DNA of 64,000 nucleotides from Callorhinchus milii (taxonomy: Eukaryota), in the NCBI RefSeq assembly GCF_018977255.1, contig NW_024704742.1:77006001-77070000 (forward strand), in the 5' to 3' direction. Every line of letters begins with the position of its first letter. Within the stretch, counting starts at the first letter, position 1. The notes beneath the pieces were generated by a model, which was not told the origin of the DNA, did no database searches, and was given only the letters and a program-made list of their open reading frames with translations. Below are positions 1-64,000 of the stretch, piece after piece. A program made the position numbers and the translations under genes.

Positions 1-14
1 ACCATGAGGTGTTA

Positions 15-400
15 TTATAAATGTAATAATAATAATCCTTGCATTTGATATACCACCTTATCACATCTTCGAAACGTCTCAAAGCGCTTCACAGAATATG
101 CTACAAAAAGTGAATTGACTGTATATTTTGTGGATGAAATGCGGCTGCCAATTGTGTACAGCAGTGTCCCACAAACAGTTGTAGATTGAGCAACCAATTT
201 ATTATTATTTATTTTGAAGGGATCATTACCCCCAGAGAAGCGATCCGCCAATCGACTAACAACCGGGTTCCTACTTACTGCTAGTAAACAGAGGCGTGTG
301 GAGTAAGGAACTTGCCCAATGTTTCTCCCCACCAGGAATTGAACCCTGGTCTCTCGCTTGCGAGGCGAGTACTCTAACCACTTAGCTATAGGACACCACG
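15..400 (-). mobile_element. tRNA-Ala-headed SINE (family B), near full length
   Basis: Reverse complement shows box A/B tRNA head, shared 3' body and (ATT)n tail. Confidence 0.88.
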
Positions 401-804
401 ATACATTGACCTGTCAGCCTAGAGCTTATGAGTTTAAATTCCTAACATGGTTGTTGAACCCACATTCTTCCAACCCAGATATTATGGTGCTTCCTATAGG
501 CTGACAGCTCATCTTGTATTGACAGAGCAATTTACAATGCACAATGTAAATTTCCAACGTAAATTGTATTGTATAACAAAGAGGGTAACTAAGGACTGGA
601 ATCGGTTCCTAGGAAGGGTGGTTGAGGCCAGGATGCTGGATTTGTTTAAAATAAGCCTGAAGCTGTGATGGGAGGACGGTGGGGTGGATATTCAGGAAGA
701 ATTAAATCAAATGCGCCTTCTTTCTTAGAATCTCTCCTGTGGCATTCTGTGATCATTTGAGGTCATTCAGCCAGCTGAAGCTACTCTATCAATACACGAT
801 GAGC

Positions 805-1430
805 TATCAGCCTATTGGAAGCACCATCGCATCTGGATTGGAAGGATGTGAGTTCAAGAATCACGTGAGGAACTTAAACTCATAAGCTCTAGGCTGACAC
901 TCCAATGTATCGTGGAGTCCAGTAGCTCAGTGGTTAGAGCACTCGCCTCGCAAGCGAGAGACCTGGGTTCGATTCCTGGCAGGGCGAAACATTGGGTAAG
1001 TTTCTTTACTCCACACACCCGTTTACCTAGCAGTAATTAGAACCCCGGTTGTTAGTCGATTTGGCGGATTGCTTTTCCGGGGATAATAATTATTATTATT
1101 TGTGGGGTGGTGGGGAGGGAAGTGTTGCATTTTTAGAGGTGTTGTCGTTAAACCAAGGTCCCGCCTGCCTGTTCAGGTGGATGTTAAACATCCCAATATC
1201 ACAATTTGAAATGAGAAGGGAATTTCTCACAGTGTCCTTCTAACAATCCTCCAGATAGAAAAAAAATAATTGGTACATTTCATGGCTGTTTGTAGGACAT
1301 TGCTGTGTGCAAATTGACTGGCACATTTGCTCTACAAATACATTCACTATGCTTTACGGATAAAAAGCTAAAGTGATTGAGTCATTTTGAAGTGATACAT
1401 TGCTATATCGCATTCAAGGATTATTATTCC
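805..1430 (+). mobile_element. Deu-domain tRNA SINE (family A) interrupted by a family B SINE at ~911-1100
   Basis: Deu-type motif gttaaaccaaggtcccgcctgcctgttcaggtggatgttaaa; inserted head tagctcagtggttagagcactcgcctcgcaagcgag...ggttcgattcc. Confidence 0.82.
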
Positions 1431-2249
1431 TTCTGAAAACTTTGTTGATTTGTTAAAGTAACCTGATAAAATAGATTGAGCGCTGAACTCAGCCTCCCCT
1501 GTCACATAGATCAATGGATAAGTATGCTGTTGTAGTATTATCTATCAACAATGCAGTCCTTCAAATGAGGTGTCATTGAGGTTCCGTCTGCTTGTTCAGG
1601 TGGATATTAAAGATCACATGCACAATTAGAAAACAGATGGGAGATTCTCCATTGACCTGTCCAACAAAACCCTCGGAGAGAAAAATAAATGGTCCTTCGC
1701 TTCATGACTCCTTGTGTGTCATGACTGCCACATTCACCAACAAAATACAGTCACTTCACTTTACATTATATCCTATGAAGCAGTATGAGACATCCTCTTG
1801 ATATCCTCCCCCCCATGTAGAAAAGCACTATAATAATAAATATTATTATTTGTTAATAAACGAAGTACATAATTCCATGTTCATTGTTTGGTCTGTGCTG
1901 TGTTAAGTGATCTCAGGAATACACTCAATATATTTACTCACACATACCTTTCAGCAGGGTCATTGGCTGAGATCATCAGCAAATATCCAGATTAAGATAT
2001 TTCATTGACTGCAATTTCTCTGGACATGATGAAATATCTTAATCTGGATCTTTGCTGATGATCTCAGCCAATACCCTGCTGAAAGGTATGTGTGAGTAAA
2101 TATATTGAGTGAAGACAGATTTGGGTTCAGCTTTGATAACCATTCTTGTCCCCTCCCAATCATCAAATAACCTGCTGACACCCTCTGTCTTTGCTCAGTT
2201 ATGAAGAATTAACTATTTGGGTCAAGTACTGGAAATGTATCTCATCATA

Positions 2250-2492
2250 ACCTTGGGCAAGTTTCCTTACTCCACACGCCTAATAATAATCCCTCCAAAA
2301 CCAAAAACAATAATAAAATTGGCATTTTCAATCTACGACTGTTTGTGGGACATTGCTGTGCGCAATTGGCTGCCGCGTTCGCCCACAAATTTACAGTCAA
2401 TTCACTTTACAGTGTGTTCTGTGAAGCGCTTTGGGACGTCCTTCCGACGTGAAAAGCGCTATATCAAATGCAAGGATTATTATTATTATTAT
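2250..2492 (+). mobile_element. Young short-type family B SINE, 5' truncated
   Basis: Near-identical to 41517-41760 reverse complement; CpG-rich; (TTA)n tail. Confidence 0.9.
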
Positions 2493-4142
2493 AAGTCAGA
2501 AGAGAGATGGAAAAAATAGCAATTATTTGTTGTGGTGGATAGTGTGAACACCTTGAGTTGGTTTTAGCTGTTTCTAAATCACTTTCCTCTACTTCACAAG
2601 CTACCACAAAGAATATCAATAACATTGGCACAATTTTAAAAACTTATAAAAAGCCATAGAGTACAATCTACCATTCATAGTTATTCTGAACAAGTACCAC
2701 CTGCTTGTTCCACTCTGGAAGTGTGGAATGATTCATAGAAATTACAGAACAGAAGGAGGCTATTTGACCCAGCAAGCCTATGCTGTTGCTAAATTTCCCA
2801 GTGGGGCTATTTATTCTAGTTCCAGTCTTCCAGTCCATCCCCATACTCTTTTTATATTGTCCCTCTTCAAATGTTTATCAAATTCACTTTTAAATGTTAT
2901 GGTCTCTGCCTCAATAACAAGTCATTGGATGTTCTAATAACCCTCTATGTTAAAACATAATCTTCCCCCCTAATTCTCCCAGTGACTACCTTTAGTTTAT
3001 GCCTTCCCCCACCGCCCCATTCCCAATTGTTAACCAGCTGGAAAATCTGCTGGAATTTTGGAGACCTCTATTGGATTTGTTTCTGTGCTCCAGTAAAAAT
3101 GGTCCTATTGAGTTCATTCACTCATACTGGCTTATGTTAGGAAAACTCACTTTTATATATCTTTTGTAGCTGTTTTTTAATGGATGTTTGTTCTGTCTTT
3201 TTGCTTTATAGGTCAAAATGTGCTCCAAATGCCCCTTTACAAATCCAAACCGACATCAGGACACAAAGGTTTTATTTTCCTGATTGTAAGGAGAGGTGCC
3301 TGAATTGAAATTGATTTGTATTTCTATTTCAGTCTTAGGTAGGGTTAAAGATGACAGGAAATTATTTTGTTTTATCAAATCATTGTGCAAACAAGCATTC
3401 CTGGTGACCCACATGTCCTGCTATGTGTGCTTTCTACTGCCTGAGGGATTTGTGGCATTCCGCAGAGGGGACCAAGGAATCCACCATGCCTGGATTGAAG
3501 GGGGCTGGCAAAGGCTTATAATTGTCATGGTTGGAAGAATGCCTTTGACCCAATTGCATCTGTATAGTTTCCTTGTCTGGAATGCAAAGAGCTGAGGGCA
3601 GATTGTTCTTCTCAAGTGTATAGACTAAGCTATTAACTTGACAACCATTCAGGCTGTTTGTTGTGCCAGTAAGTTAACTCAGATACTGCTGTCTTGCAAG
3701 ACCCTAATGACAGGACACCACTTGCGTGTTTAGGCTTAGCTCTTCAAATTGATATTGTCATCTTCGGCAAAGTACAACAACTGCTGATGTTCAATTTAGA
3801 CTAAAATCTAAAAAGTTGAACTTCTTTGCTGATTAACTGAATCTCATCAAGTCTGTTTTTGGTTGGAGAGAGCATATAAAAAAAAGTGGAATTTGGGGTC
3901 CAATTTACTACAAACATGGGGTCTAAAATTTACAGTTTTTAATTTAAATCCAGTGCTCATTCAAGGAATATTGTAAATTCTATTTTATTTCAATCCTTCA
4001 CATAAAAATTGATTTCACTTCAAGGCTGTTTGTGGGACATTGCTGTGTTCAAAACTAGCTGTCGCATTCGCCCATGAATACAGGAGCTACACACTACAGT
4101 AAATCCTGTGAAACACTTTGATATGTTTCGATGACGCTAGAA

Positions 4143-4533
4143 TGAGTGAGCTCAATAGGAATCATAATAATAATTCTTTCGTTTGATATCGCACGTTATC
4201 ACGTCTGAGACGTCTCAAAGAGCTTCACAGAAAATACTGTAAGGTGATTTGACTGTCTATTTTGTGGGAGAAACGTGGCAGCAATTGCACACAGCAGTGT
4301 CCCATATACAGTCATGGACTGAAGTGAACAATTTATTATTATTTTTTGAATTATTCCCCCCAGAAAAGCAATCGACCAAGCGACTAATAAACCAGATTCC
4401 TACTTACTGCTAGGTAAACAGAGATGTGTGAAGTAAGGAAACTTGTCTAATGTTTTGTCCTGCCCAGGAATCAAACCCAGGTCTCTCGCTTGCTAGGCAA
4501 GTGCTCTAATCAATACGTACACTACAGGACTCC
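4143..4533 (-). mobile_element. Family B tRNA-Ala SINE
   Basis: Colinear with 15-400. Confidence 0.85.
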
Positions 4534-6265
4534 AAAATGTCAATGTGACTGTGAGAAATCTGTTCTGATGCTACCTGAATGGAGTTCCTATGAAATGGAG
4601 TTTCTTCGAAAAGAGAACTGAGCTCCTTCTCCTCGTGTTCTGGCCAACAATCCCCCAATTAAAACTCATCATTCACTTCATGGCTGGCTATTTGTTGGTT
4701 AAAAAACAAACAAAAAAAGTTGAAGCCCAGCATGAACTTTAAGTGGGAGCTTCTAAGTCATATAATGTAAATTTCTTTACAATTATTAACACTAGCACTC
4801 TTTCAAAGCAAGGCTTCATTATGAGACATGCCCGATGGCCCTCAGATTATTTCTGTCACTAAAGGTGACTTAGCCTTCAACTGATAAATTTACAATTTTG
4901 CAGTCTTTATGTAAGATGTCATCATAAGTAATATTTGCAATTCAATGAAATTCTACTTCGCTTTAAGTATGACTATATGAAGAATCCAAGTTCCTTAGAC
5001 TTTGAAGCATTTAGATGTGCTTCCCAGGCAATTATCAAATAATGGTGGTTATTTGTAGGCAGAAACACTCTATGCAGAAGACTGGTTACGTTCACAAACT
5101 TTCTGGCTAATAGTCTTCTTCTATGTGCAAGTCACGTTTTCAGGAGCCTGTAACCATCTAGCCTGACACTTCAGCGCAGTGCTGGGGGTGTGGTGCATTG
5201 TTGGAGGTGCTGTCCTTCAGATGAGACATCAAACCAAAGTCTCATCTGGCTGTTCAGGTAGATGTTAATGATTACATGGCACTATTCGAAAAGAGAAGGG
5301 AGTTTCTGCCAGTGTGCTGGCTATCAATCTCCCAAATAAAACAGATCATTCACTTCATGGCTATTTGTGAGACCTTGCATTTATGGCATAAATCAAGAAA
5401 TGTTCAATCAAGAAAATTTATTTTGATGGATGACTAAAAAAGGTTGGCCACCACTGACGTAAACAGTAATATCTCGGAGTGCTGTACAGAAATGATAATA
5501 CACTGAACAGGATTGGGGAGGACTGAGGTAACTATAGAGGTAGGTTCAAGAGGTTGTTTTTTTACGTGGCTTTTGAACACAGATAGAGGAGGGTAGATGG
5601 AGGACTTGAGGGGAGAAATTCCAGTGATGGGGGTATAGAGGCTGAAGGCTTGCTCAGTTACCAGTGGAAGTCATGGGGGATATGTAGTAGACTTGAGCTG
5701 GACAACCAAAGAGGATGAACAGACAATTAGTGATATGAGATGGAATTTGCGAACTCAGGAAAAGCCTTTATTCACATCACAATCTAATGATATTGTTTAA
5801 CATAGGCCCATGTCGGTGCAGTGTGATTAGTTGGTAGCAATCTTGCCTATGGGTGAGAAGGTTGTGGATTCAAGTTACATGTTGGGCTGAGACTCCACTC
5901 CATTGATGGGGGAAATGCTGCATTGTCCATCGGGAGAGATGTTAAACTGAGGTTCCATCAGTCTATTCAAGTGGACATTAAAAATATTTGAAAAGAGAAG
6001 TGAGTTTCTCCCAGTGTCCTGACCAACAATTCCTCAGATAAATTGATGATTTACTTCATGGCTGTTTATGGGTCATTGCTATGCACGATAGCTACTGCAT
6101 TAGGCCTCATGCATATTGTCACTGTATTTAACAGTAATTGCAGTAAACCTCACATAAGTTGTATCAGTTGGAACCATATACTTAATATGACTGATACAAT
6201 GTATGAGTTATGTCAAACTTGCATAGAATATAAACTCTTGAACAGAACTTGGACAGATGTACGAC

Positions 6266-6479
6266 CAGATGTGTGGTCCAACTGGTGGCCCATGGGTGAT
6301 TTAATGTCCGCCCCTCCCCCCAGACCCTTCCATTTCATCTGATCCACCCACTTCCTCCATATCCCCTAAATTTTATGTTTCTGGAACGGAAACACAAACA
6401 TATTGCTATGCGGTCAGCGAACGTTTCTCAAATAGGGCATCTCAGCATACCTCAGCAGCCAAGAGGTTGGACCACTCTG
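6266..6479. mobile_element. Degenerate hAT-like MITE
   Basis: Imperfect TIRs cagatgtgtggtccaac / gttggaccactctg; no clear TSD. Confidence 0.5.
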
Positions 6480-8874
6480 ACTTAGCCGATTATACAGATC
6501 ATGTGAGTGTTATTGTACTGTGGAGCACTTTGAAACATTTCACCATGCTATTGTGAAATGCAAGGAATATTATTTTACAAAAAAGATTGAATATTACTGA
6601 GATTTGAGTATTTCATAGGAGCAGTATGTTGCACAGAAGCTACCCTGGTCACCTCTCCTTGTTATTAGATTATGAATTGTCAACTTGCCCTATATGGGCA
6701 TTTTAATCTTGTCTGAATGAATCATAGCCTTCTGTTGGGCTTGGATTCTGTAATATTGTATGACTGGAGATGGAAATAAACACATAAGGAGAAAGCAATT
6801 GAAGAGACTAAAGAACCCCAGCCTATATTAAAGGATTAAGTTAGCTAAATAGACCAAAAAGCAGATGGTAGTGGGGGAAGCAATTCCCTTCCCTCAATCA
6901 GTTGGGTGTGGGGGGAGGGATTGATTGCCAAAAAAAAACTGGGCCTGATGCGAACAGCAAATATGTGAAAAGATCTTCAGAATGTTGATATCATGGGAAT
7001 TTGGAGTCTTGTGTTTTCCAAGCTGCCTGCTTGAATAACTCGAGAAGCACTCATGCAAAAGGTAGCGACAGGTAGAGGAGGAGTAAGAGGTTAATGTCTG
7101 GATGTCAGAAAGTGAACTGACCCGAAAGACTGGAATTTCTGCCATCTTCCACGGCCTTCGGTCAATTCTGTTTTGTTAAACCACATACTGATGATGGCTA
7201 TTGGTTACTTGAACCTTTTCAGCTTTTGACGTCTTGTCCCTGTGGATTCCCTGGGCTAGTGGTGGGAGTTCTCTACACTCAGGTAAAAGATTTATTCACA
7301 AGTCGAAGCAAGGGCTGAGAAGGACAATCTCTTTTCATGTGTTTTCTCTACACACCCTCTTTAAGCCACATACAGGTATAATTTTGTGTTTGTGTGAGAG
7401 AGAGGATGTGAGTCTTTAACCCCATGTCCCACCCCTGAGCTGGGTGGTCCCTTGATTATTTGACAGTAAATGTCTCGTACAATATGAAATCTGAGCCCTC
7501 TGTGTTCATCTGAATCAGATGTGTGCTGCTTCTGACAATACCAGAACAATCAAGTTGCCTCAAAATTTTGAACTATATAACTCAATCTTGTCTACTGTTA
7601 CCTTCATATTGGTCTTGTATGTATGTGTCTCCTTCCTGCCCCCAACCCCCTCGGCCTCAAGAATGCTGAAAGCAGAATCTTACAACATGCAAGATATTAC
7701 ACTGGTATGTGTGATTCTAGATAAACAGTGCCGCCAGCAATTTCAAAGCATATAATCTGTCTCCGGAATTAGTTTGATATATTCTTCCACTATCTGTGAA
7801 AAACAATTTTATATCTCTACACAGTCTGCTGTTGTACCAGAGGTAATGAAATTTCCGCTAAAGCTGGATGTCCTCCAAAACCAAGATTAAAGTTTACAAT
7901 AGCCCTTTCGGCCTTTTCTGGACTTAATTACATTTATACAAAAATACATTGTTTAACTAGTTATAATTATTTCATCACATTGCTTTTCTTCCAAAGTGTT
8001 TTTTTTAGAGGGGCAGAGTCCTGATTTTTAAAAATTGGTAAATGTTTTTATGTTGTCTCGATGAAAAATGTGCCTTTAATATTTCAAATTGGAGCACTAT
8101 TGTTGAAATAGGCGAACCCAATGTTCCAATGTTAGAATAAGAAAGACAAAAGCTTCTTTCTCTGCCCCCCCCCCCCCCCCCAACCCCAGCAAGAATAAAT
8201 CTGACACAACAACTTGCATTTATATAGCACAGAGTATCCCAGAGCGCTTAAGGATATTATCCCAAACAGAGTATGGTGCTGTTTTAAATTGCTGTGGTGG
8301 TGGGGGGTGGGGGAAGGGGGAGAATGTGGTTTGGATGGATCCGAGTTATATCCTTGTTTTGAGAAAGGGCTGAGCCCACCTCCAGCAGAGGGGGACGCGC
8401 AGTAAACCAGCAACAGCTTATTTCATGCCGATAAGTTTGTTCCAACTTTCCTTTGTTTTTCCCCGGATCTGTTCCAATTTTCCTTTTTTTTTGTCCGTGT
8501 GTTTGTGTTTTTAATTAAAATTTTCCAATTAGTTTATCGTTTTTCATTAAGCTAGTGGAAACTTTTAAACATTGGGCTGTATTACACAGGGCAAAATAAA
8601 CCATGTAATTGGCAGCAGTTAGACTAACTGTAACTTGCTGCTGGCCAGCTGTGCAGGTTCTCTCACTGAAAGTCATCCTGATTTTAGAAAGAAAGGTTAG
8701 ACACAGTCCAGTCCACTTTCATAAAAGCACGCACCACCCAGATATGAGGCACTGAGGACTAGGTCCAATACAGTGCTATGATCTGTATTACCATTGGACA
8801 GACATTGAGTTACCCTTTGAATCAAGTTTAGATTTCAGCAGAAGTTTTATTGTTTTAAACAATTTACTGTATCT

Positions 8875-9452
8875 CATAATCCTTGCATTTGGTATAGAAC
8901 CTTTCATTTCAAGAGAACATCCCAAAGCACTTCTCAGGATATACGGTAAAGTGGAGTAACTGTGTCTTTTTTTGGCAAATGTGGTAGCCACCTTTGCACA
9001 CAAAAATAACTCCAAAACAGGGGGATTGTTGCCCAAGAAACTGGGAGAAACTCCCTTCTCTTTCAGAATAGTGCCGTGGGATCTTTAAATGTTCACCTCA
9101 ATAGACAGATAGATGGGGCTTGGCTGAAGTACAGTATCTCCAAAAATGCAACACACCCTCAGCACTGCATTGGAGTATCAGCCTGGACTGTATGAGCTCC
9201 GAATCCAGACAACAACAACAAGATTCCATTTATAGAGCGCCTTTCACGTCGGGAGGACGTCCCAAGGCGCTGTACAGTTGGGTCAGGACCCGAGCAGGGG
9301 ATAAAATGGTCAGGGTGAGGGAAGGGAGGGAGCGAGGAGGGGGTAGAGACTCGAGAGGGGAGCTGAAGGCACGGTCAAAGAGAAAACATGAGGCTTGAAC
9401 CCACAACTTTTTGACTCAGAGGTGGGAGTGTTACCAACTGAGCCAGGCTGAT
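8875..9452 (-). mobile_element. Family A Deu SINE interrupted by an L2 3' fragment (~9210-9386)
   Basis: SINE body resumes at gaggcttgaacccacaac; the insert matches the reverse complement of the L2 3' end at 55970-56160. Confidence 0.8.
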
Positions 9453-12259
9453 TACCACAATGTTTGTGTGTAATACCATGTGTAAAGTTTTGTTGTGTGT
9501 GTGTGTGAGAGAGCGAGGCAGAGAAACAGAGAAAGACTATGTGTAAGGTCTCGTTCTGTCTGTGCTATTTTTCCTGAAATCCATTTCATAATGATTGGTG
9601 TGAGCGAGCACTACATGAGTGGTGAAATGCCACTCCCTGATGTGGTACTGGACCACATATATATCAGATTTGTTGTGTCTCAAAGCACTTCACAGAATAT
9701 ACTATAAAAAGAATTGACTGATAATTGACACATCGAATGATGCATTCTCCCTCCCAATTTATGTCACGTTATTTTGGTAGTCAGTCGATCTTGTATAAAC
9801 TTGTTGTTGACTGGATCTGCTTCTTCAGTTGAGGTGATCTTGGTTCCTGAGGCAGGTAGGTCCACAGTACCCAAGGTATTATTGATGATAAACCAGCCAG
9901 CCCGACTCATCAGCAACACTTGGAGAAGTAGGGAAGGGAACGGGGAGGGGAACCTTATCACTCGGTTCTAGTTAACCCTCCAAGTTAAAGCCCTATTGAG
10001 TAAGGATGGTCCTAGCTGAATAAATAACAGGAAGTTTGCTAGTGTTCACATTGGTAAGCAGGTTGTTTTAGGTGGCTCAAGCTCCAGCAGTTTCTCAACG
10101 CACACTCTGGTATCCTCAACCTTTGGCTCTCGCCAACCTGCATCTAAGCTGTCTCAGGATTCAGTAAGCAGAGTGTGTCCCTGTGGTAGAGAGTGCATAT
10201 TCTGTGACAGACACATGGAAACCATACATATGTGGAACCCTCAGTGGTTTGGTTTGGCAGTCTCTTAAGCACAATGATGCATTTACACATGTGTCCAACA
10301 CCCAGCTGTCAAAAAAAATCAGGTTCATTTGAAGTTCATTTTAATCTTAATATTATTAATGAAAGACAATTTGGCAGCAGAATTACACGAATTGGCTTCA
10401 ATCCTTTCTCTGGCAGCCCATAGATTGGGGAAGGAAAAGTACTGAGAGGAATCCATCTGAATCCAAAGACACTGACTTGTCACATTGTAAACTGGATGCA
10501 GAATTAAATCTTGAGAGTTTTATATATCCAAAGGGTATATTGCCAAATCTTCTCTGTAACCAGGTGACCTCTGGTTTCAAGAACCCTCACTTATCTTCAG
10601 TACGCATTAGATTTTGGGTGAGTGTCAGTTTAAAAAGAAAATGGAGTAAATTTTGTGGCATTTCAAAACTATCAATAGCATTAAATACTAAACAATGTGA
10701 TCAGCCGCGATATCAAGATGCAAGTATTTCTTTTCTGTGTTTTTGTGAATCCAAGGACACACAAAGAAAGTCCACCAGTGTTGTTGCAAAGCTCCAAACA
10801 CACACTGTCCAATTTTCTCCCAGGATAAATCAATGCTTTCAAGGAAGGAATGGTGGGGGCGAGAGGAACAATTGGGAAGAATCTATGGTAGGGCAAAATA
10901 TACATGTTCTGCGGAAGGAATAGCCTTGATGGGCTAAATTCTCATTCATTACATTCTTGTATAATTATAAAATGGAGTCATATGCAAGATCTCTGCTTGA
11001 GAAAGTAGTTTGAATTGATGATGTTCCTGGAACTATCATAGATTTAATGGAATTTGTCCAATTGTTTTTGACCTGATTTGTAGGAGAAGAGTTTATGGTG
11101 GGTGACGTGTTATAAAAGTGACTGAGTTGAATGTCCCTTTGCGTTAAAGTGTATAAAGCAGTGTGTGTTTGGGTTGGTATTCTTTTGTTTTGGAATATCA
11201 ACGGGCTGTTTGAAAACACTGAATGAATGAACATTGCTAACCAAAAACATCTTCCATTAGGAGTTATACAGTCTTTAAAGCACCGCATTATACCAGATCC
11301 TATTCTTGTTCTCTGGCATTCTCTCTCTGTGCGTATTAAGTCTTTTTTTCTTATCTTTTATTTGTCTCTCACTTTCTGGTCTTTCTTTCTCTCTCCCAAG
11401 TCGAGTGCACTCTCTTTTTTCTCTCTCTCACTTCCCGAGTCATTTTCCCTCTCACTCTCCTCTCCACACACCAATCACTATAACTTTCTCTCTCCCTCCC
11501 TGATTCACTCTTTCTCCAACTCGCTCACTGTTTCTAACTCTATACTGCTAAATAAATATTTACCTTCAGGCTACCAGATGGACACAAAGTTACTTGGCCT
11601 GTGCTTTAGCTTCATTGTTGGCTCACAGTCACATTGTGTAAGTAAATTGAGTTCCTAGAAACTTCACTTGTAAGTATATAACTGTCTTGTTTTGGCCTGT
11701 ATCACAGCCCCAAATTCATTTCCACTTTGGAGCCCAATGAGGATAAATGGTCACGTGGATATTCGGCATTCTACTGTAATGTTTTCATTTGATATAGTGC
11801 CTAGAATATCAAACCAACTCAGAGCACTTCACAGTTACGGCTGTAAAGTGTAGCGAATGTACATTTAGTGAGCGAACATGCCAGCAGTTTAGTGACGGCA
11901 AATCCCAAGAGCAAACAAGAAGTGAATGAGCAAAATATCTGGAGGATTATTGACCAGAGCACTGGGAGATATCCCTTCTATGATTTGAAGTGAGAATAGG
12001 AAGAATTTTCATGTGCAAGTGATGTGATGGTGAGTTTAGATAGGATTTATATAAACTTTGTCTTCATAAATGAACAAAACATTGTCCTTTTAAATACCTA
12101 ACATAGGACTATAAACTAAATAGTAAAACTCCAGTCTCATGGTTCACCAATTAGAAGACTATGAATGTATGTTTTCAAACATAATAAATAATACTTGAAA
12201 GATGTGTGAAATCCTGTAAATAATGTCATGATCAGGAGGGGTTGAGCTCAGTGCAGAGA

Positions 12260-12508
12260 GTTGTTTAGATTCATAAAGCAACCCAGTGTGTTTTGGCTCC
12301 TTTCCATCCAGCTCTCACTGTGCTGGGGGACAGCTGACGTCAGAGTCTAATTGCTATAGTACAGAGTCTGACTGAGTTCGTGGCAATCACTATCTTACTT
12401 AAAGACAAAAGAAGCATCTCCTGAATCTTCCTGATTCTAATGCTAAGCATGTGACCATGACCACTGGTGAACTGGAGAGTACTCGGAGTTTGGTGGTGGT
12501 GATAACCT
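12260..12508 (+). promoter_or_regulatory. Candidate promoter / non-coding first exon of FREM1
   Basis: Repeat-free island with overlapping E-box CAGCTG (12331) and perfect CRE TGACGTCA (12335-12342), ending in donor-like CT|gtgagt at 12509; the acceptor at 16470 needs an upstream exon. Confidence 0.35.
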
Positions 12509-12934
12509 GTGAGTATTTAGGAAGATTATTTACTTGTGTCTTTTGCTGTGTGTTTATTTCAGAAATCATCAGCTTTCAAGTGGCTCTCAGTTTAGCACGT
12601 CCTTGAGTTCCGATGGCAGAGAGGTATCTCTCAATTTACATACGTTTGCTCTTCTGAAATGCTTGCTCTGACCTGCCACCAAGTGGGAAATATACAGCTC
12701 TTGATTCCACTAGCACCTGTGATAGAGGTAATAATAATCCTTGTATTTGGTATAGCGTCTTTCAGGTTAGGAAGTCATCGCAAAGTGCTCCACAAGGTAG
12801 ACTGTAAAGTGGAGTGACTGTGTTTTGTGGGCGAACACTAGATATATGCTGTGTTGTTGATCAATAATAGTGTGACTTGTAAAAATACAGTACAATGTGT
12901 GAATTTGTGCCATCTGTTAGTTTACTTCTATAAG

Positions 12935-13275
12935 TATCCTGCAGTTCTGTAGCTCTGTGCTTTGAGCACTCGCAAGCGAGAGACCTGGGTTCAATTCCTG
13001 GCAGGGTGAAACTTTGGGCAAGTTCCCTTATTCCACACGCTTCCGTTTACCTATCAGTAAGTAGGAACCCGGTTGTTAATCAATTGGCGGATCGCTTTTC
13101 TGGGGGTAATGATTCCTTTTAAAAAAAATGGTCACTCAATCTACGACTGTTCGTGGGACACTGCTGTGCACAATTGGCTGCTATGTTTTGCCCACAAAAT
13201 ATACAGTTAATTTACTTTACAGTATATTCTAAGGTGCTATGTCACATGCAAGGATTATTATGATTATTATTATTT
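12935..13275 (+). mobile_element. Family B tRNA-Ala SINE
   Basis: ctcgcaagcgagagacctgggttcaattcc head, shared body and tail. Confidence 0.85.
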
Positions 13276-13389
13276 ATTATTTAATTATAAGTTAAATTTT
13301 CATGTGCTCAGTCTGTGGAGCTCAATTTTTAATTTTTTTAAACAAATTTTAATTTATCTTCTTATTTGTCCTCCTGATTTCACGGTTAC

Positions 13390-13705
13390 CTTCACTCCTT
13401 TTCTGAAGGTGTGAATGGTAGCACAAGACAATCTTCATGAGCCTACTAGTGAGTGATTATAAGAGTAAGAGTCAGTTGAGTTTAGACTCAGTGAGTGGAA
13501 CACAGCGATGTATTTCCTGACCAGCAGAGGGCGAAACTTGGACTACAATTTTCTTTCCCCTGTGTTAACCAAGGAGGCTAAAAGGAATTGCTGTGGCCCT
13601 ACCAACATTGCCAGCCGATACTGACTGCAATTGAACCTGGAACTTCCCTGTTCCGTATGGCTCAGCAACCCACATCACAGTGCGGGTTTATTCACTGAGC
13701 CATGA
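13390..13705 (-). mobile_element. Old third tRNA-SINE family (C); related pieces at ~1890-2240, 19400-19630, 35000-35260, 46340-46480, 48070-48340, 53130-53310
   Basis: Shared motifs (agttagctgatctcagcc, aatcagccagggttcc, gaatagcctgtcgacactcac) among copies. Confidence 0.55.
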
Positions 13706-13799
13706 GAAAGGGAGGGAGAAAGTTTTTTTTCATAGGATATAAAATCTAACATCTCATGGAGTTTAGATGCTGTTTGTAAAGTATTCTGGGTCCACTGTT

Positions 13800-14385
13800 G
13801 TGTTCGAGTATGTTTGGGACTGGAATATAAAAGTCAAGAAGTGTATACAATACTGGTCAGACCCCGTTTGATGTATCGTGTGCAGTTTGGGGCACCAAAC
13901 CTCAGGAAGGATATATTGGCCTTCGGGAGCGTGCAGTGTTGATTTACTAGAATGATTCCTGGTGTCAAAGGCCTAAATTATGATGAAAGGATGGAAACGT
14001 TTGATTATATTCACTCAAATTTAGAAGGGTGATGGGTAATCTGATTGAGGTGTATAAAATTATAAAGGTATTTGATAGGCAAAATAATGAGCGATTGTTG
14101 AGAGAATTGAGAATTAGAGACCATAGTCTTAAACTTGAGGTTAAACCATTTAATGTGAAATAAACAATTTTTTAACAGTGGGTGGTGGTGAGTGTGGGAT
14201 TTACTCCCCCAGAAGTTAGTGGAGGCAGAGTCGATTGAAAAATGTAAAAGGCGAATAGATAACAGGGATCGGGGGGTATGGAGAGAAGATGGGGAGGTGG
14301 AACTGGTTTATGGATTGGCCATGATCTTGGAAAGTTTTGTGACAGACTCGATCAGCTGAATGGTGTACTCCTGTTCCTGTGTTCC
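13800..14385 (+). mobile_element. CR1 LINE 3' fragment
   Basis: Decayed RT C-terminus (LVRPRL-Y-VQFGAP...KDILA) and CR1-type 3' UTR ending tactcctgttcct. Confidence 0.85.
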
Positions 14386-14949
14386 TTTGTTTCTTGAACC
14401 CCTGGGATGAATAACACAACTGTTGTAATTAAATGCCTGTTTCCCATCACTTTCCAAAAGCCACTCCTTTCCAAAAGTGTCTCCTTTCAGGAATACAAAG
14501 GAATAATAACAACTTGTATTTATATAGAGCCCTTCACATAGAATAATGTCTTGGAGCTCGTTGGCAGTGGAAGTATTCCAATAAACAGTCAAAGGAGAGA
14601 AGAAATAGCGTGAAGCAAAGAGCGAGACAACAGAAAAGACAAAAACAAACTTCAATAGAGGAAGGCAAAAGATGCGAAAAAAAATTGTCAGGGGAGGAAC
14701 CAAATTCCTTTGCTGCAGAAAAAGCCAAGAATAGAAGACTCCAATTCAGAGTGGATTCTTCAAATTTGTCTGATATTAGCACAGCATCTGTGCTGCAAGA
14801 TAAATTAGTCCAGTTTCCAAACTTTAAAACTGTGGCATGCTATTTTGTTCCTACCAGGTGGGGTCTGGTTTTAAACAAAAAATAGTTGCAGAAAATGAAT
14901 TCTGCTCTACTGCATAATCCAACCTACTGCATTTCTGTGCGACACAACC

Positions 14950-15450
14950 TTTGCCCTAATAAGCTCCACAAGCTTGTCAACCCCATACTTGCCATCTTCA
15001 CTGGCTCCCCATCCCCCAGAGAATTGAGTTTAAAATCCTTGTCCTTGCCTCCAAAGCACTCTATGGTCTTGCTCCATCCTACCTCTGTGACTTCCTCAAA
15101 TCAACCTGACCTACCAATCTGTCCACTCCCTCGGCTCAACGGGTACTGATCTGCTCCATGTCCCCCACCCTATCCGCTCCACAATTGGTAGTCGGGCCTT
15201 TAGCCTTTCTGCACCCACTCTCTGAAACTCCATCCCAGACCGCTTCTGCCTTGCTCCCTACCTTGCCTCCTTCAAGGCCCATCTTAAGACCTTCCTCATC
15301 TCAACACCTTCAGTCATCTTCCCCCTTGCCTGCAACACCTTCCTGACTCCAGCCCACAGCTCGGGTGCAAACCCTTCACTGTCCAGCACCTTGGGATGTA
15401 ATCCCAATATGAAAGATGCTTTATAAATGCAATTTGTTGTTGTTGTTGCT
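14950..15450 (+). mobile_element. L2 LINE 3' fragment
   Basis: Matches 55690-56160 (HWLPIPQRIEFKIL region) with (TTG)n tail. Confidence 0.85.
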
Positions 15451-16667
15451 GCTCCATTGTGTTGCTGAGGACACAGGTTGAGCGTTGCAAAGGCCAACTT
15501 CAAGACAGACACCAGCAAATATTTCTTTACCAGAGAGTAATTAATGACTGGAACAAGTTACTGCAAAGGGTAGTTTGAGGCCAGGACAAATCGATGCTGT
15601 GATGGGAGAAAGGTAGGTGGATGTTTTCGAAGAATGAAATTGGATGGGCCTAAGGGGATTCTTCATCTGAGCTGATCATGTGATCATTTGAACTGTCCTC
15701 CTCATTGGGGAGTAGATATGGTTCATACTGCAGAAAACGGAGGTAATTCATATTCCCATAGCAATCTCTGATTTTTACCATAAAAACAGGATATTACAGA
15801 TGTACACAGATGTTAGAGAGACAAATATTTGGCGTGAGAGGGAAGCAGATGGAACAGGAAAAGGTCAATCATAGGGAAAGATCATATGGGACCAGGAAAA
15901 GGGAATACCTCAAACCAGAATGCCATCAGGTCCGTTTTCCATATCCCTCCCCATATTTCGAGGTAAAATCCCATCAAATATTAGAAGTCCCATAAAGATT
16001 AAAGAACTGGATTACAATATTAAACTCAGTGTGAGGCATCTGTTAAATATTGACAAATGTTTAATTTCAGACAATGTAATACTTTGCAGCACAATAACAA
16101 CTTGAATTTATAAAGTGCCCTTTACATAGGATAAGGTCTTGGAGGCTGTACTTTGCAGCTCAAGTACACAGTGTGATAGTTGCATGGCTGTGGGACGATT
16201 GACTCCTGTCCTCTTTCTTCACCTCCCACACGCCCCACCTGACACATACAAGTTCATTCTCACCCTCGGACACATCACTGTTGAGAAATGTGAGCAAAGA
16301 AGATTAAAGAGAGAGTCCTGTTCTCACACAGGCGCCAGCAGCTGATTGGGTGTGATATTGGTAGGTGTCTGGGAGTTAGTCTTCAATGCCTGGGGACGAG
16401 CGAAATAAATATCTAGACAGAGCTGAATTGCAGACTAATCACAAAAATAATTACCTTTCTGTTTTTCAGGCCTCCAACATCTTGAACTATTAAACTGAAT
16501 TCTGAGTCCTGTTTTTGAGATTTTGATGCATCAACTCAACTCCGCCAGACCGGCCTAAGATTCCTCCAACATCACAGAATTTTGATGGAAAATTGTCTAG
16601 ACTACAGTGAGTGAACACTGCAAGGTGAATTTTGTTCACTTGAGCAGGTTTTGCTGACATAGTCAAA

Positions 16668-16904
16668 ATGAAGCATTACTGGGAGCAGCAGACACTTGGG
16701 TTCTTATTGCTGTTGTGCCTTTGGAAATGTACTGGATCTTCATTCGTGGAAGTGAATCGTGGCATGAGAGTGCCGAAGGGGCAGTCTGTGTTCCTGGCAG
16801 AGGAGGACCTGCAATTCAAGATCCCCAAGGAGAAAGATGCCTGCAAGCTGGAGGTAGTCATCAATGAACCTATTACACAGCGAGTGGGGAAGCTGACACC
16901 TCAG
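16668..16904 (+). CDS. FREM1: FREM1 coding exon 1 (signal peptide [24 protein letters not shown]...KLTPQ); exon probably starts at acceptor 16470
   Basis: ATG 16668, hydrophobic signal peptide, donor CAG|gtaagg (phase 0); upstream acceptor ttctgtttttcag|G. Confidence 0.95.
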
Positions 16905-17946
16905 GTAAGGTGCACCTGTGGGCTTAAATAGTATAAATTGTGTTAGAGTAAAACCCCACTATTTCTACCAGGTAGATTCATTATGGCACAATTTGAGAGT
17001 ATGGACCCTAATGTTTGCTTATCAAAAAGTCCAGAATATGCTTGCCGCTCCTTCAGCACTCCAAAACCAGCAGCCAGGGTGCAGGGAGATAAACAATGGC
17101 TGACTTTCAGGTAGTCAGGAGGTTACTGGAGTCACTTCCTGTGTACTATGCTTTGAAGCACCTATGCAGAAGTATTGACTGACAATCCCGCCCCTTTATA
17201 GCCCTGGATGGAATTTTATGAACAGCAACTATTCGTAATAATGGTGCTCTACCGTAGTAGTTTGACTGCTCCACATCCCCTATTCTTTTCATCCCACCAT
17301 CAGCTGGTGGACTTTCAGCCACTTGGTACCTTCTTGCTAGTATTTCATTCCCAGACCCCTCTGACATGTTCCCTCCCTCCCCTCTTTCAAGGCACATCTC
17401 AAAATGTACCTCTTTGATCACGCTTTCTCGTACTCGTCCCCGTGACCTCCCACCCTCGGTTCTGGTGCCGAGCCAGAATTGGCAAGCTCTTTGGGACATC
17501 CTCCTGACATGAAAGGCTCCATATAAGTGTAAAATGTATTGTATTGTTTAGTCTAACTATTGCATATTTTGGAGTTTTTAAACCATACCACTGGGAGCAG
17601 AAACAACTATCTGAACTATGGTGTTTTTTCATACCGAGATACCGCACATGGTAAGACACATTTGGGATTGTAGTTCTACATTTTGTGTATAAATATAAAT
17701 GTGTAGTCTTATGTCGGTAAGAGTATATTCCTTGTATATTTTACCAGAGCACATTATGAGGTTTAAAAAGCAGTTTAATGTTGTGGTGGGAAGGTGGGGT
17801 GGTTCTGGAAGAATAAGGCAAATGAGCTGAAGGGCCTTCTTCATCCAGGCTAATCTTGTGAGCTGTGCACTTTGTTTCGAACATAATAAAATGGAATATA
17901 AAGTGTGAACTAAATTCCTGCCTATTTATATTTAACTGATGTTCAG

Positions 17947-18041
17947 GTCTTCGATTGCCATTTCCTTCCCAATGAGGTGAAATACACCCACAATGGCTGT
18001 CCCATCCTGAACAAGGACCAAGTCATGCTCAGACTTTACAG
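17947..18041 (+). CDS. FREM1: FREM1 coding exon 2 ([32 protein letters not shown])
   Basis: gttcag| acceptor; GC donor AG|gcaagt, phase 2; absent from ORF track, translated by hand. Confidence 0.93.
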
Positions 18042-18506
18042 GCAAGTAGTGAAAATACTTATTTTTAATATTTAATGCGTCTAATTAGTTTTTTTTCTTA
18101 TTTTCTCCCCATTGCCATCACCTCTGTGCTCCTGGACTGGCCTTGTCTTGCTGGGCTTCAGTTCCACGGATGCTGGTTGCCTTCTGGTGCCCTGCCCAAG
18201 TGTCCCCCGGCCATTGTTGATGTGGGTAAATTTGGCGCTAATTGTCAGCTAATTTTCAAAAAAGTGATCTTTAACATCCACCGAAACAAGCAGGCAGGAC
18301 TTGGTTTACCTTCTCACCTGACACATGGTACCTTTTACAGTACAGGATTCACCCAGCACTGGAAATTCAGCCTAGACTGAGTCTGAAGTCCCGACTTGGG
18401 GCTTGAATGCATCCATTTATCATACAGTGACACATGGCTATAGCAGTGTGTTCTGCTTCCAGCTTTTATTTTGAGCTACCTTTGTGTGCTTTGTCTGTGG
18501 CTGCAG

Positions 18507-18817
18507 GTTTACAGAGACGGAAACCTTCACTGAAACATTCATTCTCAGCATTCAGCTACTGGAGTCTGACTGCAACATCATCCGCCTGGGTTCAACACCA
18601 CTGGAGGTCCCTGAGTTTTACGATTTATCCAACTCCATCGATAGGAACGTACTTACATTCCATTACGACAAGTCAATGAATCTTAACTGCACCGTACGAG
18701 TGGCCACTTCAGAAACTCTTCTTCCAGGATATGGAGAGCTTGTAATAGGAAAGCTGCCAAGAGGAGAGGTCTGGGGTGACCAGCCACACAGCTTTGTACG
18801 GATCAGGCAGAAGTCTA
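18507..18817 (+). CDS. FREM1: FREM1 coding exon 3 (FTETETF...WGDQPHSFVRIRQKS)
   Basis: ctgcag| acceptor, A|gtaagc donor, phase 2 to 1. Confidence 0.93.
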
Positions 18818-19999
18818 GTAAGCTGACTGATTTTGTGACATACATTATTCAATGTAATTTGGCCGAATAAAACTATAGTGGAAGGATCTTAATCGACTTT
18901 CAATGCCAGTGCCTTTGTTTTCAACCTAATTCAGGGAAAGGAAATCAAATACTCATTACAATGAGGCAAATTGAAGGACCACAGGAAACCAGCAACAGTA
19001 ATCCCAGTGGAGCCCACAGGAACCTTCAATGAGATCAACCTTTGCTGGCATCTGACTAACCAAAGCTTGCCACCTGTGAGCCTCGATCCAATGCTGCAGA
19101 CTCAGTTTCTCAGAACTTCTCACTGAGAATAGCGATGTGGGGGGAGAGAAAGAGGGCTGGAGGTCTAAGTGAAACATTCATTAGAGAGGTACATGGCGTG
19201 CATAGAATCATAGAATCTTACAACATAGAAGGAGGCCACTCAGCCCATCTTGCCCGTGTCAGCTCTTTGAAAGAGCTATCCAACTAGTCTTACTTCCATG
19301 GGTCTACATCTGGCTCTATTTGACTTGCTTAATTGTGGCCCACCACATTGTTTACAATACCTACCTGAAGGGAATGAGATCCAATCAGCTAAACATGGTT
19401 AAAGCAAGTTCATACAATTCCTCAACAAAAGTATGAGGTGGAGATGCCATATTCCAACGTCCTATCCAGCAGAGGTGGATTATTCCCTTTCCTAGTTCAG
19501 GATCTCTGAGGGATAATCGTAGCTTTGCTCCTGACACTGCCTGAGATCAGCTAATTCAGTGAAGGTTCAGGGATTAAATATATGATTCAATTCCACAATG
19601 GGCACTGGCTTTAACAACTTAGCTACCAGGGAAATCTCAACTGTATGTTAATAGGAATAGGTAAATGGAATTAGAGGAGATAGCTCTCGTGGGGGAGCTC
19701 ACACCAGATTTCTGAGCAGAAAACGATAGGCCAAATGTAGGGTTCTGGTATTTATTGTACATTCAAACTTAGTAACTCCTTCAAGCAGATTCTTTCAGTA
19801 ATGTAGGTGTAATCATATTGATTGTATTTCAAAAACATTAGCAACTTCACTGAAGTTTTACATGGTTTTATGCTGATTGGTTCTTTGTTTGACAAGACAA
19901 TCTAACCTGTTTTGTAGAAAAGGGGCACCAAAGTTGTAAGAAATGCCAATGTAGCAATTTGGTCAAAATGTATATTTAAAGGGAAAAACAAAACAAAAA

Positions 20000-21260
20000 T
20001 TCCACTCTCTCAGGACCAATCCTGACACCATTGTCAAACCTGCTGACAAGGGAGGTGCTGTCATAGGCTGGCGGAAGGACCTCTACCTGGCGGAAGCTGA
20101 ACGCCAATTCTCTGACAACTCCTCCTACCTCCCCCTGGACCATGACCCCACAACTGAACACCAAGCCATCATCACCATGACAGACAATGACCTCATCTCC
20201 TCTGGGGAGATTCCTCCCACAGTCTCCAACCTTATAGCGCCCCCAGCCATGCATAGCCCACCTCTGGACTCCACTTTTGCTCCTTTTGCCCATGCCCTAC
20301 CTACCTACATCCGTGATTCTTCTGACACCCTCCGCTACTTCAACAATTTCCAGTTCCCTGGCCCTGACCGTCTCCTATTTACAATGGACGTTCAGTCCCT
20401 CTAAACCTCCATCCCCGGCCTGCAGGCCCTCCACTTCCACCTCAAACAGCGGCCTAACCAGTCTCCATCCACCATCACCCTCCTCCACCTGGTTGAGCTT
20501 GTCCTGACATTGAACAACTTCACCTTCAACTCCAAAACAGTTTCTCCAAGTAAAAGATGTCACAATGGGAACCCGCATGGGTCCGGGCTACACCTGTCTG
20601 TTTGTTGGCCACCAGGAACACTCTTTGTTCTGGACCTACTCAGGTCCACTCCCTGACCAGTTCCTCAGGTACATCGCCGACTGTGTTGGGGCTGCTTCCT
20701 GCTCTCGCAGTGAGTTGGAAAAATTCACCCATTTCACTTCCACCTTCCACCCCTCCATAACGTTCACATGGTCCATCTCTGACTCTTCCCTTTCTCGACT
20801 TCACTATTTCCATCTCAAGGCATAGATTATCAACAGAACAGCACCTCATTTATCTGCTAGGGACCTTGTAGCCCTCTGACCTCAATAATGATTTCAACAA
20901 TTTCAGACCATAACAGCTCCCCCTCCCCCTCTTCTGTGACCATTACCACTCATCTGCGTCCCAGACAGACCTTTTCTCTCCCTGATCTGCCTGTTTTGCT
21001 GCAAGTTCTTCACCCCCTTTTATTTTGCATCATTAACACCTCTTTAATCCATCATCTCCTGTCCTCTACCCCATTTTCTCCTTTGTCTTCCTTGTTCTGA
21101 CTCCCCCCCTCTCTGTTAGCCCTTAAAAGCCTCTCCCTCCCAATATGCCCCAGTTCTGAGGAAGGGTCGTGGACCCGAAACGTTGACTCACTTTCCTTTC
21201 CCCATAGATGCTGCCTGACCTGCTGAGTGTTCCCAGCGACTTCTGTTTTGTTTCTGTACA
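20000..21260 (+). mobile_element. Decayed Penelope-like retroelement (RT, internally deleted GIY-YIG region, 3' terminal repeat)
   Basis: RT motifs KPADKGGAV, LFTMDVQSL, MGTRMGPGY, FLRYIAD; C-terminus EQHLIYLLGTL; 3' end ctgaggaagggtc..gacccgaaacgtt...gatgctgcctgacctgctgag. Confidence 0.85.
21152..21188 (+). ncRNA. Minimal type-I hammerhead ribozyme-like motif in the Penelope terminal repeat
   Basis: AGUU-CUGAGGA-A-GGGUC/GACCC-GAAAC-GUU-GACU. Confidence 0.55.
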
Positions 21261-22064
21261 TTTAAAGGGATTCATCCTATTATGTGTACATGTGGTAAAG
21301 GTTGCTACACTTAGTAGCAAGAACAATTTTACTCCCCACAGAAACTAGGCTGGATAGGAAAGGTTCCAAAAATGGAAGTTGGATATATGAGACCTTTAAT
21401 CTTTAAACAAAATATAGTCAAAATGCAAGCACTGTTCATTAAATCAACACAAATAAACCAAAGAATCTAATGACTGATCATGATTGTTTCTCACTATTTG
21501 ACTTTGGAAAGTAAAGGTAATGGTGGTGGCACTTTGCTATTGAGAGTGCTTGTAATGCTCATGACCCCAGCTGACCCCAAGGTCACAGAGCATGAGTGAA
21601 ATAACTCACCCATAAATAATCTCTTAGCTCACACTCGTGTAATTCTCAGTAATAAAACCCCTCATTAAGCAGTGGCTTATAACTGGTGCACTCTGACCTG
21701 TATGGGCTATGAACAAATAGTTTCTGGTGCTCTCCACAAGCCGACAAAGACCTTAGTGCTAATTAGTCAATGAGGGCCCCTTACAGGCGAAATACATGAT
21801 GGGATGAATGCTGAAGTGTCCAAGCAGAACACACACGTTGCTCTTTTGCTTTGCATGAATATGTAAAACTTTAATGCCATGGCTCTTCTCTGCGGTCCAC
21901 CAAAATAGTATTAATTAACGTTCAACCAGATAACACTAACCATAAGGATTCATTGGGATAAATCATTGTAAATCTACTGGGAGCTTGATGAGTGCTTTTC
22001 CACAAAACGCTTTGCTCGCGTAATGGGATTGATGGCTGTGATTTGTAGGTGCTCTATTTATCAG

Positions 22065-22264
22065 GACGTTTTTGTCTTATGTCAGAATGGAGACTAGGAT
22101 CAAGCCACGAGGACCTCAAGCAGATTCATACATTCAAAGTGAGCTGTGACGAATTCCTTATGATGGGACTTCGCTACCACCACCTCAGTCCCCCTTCTCC
22201 TGATGTAGACTACATTGCAATTGGCTTGGAACTTGTTGACAGCAGAAGCAAAAATGTGCACAAG
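22065..22264 (+). CDS. FREM1: FREM1 coding exon 4 (...[27 protein letters not shown]...NVHK); start ambiguous, 22065 or 22086
   Basis: Two in-phase AG acceptors 21 nt apart; donor AAG|gtaaat phase 0. Confidence 0.88.
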
Positions 22265-23612
22265 GTAAATACAATTCCACAGAGGCCAGGGGTTCACTTT
22301 CTTTTGTGAACCTCTCATTATAATAGGTGTTGAATATTGTATTTTGTGTTACAAGGTTATGGTTTTATGAACTTAGATAAAATCCAGCTATGACTTAACC
22401 CCATCAAATACTTTTGAGGCATCCTCCTGACATGAAAGGTGTTATGGAAATGTTATTGTATATTCCATTGTATTATAAATTAATTGACTTGCAGAGAATA
22501 ATATATTTCTCTTTAGTCCATTCCTATTCCCCAAAGCCTTGCCAAGATGGTAAATTGACTTAAATGTTGAGAGAATTGCCTTACCAGGAGGAGATAGCTT
22601 TGTTGGGTCAGATGGGTGTCTGACACAATCAGAAACCCCTCCAAGATCACCATAATGGGTTGACTCTGACATTCCATAGCAAAGCATAAGGTCACCTTGG
22701 AGCCAGCTCAGTTCCAAGGAGACTCCTTTATTTCCAGGATAGTATCAAGCTCAGCTATGGTGAGGGGACCAGGGCCTCAGCGTACCAGTAAGTAGTCAAT
22801 ACCCTGCTCTGTTTAGCTGCTTTTCCCCCTTACACTATTATATTTCTTCTTTGGAAAAGGAGAGCCTTGGAAAACTGAAAAATACAAGTGAATGCAAGAC
22901 TGCAGTAAGGAATTTGTGTTACTAAATGAATTATTCAACTCTAATGTAATTGATGTTCAGAATCATTTTCCTCTTCTTAGTTACTTAAAGCAACAAACTA
23001 TCACCCAAGCACAGTGCTGCCAGTGGTAATGGTGAGACAGGGAGTGGAACACAATATGGGGTATTTCTTGTGTTTGTGTGACATTCATCCAGTATAGTCC
23101 TGTTACATAACCAAATTTACTTGCCTCTGATGGCATCTTCAGGATATTAATAAATACAAGGGACAGGAGGCTTACCAGTACCTTCCCCTGAGGTACCCCA
23201 TTTATTACCTCTTCCGAATTTTGACCAAACAACTACCTGCTGCTTCCTTCCCTTCAGTCAATTCTAAATGCAGGTCAGGAGCAGCTCCGCTGGATGTATT
23301 GTAAAACATTGTGTATTTTGTGGACAAACACTGTAGGGATAAGTAAGATTTTAGTTTAAAAAAAATGTAAATCAGGGTGTATTGTTTCTTTTGTTTTAAA
23401 AACAAAATTGCATTAGATTGAAAATGTAAGTCGAAAAGCATTATGTTTGAATGACTATGTAAGTGTGACGTGTGGTAAAAGTTTCTTTAAAAATAACTGA
23501 GTGTAAGCTCTGGAAAAAAAACATTTTCTGTTTTTAATGCAGTGATGTTGGATTTTGTGTGAAATTCCTTCTGTAGCAGAGCAATTTGCATTTCCCTGTC
23601 TTTCTCTTGCAG

Positions 23613-23935
23613 ACAGAGAATATTTGGATCCCAGTCAGAATCAGGAATGCTTTTCCCAACCAACCCCCAAAGGCCACTTTCATGGCTATGTTCATCCTGG
23701 AGGTGGATCAGTTTATCCTGACTTCCTTGACAACGGGGACCTGGATGGTGAGGATAGCGAGACCCCTAAGGCCCAGCTTGTGTTCAATGTAACCAGACCA
23801 CCTCCGCAGGGCTACATCACTCACTTGTCCGACCACACCAAGCCAATCACGTCATTCACCTGGAGCGACCTGAATGAGCTGCTCATAGCATATCAGCCCC
23901 CAAACAGCAGTCACACTGAGAGAAGGAACTACGAG
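23613..23935 (+). CDS. FREM1: FREM1 coding exon 5 (TENIWIPV...[12 protein letters not shown]...ERRNYE) with apparent 1-nt frameshift
   Basis: Phase 0 at both ends but 323 nt long; FREM1-like sequence switches from ORF 23586..23792 to ORF 23555..23959 near 23735-23741. Confidence 0.92.
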
Positions 23936-25449
23936 GTAGGTTGTGTAACATGCCAGTGAGCTGCTGGCTGAAGTGAAGTACCATTTTCCCTTTTGAGAGT
24001 CTCCCATTCTCTTTGTGTTCTGCCTTTTGATAAATACTTTGCATAGGAATTACAGTACTTCAGCCCACTCATGTCATGGGTTACATTAATGTCCCATGAA
24101 GATTTTGTTGGGAAACCCCTTTACTTAGAAAAGAATAAACTGAGAAAGAGATGAGCTCTTTCTACAAAACTATAATAATAATCCTTGTATTTGATATAAT
24201 ACCTTATCAAGCCTTCACAGCATTTACAGCAATTTTTTAAATCTGTAGTGACTGTATTTTGTAACCAAAACTAAGATAAGGTCTGCTCAATAGTATGGAG
24301 CAAAGCTTAAATCCTTTGCTGCAATAGGTCTCGTCTGACTGTTGGCTAACTTCAGGATTCACTACCCTCTGTTCTGTCGAATCGATTTCCACAGAACCTT
24401 TTGGTCAGTCACGTGCTTTACAACAAATGTCTTCTAATTCCTGCACATTATTGATTCCCAATTGAACAGCACAAACTAATTCTCTCTACACTTACAGTTA
24501 TCTTATTACATTCCGGTTACGTAAATTATATTTTAATATTAATAGCCAGTTCATGTTTTAATATTAAAGTGGCCATGATCCTTTTGCTGAGAAAGAAAAA
24601 TATAAGAGCCTTTAAGTTTTTGTTTCCTAATGTCACTGTGCAACACAATGTCATTTGCATATTATGTTATAATCTTTAACAAGGAAGCTGGTCAAATTTT
24701 TCCCTCTCTTTCCCCCCCAGCCCCCTTCTGCCCATGTATTTCTAAGTGATTTCTCCTTTTACCCTTTCCACACTGAATCTAGGAACAAGCTGTAGGAAGT
24801 ATTGGAGCTCCGGTACCTCAGTCAAATGCAAATAAGAGTTGAGCCATTCAATTGAGCCAGGATCTTGGATAGCTTTTGTTTAAAACTGTTTTTAGTTTTA
24901 TAATATTAGTTGCAATTTATTCATTGGAGTCGAGAGATTAATTTTTCTATGATACTGTAATTTTTCAAACCTTACAAGGATTTTATAAAGAATGTACAGC
25001 ACGAACACAGGCCTTTCAGCCCAACCAGTCTATGCTGATGTTTGTACTCCATATGAATCTCCAACCAAGAAACTATGTACCTTCTTTGTCCCATTCTCCA
25101 GCAGTAGCATTAGAACAGAATAGGTGGATTGGCCTCACGGATTGGGCATTGAGTGTGCTGTATGTGATCTGAAGAAACCACTCTTTAACTGGAATTTCCA
25201 TATATGTCCAGCTTGTTTAATCTTGTGCTGAACTCTACTCTTCAATACACAGAATGTCACAGAATACACTACACAAATGTCAGCATATTCCAGCCATTCT
25301 TAGCTTCCTCTGATGGGTGCTGAAGCTGTTGATCTCTGTATTAATAATAAAAATAATCCTTGCAATTGGTATAGCGCCTTATCACGTCTTTGAGACATCT
25401 CAAAGCACTGTACTGAAGCTTTGACATCGACTGTGTGTTTCCCAAACAG

Positions 25450-25558
25450 GTAGAGTTCGAAGTTCACGACTTCTACTTCAGGAACAGTGCACCAATTTTG
25501 GTGCATATCTCAATAAGGACGGCTGATACCAACTCTCCCAGAGTATCCTGGAACATGG
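25450..25558 (+). CDS. FREM1: FREM1 coding exon 6 (VEFEVHDF...SPRVSWNM)
   Basis: aacag| and G|gtgagt, phase 0 to 1. Confidence 0.94.
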
Positions 25559-26207
25559 GTGAGTTTGTATCTGGTCAAACTCCCCCATGTATAATCAAGA
25601 TGTTTTTTGGGGGGTGTGGGGGGAAGAGACAAAGAGGCTTTCAATTTCATAGTTGACCCCATACTCTTAACCTTAACAACTCTTAACAATACTCCAAATA
25701 AAATTCCTCATTCACTTCATCACTGTTTGTGGGATATTGCTGTGTACAAATTGGCTGTCTCATTCTCGCACAAAACGTATGACTTTACAGTATATCTTGT
25801 GAATCGCTTTAGGGCATGTGAACGCCACTAGACCCAATTCTTTTCATTACTAAACAGTTGTTGCAAAAATTTAAGATGACATAGAATTTTGGAAAATTCT
25901 TAAATTCAGTCTTAATTAAAAGTCGTTTTCCCACGCTTTTTTAAAAAAGTGTGAGGAATTCTGGGCCTCTAATGTCACAAGTTCATTGCATTTAATCCCT
26001 TGTTGCTTAAATCTATCATCAGGTTTCCTTGTTGCCTTCTCCTGGTTGCTAGTACAAAGATCTTCTCCACATCTAACTAGAACCTGCAACCAAAAATGTG
26101 GTTTTGTTAAATTAATCCACAACTCATACAGTGCTCATGGTAATGAGAAATTCTGTCCTTGGTTTTCCTGGCTTGAGTTTTTATGCTGGTTATTTCTTTG
26201 TCTTTAG

Positions 26208-26339
26208 GACTTAATCTACTGGAAGGCCAGTCCCGATTGATTACCTGGGAGCAGCTCCAGATCGTGGACAATGATGACCTCAGTGCTGTCCGTCTGATCA
26301 CTGTGGAGGGCCTGCAGCATGGACGACTTACAGTAAGAG
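26208..26339 (+). CDS. FREM1: FREM1 coding exon 7 ([24 protein letters not shown]...GRLTVR)
   Basis: tctttag| and G|gttaat, phase 1 to 1; translated by hand. Confidence 0.94.
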
Positions 26340-27643
26340 GTTAATGTCCATTCAGGAAGTTATTAACTCTGTAATAACTTTGCATAGTTGTGACAATAAC
26401 TAACATGATCTTACTTAGACTGAGAACCCATCAAAGCATGTGGTCCAGGCTGAGGTTCCAATACTCCACATGAAAGCATTCCAGAGAATTTGCTTTGATT
26501 ATTGTCAGATAGATCCAACACAGGAAAGAGATGAGCTATTCATTTAGCCCTTGAGCTCCAGCAATGCGATTACTGGGTTGAACAAATCTAGGTCACCATC
26601 TGCTGCTATCCAGATTGAGGTTTCTGCTTCAGTTTCATATGAGCAGAGGAAGAAACAACAAGGAATCTGATCTGTTGGATGTTATTGCAATTAGGCCAAT
26701 ATCCTGTTAATGTGTTTCCAATGTCTGAATCACAGTAATTAAGTTAAGCCATCAGACAGTGAAACCATGCTTTAAATTGAGCTTTGTGAAAGATATGGTT
26801 GCATGGCCTGTGCTTGTTTGGGGCTAGGTAGTTTGCTGAATAAGTCATTAATTTACGAGGAGGATTTGGGTGAAGCAAGAGGAGCCACATTCCAGCTAAA
26901 TTATCCAACAAGAAAGATGAGAGCAGAGTGTGGGCTATGTCACCGATTTGGTTGTTTTGCTTACTACTGTAATATTACATATGACACATGCACACACTGG
27001 AGGGTCACAATTCTGGTACACAAATACTGAAAGCGTTAATGCCAGTATGGTGTGTGTGGGGGTGAGGGGGGGAGTTGTACTTGGATATTCCAGGGAGGTA
27101 GACATCTTTTCTAGCCCTGCCCAACAAGTGGAAAGTGGCACAACTACAAAGACCATCTGATGTGCAAGTGAACATTGCCCTTGGCACTCCTCGAAAAGAG
27201 AAAGGAGCCAATAGCCAATAGTTCCACCCTCCCCCCAAAAAAACTGATCATTTGTTTCATAACTATTTCCAGACATCGCTATGCACCAATGTGCTGCCAC
27301 GTTCACTTGTGTATTGACTACAAATACACAGTCACTGCACTTCATGGTGAATCATGTGAAACGCTTTGAGATGTCCTCCGGACCATGAAAGGCAATATAC
27401 CAAATGCAAGGATTATGATAGTTGTTTAAAAATATTAAGTCACTGAGATATTTTTTATAATGGAAACCAACATTAGGCTTATGACAATCGTTGTGACCAT
27501 CAGTCTAAAACAACATCAATAAACTGCAAACGGTTTTTGAAGGCTGAGGATCATTAGCGTTAATAATTGGTAGTAGATGTCTCAAAAAAGTGTAATGTCC
27601 TCTGACTCCCACCGCTAACTGGCATCACGTGTTGTAATTTCAG

Positions 27644-27988
27644 ATGGAAAAGGTTTCATTTTTACTGTCAGCGACATCAAGGCTGGTGCCGTTCGGTATC
27701 ATCATGACGACAGTGATACCACAAAGGATTTCATAACTTTCCGAATTTTTGATGGTCATCATAGTACCCGGCACAAATTCCCAATTAATATCTTGCCGAA
27801 AGATGACAGTCCTCCATTCCTCATCAACAACGTTATCTTTGAGCTGTGTGAAGGCCAAACAATTCTGATCGAGAGATTTATGCTTCAGGCCTCGGACATG
27901 GACTCCAGTGATGACTACATTCTCTTCAAAATCACCAAATCCCCTGAAGCTGGAGAAATCATGAAGAAAACAGCTCCCGGAATCACAG
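27644..27988 (+). CDS. FREM1: FREM1 coding exon 8 (DGKGFIFTV...KTAPGIT)
   Basis: tttcag| and G|gtattg, 345 nt, phase 1 to 1. Confidence 0.95.
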
Positions 27989-28759
27989 GTATTGTGGCTG
28001 GGCTTGTGGGTGTTGCCAGGCTGGCAGTGTCTAAACCAGACTGAAAATTGAAAGACACAATGTGATTGTTGAAACCATCACAGAAAACTCTGCCCATTCG
28101 ATGCTCAGCTATAGGTTTAACTGCCTTTCCTCCTCCCCTCCCAACTTCATGAAAATGATTGGGCCCTAACTTGCTTGCAGCAACCAGTGGACTTGCCAGC
28201 TCATAGAGCAATGTGTTTAAGTTCTGGTTCCTGAACATCCAACCCCAGCACCGTACAGTACTTCATGACTTTATCCTTTATGAAGGGCACTAAATCAATC
28301 CAAGTTGCTGTTGTTGAGAACACTATCTTAACTAAACTGAAAACTCGAGTTAGATAATTATTATCTATAGTGATGATATCACATGCCACAATTTTCACCC
28401 CAACATCCGTTTCAAATATTTCCAGGGTCTGAGCTGTGGGCATGCGTGTTAGTATATTATAGATGCTCTCAATGCTCTCTGTACTCTGTTCCAACAAATG
28501 TAATAGCTCAGCCTTCATACTATATGAGCCCTTATCCACAGAAATTGAGTTCATTATTAATTATTGGATCTTACAATTAATTATCTGAGAGAACTTTTCT
28601 GGTCAGGATTTGCATCGAGGTCAAAATGCACATTAAAGAGATTGTCAGGGTGTTGGATATCCATTAATTTACCAATAACTTCTATGTTTTGTAAAGTATA
28701 ATTTTTATACAACTGTATAATTCATCCCTGCACGATAAATTGTAGATATTGTTGTGATA

Positions 28760-29250
28760 TAGTCTATGTTGAAGCTCCAATGCAGTGCTGGGAGAGTTCT
28801 ATGTTATTAGAGATGCCATCCTTTGGATGAGACATTAAACTGAGGTCCCGTGTGCCTGTTCAGGTGGATGTTAAAGATCCCATGGCACTTGCCGTAAAGA
28901 GAAGGGAGTTTTTCCGGCGTCTTGGCCAAGAATCCCCCAAATTAAAATTGGTCACTCACTTCATGGCTGTTTGTGGGACACTGCTGTGTGCATTTGGTTG
29001 CTGCATTCACCTACATACAGTAAATGCTGTGAAGTGTTTGAGATGTCCTCCTGATGTGAAATGCAAAGGTTATTGTTGTAAATCTATCCACGACTGTTTG
29101 TGGGACACTGCTGTGTGCAATTGGCTGCTGTGTTTAGCCCACAAAACATACAATCAATTCACTTTACAGTATATTCTGTGAAGCACTTTAGATGTCTAGA
29201 AGATGTGAAAAGCGCTCTTATCAAATGCAAGGATTATTATTGTTGTTATT
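28760..29250 (+). mobile_element. Family A Deu SINE followed by a second SINE 3' half, abutting the exon 9 acceptor
   Basis: Deu core then duplicated gctgtttgtgggacactgctgtgtgca...aatgcaa tail. Confidence 0.85.
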
Positions 29251-29267
29251 CTGTCCTTTATTGCCAG

Positions 29268-29410
29268 GTTATCCTGTCAACCGGTTCCTGCAGAGGGATC
29301 TCTTTAATGCTGTGATCCACTACCGTCACCTAGGAGGAGAGGTGTTTGAAGACTCCTTTGAGTTCATTCTATCTGACAGCCACGACCCACCGAACCTCTC
29401 AGAACCCCAG
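29268..29410 (+). CDS. FREM1: FREM1 coding exon 9 ([13 protein letters not shown]...NLSEPQ)
   Basis: ttgccag| and CAG|gtattt, phase 1 to 0. Confidence 0.95.
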
Positions 29411-31260
29411 GTATTTCTTAGTTTCCCATACCTCTTGTAATTTCTCAAATCTCTTCTAGATGTCATCCTGGCTCAGTCATTAGCACTCTTGCTTCTGAAT
29501 CAGAAGGGTCCAAGACTTTCATTGGGACATTTGAGCTCACGAATGAGCCTGACACTCCAGCACAGTTCTGGGGGAGCTCTTCATTGTGAGAATTGCAGTT
29601 CTTTGAAGAGCACACCTTTTTTCCTCTGTTTAATTTAATAAAGGCATTAAATCACAAAAGCTAAAAGGTTGGCCACTTCTAAAAAGAATGTAACTTTTAA
29701 AAATTGGCAGGGTTAAAATAAATGTTGAATGAGCCGGAAAAGGATGATTTCACTTGCCTGGAGAGAGGTGCTGCACTGCTACCTAGTTGTTTAACATAAG
29801 AAATGCCTTTAAAACATTAAAACTATCATAAATTGTACAATACAAATTTATATAGTGCCTTTCGCTTTGAGAGGACTTCCCAAGATGCTTAATAATCTTG
29901 GCTTGGCGCCTAAGCTGGGGATGGCAGCCAAAGAGGTGGGGAGGGGGAAGATGACTGAAAGTGCAAAGTGGTAGATCTTGAGATGGATCTTGAATGAGGT
30001 GAGGGAGGGGTCGAGTCGGAAGGGCTCCGGGATGGAGTAGTGTAAGGCATGGTTGCACTGCTCCTTTACTCTTGTTTTTTTTCTTGTATTTACTTGACAT
30101 TGTTTTTCTCTTCACTTTCTTATTTCTCTTTACATTATATCTTCTCATTATTTCCCATCCAGATCTGGAACATACTGATGGATTACATTACAAACTCTCA
30201 CCCGTAGTCTTACATACCAGGGCTTTTCAGCTGGGCTCAGTGGGTTACGTACACCAGTGTATACAAATGCACTGCAGTCCTGGATCATGAAGATCTTAGA
30301 CTGGCTCTATAAATCCTGTAAACACAGGAGTCACTGCCTGGAAATATCTAATTGGATTTTACCAAAAAGCCTAATAATGGCCACAAGAAGTCTCAATCCA
30401 AATGAGTCTTTCTTTCTCCACTGGCAACACATAAAAAGCCACAAAAATAGTGAGCTACACTGGTTATCTTTTGCTTGGCTGCCACTGTGGTATTTCATTC
30501 CTTTTTTATTGAAGTCTCATATAAAGATTTTCATAATAATCTAAATATACTTCCTCACTGTGGTGGAATACCATACCAACTGTGTATTAACACTTCTCCA
30601 AAGCAGTTATTATAGATTATCTATTGTTGACAACGTGAATGTGATATAAAGTTTCTCTAAGATCTAAAAACCCTTTTGAAAAGAGCATGGAGCCTTTTGC
30701 ATCAAGTGTACATGAGAATGGAATATAATAATGTTCTTTGCATTTGATGTAGGACCTTATCACCTAGATGAGACATCTCAAAGCGTTTCACAGAATTTAG
30801 CATTGAGCGTAGTGACTGTGTATTTTTGTACATAAAGTAAGATGGGATGGGACTAAAAGGATTACTCTTTAAAGAGCCAGCACAGACACAATGGGCCAAA
30901 TGGTCTTCATCTGTGATGTAAGGATCTATGGGATGAGTTGAAATATATACGATTGCTCCAGAGACCAGAGTGCAGAACTGTAACAATTTGGATTTAGGCC
31001 AACTTCAATGAATGTTGATTATATTTTTATCTTGAAGCCCAGATTAGTGCAGTTGGCATTCGTCTCTGAGATCTGCATTCAAATAGAACTGAGACTTATC
31101 TCTTCACTCCCCATCCTCGCCTGCCACCACAATTAGTATATAACAGTTGAAGTTGGTACTCATGATATTCGTATAATTTTTGTGCATTTATATTCTTTTA
31201 GGCAGTGATATTCTGGATATCTTGAAGCGAACTGTTCTAACCCAGTGAATTCTATTGCAG

Positions 31261-31457
31261 ACGGTAATTGTGCACATAACCCCTGTGGATGACCAGCTAC
31301 CCAAAGAAGTACCTGGCACTGTTCGGCAACTCGTTGTCAAGGAAACCGAGACATCATGCCTGACAAAGAAGCAGCTGCACTTCACAGACACAGAATCCCC
31401 TGACAGAGAGCTGATATATACAATAACAACTCTGCCATTCTTTACCTCCACTGTGGG
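31261..31457 (+). CDS. FREM1: FREM1 coding exon 10 ([16 protein letters not shown]...FFTSTV)
   Basis: ttgcag| and GG|gtaggt, phase 0 to 2. Confidence 0.95.
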
Positions 31458-32414
31458 GTAGGTGCATACAATGTGCAATCACGTACACATTGTGGTACTG
31501 TTAATATGTGCACATTGAGGGTTTAAAATGCAGTATTTGCTTACCAGACTTTGTGATTTCCAGGTTTGGTTTACAGTCTGTTCCAGGTTTGCCACTACAC
31601 ACCGAAATTGTGGAACACTCTTCCTCAATTCCTCTGCCTTACCCCCCCTCTCCCCTTTTTCAAGTCCCACCTGAAAACCTTCCTTTTCAACTGTGTTTAC
31701 AGTCACCTCCATTCCCCCATCCCATCCCCGGCTCAGAGTCACATGGGGCAGCATCTCGGAGCACTTCAGTCCAAGAAGCATAGACAACATAATGGGAGGC
31801 CATCCAGCCCATTTCTTTGTGTCGGTGTTCACTCCTCCAAGAGGCCATCTCTGCTAATCCCAATTCCCTGCTCATTCCTGTATCATCTAATGCCCCTCCT
31901 CTGCATGTGTTTATCTAATTCACTGAGCCTTGGCAGGTTTCAGCATTTTTTTTCTCACCTTATGTTTTAGCAAATTCTTTAAGTTAATTTGCAAGAAGTG
32001 GTTGGTGATGCACCATTTTCAAACTCTCAGTGATGAATTCTTCATGCACTGTAGCTTTCCTGGGCCTATGTGTGAATAACCCTGAGACAGTGTAGTCAGT
32101 CTAGGCCAACTGTGAGCATTAGCTGAATGCAAGAAGCACACTAGACTGACTGATAGGTCATTGGTTTCTTTGGAAAACTTTGACCATTCAATTCACAGTC
32201 TTCTATTCCAGTGCTGATCCAGTAGTTATATATCCGGGTCAACCTTTCCCTTGGCAGTCCAAAGTGGGAACTTCCCTTTGCATAACGGCATGTCATTCTA
32301 AAGACGTAACAATGACCTAAAGTCACTGTGGGCATGACTACACCAACATATTGTCTGTGTGGAGTTCTGTGATTCCCTATAAATAAATAATCCTAATCAT
32401 CCTTGCATTTGATG

Positions 32415-32980
32415 AAATGTTAAACAGAAGTCCCGTCTGCCTGTTTAGGTCAATGTTAAAGATCCCATGGCACTATCCTTGAGAAAGGTGTTTCTCCTGG
32501 TGTCCTGGCTGATAAATCCCCAAATAGAATTGATCATTTGTTTCATGGGTGTTTATGGGACATCGCTACATACAAATTGGCTGTTTAACTACAAATACAC
32601 AATCACGACAATTCACAGTAAAATCCTGTAAGACGCTTTGACATATCAAATGCAAGGGTTATTATTGTGCCTTATCAACAGCAACAACTTGCATTTATAT
32701 AGCGCCCCTCACGCAAGATAGCGTCCCAGAGAGCTTGACAATGGAGGAGCAAGATTATCACAGTGATGAAATGTCTCAAAGTGCTTCACAACATTTAATG
32801 TAAAGAGCTGTGACTGTGTAGTTATAGGTGAATGCAGCAGCCAATTTGCGCACAGCGATGTCCTACAAACAGCCAATGAATGACCATTTTTTTTATCTGG
32901 GGCCAGGACACAGGCAGAAATTCTGTTCTCTTTTCGAATGATGTCATGGGATCTTTCACTTCCACCTGAAAGGGCAGATT
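32415..32980. mobile_element. Tail-to-tail pair of family A SINEs (+ 32415-32670; - 32755-32980)
   Basis: Deu core on opposite strands. Confidence 0.75.
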
Positions 32981-33731
32981 GTTATTAAAATGCCTGAAGT
33001 GTGACTGACTCTCCAGTAAGAATAATATCTTGAAAGTCCAATGTTCGCTGTATGATCACCGAAACTGTGTCAGTCCTGAACTGTCTCAAAAGCTGCATTG
33101 TCTGTATGAAGTGCTCGAGGCCCCGAGACAGGCATGTAAGGAAAATAATGGTGGCACTACTTGATATAAATTGTCAAGGGGATTCTGTATGATCGTGGCT
33201 TGGTTGATAGCACTCTTGCCTCTGCATTAGAAGATTGTGGGTTGACAGCGTATTTCTGGATTTAAGCTCAGAGTCTAAAATGACAATCTAGTGAATTATT
33301 TGGAGAACTCTGTATTGTCTGAGGCACTGCTTTTCAGAAGAGATATTAAACAGAACAAGCCAGTTTATTCAGGTGGATGTTAAAGATCCCATGGGACTAT
33401 TTGAAAAGAGAAAGCAATTTTTCCTGACCGACAATCCTTCAAATAAATGAATCACTCAGCTGATGGCTATTTTCAAGCATGTGAAACTTTTTAATGTTAT
33501 GGATGCTGTATCAAATGCTTAGCTTAATTAAAATTGCTGCATCAAATGTAAGGATTCGCATATTCCTGTAGGATTGTTTTTTATTTGTTGCTTATTCACT
33601 GTGCGAGTTGCTTTTAGCAGTTTAATATTGAGTGGTTTTGCGGAGTGCCCCAAGAGTGATTAGCATACGGCAACGGAGACAGTTTGAGTAATTGAGGAAG
33701 GTGTAACCAATTCTTTCCTTTCTTTGTGAAG

Positions 33732-33822
33732 CTTGCCTGATGCAGGGAAATTGTTTCTGACAGACAGCATGAACAAACTGAACAAAGATGCCAGTGTCCC
33801 AATGCTGAGGTCCTTCACACAG
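33732..33822 (+). CDS. FREM1: FREM1 coding exon 11 (LPDAGKLFLTDSMNKLNKDASVPMLRSFTQ)
   Basis: AAG acceptor after pyrimidine tract, CAG|gtattt, phase 2 to 0; absent from ORF track. Confidence 0.93.
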
Positions 33823-35461
33823 GTATTTCAACTCGCTTTTCCAGTATGGTTTCTTACAAAGATGACAAGTTAGGAACCCAACAAAAGTGTATCCCTCACA
33901 ATTTTTTTGAGGTCCTTGCTCAGTATACATTCAGAATTTTTTCCCTACTTCAGGATCAAACCCATATCCCTCCTCAGTCTCATCTCAAAAGTTTGAACCT
34001 TTCTCCACTGACTCCCAACAATAACAACAACAGATTGCATTTATATAGCACTTCCATAACAGGAGGATATCCCAAAGTGCTGGATAGCGGAGAGTTCTGT
34101 CAAATTCCAGAAATTAACATAAGAGGTTAATGATACAGATGATGGCATATTTAGCATATCTGGACAATGTAAGTGTTGTGAAATTTTTCTGTGCATACAT
34201 CATTCATTGAAGTGGAATATCTTTCAGTAGTGTGGAGCATCACCGACCATCCCTCTTCCATCCCCCTCATGCCCCCCACCAAGTGTGAAATAATTTCTTG
34301 TGATATTGTGCATTTAATTACACTTAGAGCGAAGTGCATAAGAATTTTTGAGTCAACTGGGTGTCTAACATATGCAGAAATCCATCTCTGTGCTTTCATG
34401 TATCCACACCAAACTGAGTTCTATACCTGCTTACCTAAATCCAGAGAGTATTAGGCACAGGTTTGCAAGGCTTGGGGACCCCAGATGGTCCATTGAGGTA
34501 CTGCTGGAGTCTAACCAGCTAAAACCAGATAGTTTGCCATTGAAAGCACTGCTTGGCAAGCTTCCTATTATATATCCAGCTAGGATCACCCTATCCGTTG
34601 GAGGTTTGGTCTATAAGATTTACAGGAGCTGAGTGGGAAGAATCCCTATGTGTGCATTTTACATTGGAGTGGGTAAATGTTTCAATAGTATGGGCGCATC
34701 CCTCTCCTCCATCCCCCCTTCTCTCCCCTGAATGTTAAGTAATCACTTGTGCTATTTTGCGTTTAATCACAGTTAGAGCAAAGTGGTTCAAGGTAAATTT
34801 GTTGCTCACGTGTTGCAGTGGGGAGGCCTTGCAGTGGCAGAATGCAGGCCCAGATTAGAATGAGAGATTGCGTTGTGGGGTACACCTTCCCTTATACAGT
34901 GCAGAGGGATTCGTCAGAGGCTTTTTTCTCTGGTATTTTCACAAGTTCATTAAACATATTAGGTTTGATGAGAAAGTTGTTTCTTTCATTTTCAGATTTT
35001 GCTCCCTCCCACCTCCCCCCACACTATTTCCTCATCTGAAAGTTGTTGACTGATGCTGAGAAATGGTTTTATTAACCACTCACCCAAGATCGTGTCAGGA
35101 GACTATGCGACCATGGAGGTCATCATAGATGACCCTTTCCAGCACACCTGCACTTTTCAGTAGGGGTTCGCTGTTCAAGTATGAGGAAGTGGTTGCTTTT
35201 ACCTCTGTAGCTATAGAGGTGCAGTGAGGCCAATTGTTATAGCCCCACTGCTGCCTCCAGCGGAGATATGTTTTCATTGTTTTGTATTTTAACTATAATT
35301 TTCAATGATTTATTTGGCTGCTGGAGCAGTTATTGTTCTAGTGTTTTATTTGATGCCGCAATGCAAAAGTTAGAACATCAGGGCAAAAAGTGGGGTACTC
35401 ATCAGAGGTCAACCATTAGGTACAGGTAACATAGAAAGACATGTTCTTCTCTACTTTACAG

Positions 35462-35629
35462 CATGCTGTCAACTACCTGAAAGTAGCCTACATGCCTCCT
35501 GTTCAGGATATAGGACCCGACTCACAGCACCTTCAGTTTCACTTCTCAGTCAGCAATCAACATGGTGGAACTTTAATTGGCCTCTGCTTCAATATCACAG
35601 TTCTTCCTGTTGACAACCAAGCACCAGAG
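35462..35629 (+). CDS. FREM1: FREM1 coding exon 12 ([13 protein letters not shown]...VDNQAPE)
   Basis: ttacag| and GAG|gtatgt, phase 0 to 0. Confidence 0.95.
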
Positions 35630-35779
35630 GTATGTTCCTTTGTTCAGGTTTCTAAAGCTGCCCATTTTTTGGTCCCATCTGCTGACATTGCAGTGTTTAA
35701 CTAATGACTGTCTTGTATTTCTTGCCTCATGTGCTGTGAGGTGTAACAGTGGCATAATTAAAAGATTGTTTTTTTCCAG

Positions 35780-35988
35780 ATCTACACAAACCTGCTGAGA
35801 GTGGAGGAGGGTGCCACATCTCAAATTACCGCGCATCACTTGCTGGTAACTGATATTGATACCAAAGAGGAGAATATCAGGGTGCTGCTACAGAGGAAAC
35901 CAATGAACGGAGAGGTTGAAGTGGATGGAGTCATCATGATTGAAGGGGATATGTTCACCTTGAAAGATCTCAAGAAAACTAAAGTTAG
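35780..35988 (+). CDS. FREM1: FREM1 coding exon 13 (IYTNLLRVEEG...LKKTKV)
   Basis: ttccag| and AG|gttagg, phase 0 to 2. Confidence 0.95.
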
Positions 35989-36967
35989 GTTAGGACACGT
36001 TTTACATTAAATATGATGTAGCGTACAGTACAATTTACATTTATAAAACATCCTTTATGTACGGACCTTGAATCAGTATCAGAGAAAAATTCCACCACGG
36101 CTTCCATTTATTCTCTTTGTATAACATTTCAGCAGATCCAGAATTTGGAAAATTATTGAACTCAATCTTAACTTTGAAGTTGACTTTCTGCAGATCTTCT
36201 GTTTGCAGATGTTTTTGTAAATGAAATTGTGCAGTCAGTGGACTCACCTTGAACCGTGGGACATGATGGTGGCTGCTCCCAAGGGTTGTATTGTGGCTCT
36301 GCATGGCTCAAGGGGGAGATTAAGGTGTCGATTGGAAGATGCAAGAGGCATCTGTCCCAATTCTTATCAGCATCTGGGGATTGTGGTAGACACCAAATAT
36401 TGTTTAGACACTGGCATTTGGGACTGCACTGAGAAGCGGTGAAGTGCATGCTGATTGTCCTGATCTCACTTCAATGACAGCAGGGTCCTGTTGCAGGTTA
36501 AGGTTGTGGTGTCTAAGACATGTATCCAAACCATTCTCCTTCATGGTGCCAAGCTCCTGGGCTTGCAGTGGAAACCTTCAGCACATTTGTGAAGACCAGG
36601 ACTAAACAGTCAGGTGGAATTTTGGTAAACGGGGAAGTGGCTGCAAAGTAGAAGGGCTCCATCCAACACTAATCTGTCACTTAGCATCCCGGAGGCAGAG
36701 TCAGGGAATCTTTAATCTTCACCTGTACAGAAACACAGATAATCAATTTAACATCCCATCCGAAGAACGACACCTCTGACACTGCAGCATTCACACAGTG
36801 TCAGCCTCGACTGCGATCTCACAGGCCCAAAGGGAGCTTGATTCCCTGAGTCACAAACATCTGACTTGGAAGCAACTGAGCCAAGCTGATAATTTATTTA
36901 GTTTGATTAGCTACATTATCATAATATGAATGCAGCAGTTCTGAATGAAGATCCTATGTGTTCACAG

Positions 36968-37061
36968 TTACAGGCATGATGATTCTGAGACCCTGCAAGA
37001 CAAAATCATCTTTTCCGCTACAGATGGATTCAACTCAGCTGAATGTGTTTTGGAGGTGCAG
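36968..37061 (+). CDS. FREM1: FREM1 coding exon 14 (YRHDDSETLQD...VLEVQ)
   Basis: tcacag| and CAG|gtcagt, phase 2 to 0. Confidence 0.94.
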
Positions 37062-37249
37062 GTCAGTGAGAATGACGAGGGTGTTGATCCATTTCCAGAG
37101 GCTGATCTCTGCAACAACAAAAACTTGCATTTGTACAGGATGACCAAAATTCGTGATATCTACCCTATTATCTAACAATAAATCATAATTTCTTTAAGAC
37201 TATTAGACATTGTAATGGTATCACATCTTTTTGGTCACCCCGTATAATG

Positions 37250-37575
37250 ACTTTCACGTGGGGCAGCGTCTTGGAGCACTTAACAGTGGCAGAGCCTGAT
37301 GCCGGGCCGGGGGAGGAGGTGACTGTAATCACGGTCAAAGAGAAAGGTCTTCGGTTGTGATCTAAATGAGGGAAAGGAGCGGGCAGGATGGAGGGAATTG
37401 AGGGAGAGAAGTCCAAAGCTTCGGGGCACAGTGGCTGAAAGCAAGGCTGTAGTGGCGGAGGAAACGAGGAACAAGCAGGAGGCCAGAGCCAGCCGAATGG
37501 AGGTAGTGGGCAGAAAGGAGGTCAGAAAGTTAGGGAGGTGCCAGGGCATAAAGGGATTTGTAGACGAATGAGAGG
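37250..37575 (-). mobile_element. L2 LINE 3' fragment
   Basis: Reverse complement resembles 55730-56120. Confidence 0.75.
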
Positions 37576-38589
37576 ATCTTGAAATCAAGACTGCAGACTC
37601 GTGTTCTTCTGCATCAGTGAAATCACATTTGCAATATGCAAGAATTTTTGGCTCTTCACTTACAGGTAGATATTGAAGTATAGTAGAATTTAGAGAAGAG
37701 CAAGGTAGGCTCCAAATGATAATAATAATCCTTGCATTTGATATAGCGCCTTATTATGGCTTCGAGACATCTCAAAGCATTTAACCGAATACAATGTAAA
37801 GTGTTATGATTGTGTATTTTGTGGGCGAAATGCGGCAGCCAATTGTACACAGCCAATTGCACAAATCATAAGGATTAGGGCACAGAGTTGAATTTGTATT
37901 CAGTGGAGAAACAAAGGGCCATAATATAGGTATTTAAAATATCAAAAATCATGATTAATGTGAACGAAAGTAAGTAATTTATTTAAACTGCAATTGTAAA
38001 AGTGCGAATAGGACAAGAGATAATAAAAAAGCATTCAGGTAACGAAGTTGATATGTGGAAGAGGGTTGCATTGAGGCCGTTTGGGATGGAGTTGGAACTG
38101 CGCACTCATTTCACTTCAGATCTTTACAGGAATCTGGGGTGGATTAAAAGCAGATGCTTTTCCAACCCTACTTTCAACAAGTGAAGTTTAATTGTGCATT
38201 GATGTACAGTAGTTTGGAGTTTGGGCATTGTCAGATGTTGCAAAGGGCTCCTAATTTGTCTAGGGACCTTTAAAGTCAGTTGTAAACAATTGCTCACCAT
38301 ATGTTTTGGGTGTATGTTGATCGGTAATAAATGATTTTCTCTCGGGTGGGAGAGTGGGGGGGGTGAAGTAAAACCATATTCTCTGACTGCACTGTGGCAG
38401 AGCTAGGGCAGCAGACACAATATTCAGACATAATTTCCACAACATGTGACTGGAAGGAGGGAGGAGGGAAGATTAAATGCTTGATTTAAGGAATGAGTAT
38501 GAAACAGTTGGCTATGTGGTGATCATACAGTTAGAAGTATAAATTCAACTGGATCATAGTGATAGTTCTGGAAGATGTTGTGCAGAGAG

Positions 38590-38975
38590 ATATAATGTAA
38601 TAATAAGTCTCAAAGCGCTTCACAGGCTTTACTGTAAAGTGAATTGACTGTGTATTTGTAGGCAAACACGGCAATGCCCCACAAACAGCCAATGAATGAA
38701 TGACCAGTTTCATTCAGTGAATTGTTGGTCGGGACACTGGAAGAAACTCCCTTCTCTTTTCAAGTCATGCCATGGGATCTATAACCTGAACGGGCCGACA
38801 GGACCTCAGTTTATGGTCTCATCCAAAAACAGCACCTCCGGCAAAGCAGCATACCCCCAGCACTGCATGAAAGTGCCAGCCTAGAAGAATATGTGAGTTC
38901 AAGTCCCAATTGGGGCTTTAACCCACAACATTCTGACTCAGAGACGAGTGTGCCACCAACTGAGCCAAACTGATA
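38590..38975 (-). mobile_element. Family A Deu SINE, near full length
   Basis: tRNA-like head (tcagttggtggcacactcgtctctgagtcagaa...ggttaaag) plus Deu core. Confidence 0.85.
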
Positions 38976-40375
38976 CACACATCTCTTGTAAAACAACGGT
39001 CAATGGCTATAAATTATTAAAATAAATTTTCCTCAAAGAGCTCTACAGCAGGAAAACGTTCCTTCTTGAAATAATAGCTCTGAAACAGCATCAAGCTCCT
39101 TTGCTAAACATCTCACCATTGCAAATTTTGAAAATAATTATAAGGATAACCCTAAATAGTAACCACTGATTGTTGTGTTGGTTGTATTTTGGAGGCAGAC
39201 CGACATCTGGCAAGCAGTTCTCTCCACAGAAAACATGACTTAATTGTGGTAATCACGCCCCAGATGTTTTTGAAGCATGTTTCACTGCAATTTGAAGCTT
39301 CAAAGGAAACTGAGAGAAAGCCCGAAAACAGCATTGAGCCCACAGCAAAAATGAGCTAGGTTCTCTTGTTTGTTAAGTCTCTGCCAGTTTGCTTTCCCAA
39401 TGATAAAATAAAGAAGATTCACTGAAAGCCTTTCTTTAGAAAACTCATAACAAAATAATTCTCAGGAAAATAGGTTAGGTTGAAGTATCTTATTTCATTG
39501 AGCACATTCTCCCTTTACCAGACATTGGTAAGTGAGGCTGAATACCGCAGTAGCGCTCCAATTAATTGTATTTGTTTTGTTGAGGGGTATTTATCACGTA
39601 CAGCACAAAATATCAATGTTTCATTCCAAATAGTACCATCAGAGGTCTGAAAATCACCTGGTATTAGGCTTACTCCTATTACCATGCTACTCCCTCCACT
39701 TGGGCTGCTACATGTCCCCCAACTGATCCATCTACCATTGGTGGGTGAACCTTCGACCATTCTGCCCCTGCTCTCTGGAATTTCATCCTAGATTGCCTTG
39801 GTTTGCCCCTCCATCCCTCCCTGCCTTTTTTAAAAAAAACCTTAAAACCTATTGCTTTGACTATGCTTTTGGCTACCTTTCCCTTCCATTTCCCAGCTCC
39901 CTCTCCCTGCAGCTCAGACTCACAGTCAGTTCTGTGAAGTGCTTTGAGATGTCCTCACAGAGTGAAAGGCACTATATAAATGTTTAAATGACCATTTACA
40001 ATTGTGCAGAAATTTAGAACATTCTTAGATTCAATTTTAATTTTGAAACCTGTTTTCGTTTTTAAAAAAAAGATCCTTGGAAAGCCAGATTATAACTTAA
40101 AACTCATTTATGAACTTTTTTAAAATTTCCCTTAATACCCTTAAATTTCAAGATCACAACCTTGAGATGAAGATCAGGGAAATGTGTGAGCTTCAGAGCT
40201 TCGTGAAATTAGAACGTGTGGAGTGTTTTGTGAAAAGTAGCACACATGCTACTGTGTCCAATGCTGGTCGCCACACAGCAAGAAGAATATAGCAGGGTTG
40301 GAAAGAGTACAGTGTAGGTTTATTCTGATGATATCAGGATTAATAATCGTTGCATTTGATAAAGCTCCTTATCAT

Positions 40376-41162
40376 AGGAACATAGGAACAGGAGTAGGCC
40401 ATTCAGCCCTTCAAGCTTGTTCCGCCATTTAATTAAATCATGGTTGATCTGTGTCTTAACCAATCCTTTCAATTCCAATTTCCAACTTTTTCCCCAAATC
40501 CCTTAATACCATGACCTACCAAAAATCTATCAACCTCACTCTTGTAAGTCTGGATGGGGGAAGAGAATTCCAGATTTCTACCACCCTTTGAGTGAAAAAA
40601 TGCTTCCAGATTTCACTCTTAAATGACCTGGTTCTAATATTAAGACTATACCCCTTGTTTTGGAGTTCCCCACCAGAGGAAATAGCTTCTCTGTATCTAC
40701 CCTATCATATCCCTTCATCATCTTAAATACCTCAATCAAATCACCCCTCAACCTCCTAAACTCAGAGGAATACGATCCAAGTTTACACAGCCTTTCCTTG
40801 TAACAACCCTTTTAGGCCTGGTAACATTCTGGTGAACCTGCGCTGTACCCCTCCAGGGTCAATTTATCTTTCCTGAGGTGTGGTGCCCAAAACTGAACGC
40901 AGTCTCCAGGTGGGGTCTGACTAACCCTCTATGCAGTTGAAGCATCATTTCTTCCCCTTTGTATTCCAGGCCTTTCCATTCACCTTTTTGATTACTTTTT
41001 GCACCCGGGAACTAGTTTTTAGTGATTTGTGGATATGGACACCCAAATCTCTTTGCTCCTCCACAGTTCTTAATTTCTCCCCATTAAGAAAATATTCTGC
41101 TTTATCTTTTTTCGGTCCATTGTGGATGACCTCACACTTCCCTATGTTGAACTCCATCTGCC
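40376..41162 (-). mobile_element. CR1 LINE 3' fragment nested in a family B SINE (40340-41475)
   Basis: (CATAGGAA)2 tail; minus ORF MEFNIGKCEVIH...EQRDLGVHIHKSLK; SINE resumes after atcat repeat. Confidence 0.9.
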
Positions 41163-41516
41163 ATCATGTCTTTGAGATGTCTAAAAGCTCTTCACAGGAC
41201 AATATTGTAAAGTGTAGTGACTGTGCATTTTATGGGAGAATCGCAGCAGCTAATTGCGCACAACAGTATCACACATACAGTCGTGGATTGAGTGACCAAA
41301 TTTTTTGTTGAAGTGATTATTATCCCCAGAAAAGCCATCCAATTGACTAACAACCGGGTTCCTACTTACTGCTAGGTAAACAGAGGCATGTGTATGGAGT
41401 AAGGAAACTTGCTTAAGGTTTCGCCCTCATCGGCCAGGAATCGAACCCAAGTCCTCTTGCTTGCGAGGCGAGAGCTATATTATAGATGTCTATAAGGGAC
41501 TTAACCAGCTTTCCTT

Positions 41517-41837
41517 ATAATAATAATAATAATCCTTGCATTTGGTACAGCGCTTTTCACGTCGGGAGGACGTCCCAAAGCGCTTCACAGAACACACTGT
41601 AAAGTGAATTGACTGTATATTTGTGGGCGAACGCGGCAGCCAATTGCGCACAGCAATGTCCCACAAACAGTCGTAGATTGAAAATGACCAATTTATTATT
41701 GCTTTTGGTTTTGGAGGGATTATTATTAGACGTGTGGAGTAAGGAAACTTGGCCAAGGTTTCGCACTGCCTGGAATTGAACTCAGGTCTCTCGCTTGCAA
41801 AGCGAGTGCTCTAACCACTGAGCTACAGGACTCCACG
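41517..41837 (-). mobile_element. Young full-length short-type family B SINE
   Basis: Intact tRNA-Ala(TGC)-like head, CpG-rich body, (TAA)n tail. Confidence 0.92.
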
Positions 41838-42024
41838 AATGAAGACAATGAAGACATCAGGTCTCAGTAGGGTTCTGCCTATACCTACAGTTTTGGTCAC
41901 TTTGCTTTCTCCTAGTATCAACTTCATTTCCTTGATGGTGAAGAGAGTCTTAGATACCTGGGTTTAATAATAATAATCTTTGTGTTTGATATAGCGCCTC
42001 ATCACATCTTCGAGGCGTCTCAAA

Positions 42025-42460
42025 GCAACGGCGATTGGCAAGTTACTGCTAACAGGATAGACTGGATAGGTTAAGCCTTTTTTTCCTTAGAGATCTAATA
42101 GAGGTGCTTAAAATTATAAAAGGGTTTGATAAAGTTAGCATAAATAGGCTGTTCCCACTCGTTGAGGAAACTAAGTAGGGGCCACAAGTATAAGATAGCA
42201 ACTCGGAATCAAAAATAGAATTTAGGAGGAACTACTTCATGCAGAGGGTACAGAGATTGTGCAATTCATTGCCTGAAGTAGTGATTGAATCAGATAGTGT
42301 AGATGCATTCAAGGGGAAGCTAGACCTTGATATGACGAAGAGGGGAAAAGAAAGGTATGGGAGGGAGTAAGGAGAATGAGTAAAGACTCTCTAGAGTCTG
42401 ATCAGCAGCATGTACTAGTTGTGCTGAATGGCCTGTTTCCTTGCTTTACACTGTGTGAAT
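42025..42460 (+). mobile_element. CR1 LINE 3' fragment
   Basis: DLIEVLKIIKGFDKV...RGHKYK-like decayed RT end and gctgaatggcctgtttcc 3' UTR. Confidence 0.8.
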
Positions 42461-42510
42461 CTGTGCTATCCCGGCACAAATGTATTTGACGTTGTGTATC
42501 CTCACTCTAG

Positions 42511-42763
42511 GTGTTGCCAGTGAATGACAAGCCTCCAGAGATGAAGCCAGGACTGAACCCCATGTTATACTGCCTTGAAGGAGAGCACATTACCATTACC
42601 ACAGAATACCTCTACGCTGCTGATATGGATAGCGATGACTCCAAACTTATGTTCATGATTGTGCGGCAACCACTGTATGGGATTGTGCGCAAAAACAGCC
42701 AAATCGTCGATCGCTTTACTCAAGCTGATGTTATCGCCGGCACAGTCACATACAGCCACATTA
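42511..42763 (+). CDS. FREM1: FREM1 coding exon 15 (VLPVNDKPPE...VTYSHI)
   Basis: ctctag| and A|gtaagt, phase 0 to 1. Confidence 0.95.
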
Positions 42764-42939
42764 GTAAGTGTCTTCAGAACCTGACTGAGGTTTCCTTGTG
42801 CGTTTTGACTGGCATGGGCTGCTTCTGTAATACATGTTAAGCTCTGTACCAGGAGCTGGTTAATTTTGTCTGCAGCTAAAGTGTATGGATGTCACTGGCG
42901 AGTGAAGATTGACACTGATGAGTTGACCTGTTGACTCTG

Positions 42940-43268
42940 ATCCGATCTGTTTACCCTTCACTCCACCATCCGCTGCCTCCGTTCGGCTGGCTCCGGCCTC
43001 CTGTTTGTCCCTTGTGCCCTCCACTCCACCATCGGTGGCCGTGCCTTCAGCCACCTCACCCCGAAACTCTGGAACTCTCTCCTCAATCCCTCTGCCTTGC
43101 CACTTCCCCACTTTCAAATTCCGCCTAAAGACCTTCCTTTTTGATCGTACTTATGGTCACCTCCCCACTCCCTGTCCCCCAGCTCGGGTCAAACTCCGCC
43201 ACTGTCAAGTGCTCTGGGACTCTATCCCATGTGAAGGGCGCTATATAAATGCAAGTTGTTGTTGTTGA
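42940..43268 (+). mobile_element. L2 LINE 3' fragment
   Basis: Similar to 55815-56160; gtgaagggcgctatataaatgcaag(ttg)n tail. Confidence 0.82.
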
Positions 43269-43804
43269 CTCACTTGAGTAGCTGACCCATGCAGACAAGG
43301 AAAGTCCAAGGTTTGATCCCAATCTATGCCGAGTGGAGGTTCCAGCAGATTATTGTGAGATTTTTTTTAAATGGCTCCAGTTCTCTGGCCTCAACCACCC
43401 CTCCCAGTATCCTTTCCAGCCATTAATTCATTCATTCTTTTGTGTAAAGAAAAAATGTCATGAAATTTGCTCTTTGCAACCATGAATCTGTGCCTCCTTG
43501 TCAGAGTGAAACTTTATTGTGAAAGGACTATGAGTAAAGCTTTGTGGAGTGACGTTATCCCTCCCCCCAAAAAATTATGCCTCAACACGATGGCACCCAG
43601 TGACAGTTTAGACATGTCTCAAAACGTTCACATTTAATCATATGGTGCTGGGGTGGGGGGGACTGTAGGGTGAGTGTTCGGGAAGGATGAAATCAGATGG
43701 GCCAAAGGGCCTTCTTTATCCAAACCAACCTTATGATAAATAGTAATCCTTGGATCGATACAACACCTTTCAGATTCTGCTCTTCTCACATTTCCTTCTT
43801 TCAG

Positions 43805-43999
43805 GTGGGGAGGTCGGTTTGAATCCCTGCTTTGACACCATCACTTTTGTTGTCTCGGACTGGGATGCAGGCACAGTGGGAGGCTGTTGCTATGAGGAGC
43901 CTGTTTCCCCCCCAAGATCTCTGCATGACTCTCTCCCCGTGTATGACCTCAACATCACAGTCATGCCCATCAACAACCAGCCGCCGACCATTAAGATCG
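43805..43999 (+). CDS. FREM1: FREM1 coding exon 16 ([13 protein letters not shown]...NQPPTIKI)
   Basis: tttcag| and G|gtaagt, phase 1 to 1. Confidence 0.95.
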
Positions 44000-44041
44000 G
44001 TAAGTAAATAAAACAATAATGTTGTTTATATTATGTGTATT

Positions 44042-44465
44042 AGCCTGGCTCAGTGGTAGCACTCTCGTGTCTGAGTCAGAAGTTGTGGGTTCAAGCCTCA
44101 CATCGGGACTTGGAATCACATACTCTAAATGGACACACCAATGTAGTTCTGGGAATGTATTGCATTGTCAGAGGTGCTGTCCTTCAGATGTGATGTTAAA
44201 CCGAGGTCCTATCTGCTTGTTCATGTGGATGTTAAAGATTCCGTGGCGCTATTTGAAAAGAGAAGGGAGTTTCTCCCGGTGTCTTGGCCAACAACCCCCC
44301 CAAATAAATAATTGGTCACTCACTCCATGGCTGTTTGTAGGACATTGTGTGCAACTGGTTGCTGCTATACACTCAATTCCCCTTACAGTATATCCTGTGA
44401 AGCGATTTGAGATGACTTAACAACTTGATAAGGCGCTATATCAAATGCAAGGATTTATTATTATG
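44042..44465 (+). mobile_element. Full-length family A Deu-domain tRNA SINE (best copy; further copies at ~1500, 5155, 5825, 11770, 27130, 33195, 36700, 44815, 45995, 50215, 51685, 53320, 59180)
   Basis: tggctcagtggtagcac...ggttcaag head, Deu core as recalled for SacSINE1/AmnSINE-type elements, L2-like tail. Confidence 0.88.
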
Positions 44466-45604
44466 TTTTCCTGTTTTAATGTATTTGGACACATCTGACA
44501 TTGCCTGTTTACATTCACCAAACAACCTTTGCCTCTAGAAGAACATTATACTTCTACAATCCCCCATTCCCAATGTTGAGGATTTTTTTTGAAGCTTAAA
44601 ATATTTTGGGAGAAATTTGCAGCATGTTGTTTTTCATTTGATGCAATAAATATGCCCCAACACAATGGCACCCAGTGACAGTTTAGACATGGCTCAAAAT
44701 GTTTACATTTAATCATATGGAGCTGGAGTGGGGAGACTGTAGGGTGCCTGTTCTGCATGCGATCAGATGAGCCAAATGCCCTTATTCAACCAAATTAATC
44801 TTGTGATAAATAAATAGTAATCCTTGCATTGATATAGCACCTTTCACTTTGGGAGGACATCTCAATTGCTTTGTGGAATATACTGTAAAGCGTAGTGACG
44901 GTGTGTTTTGTAGGCGAAAAAGGCAATTTGTGGACAATAATAACCATGAAGTGAATGATCAATTTCATCTGGAGGATTGCCAGTCAGGACACTGGGAGAA
45001 ACTCTCTTCTCTTTTCAAATTGTGCCGTGGGATGTTTAACATCAGACAGACATGACCTTGGTTTAACACCTCACCTGATGGATAGATGTGTTTAATATAT
45101 ATATGCACCATGAAATGATGTAAATTTCATTTCTATTTTTCAACCTCCCTTGTATGATCTTTCTGTGCCATATGGAATCCCCAGGTGAGGAGTTGGCAGG
45201 GTATGTGGTTTGTACCTTTTCCCATGGCAGGAGTGGTGCAGTCACATCACCACTATACCTATTCAATTTGAAGAAGTGATGGGAGGATGATAAAGTGGGA
45301 ATGAGATCAAAAGGGCCTTTTTTATCTGAACCTGTCTTGTGATCTTGTGAGGTCTGTGGAGTCCTGGCCTGTATGACCTCCTCAGTGATCCACTGGTTCA
45401 GTACCCAGATATAGAAATCAAAATACAGGCAGTTCAGTTGCATCTGTGTCCCCGAAGAATCTGCACTGACTGCAATTTAGCAACACAAGAGGACATTTCA
45501 CTGGTGAGGGTGGTCTGAGAACCAATCAGAACATTTGGTTATATAGTATTTGGGAGCAAATAGTGAGCACCTTCCTCTTCACCTTCTGTGCTGCCTCATT
45601 CCAG

Positions 45605-45790
45605 GTCCAATGTTTGTCGTTGATGAGGGCTCCACTGCATGCATCACACTTTCCCACCTCGATGCCAGTGACCAGGATACTCCGCTGGAGGCACTGACTT
45701 TTGTTCTGGTGTCACCTCCCCAGTTTGGCTTCATTGAGAACACTCTGCCTTCACCGGGCTATGAGAAAAGCAACACCGGTATCAGTATAG
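45605..45790 (+). CDS. FREM1: FREM1 coding exon 17 ([10 protein letters not shown]...EKSNTGISI)
   Basis: ttccag| and G|gtaagt, phase 1 to 1. Confidence 0.95.
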
Positions 45791-46789
45791 GTAAGTTACA
45801 ATAGAAAATAATGAGCTTTTTCTGGATCATTAGGTTCCTGTGTGCAGTGAATCATTTTTTTTAATGTTTGTTTTTCATTAGTCCAGTTTTCCCCCTTCTT
45901 TCCTCGTGCTAACATGCTATCAAATGCAATGATTATTATAATTGAGTGCTTAAGATTATACAAGCTTAGTTATCCTATGGTATAATAATAAATTTTATAA
46001 AATCCTTGCATTTGGTATATTGATGCGTATTACATCCAATTATTTCCAAGTGCTTCACTTATAATTGGTGTAAAGTGGAGCTGAGCGCAGAAGCCAATTT
46101 ACACACAGCAATGTCTCATAAACAGCCATGAAGTGAATGGTAATTTTAGCTGGAGGATTGTTGACCAGGTTGGCAGGAGAAACCCCCTTTTCTTTTCAAG
46201 TAGTGACATGGGATCTTTAACACCCACCTGAACAGGCAGACAGGACCTGGGTTTAATATTTCACCCAAAGAACAGTGCGTCCAACAATATAGCGTTCCCC
46301 CAGCACTGAATGTCATCTTAGACCAATCTGAAATTGAATGATTCCCCCACTCGAATAGCCTGTCGACACTCACCATCTGGGCTTCTGTATAAAGAATGGC
46401 AACTTTGGGGAGTTACTGGAGGGTGACTACTGCCCAGCAAATGTTTGCCCCTCAGTAGATCCACAAGAAATAAAAGTTAATAAAATAATAAGAATAATCT
46501 TTACAATTGATATGGCACCTTTCATGTTGGAAGGACATTTCAAAATGCTTCACAGAATATTCTATACAGTATAATGACTAATTTTGTAGCCAAATGCAGT
46601 GGCTAATTTGCGCACTGCACAGTAAAGTCCTACAAACATCATGAAGTAAATGATCAATTTTATTTGCAGGGGATTGTTGACCAGATCACTAGGAGAAACT
46701 CCCTTTACTTTTCAAAAAAAAAAGTGGAATTTTGCAAATCTGTTGACTTCCCCTGCTGATGAGTTTCTTTTTCCTCCTTGTATGCCTAG

Positions 46790-46986
46790 GTTCATTTGCT
46801 CTGAAACATGTGAAGGATTCTTATATAAACTATGTTCAGTCTCGACACCAGAGGATTGAGCCTACCGCAGATCAGTTCATGCTGTATGTTACTGATGGGG
46901 AGCACCGGTCCAGAGAGAAGCCATTTTATGTTGTAATTCACCCTACAAATGACGAGATACCAGATTTTCTTGCCAGGAATATCACT
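46790..46986 (+). CDS. FREM1: FREM1 coding exon 18 (GSFALKH...LARNIT)
   Basis: gcctag| and ACT|gtaagt, phase 1 to 0. Confidence 0.95.
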
Positions 46987-47491
46987 GTAAGTAGAGGAAC
47001 ACCTTAAATCAATACAATACCAAATTACATTTGTGTAGTGCCTTTCAAGTCGGGAGGTGTTCCCAAGGCTTTGGACAGTCAGGGATTTGGACCTGTGCTG
47101 GGGGTCGGGATCAGGAAGGTTGGAGGGCAGGGAGGGTAGGAGAGAAGTGGGTGCCCCATTGGTTAAGCACTGAACTTGACCTGGGCTCCAGTCCTAGTAG
47201 AGCTTTCATTCTTCTGAGCTGATCAAAATGAGTGAAATTTGGTTGATCAACAGTATCCTCCTAATTCTCATTGGAGTTTATAACTGTTCATAATAGTCAA
47301 TATTTTTAGCAAGAAAGCAATTCATTCCTGGCCTTCCACTGCAGGGTTTGCGTACACCCTCTTATTTTCAACCAGAATTGTTAACATTCTATAAGAGTTC
47401 TGTTTATTTTGGAAATTACTACATAAGATTGCTGACTAGGATTTTAATAAGGGTATCTCTCTTCCCTTTCAACCATTCTCTTACTGTCTTG

Positions 47492-47492
<1 letters not shown>

Positions 47493-47516
<24 letters not shown>
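47493..47516. repeat. (TC)n microsatellite
   Basis: ttctctctctctctctctctctc. Confidence 0.9.
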
Positions 47517-47522
<6 letters not shown>

Positions 47523-47656
47523 AACTCTTCAAATGAGCTAACTACCAGCTATTTCCCTGGCCCCTTTATATTGTTCATCTGCAACTATTCACCCTAATCA
47601 GTTTAAAAATGTTTCATCTTGTTTTTTTAAAAATCCCGTCCGTCACTTTATTGCAG

Positions 47657-47867
47657 GTACCCGAAGGTCAAATGTGCGAATTGGGTCCATCAATAATCAA
47701 CGTGGTGGACTTCGATGTGCCCCCGGACAACCTGATGTTCACTGTGACCCAGCAGCCACAGCACGGGATGATGGTGAATGGAGTGTTTGGGAAAGATGTT
47801 AATCGATACAGTCACCGGCACCAGGAACTCCCTGTCCGTGACTTCACGATGGATCAGCTGAAGCATG
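47657..47867 (+). CDS. FREM1: FREM1 coding exon 19 (VPEGQMCELG...MDQLKH)
   Basis: ttgcag| and G|gtatac, phase 0 to 1. Confidence 0.94.
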
Positions 47868-48463
47868 GTATACTGTATGATAATAATAATAACCCTTCCG
47901 CTTGATATAGTGCCTTAGGTTCTCTGACCTCAGGAGATGTTCACAGCTGAGCAAGATCCCATCAAAGTTCCAGGAGGAATTTCAGGCCTAATAAGATGAG
48001 CCACTCTTGACTAAATATACTAAATGCAGCTGGGTTGGGGAGGGGGGCGGTTGCCCTATTATCTCTGCCACCCTCTGCTGGGATATGGTTTCACAGGCCC
48101 TCTCTCACCTCAGATATGAATTTTCTTGTGTGAGTGATAGTCAGAGTTAGTAAGCTCTTTAACCACTGGGAGGCATCATAGCTGATCTTGTCCTCACCCA
48201 AAGATCCCACACCTGCATTTCGTAGGAGTGTCTACTGGACAGTGATCAGGAAACAAACTTCCCTAAACAAGAGAGCTGAGGCCAATTCCAGCTTCCCTAT
48301 AGCTGCCCAGGCTGAGAACAGCTAACTCAGTATGGAACACTCTGCAGTAGGATGTCCAGCCATCTTTCGAACTAAAGTATGTAATACAAAGAGTATTTGG
48401 GTACTTGATGTATGATCTGCATCCTGTGTCTTACCTGTCTCCCGTTCCACTCCTTCCTCCCAG

Positions 48464-48608
48464 GAATGAAACTGATGTATATGCATGATGACTCTGAAAC
48501 TACAGCCGATAGCTTCACAGTGCAGTTGTCAGATGGCAAGCACAAGATCCGCAAAGCCATTTCAGTCCAAGTCCTTCCAATCAATGACCAGAAGCCTTTA
48601 CTCATCAG
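48464..48608 (+). CDS. FREM1: FREM1 coding exon 20 ([12 protein letters not shown]...QKPLLI)
   Basis: tcccag| and AG|gtaagg, phase 1 to 2. Confidence 0.95.
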
Positions 48609-49577
48609 GTAAGGTGCACCACCTTTGGTATACTCAGCTCTTCTTTGCTGAGGGTGAGAGTATACTTCTGAGGCATTCCAGATAGCGTTGTTAAAACATA
48701 GACATAATTAGAGCAAAGGGAAGCAAATTAGCCCATCGGGTCTTTGCCTCTTCTCATATCCTTCAGAGGATATCTAACCCACACAAAACGTGACCAGTGA
48801 GTATTTGATGCCGTCAATATTCACATGAATGTCTGTGTGTGCACAATCAGGCCTATATACTTTTTCCTCTTCCTGCTCTGGGCAGCTTAGTGCAAGGCTG
48901 TACTTGTACTTGTACTTCAGCGCTTTAGGATGTCCTCCCGATGTGAAAGGCGCTCTATAAATGTAATTTTGTTGTTGTTGTTGTTGTACTTTTACCCAAT
49001 GAGCCATCAGCCACTTTATCTGGAAAGGACACATTGTCGTCACTTCACAGTGAGGTTTCAGAGAGGGATAATGTAATGGCAAAGGACACAATAAGGTTCA
49101 TTGAAGCTAATGAGCAGCACACACAGATGATGTCTGAGATTGGGAGGGTAGGATGTGGTGTATATCAGATGTATTAAATTCCTCTCTGGAATTTCCTTCC
49201 TGTATCTGTCTGACTTGTCAAGGGTAGATTAAAAAAGATTGCTTAATTGCACTCACTGATGTTATCGCTTCAACATCTGTTAAATGTCAATTACTTGTAC
49301 AGGAGTGAATTGGTCTATGTACACTGTAAGGGATGCTCATTTGTGTGATCCTGTTTCCTTGTGCTCTGCAACATGTCACATGTTACAGAGCACAAGGAAA
49401 CAGGATAACACAATGAGCATCCCTTGCAGTAGTGATGCTAGATACATCTTTAGTATCAAAGAATATTACACTCATGACATACAGAGAGATATTAACAAAG
49501 AGAAATCCCCGGAAGTGAAGGGGAGGGGGGAACCTTATCCAGGAAAAATCTTGCTGAGATTTCCCTGTCTCTTCTAG

Positions 49578-49719
49578 GAATAACGGCCTTGAGATGGAGA
49601 TGGGGGAAACACGAATCCTTTCCAGTGTTGTGCTCGTGGCTGAAGACAAGGACACCCCCAGGGAGCATGTTTATTACATGATACAAAGTGCCCCTAAACA
49701 AGGAGTGCTTCAGCTCAAG
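49578..49719 (+). CDS. FREM1: FREM1 coding exon 21 (NNGLEMEMGETR...GVLQLK)
   Basis: ttctag| and AAG|gtcagc, phase 2 to 0. Confidence 0.95.
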
Positions 49720-51255
49720 GTCAGCGACAGTGTTTCAGGATTTAAAGTTTCCCAATCTGATACAAGTCAGAGGCTCATAGTATATCCTGTGAAGCGTTTG
49801 AGATATCCTACTGACACTTTATCAAGTTATCAAGGTCTTCTAAAATGCTTCACAGGATATACTATGAAGTGCACTATGACTGTTAAAAGCAAAAATGATG
49901 ACTTTTCTATTCTGAGGGAGAAACCTTTCTTCTCAAGTCAGACATGTGTTCAGTCCCGAAGCTGATGTTAGAACCAATTGAACGGAGATAGGTTTTTAAC
50001 TTGAATTTCTGCCCTATTCCCTAATCTCAAGACCCTTCTCTTCGACCGTGCCTTTGGTCTCCCTCCCACCTCTCTGCCTTCACTCACCCCTAGAAATGTA
50101 ATTTTGTTGTTGTAATCCATTGAAACTAATTGGGGGGAAAAGAATGTTTAGGAAAATCTCAATTTTTACTCCATAAATGCAGTTGACTTGCATGATTTGA
50201 ACAACTATGATACTATAATAATATTCCTTGCTTTTGATATACCTTATATTGTCGATGTTTCAAATTGCTTCACAAGATGTATTGTAAAGTGTAGTGACTG
50301 TATTTTGTGTGCATAAACCGCAATAAGTGACCAATTTAATTTGGGGGATATTTAACCAGGGTTCTGGGAGAAACTCCCTTTTCATTTGAATAGTGCTGTG
50401 GGATCTTTAACCTGAACAGGCAGACAGGATCTCAGTTTAATGTCTTATCTTAAGGAGCTACACCCCCAATACTGTATTAGAGTGTAAGCATAGACTCTGT
50501 GAATTCCCATACTGACACAGGAAGAATGTCTACTGAAAGCAAGCATCCAGAAAGCAGACTGGAATCACAGTAGTGAAACAAGAAACATCTTAAATAAAAC
50601 AAAATAGTAGAAATTATTTTAATAGTGATATAGTAAAAGTCTTACCTTTATAAATCATATAATTGCCTAAGTTCCACATTCATCCAAATCCGATTCAGTT
50701 TCCTATGAAAACCACAAAGATATATTTGCACTATTCTCCTAACTCATAACACTACTCCCTACCCTTCATTACTCCTGCACTACCCAGCTGCATTGAACCT
50801 TGATCCATTGACACATGCGCAGAAGGACTTAAATTTCCTGCAATTCAATCCATTCCAATTCTTGCCAGTAAGTGCGCATGTGGCGATGGGTCAAGATGCA
50901 TTGTATCTCGGAAATCTCCGGCTGCATTAATTTACACAGGTGCTGTGTAGATTATTGATTAAATCGGATTTTCTACCACTTAGTTGAGGTCTCAGAAGAC
51001 CTCAACTAAGTGCTACAAACCAGTTTGCCTGAAACTTGGACTTGGTGTAAGTCACATTAAATGTTATGGTCCCGTGTGATACGACTTAGGTGAGTTTTAT
51101 TGTAGTGTTTTCTGTTTGTCACTTCCATTCAATATAAAATGTTGGTTAGTATTGCTTAGTGCACAAGAAGCAGACTTTCTTCTGTTTGTCTTTTTCTTGG
51201 TGTACAATTACGATAGAAGTTTCCTGGTTTATTTTGACTTTGTTGTTTCCCTCAG

Positions 51256-51451
51256 GTGGGCAACAATTGGATACCTCTGAATCCAGCAATGAACTGGAGT
51301 CAGGACGACCTGGACATGAATCTAGTGAGATACGTACACACTGGAGCACTGGGTTCAAAGGACCAGGACAGGTTTAGTTTCCATCTGTCAGACGGTGATA
51401 ACCGGTCACCAGTGCATCATTTTTATGTCACCATTAGGAACATGGAAAAAG
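51256..51451 (+). CDS. FREM1: FREM1 coding exon 22 (VGNNWIPL...IRNMEK)
   Basis: cctcag| and G|gtacat, phase 0 to 1. Confidence 0.95.
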
Positions 51452-51700
51452 GTACATAATTACCAATGGCAGTAGAGATATATTGTATGGCTTTAAAACC
51501 AAGTGAAAAGCGATTCAATTTTAACCTATTTCCATATACATTGCCATTTGCCTACAAAATACATAGTCACGACATTTTATTGTGTATCCCGTGAAATGCT
51601 TTGAAATACCCTCCCGATGTGAAAGGTCTATTATCAAATGTAAGCATTATTATTTTTATTGTTTGTATATATATATATTTATATAGCTCATAGTCTAGAA

Positions 51701-51807
51701 CTGTGGTGGCCAACCTATGGTCCACAGGCCAGAAGTGATATCAATCAAGAAATATTCAATCAAGAAAATTCATCTTGTTGGCTGACTGAAAAGATTGGCC
51801 ACCACTG
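51701..51807. mobile_element. hAT/Charlie-like MITE inserted in a Deu SINE
   Basis: TIRs ctgtggtggccaacc / gattggccaccactg; 8-bp TSD-like gtctagaa / gtctacac; related partial copy at 5385-5456. Confidence 0.7.
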
Positions 51808-52286
51808 GTCTACACTGACACTCCAATACAGAGCTGGATGTGTACTGCCTTATTGGAGTTTCCATCCTTCAGATGAGACGTTAAACTAAGATCCCTGCCT
51901 GTCTGCCTGTCTGTCTCTTCAGATGGACGTTAAAGACTGCAAGGCACTACCTGAACAGAGAAGGGAATATCTTCTGGCATCCTGGCCAGCAATACTCCAA
52001 ATAAAATTGTTACTCACTCTATGGCTGCTTGTAGAACATTGCTCTGCACATAATCGCTGCTGAATTTACCCACAAAATACACAGTCGTGTCACTTTACAG
52101 TAAATCCTGTGAAGAATTTTAAGGCATCTTGACAATGTGATAAGGCACAATATCAAATACAATAATTATTTTTATCATAATATTAAACGAATTAATTAAT
52201 TATCAAGCTGTGGCTTTCAGTGATTGGAAACAGAAGAGCTGGCATCACTTTAATAAGGATTCATTTGACCTTGGTTACCTTTCTAG

Positions 52287-52551
52287 GTGAAATTGCAGTG
52301 TTTCTCAAACCACTTGCCCTTGCCAAGGGAGGCCGAGGCATTCTGACTACAGCCGAACTCCTTGCTGCCGATGGCACTGATAAACCCGAAGAGCTGCTAT
52401 ATGTAATAACAGCCCCGGCAAAATATGGACAAGTGGAATACATCGGTCACCCTGGATTAGTAATAACCAGCTTCACCCAGATGGACGTAGCGGCTCAGAC
52501 AGTCTGTTACACTCACAGCAGCAAGGCGGATGTCACAAGAGATTCATTCCG
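52287..52551 (+). CDS. FREM1: FREM1 coding exon 23 ([10 protein letters not shown]...TRDSF)
   Basis: ttctag| and CG|gtaaga, phase 1 to 2. Confidence 0.95.
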
Positions 52552-54569
52552 GTAAGACTGTGTATATTTACTTAAAGATTTTTAGCTAATAGTCGAATCT
52601 CTAGAATTGAATTCCACGAAACCAGATCATTGCTTCCTGTATGTATTGTACATTCTTGCTTTGTTGTTTAGGAGTCAGGAAATAATTAATATTCTAATGA
52701 TGCTGCTTGAAATTACAGTACCGAAAACATGCCCCAATCATTCTAATTTAATGATACGTTCATGATTTTCATATGTGTGGAATTGACAGTATCTGTATAA
52801 AGGACTCCAAGCCAGGGGTTCCATATTACCTACACCTCTATATCACTGGCAATTGGTATATGAGAACTCATTTAAATAGCAGCTTGATGCTGTGATGAGG
52901 GACGGTAGGATGTTTAGGATGAGATCGATTGGGCTGAAGGGCCTTCTTCATCCAAAACAATCTTGTCATCCTGTGACATTTTAAATTGTGATTCTCTGCA
53001 CAGTAGATTGTTACCTCATTGGTTTTCAGAGGGAATATGTTGGATTCACCTTACAGTGTCATTGGAGAAAAAAAGAGAGAGAACTGCACAGCTCCTGAAT
53101 GACTCAACAAGGTTTCATACAGAGATTAGCTGAGACAAGCAGGCCCCAGATTCAATCTCAGGTTTGCACTGTGCAAACTCATCTTAACTGGGGTAGCAAT
53201 AAGGGCTTCCTGAGTTAGTGTGGGGCAATCAGCCAGGGTTCCTCTTCTGATCAGTATCCAGTGACCTTGCTGGAATGTGACATTAAATTGATGTCCCATC
53301 TGGATGTGCAAGATTCAATGGCTCTGAGTCAGAAGGCTGAGGGTTCAAGCCCTACGTCGGATCATTGAACTTACATAGTCTTGACTGGCACTCCAGTGCA
53401 GTGATGGAGGTTTGCTGTATTGTTGGAGGTGCCATCCTTCAGATGAGACATTAAACTGAAATCATGTTTGCCTGTTCAGGTGGATATTAAAGATTCCATG
53501 GCACTATTTGGGGAGAGAGGGGAGTATTTCTCAGTTTACTGGCCAACAATCCCCCAAATAAAATTGGTCAGTAAATCCTGTAAAGTACTTTATGATATGG
53601 AGCTGCAGGATTTGCAAGGATTATTATAATTAAATACAAGGATTATATTATTTATATGAGAAGTGTGTGTGAAACATCCTCCAGTATGCTTATTTGTGTA
53701 AGTAACCAAGGAATATTTTTATAGCATTTTTATTAATTAATATTTTTCAATCATTAATTTCACAAATAAGAATATCTATAATTCTTCTGTATATGTGTGT
53801 TTACATATGGTTTACCCACAGTTTACACAGGGCACATGTGTCATTCCATCTCCCATAAAATAACACTACATTTTCAAAGAGAGAATAACTGCATCATGTG
53901 CATTTCATTGGTGCAGATGAAGACATGAAACTTTCCATCAAACATGAGCTACAAATTTTATAGCCTTTCACATGGAAAATTGTCTCACCAGCTACCCTAC
54001 TCTCAACCACTATCTAGTGTCCTCTGTAGTATGATATGTAGTGCGTAAACACACTTGAATTTGTTTTTATTTTATCGAAAATAAATATTACACATAATTC
54101 AGAGAAACAGAGGAAATACTTTACCTGTGTTTGTCCTGTTTTTCCTTCTTTTCTCCTGTTCTCCCTCTCTTTTTTAGTTTTACACATTTTACCTACTCTA
54201 AATTGAAAACTGTTTACAGTACATGCAGTTCTTTTCTGTCTTCCCACTCTCCTACTTACAGCATAATTAGAGTTAACTGCTACATTACACAAGCCATCAG
54301 TTACATGTGAACCTTTACAGTGAATGTTGGTAAGCTAACACAGCTGAGACAATCCTGTCCACACATTTTCAACTTCAGCAGAGATTTCTAGATAAAGATC
54401 AACTTGGCTGAGTTTTTTTTTACCCTCTCTAACCAAGGCACATTGAAGCAATTTTAGCGCTCCAGCTGAGGTTCACTAAATCAACTTGGTTTTGAACCTA
54501 TGGATTGTCTGTTCCATGTAGTCTGGAGCTACATCAACGTCAATGGAGGATAAACTCAGGGCACATGGA

Positions 54570-56540
54570 ATGGGGGAAGCATAGTAGTTGAATAGGAAGG
54601 TGATTGAAGGCTGGAAAGTAGGGAAGGGAGTAGGGCTAAAATGCCTCCATTTAGTATGCCACAGGGATCCATGTTGGGGCCTCACCACTTTTCCATTATA
54701 TCAATAACCTGGATATAGGGGGTATGGAATCAAAGTTTGCAGATGATACCAAGCTACGAAGTATAGTGATTAGGGTGGCAAGAGACCAAGAGAATTTAAA
54801 CAAATTATTGGAATAGGCTGATCAGTGGCAAATGAAGTTTAATGAAACAAAATATGAGGTGATTCATTTTGGTTGAAAAAAACAAGGGAATATATATTGA
54901 ATGGCAGTAAGAAGCTGAGCCGCAATGGGATTTGGGAGTCCAGGTATAGAAGTCATCGAAAGTGACATTGCAAGTGGAAAAGGCTACAAAGAAAGCTCAC
55001 AGCATGCTGGGTTTTATATATAGGGGCATAGAATACAAAAGCAAAGCAATAATGCTAAGTTTGTACAAGTCACTGGTTAGACCGCGTCCAGGTTTGGGCA
55101 CCTCACTTCAGGAAAGATGTTAAGGCCTTAAAGAGTGTGCAGAAGGAGTTCAGTAGAATTATTATGGGATGAAAAGCTACAGTTACGAGGAGAAATTGGA
55201 CAAGCTGGTCTGATTTCATTGGAGTAATGACCGATATCCTGACAGCTGCCTGTCTGACATTGAGTCCTGGACGAGAGACAACTTTCTTCAGCTCAACGTG
55301 CGTATAACTGAGGCCCTCCTGATTGGCTCACGTCAGCGCCTCCGCACCTCAGGCGCTGACAGCATCAGCATCCAAGGCTGCACTCTCCACCTCTCAAAGC
55401 CAGTCAGGAACCTCGGTGTTCTGTTCAACCCTGAGCTGTTCTTTCTCCCTCATATCCGCGCCACAACTGGCACCGCCTTCCATCACCTCCGGAATATCGC
55501 CAGACTACGGCACTACCTCACCCCTCACGCTGCTGAAACTCTGCTCCACGCCTTTATCACCTCAAGGCTGGACTATGGGAACTCTCTCCTCGCCGGCCTT
55601 CCCGCCACCTCCCTCCACAAGCTGCAGGTCATTCAGAACTCTGCAGCTCGTGTACTGTCCCGCACCAGGCTTCGTGACCACATCACTCCCACCCTCGCTC
55701 GCCTCCACTGGCTCCCCATCCCCCAGAGGATTGAATTCAAGATCCTCATCTACAAAGCCATTCACAGCCTTGCTCCCTCCTACCTCTCTGATCTACTAAC
55801 CCCCTAATTATCTGCCCGTACCCTCCGTTCCTCTGGCTCCGGTCTGCTCCACATCCCCCGCCCCAACCGCCCTACCATCAGTGGCCGGGCCTTCAGCCCC
55901 AAAGCTCTGGAACTCTATCCCCCAGTGCCTTCGCCTTGCTTCCTCCCTTTCCTCCTTCAAGGCCGGTCTCAAGACCTTTCTCTTCGACCGTGCCTTCAGC
56001 TCCCCTCTCGACTCTCTACCCCCTCCTCGCTCCCTCCCTTCCCTCTCCTCACCCTGACCATTTCCCCCCTACTCGGGTCCTGACCCAACTGTACAACGCC
56101 TTGGCACGTTCTCCCGACGTGAAAGGCGCTCTATAAATGGAATCTTGTTGTTGTCTTGTTGTTGTTGGAGTAGAGAAGGTTGAACCGGGTGTGAAAGACA
56201 AAGTTGTGCAAAATTATGAAGAGACAGGGAGAAGTTATTTCTGTTGATATAGTCAGTGACTTGATGACATAGTTATAAGATAGCCACAATACCAGCGAAA
56301 GAAGAACTTAGGAGGACTTTTTTCACCAAGCCGAGTTGTTGGGATGTGGAATGTCCTGTCAAGTAGGGTCAGGTACCATTGTAGCTTTGAAGAGTGAAGT
56401 TGACATGACTGTGAAAGAGAGAAGCTTGAAGGGGTATGAGGCAGGGCAATGGGACTGAATCAATCTCCTTATTCTGTGAGCTGGTGTGGACAATATGGGC
56501 CAGAAAGCCTCCTTCTGCGCTGTGGATTTCTATATTTCCT
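54570..56540 (+). mobile_element. CR1 LINE fragment (54570-55226 and 56165-56540) split by an L2 insertion
   Basis: PQGSMLG, KFADDTKL, LYKSLVRP motifs; sequence continues across the insert. Confidence 0.88.
55227..56164 (+). mobile_element. Young 5'-truncated L2 LINE with 8-bp TSD ttggagta
   Basis: ORF 55298..55807 (SRLDYGNSLL...LHWLPIPQRIEFKIL), 3' UTR and (TTG)n tail. Confidence 0.93.
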
Positions 56541-58215
56541 TTCTACTGGATACCCATAGGTGCTCTGGATGTCAGCCTAATGGCCTGTAATTTAAAATAA
56601 AATGGAAGAGTATTTATTAGTCCTGTGTTCAATGAGCTATAACTGGTTTTGGACAGTTTTTTTCTTCCGCCCATACACACTTCTAAGATCATTTCCCTAA
56701 TTATTCTTGGATCCATTTAATTTGCTCCAGATGTTTTATGATCCATTATTTTTACTGTCATTTCATTATTCTCCTCTATTTTCCATGACCTTGGGTACAT
56801 TTCTCAGATGGCAACTTTATTAAAACTAGAGTAACTACTGCCTATTTTTTCTGCTGTCAAAGCTTTCACAAGAAATAATCTAAGATCTACTAATTATAAT
56901 ATTACTATACTAATAATAATCCTTGCATTTTGATATAGCGCCATATCACGTCTTTGAGACGTCTCAAAGCACTTCACAGAATATACTGTGAAATGAATTG
57001 ACTGTATATTTCATGGGCGAAGCATGGCAACCAATTTTGCACAGCAGTGTCCCACAAACAGTCGTGGATTGAGTGACCAATTTATTATTTTATTATTGTG
57101 CTAGATTCATCACCTAGCTGTACAACATACCTAGACTTACTATAATTAATATATATAACTGATAGATGTATGACATTAGATAATACACTAATTGTACAAT
57201 ATGAAGAAATGACAAAATTGTACCATATCTATATGAATTGTTGACATTAAATTCTGGGTGAAGGATTGAGGTCCACAATATAGGATACCAGAAGAGTGGA
57301 ATGGCCAAGGTATTGGCAAATAATCATTTGATGGCAAAGTTGGATGCTAAATTGAGATTATTGGAGGAGGGAAATACTGTGCTGTGAAAAAGTAAAGGGT
57401 TCACATCTTTAAGGTCTTGGGGAAAAATGTATTAGAGTAGGAGCCAGGGCCTTGATTTTTACGTAGTAAGGAAGGATAATAAGTAGATGCAGGGAACATG
57501 TAGAGTACCATACATATGGAGTTGGGGAGGAACAAGGAAGGAAATACATAGGTCAGTTCGAAGATTCATGCCTCATTTCCTGTGATTGTTTTTTTACTGC
57601 TTCATTGAGTTCTGTTAATGAACTGTTTGTTGGAATGGCATATTTGGGGCATGGATTAATTCCTGTTTTAACAGAGACCTTCTGGTTTACAGAAAAAGTG
57701 TAGATTGCAGTTGCATATTTGGGTGTAATTGTTTTCATTTCAAACAATAGCATCTGTAGACAGTTAAAATTATATACCTTGAAGCTTAATTATTTGGTCT
57801 AGATTTTTCATATAAATCAATGAAATCCAGCTAGAATAACTATTTGAGCATAGTTTGAACAACCTTCTATTACTCTAAGACAAGTAGCAAATCAACAAGT
57901 GTTTTTTTAAATATATATTTTTATTATGTGATATAAATGCAGGAAGCAGAGTATTTGAATTTTAACATTTGGTGATTTTAATACATCAAGAAAAGTGGTG
58001 AATAAGATTTTTTTTAACTATCGATAAAAAGGAGCTGCAATAAATGGTGTAACTTTATAACACACCTGTTGTGAGATTGGTAGCAATGTTTTGTCAATGA
58101 AAATAATCATTTTAGTCCCTTTGCACAGAGGCTTTGTTTTACTTGTATTTACAGAGCAAGTAGGACCAGAATCCCTGTTAAAGGTGTGTATTATTTTATT
58201 CTTTCATTTCTGTAG

Positions 58216-58271
58216 ATGGTGAATCAAGAAAACATATTGAAGGCTGCCTTGCCTTTGACTCTCTTTGCCAG
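58216..58271 (+). CDS. FREM1: Putative alternative 5' extension of exon 24 giving a TILRR-like short FREM1 isoform (MVNQENILKAALPLTLFAR)
   Basis: Acceptor ttctttcatttctgtag immediately followed by in-frame ATG; peptide resembles recalled human TILRR N-terminus MVTQESMLKAALPLFTR. Confidence 0.75.
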
Positions 58272-58686
58272 ATTCATTGTCAGCAATGGGCTGTCCAGCA
58301 GAAACGGAAGCTTTGAGATCATCATTGAAAACGCTGATCGTACCTTGCCCACCCTATCGAAAAACCAGGGGATCCATTTGGTTGAAGGTTCCATGATTGT
58401 CATTGCCCCAGAAGTGCTACATCTGTCTGATCCTGATACTCCATCCAGGAATCTGACCTACATCATAGCACAGCATCCACAGTATGGGCAGCTCTATCTC
58501 AGAGGGACCGTTCTTCAACAGGACAACTTCACGCAGTTGGACATTGACAATATGGATGTAGCTTACAAACATGGTGGAGGGGATTCACAGATTGACAGGT
58601 TCACCTTTATAGTCTCTGATAGGAGCAACCAAGGCTTCCTGGTCAATGGAAAGATGCAGACTGAGCCAGCTACATTCACAATCGAG
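58272..58686 (+). CDS. FREM1: FREM1 coding exon 24 (FIVSNGL...PATFTIE)
   Basis: ttgccag| acceptor phase 2; GC donor GAG|gcaagt phase 0. Confidence 0.94.
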
Positions 58687-59577
58687 GCAAGTAACTAGAG
58701 ATTATTATGTATTTTTTATAAAGAGCATACCTCAACAACATACAGTAAACTGCAGATAATTTAACACTCTAAGGGACAAATGACCAGTTATCCCGAGTGG
58801 CAAGTTAGGTAAATGTATAAATACATAAATAAACATGTCAGGTATATTGACAGCCTGATGATTTAAATGGTAGTGACCAGTTAAGCCAGGGTCCAGTTAT
58901 CAAGAGTTTACTGTAATGTGTCTGGTGCAACAGTAGAGCACAGAATGAGGCTATCAGAGGCTGAACCTTCCCATGGTTGAGGTTTGAACTCTGGCTTCCT
59001 CCAGTGTATATTTTGATGGGGAAGCACTGAGATTGGGGGAGAGAGATGTTCTCAAGAAGAAGCATTGACCATAAATGTGGATATTCGCACTGAGACCATT
59101 CTGATGTCTATTCTCTTTCTGAGGTAGCTCTCTTTCACCACCTCAGAAAGAGAATAGACATCAGAATAGACATCAGAGTTAAAACCAAGTACCTAAAACC
59201 TGTTCAGGTAGACATTATAGATCCCATGGCACTATTCAAAAAAGAGAAGGGAGTTTCTCCCAGTCTCCTAGCCAACACTTCCCAGATTTAAAAACACAGT
59301 CATTCACTTCATGACTTGATGGGACGATGTTGTGCAGAAATTAGCTGCTGGTTTGCTTACAAAATACGCAGTCACTACACTTTACAGTAAAGTCTTGTGA
59401 AGCACCTTTAGATATCTGGATGACGTGATAAGGCGCTATATCAAATGAAAGGATTATTACTATTATTATGGTTGCTTGTTGGCTAAAAATACCTTAATAA
59501 TAGATGTCTCACTTTAACATGTGAATGAAAATGACCTGTAAGAAGCAGTTTGAAGCTAACATCTTACCTTTGTCCAG

Positions 59578-59779
59578 GTGGACTACGTGGACAAGGCTGC
59601 CCCAAGGATAATTTACCTTCGATGTCCATCAAAAGTTGACGTTTTGAAAAATGGACGATATGGAATTTATATCTCTTCTCGATCCTTGAAGGCATCAGAT
59701 ATTGACAGCAAAGATGAAGAGATTATTTTCCGCATCCTGAGCCCTCCACTCTTTGGGTACCTGGAAAATGTCACTAGCG
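59578..59779 (+). CDS. FREM1: FREM1 coding exon 25 ([10 protein letters not shown]...YLENVTS)
   Basis: gtccag| and G|gtatgc, phase 0 to 1. Confidence 0.95.
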
Positions 59780-60922
59780 GTATGCTTCTAACTCATTTAA
59801 TAGCTTTATTCAGCCTTTATCCATTTTTACTGCCATATCTTTAAATACTCTCCAGTATTTATACTGGGCTCACTAGGTGCTGTGCACACACTTTACATTT
59901 CAGTTTTGGAAGTTTTTCTTAAAAACATTTTGGTAACTTTTGTTTGAATTGTCGTTTGTCAAAGGTTTATAAGTCAACTTAAAGTTCCCTAAAACCGTCT
60001 GAATTGCTGAAAGATTAACCTTAACCTGCAAACCTGTGGGTACCATTCCTCTGTACTTTCAACCAATTTAAAGTACAAAATATCTATTCATAATAACTGG
60101 TAGGGTTCAGGGTTCTGGGTGTTTTCCTGCCAATATAGTTCTTACAATGCATGGTAAACCACCTGCATAATACTGTTTTAAAGAAAAACTTAAAGACGTG
60201 TTGTAAGAAAGATATTCTGTAAGGCTTTTCTACTGAGACGGGAGCCAGCAACTGAGAGTAATATAGTGGCTCTGCATTTGCCTGGAAAATATGCAATCGC
60301 ATATGTGATTGTACTGTCAAAAATCAAGTTGGGTGGCCTTTACAAAGTCAATATTTTTACTAGGAATCTGAGTAGGAGTTTATTTTTAAATGCAAAATCT
60401 GAACTTTTAACGTAGGATCACAGAATAGCACAAAACAAAGGAACTAATGAAAGGTTGACCAATGCTGCAGTGTGATGAGAGCAGACATGCAAGAAAAAAA
60501 CTGTAAAAGTTATATTGGGTGATTGGTCATGGAGGGTGGGCAAAGCACCTTGATACTAGTTAGCTTTGATTCTGGTCTTTTTCCCAGTTACATGGCAGCT
60601 ATGAGAGTAAATGTTTTAAGAATTTATGTAGATAAGTGCACAATGCATCTAACCTCATGCAAATACAAAAAGATGTATATGTTTGCACTCATGCACAAAT
60701 GGCACTGTGTCCCATTGCCATGGCTTCGACTGATCCATCTCCAAGGAGGGTTTGTTTCAAGTAACTGCAACACTGGGAAATTTAGCCTCTTTTCATTATG
60801 GACTACCTGCTGTGATTATGCTCACCTCTGAATTCAAACTCATCATGTCATTGCCATACAAACTACTGTTCACACCTTCATGGAAAGATTAATCTTGGTG
60901 ATGATTTATTCCTGTTCTTTAG

Positions 60923-61067
60923 GAGGATTCATTCATAATACGTTCACACAAAGGGACCTGAATAGCAAGACCATCCTTTACATCATTAACCCCTCTGTGG
61001 AGGTGACATCCGACACTCTGGAATTTCAGGTTTCAGATCGCACAGGAAACTCGGCCATCCCTCAAAT
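60923..61067 (+). CDS. FREM1: FREM1 coding exon 26 ([16 protein letters not shown]...GNSAIPQ)
   Basis: ctttag| and AT|gtaaga, phase 1 to 2. Confidence 0.95.
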
Positions 61068-61474
61068 GTAAGATCTTTGGCTTAAAATCAATGTTTCTCC
61101 AATCATATTTTACTAGCAAATGCAGGATAGACTGGGGCTCTTGGAAATTAACAGTAATAGTTGAAATTGTTATACTGATTAGTTGCAGTCAGAATTTTGT
61201 TCATGGGCAATTTAAGCTCTCTCTCATTACTGCTCATAATAATGCACTGCACAGTGTGGCACAGCATGGGGTATTATAGCATGATCCAGCATTACTTTCA
61301 GAGGCTTTGTTGTGCTATTTTCTGGCTCATGTTTTAGTAACAGGACAGTCATGGAATATAAATGGAGCAGATGATGTGATTGTAATCAAAGGGAAAGGCA
61401 TTGAGAGTGCTGTGCAAGCCTCTAACTATCTGTAGAGCAATTCAACAACAAATTACATTTGTATAGCTATATTT

Positions 61475-63360
61475 CTGTTCTCCACCACCAACCGGCTCAT
61501 CTACCCTCCCTGCCATGCCTCGCAGATGCTTTCCTCTGACTCTCACTGCAAGAAAATGCTGGACTTCCTCAAGTCCAAAATCGAGGGAATACGTTCAGCT
61601 GCCACAGCCCTCACAACTTCCAACCCCTCCCTACCCTCCCCCACACAATTACCCATCTGAAAATTACCCATTCCTCCTTCCACACCTTTGAACCTGTCAC
61701 CACCTCCTCTGTCTTCACCACCGTAACCTCCATGAAGCCCACCACCTGCTCCCTGGATCCCATCCCCACCCCTCTCCTTAAATCCCAGCTCCACCTCCTT
61801 GCCCCACTACTCGCTGATATCATTAACCTCTTCCTGTCATCTGACACTGTTCCTTCCCCCCTCAAAACAGCCATTATCATTCCCACCTTGAAGAAACCTT
61901 CCTTTGACCCATCACAGCTATCCAGCTATTGGCCCATCTCAAACCTCCCTTTCCTATCCAAGGTCTTGAATGAGCTGTTGCCTCCCAGATTTACTCTTTT
62001 CTTGTCTCCCACTCCCTCCAAGCGCCCCTCCAATCGGGTTTCCGTGCTGCCCACAGCACGGAAACTGCTCTGGTCAAGGTCACAAACAACATCCTGACCA
62101 TGTGTGACCAGGGCTCCCTGTGCTTCCTCATCCTCCTCGACCTCTCCGCCGCCTTTGACACCATAACCACTCAATCCTCCTCCACTACCTCTCCTCCCAC
62201 CTCAACCTTCAAGGTTCTGTTCTTGACTGGTTCAGTTCCTACCTTTCACACCGCCTCCACTTCGTCGTGGCAAACAGCATCTCCTCCAGCCCCCGCATGT
62301 CTCATGCAGTGTTCCTCAGGGCTCTATCCTCCGCCCCCTCCTCTTCACCCTCTACACACTCCCCCTTGGTGACATCATCCGCAGACATGGGGTAAATTTC
62401 CACATGTATGCGGATGACACCCAACTCTACCTCTCTGCCTCCACCCTCAACTCCAGGACTACTGACGTTCTGACCGACTGCCTGTCTGACATCAAGTCCT
62501 GGACGAGGGACAACTTTCTCCAACTCAACGTCAGCAAGACCAAGGCCCCCCTGATTGGCTCATGCCAGTGCCTCCGCACCTCAGGCGCTGGCAGCATCAG
62601 CCTCCATGGCTGCACATTCAACCTCACTAGGCCTGTCAGGAACCTGGGTGTCTTGTTTGACCCTGAACTGTCCTTTCTCTCCCACATCTGTGCCATGACC
62701 GGCACTGCCTACCACCTCCGCAACATTGCCAGACTCCGCCACTGCCTCACCCCTCAGGCTGCTGAAACCCTCATCCATTTGTCACCTCAAGGCTCGATTA
62801 CAGGAACTTCCTCCTCATCGGCCTTCCCAACTCTTTCCTTCACGACCTGCAGATCATCCAAAACTCTGCAGCTCGTGTACTCTCACGCACCAGGTTCTGT
62901 GACCCCATCACTCCCACCCTCAGAAGCTGGGCAACACTTTAAACAATTCACATCAGATGTTGTACATTAAATTGCTAGTTCATTGCAAGTAACATAGAAT
63001 TTACTCTGAGTTGGTACTGTTTTTGCCTGGTCCTCACCTTTAAAGCCCTCCACAGTCTTGCTCCTTGCTACCGCTGTGACTTCCTAACCTCCTACCAACC
63101 TGTCCACTCCCTCCCCTCAACGGACTCCGGCCTGCTTCACATCTTCCGCCTTGCCCGCCACACCATCGGTGAGTGTGCCATCAGCCTCTCTGCTCCCACC
63201 CTCTGGAAATCCATCCACAGTCCCTCCCCCTCCCCACTCCCTTGCCTCCTTCAAGACTTGTCTCAAGACCCTCCTCTTTGACCGTGCAGTCAGTCAACCT
63301 CCTACCCCCACCCTCCCCATCCTCTACCCTGGTGTTGAGAGTGGGATGGTGAAGGTGAGA
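61475..63360 (+). mobile_element. L2 LINE RT fragment (61475-62920) plus separated 3' end (63040-63360)
   Basis: [38 protein letters not shown] motifs with frameshifts. Confidence 0.92.
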
Positions 63361-64000
63361 GCAATATGAGGATGATGCTCGTGCGGTGAGAGGGATGCTC
63401 TTGGTCCAGACCATTCAACTAAAAAAAGCAATGTTTTCTCCTGGATTTGTTATGCATGTGTGCAGAAACTGTGACACAACTGTGTACATTTTGGATATGT
63501 GGAAGATTTGAGACCTGTTTTTCCAATAATACTTTCAGCCTCCGGCCCTTTTTCCTGTGGTTTACCATCTGTTTAGTAGGCAGCTGAAATGTCAACATAT
63601 CACACCTTGCACAGATATATGCAAGGGAATGTCACCTGCAGTGGCAACAGCATTCAGGGGCAACGGGGAACAAAACATGTTCATTCTCCAACACCTTTCA
63701 GTTGACCGACAATTTGACCTATAATAAAGGAAACTTCTCCTGCCCGGTTTCAATGTGTCTACAAATCACAAAGCACTTTGCTCACAGACCGAGTCATCTC
63801 CAAATCACAAATTATACCCTTTTAATTATACATTCAGTTGTACATTTATTCAATTATGTAAAACCCGATTCTTCAAGTGGATATGCCTTTGGTACTTGCC
63901 ATTTACTCTGCTTTAATTCTTAGTAGTGTGACAAGAGTATATGCTTTCTGCACTGTTGTTTTGCAGTCTCGAACTCAAATGGTCTCGTATTGAAATGGCA

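Follow-up and report, generated by a model that had tools for sequence, protein, structure and literature searches.

TILRR (FREM1 isoform 2; human NP_001171175, and mouse) has been studied in atherosclerosis and HIV acquisition for its amplifying effect on IL-1 receptor signalling, and the locus described here raises the question of how old the sequence is that gives this short isoform its own start. The 5' TILRR coding sequence is defined as the stretch of intron directly before the homologue of mouse exon 24 or human exon 25 that is contiguous and in frame with that exon (Hudson et al. 2012, PMC4009816; Smith et al. 2017, PMC5582195, available text of both); in the former it lies in the intron before human exon 25, and the human sequence is printed as MVTQESMLKAALPLFT followed by R17. 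The available text of Hudson et al. (2012) reports this sequence in 33 of 37 tetrapod genomes and 0 of 5 teleosts, favours an origin in the tetrapod lineage, and has no cartilaginous fish among its genomes; the account is repeated in the available part of a 2021 review (PMC8346017). As far as these portions of the two papers go (PMC4009816, PMC8346017), TILRR is cited as an example of a co-receptor, and of an 'orphan' coding sequence, with an origin in non-coding DNA later than the split of tetrapods and teleosts. Among the papers listed by our literature search, none ties TILRR (or FREM1) to cartilaginous fish or chimaera.

We analysed a window of 64,000 nucleotides that holds the FREM1a locus of Callorhinchus milii (elephant shark); its exon 24 is 100% identical to UniRef A0A4W3JEQ6 (P0002). 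Exons were placed by tblastn with P0002 and the Mobula orthologue as queries (P0003 is also cited as a query), and the numbers 23 to 27 are the mouse-type numbering of the initial annotation. The features are collected in Table 1. Exon 23 ends in phase 2 (...TTC CG) before a GT donor at 52552-53. Exon 24 is the first exon common to full-length FREM1 and the TILRR-type isoforms, and has a GC-type donor (GCAAGT, 58687-92); a GC donor is also present in the bird-like contig L013 used below. Exons through the end of the C-type lectin were found within the next 15 kb of the chromosome beyond the window: with the C-terminal third of the Mobula protein as query, exon matches reach residue 646 of 647, and query residues 391-471, a poorly conserved linker, gave no match. 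Read exon by exon, the downstream frame of the chimaera is predicted to have the domains of TILRR, a protein of about 715 aa: CSPG repeats, then Calx-beta, then a C-type lectin at the C-terminus. Pfam finds Cadherin_3 on P0001, and a turtle short isoform carries all three domains.

Table 1. Features of the FREM1a locus in the window (window positions; exon numbers follow the mouse)
Feature	Position	Strand	Evidence
Exon 23	52286..52551	+	tblastn with P0002 and P0003; sequence; RNA contigs X1 record 5, X2 record 11
Conserved non-coding block before ATG	58176..58215	+	Sequence; alignment to bird-like DNA L013; bird read-through models
56-nt alternative 5' extension of exon 24	58216..58271	+	Sequence, six-frame scan, bird alignment; contigs X1 record 5, X3 record 15
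Exon 24, CSPG/Cadherin_3 repeat	58272..58686	+	tblastn; Pfam PF16184, E=4.9e-25; canonical junction in X2 record 11
Exon 25	59578..59779	+	tblastn; X2 record 11
Exon 26	60923..61067	+	tblastn; X2 record 11
Exon 27 (start only, continues past the window)	63967..64000	+	Exon matches

The sequence before exon 24 reads ...ttattttattctttcatttctgtag/ATGGTGAATCAAGAAAACATATTGAAGGCTGCCTTGCCTTTGACTCTCTTTGCCAG/ATTCATT..., where slashes here and below mark splice borders. The canonical acceptor is the CAG at 58269-71 (AG 58270-71), with 16 pyrimidines in 20; the alternative acceptor is a TAG (AG 58214-15) preceded by a tract with 17 in 20, and upstream of it no AG occurs within 58184-58213. The conserved block before the ATG also includes a probable branch-point region. 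Directly after it stands the ATG at 58216-18, so placed that the TAG at 58213-15 is an in-frame stop immediately 5' of it. The 56 nt that follow translate as MVNQENILKAALPLTLFAR, open in frame into FIVSNGL... of exon 24; the canonical acceptor has its pyrimidine tract in the 3' half of these 56 nt. Joined to exon 23, the same nucleotides read CG/A TGG TGA, that is R, W and stop (...DSFRW-stop)—the TGA at 58220-22 is a stop in the exon-23 frame and closes the long frame two codons on. All the sequence statements of the initial annotation are confirmed: a strong second acceptor followed by an ATG open into exon 24, an extension that is out of frame after the phase-2 end of exon 23, and a 3' part that doubles as the canonical tract.

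The extension lies where the 5' TILRR coding sequence is defined to lie, in the intron adjoining the exon-24 homologue, contiguous and in frame; it occupies the same position as in TILRR, before the exon that begins R/F-I-[IV]-S-N-G, and the CSPG repeats, Calx-beta and C-type lectin downstream are alike. Its translation resembles the reference TILRR N-terminal peptide MVTQESMLKAALPLF[AT]R, with MV.QE..LKAALPL..FAR in common. Aligned to TILRR-type N-termini from the databases, it is identical at 15/17 positions to turtle, 14/17 to macaque, 14/19 to whale shark and 12/17 each to tuatara and Tasmanian devil. The human N-terminus given in the initial annotation agrees with isoform X20 (P0070), which contains MVTQESMLKAALPLFTRFIISNGL, and with the sequence printed in the available text of Hudson et al. 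(2012). When all six frames of the window were scanned with residues 1-14 of the turtle short isoform, +58216 was the best and sole such site, with 12/14 identities; the match is far beyond chance, the runner-up among 127,912 positions reaching 7/14. These comparisons support the chimaera stretch as the orthologue of the tetrapod 5' TILRR coding sequence.

In contrast to TILRR, the chimaera extension has 19 codons and not 17, owing to a two-residue insert relative to tetrapods, and is without Met7, the most potent start in human TILRR according to the available text of Zhang et al. (2010, PMC2844171). The chimaera does have Met1, at 58216, but its codon 7 is ATA (Ile), and whale shark and a ray-like contig have Leu there. 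In some tetrapods Met7 is the only start in use or the frame of Met1 has been lost (P0066, P0095, P0089 and the frame-shifted bird P0119). The hydrophobic core is kept in the chimaera, and a putative signal peptide is proposed for this core in the same part of Zhang et al. (2010). The chimaera extension differs, too, in that it is observed spliced to the preceding coding exon, and is known here from sequence and RNA contigs.

Searched by word index, 5.8 billion proteins yielded 90 matches, many of them isoforms of 'FRAS1-related extracellular matrix protein 1' of 715-720 aa from mammals, marsupials, birds, turtles, tuatara and squamates; the N-termini of these short isoforms are MVTQESMLKAALPLFAR/FI.. 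or MVNQEHMLKAALPLFAR/FI... The core of the extension stands at the start in at least 56 of 127 fetched proteins—a lower bound, as the regular expression used for counting misses P0089—and is internal in 6 and absent in 65, mostly long isoforms.

Evidence of splicing comes from contigs of four runs (X1-X4) of one study; their RNA nature was guessed, and we treat them as cDNA because introns are skipped at exon borders. X2 record 11 joins five exons (51254-51449, 52285-52550, 58271-58684, 59576-59778 and 60922-61067) and has the canonical junction. X1 record 5, a contig of 4757 nt, passes from 52285-52550 (contig 3515-3780) directly to 58215-58684 with 0 mismatches. One ambiguous G (52551 or 58215) was given to the right-hand piece, so the true junctions are 52551/58216 in X1 record 5 and 52551/58272 in X2 record 11. 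X3 record 15 begins at 58215, with 26 more letters that lie elsewhere, X3 record 12 ends 2 letters past exon 23, and X4 record 25 begins at 58271; we infer that these breaks fall where an assembly graph would branch with both forms present. The joints are mostly repeat-derived and exon junctions were taken from the contig pieces listed, whose depths cannot rank isoforms.

Both junctions are present in RNA, and the upstream AG at 58214-15 is a genuine acceptor whose partner is the coding exon 23. The initial annotation had looked to RNA junctions ending at 58216, and X1 record 5 contains one. Its view that a non-coding first exon is the one partner with which the extension works is not supported: among the contig joints listed from the four runs, 58216 is joined to exon 23 only, giving FRW-stop, and gecko isoforms do likewise; contigs cannot show transcript starts. 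The truncating use is the sole documented use of the element in the chimaera.

The same event appears in RefSeq models of geckos, where splicing runs from the preceding exon to the upstream acceptor and the frame ends in a W-stop inside ATGGTGA. The truncated isoforms (Heteronotia binoei XP_060093251/2; Paroedura picta XP_077201208/9) are automatic gene models of about 1476-1481 aa, compared with 1435 aa for the chimaera product in P0002 numbering. The endings of these isoforms (Heteronotia X1 and X2, Paroedura X4 and X5) are ...DTFNRW and ...DTFKW, and the long isoforms read DTFK/F; the endings NRW and KW imply tandem acceptors of the form YAG/ATG. The geckos thus differ from the chimaera in having two tandem acceptors, whereas the chimaera has TAG/ATG alone. 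The literature searched for TILRR yielded no paper on these gecko models. A different upstream partner is implied in amniotes by Gekko P0107 and human X20 (P0070), whose residues just N-terminal to the Met are purine-rich or unrelated; these cannot come from a pyrimidine tract, and a spliced upstream exon is therefore implied.

What kind of constraint has kept the element can be judged from L013, a metagenome contig with bird-like host DNA. Chimaera and L013 are identical at 45 of 50 aligned nucleotides of the extension, and by codon position at 12/16, 16/16 and 15/16 (positions 1, 2 and 3). Exon 24 gives 103/138, 109/138 and 54/138, which is the usual signature of a selected protein with saturated silent sites; the third positions of extension and exon differ with P=2.3e-5 (Fisher's test). 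Four of the five chimaera-bird substitutions in the extension alter the amino acid, and the synonymous sites are almost frozen. Conservation also extends about 40 nt 5' of the ATG: over 58171-58215, 28 of 35 aligned nucleotides are identical to L013 (TAAAGGTGTGTA..TTTCATTTC.GTA.ATG), a block that is also translated in read-through models from birds (P0004, P0015, P0117 and P0119). In the bird the upstream acceptor keeps its pyrimidine tract and its AG, and the first 15 nt of the extension, the purine-rich ATGGTGAATCAAGAA, are identical.

Frozen third positions and a conserved upstream block fit a regulated splice switch, and make the peptide weaker evidence of translation than it appears. The similarity of the peptides is largely conservation at the nucleotide level, of two acceptors, their tracts and probably splicing enhancers, and not a signal at the level of protein; the open frame could simply have come down together with nucleotides frozen for other reasons. 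What speaks for coding is that chimaera and whale shark have kept the ATG and its open frame through five residue changes, and that the 6-nt length difference from tetrapods preserves the frame. RNA folding of the module is no more stable than that of shuffled sequences (z = -0.23 in chimaera, +1.17 in bird); a local helix (58215-25/58271-81) was noted in the module RNA.

Genes of SR proteins have alternative splice sites and 'poison' segments that are strongly conserved and bring in premature stop codons. The FREM1 segment is like these in its synonymous and flanking intronic conservation and in the immediate stop that its inclusion brings; it differs in that it also supplies an in-frame start codon for the remaining gene.

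Besides the chimaera, three further cases of cartilaginous-fish type were found. The EukProt model of the whale shark Rhincodon typus (P0115) starts MVNQKNLLKVALPLPLFVR/FIISNGLSTRNGSL (FIISNGL), and the ray-like contig-derived proteins P0114 and P0129, 83% identical to Mobula, start MNQEHLLKAALPLTLFAR/FIVSNGLSTRNGTL (FIVSNGL), the first residue of P0114 being perhaps a GTG (non-ATG) start call, which leaves the ATG in the ray less than certain. The 19-codon form with its two-residue insert is common to chimaera, whale-shark model and ray-like contigs. The database protein matches included no cartilaginous-fish isoform of the short kind, with some 715 aa. In the single-exon models of ray-finned-fish type (P0122, P0123, P0144, P0155 and P0156) the extension is absent and the upstream residues are unrelated. 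P0154 (MLLYVFAR/FVVSNGK) has a faint remnant of the extension at most. With residues 1-60 as query, 1.84 billion cluster representatives gave 14 matches, of which the extension-bearing ones are all tetrapod-like, and added no gar, bichir, coelacanth, lungfish or lamprey; a word search limited to residues 1-40 gave 18 candidates and 2 matches.

Since the element is present in chimaera, whale-shark model and ray-like contigs as well as in tetrapods, it must be no younger than the last ancestor that cartilaginous and bony vertebrates share, and was lost in the ray-finned fishes sampled. Its occurrence in chimaera and whale shark contradicts, and reverses, the tetrapod-only account in the available text of Hudson et al. 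(2012). The initial annotation had suggested that the isoform itself may go back to the ancestor of jawed vertebrates; this stands for the DNA element in chimaera, whale shark and ray-like contigs, and less well for the protein, as with third positions identical at 15/16 the conserved peptide is weaker evidence of a product.

We consider it likely that 58176-58271 is a FREM1 module for alternative 3' splice-site choice, ancient and conserved at the nucleotide level, orthologous to the tetrapod 5' TILRR coding sequence and ancestral to cartilaginous and bony vertebrates. Such a module would act as a switch where the N-terminal two thirds of FREM1 meet the C-terminal third. Use of the downstream acceptor (58271/58272) would continue exon 23 in frame and yield full-length FREM1; use of the upstream acceptor (58215/58216) would add 56 nt, after which the long frame coming from exon 23 would stop two codons later. 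In the same 56 nt stands an AUG that would open a TILRR-type reading frame through the rest of the exons, with their CSPG repeats, Calx-beta and C-type lectin. A scanning ribosome could not reach the AUG at 58216 in transcripts containing exons 1-23, and TILRR-type use needs a transcript without them, such as is implied in amniotes by P0107 and P0070. That the chimaera, too, makes an mRNA without exons 1-23, and translates from AUG 58216 a protein of about 700 aa, we regard as an almost evenly balanced proposition that falls a little on the doubtful side; the chimaera TILRR protein is a predicted one.

The most serious competitor, which we hold possible but tentative, is that in cartilaginous fish the module is a switch and nothing else: it would truncate FREM1 to 1435 aa, without Calx-beta and lectin, or trigger nonsense-mediated decay, with the ATG frame passive and TILRR translation added later, in tetrapods, helped by the new Met7. 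The junction to exon 23, the only one seen among the contig joints listed, speaks for this, as do the near-identity of third positions (15/16) and the conservation of some 40 nt upstream of the ATG; the database matches include no short isoform from cartilaginous fish, the most potent human start (Zhang et al. 2010, available text) is lacking in the chimaera, and even among tetrapods P0066, P0095, P0089 and P0119 use only Met7 or have lost the Met1 frame. However, the ATG and its open frame have been kept in chimaera, whale shark and probably ray through five residue changes and a 6-nt in-frame difference, the hydrophobic core to which the available text of Zhang et al. (2010) assigns the putative signal peptide is retained, and missing annotation or contigs do not prove absence. 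A bolder reading, highly improbable in our judgement, would make the module a 'gene-splitting' switch some 450 million years old, in which one mRNA carries two abutting frames, FREM1 1-1435 and the TILRR-type frame. Stop and start overlap (A-UGG-UGA / AUG-GUG-A), and a ribosome ending at UGA 58220-22 could go back four bases, begin anew at AUG 58216 and make TILRR while bound to the ER. If true, this would account for the freezing of the first 15 nt between chimaera and bird, for a stop that in chimaera and geckos is never more than two or three codons from the junction, and for the arrival at the cell surface of a protein whose signal sequence is only weak; the TURBS-like motif UGGGA is absent from the last 120 nt of exon 23.

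If the TILRR mRNA began inside the intron and ran into the exon, as the human and mouse loci are interpreted in the available text of Hudson et al. (2012, PMC4009816), AG 58214-15 would be irrelevant as an acceptor, and such a start might be used in other tissues. We think this very unlikely here: in two runs a contig has its break or its joint precisely at 58215/16 (X1 record 5, X3 record 15), and among the contig pieces listed none lies on 58008-58214 and none starts upstream within the intron. The X1 depth in the bin 58008-58674 is 58.1, and record 5 alone predicts 83.2 x 470/667 = 58.6, so nothing is left for 58008-58214. The conservation of tract and AG in the bird, the use of the upstream acceptor by gecko isoforms, and the pre-Met residues of Gekko P0107 and human X20 P0070, with the spliced exon that they imply, also speak against an intronic start. 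As for accident, Leu, Pro and Phe codons are expected from a pyrimidine tract, and a tract-encoded peptide might in principle resemble TILRR; but the gap between 12/14 and 7/14 in the scan is wide, the purine-rich first 15 nt are shared by chimaera and bird, and the chimaera paralogue exon (49% identical, on another contig) has a low-complexity tract upstream with no resembling frame. The six-frame scan and the chimaera-bird alignment rule out a chance resemblance, which keeps practically no probability.

With the splice-site module as the preferred reading, what is new is a TILRR 5' coding element in a lineage outside the published tetrapod range, conserved in the manner of a splice switch. 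The element is ancestral to jawed vertebrates and not a tetrapod novelty, with a loss in the sampled ray-finned fishes. A frozen splice-site module that truncates full-length FREM1 bears on how the TILRR mRNA arises, and on the reading of FREM1/TILRR knock-outs and of variants near exon 24.

RNA folding of the splice-site module suggests that the stretches beginning at the two acceptors of exon 24 can pair with each other in the chimaera. One strand is formed by the first 10-11 nt 3' of the upstream acceptor (G/AUGGUGAAUC), and the other by the first 10-11 nt 3' of the canonical acceptor (G/AUUCAUUGUC); such a helix would leave the extension looped out. The same helix is found in the centroid fold of L013, the bird-like host sequence from a metagenome contig, and pairing is kept at all three positions that differ between chimaera and bird on the 3' side of the helix (UU to CC, G to A). 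Overall, neither of these two sequences folds more stably than its shuffles, and with just two sequences to compare we therefore rank the helix only as a lead toward a structure that may govern acceptor choice.

The cartilaginous-fish extension carries a 6-nt insert, TTGACT, which makes it two codons longer and is absent from the bird sequence. The insert gives rise to a perfect branch-point-like UUGAC, 13 nt upstream of the canonical AG.

Features and their locations
Feature	Location	Remark
Helix strands, chimaera	window 58215-58225 with 58271-58281
Helix strands, bird	L013 2902-2911 with 2951-2960
TTGACT insert	window 58253-58258
GC donor GAG/GCAAGT, start of intron 3' of exon 24	window 58687-58692
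FREM1-like paralogue exon, L002	G000:C5:2028821-2029240	49% identical
Exon-5 frameshift	window 23725-23755
Intronic repeats	window 44000-44700, 55300-57340, 62000-63300

No TILRR-like start was found in the sequence preceding the FREM1-like paralogue exon; upstream of this exon lies a long pyrimidine repeat coding for serine, proline, and leucine, open for 370 codons.

The exon-5 frameshift mentioned for FREM1a in the initial annotation is present in the assembly. The frame switches inside ...ACAACGGGGACCTGGATGG..., where the sequence seems to be one base short compared with the TTGTLDGED reading of the Ensembl-derived protein (P0002) and the ray Mobula—since the site is a short C run, an assembly error and a real lesion are equally likely.

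Three regions within FREM1a introns are dispersed repeats or transposable elements that are either expressed in the four runs or abundant there; contigs from these runs, aligned to the window, reach very high summed depths of 10^3-10^4 in these regions, with numerous joints between places and loose ends.

The intron 3' of exon 24 is of the GC-AG type and has been conserved between chimaera and bird, because an identical GCAAGT occurs at the equivalent place in L013 (near 3379).
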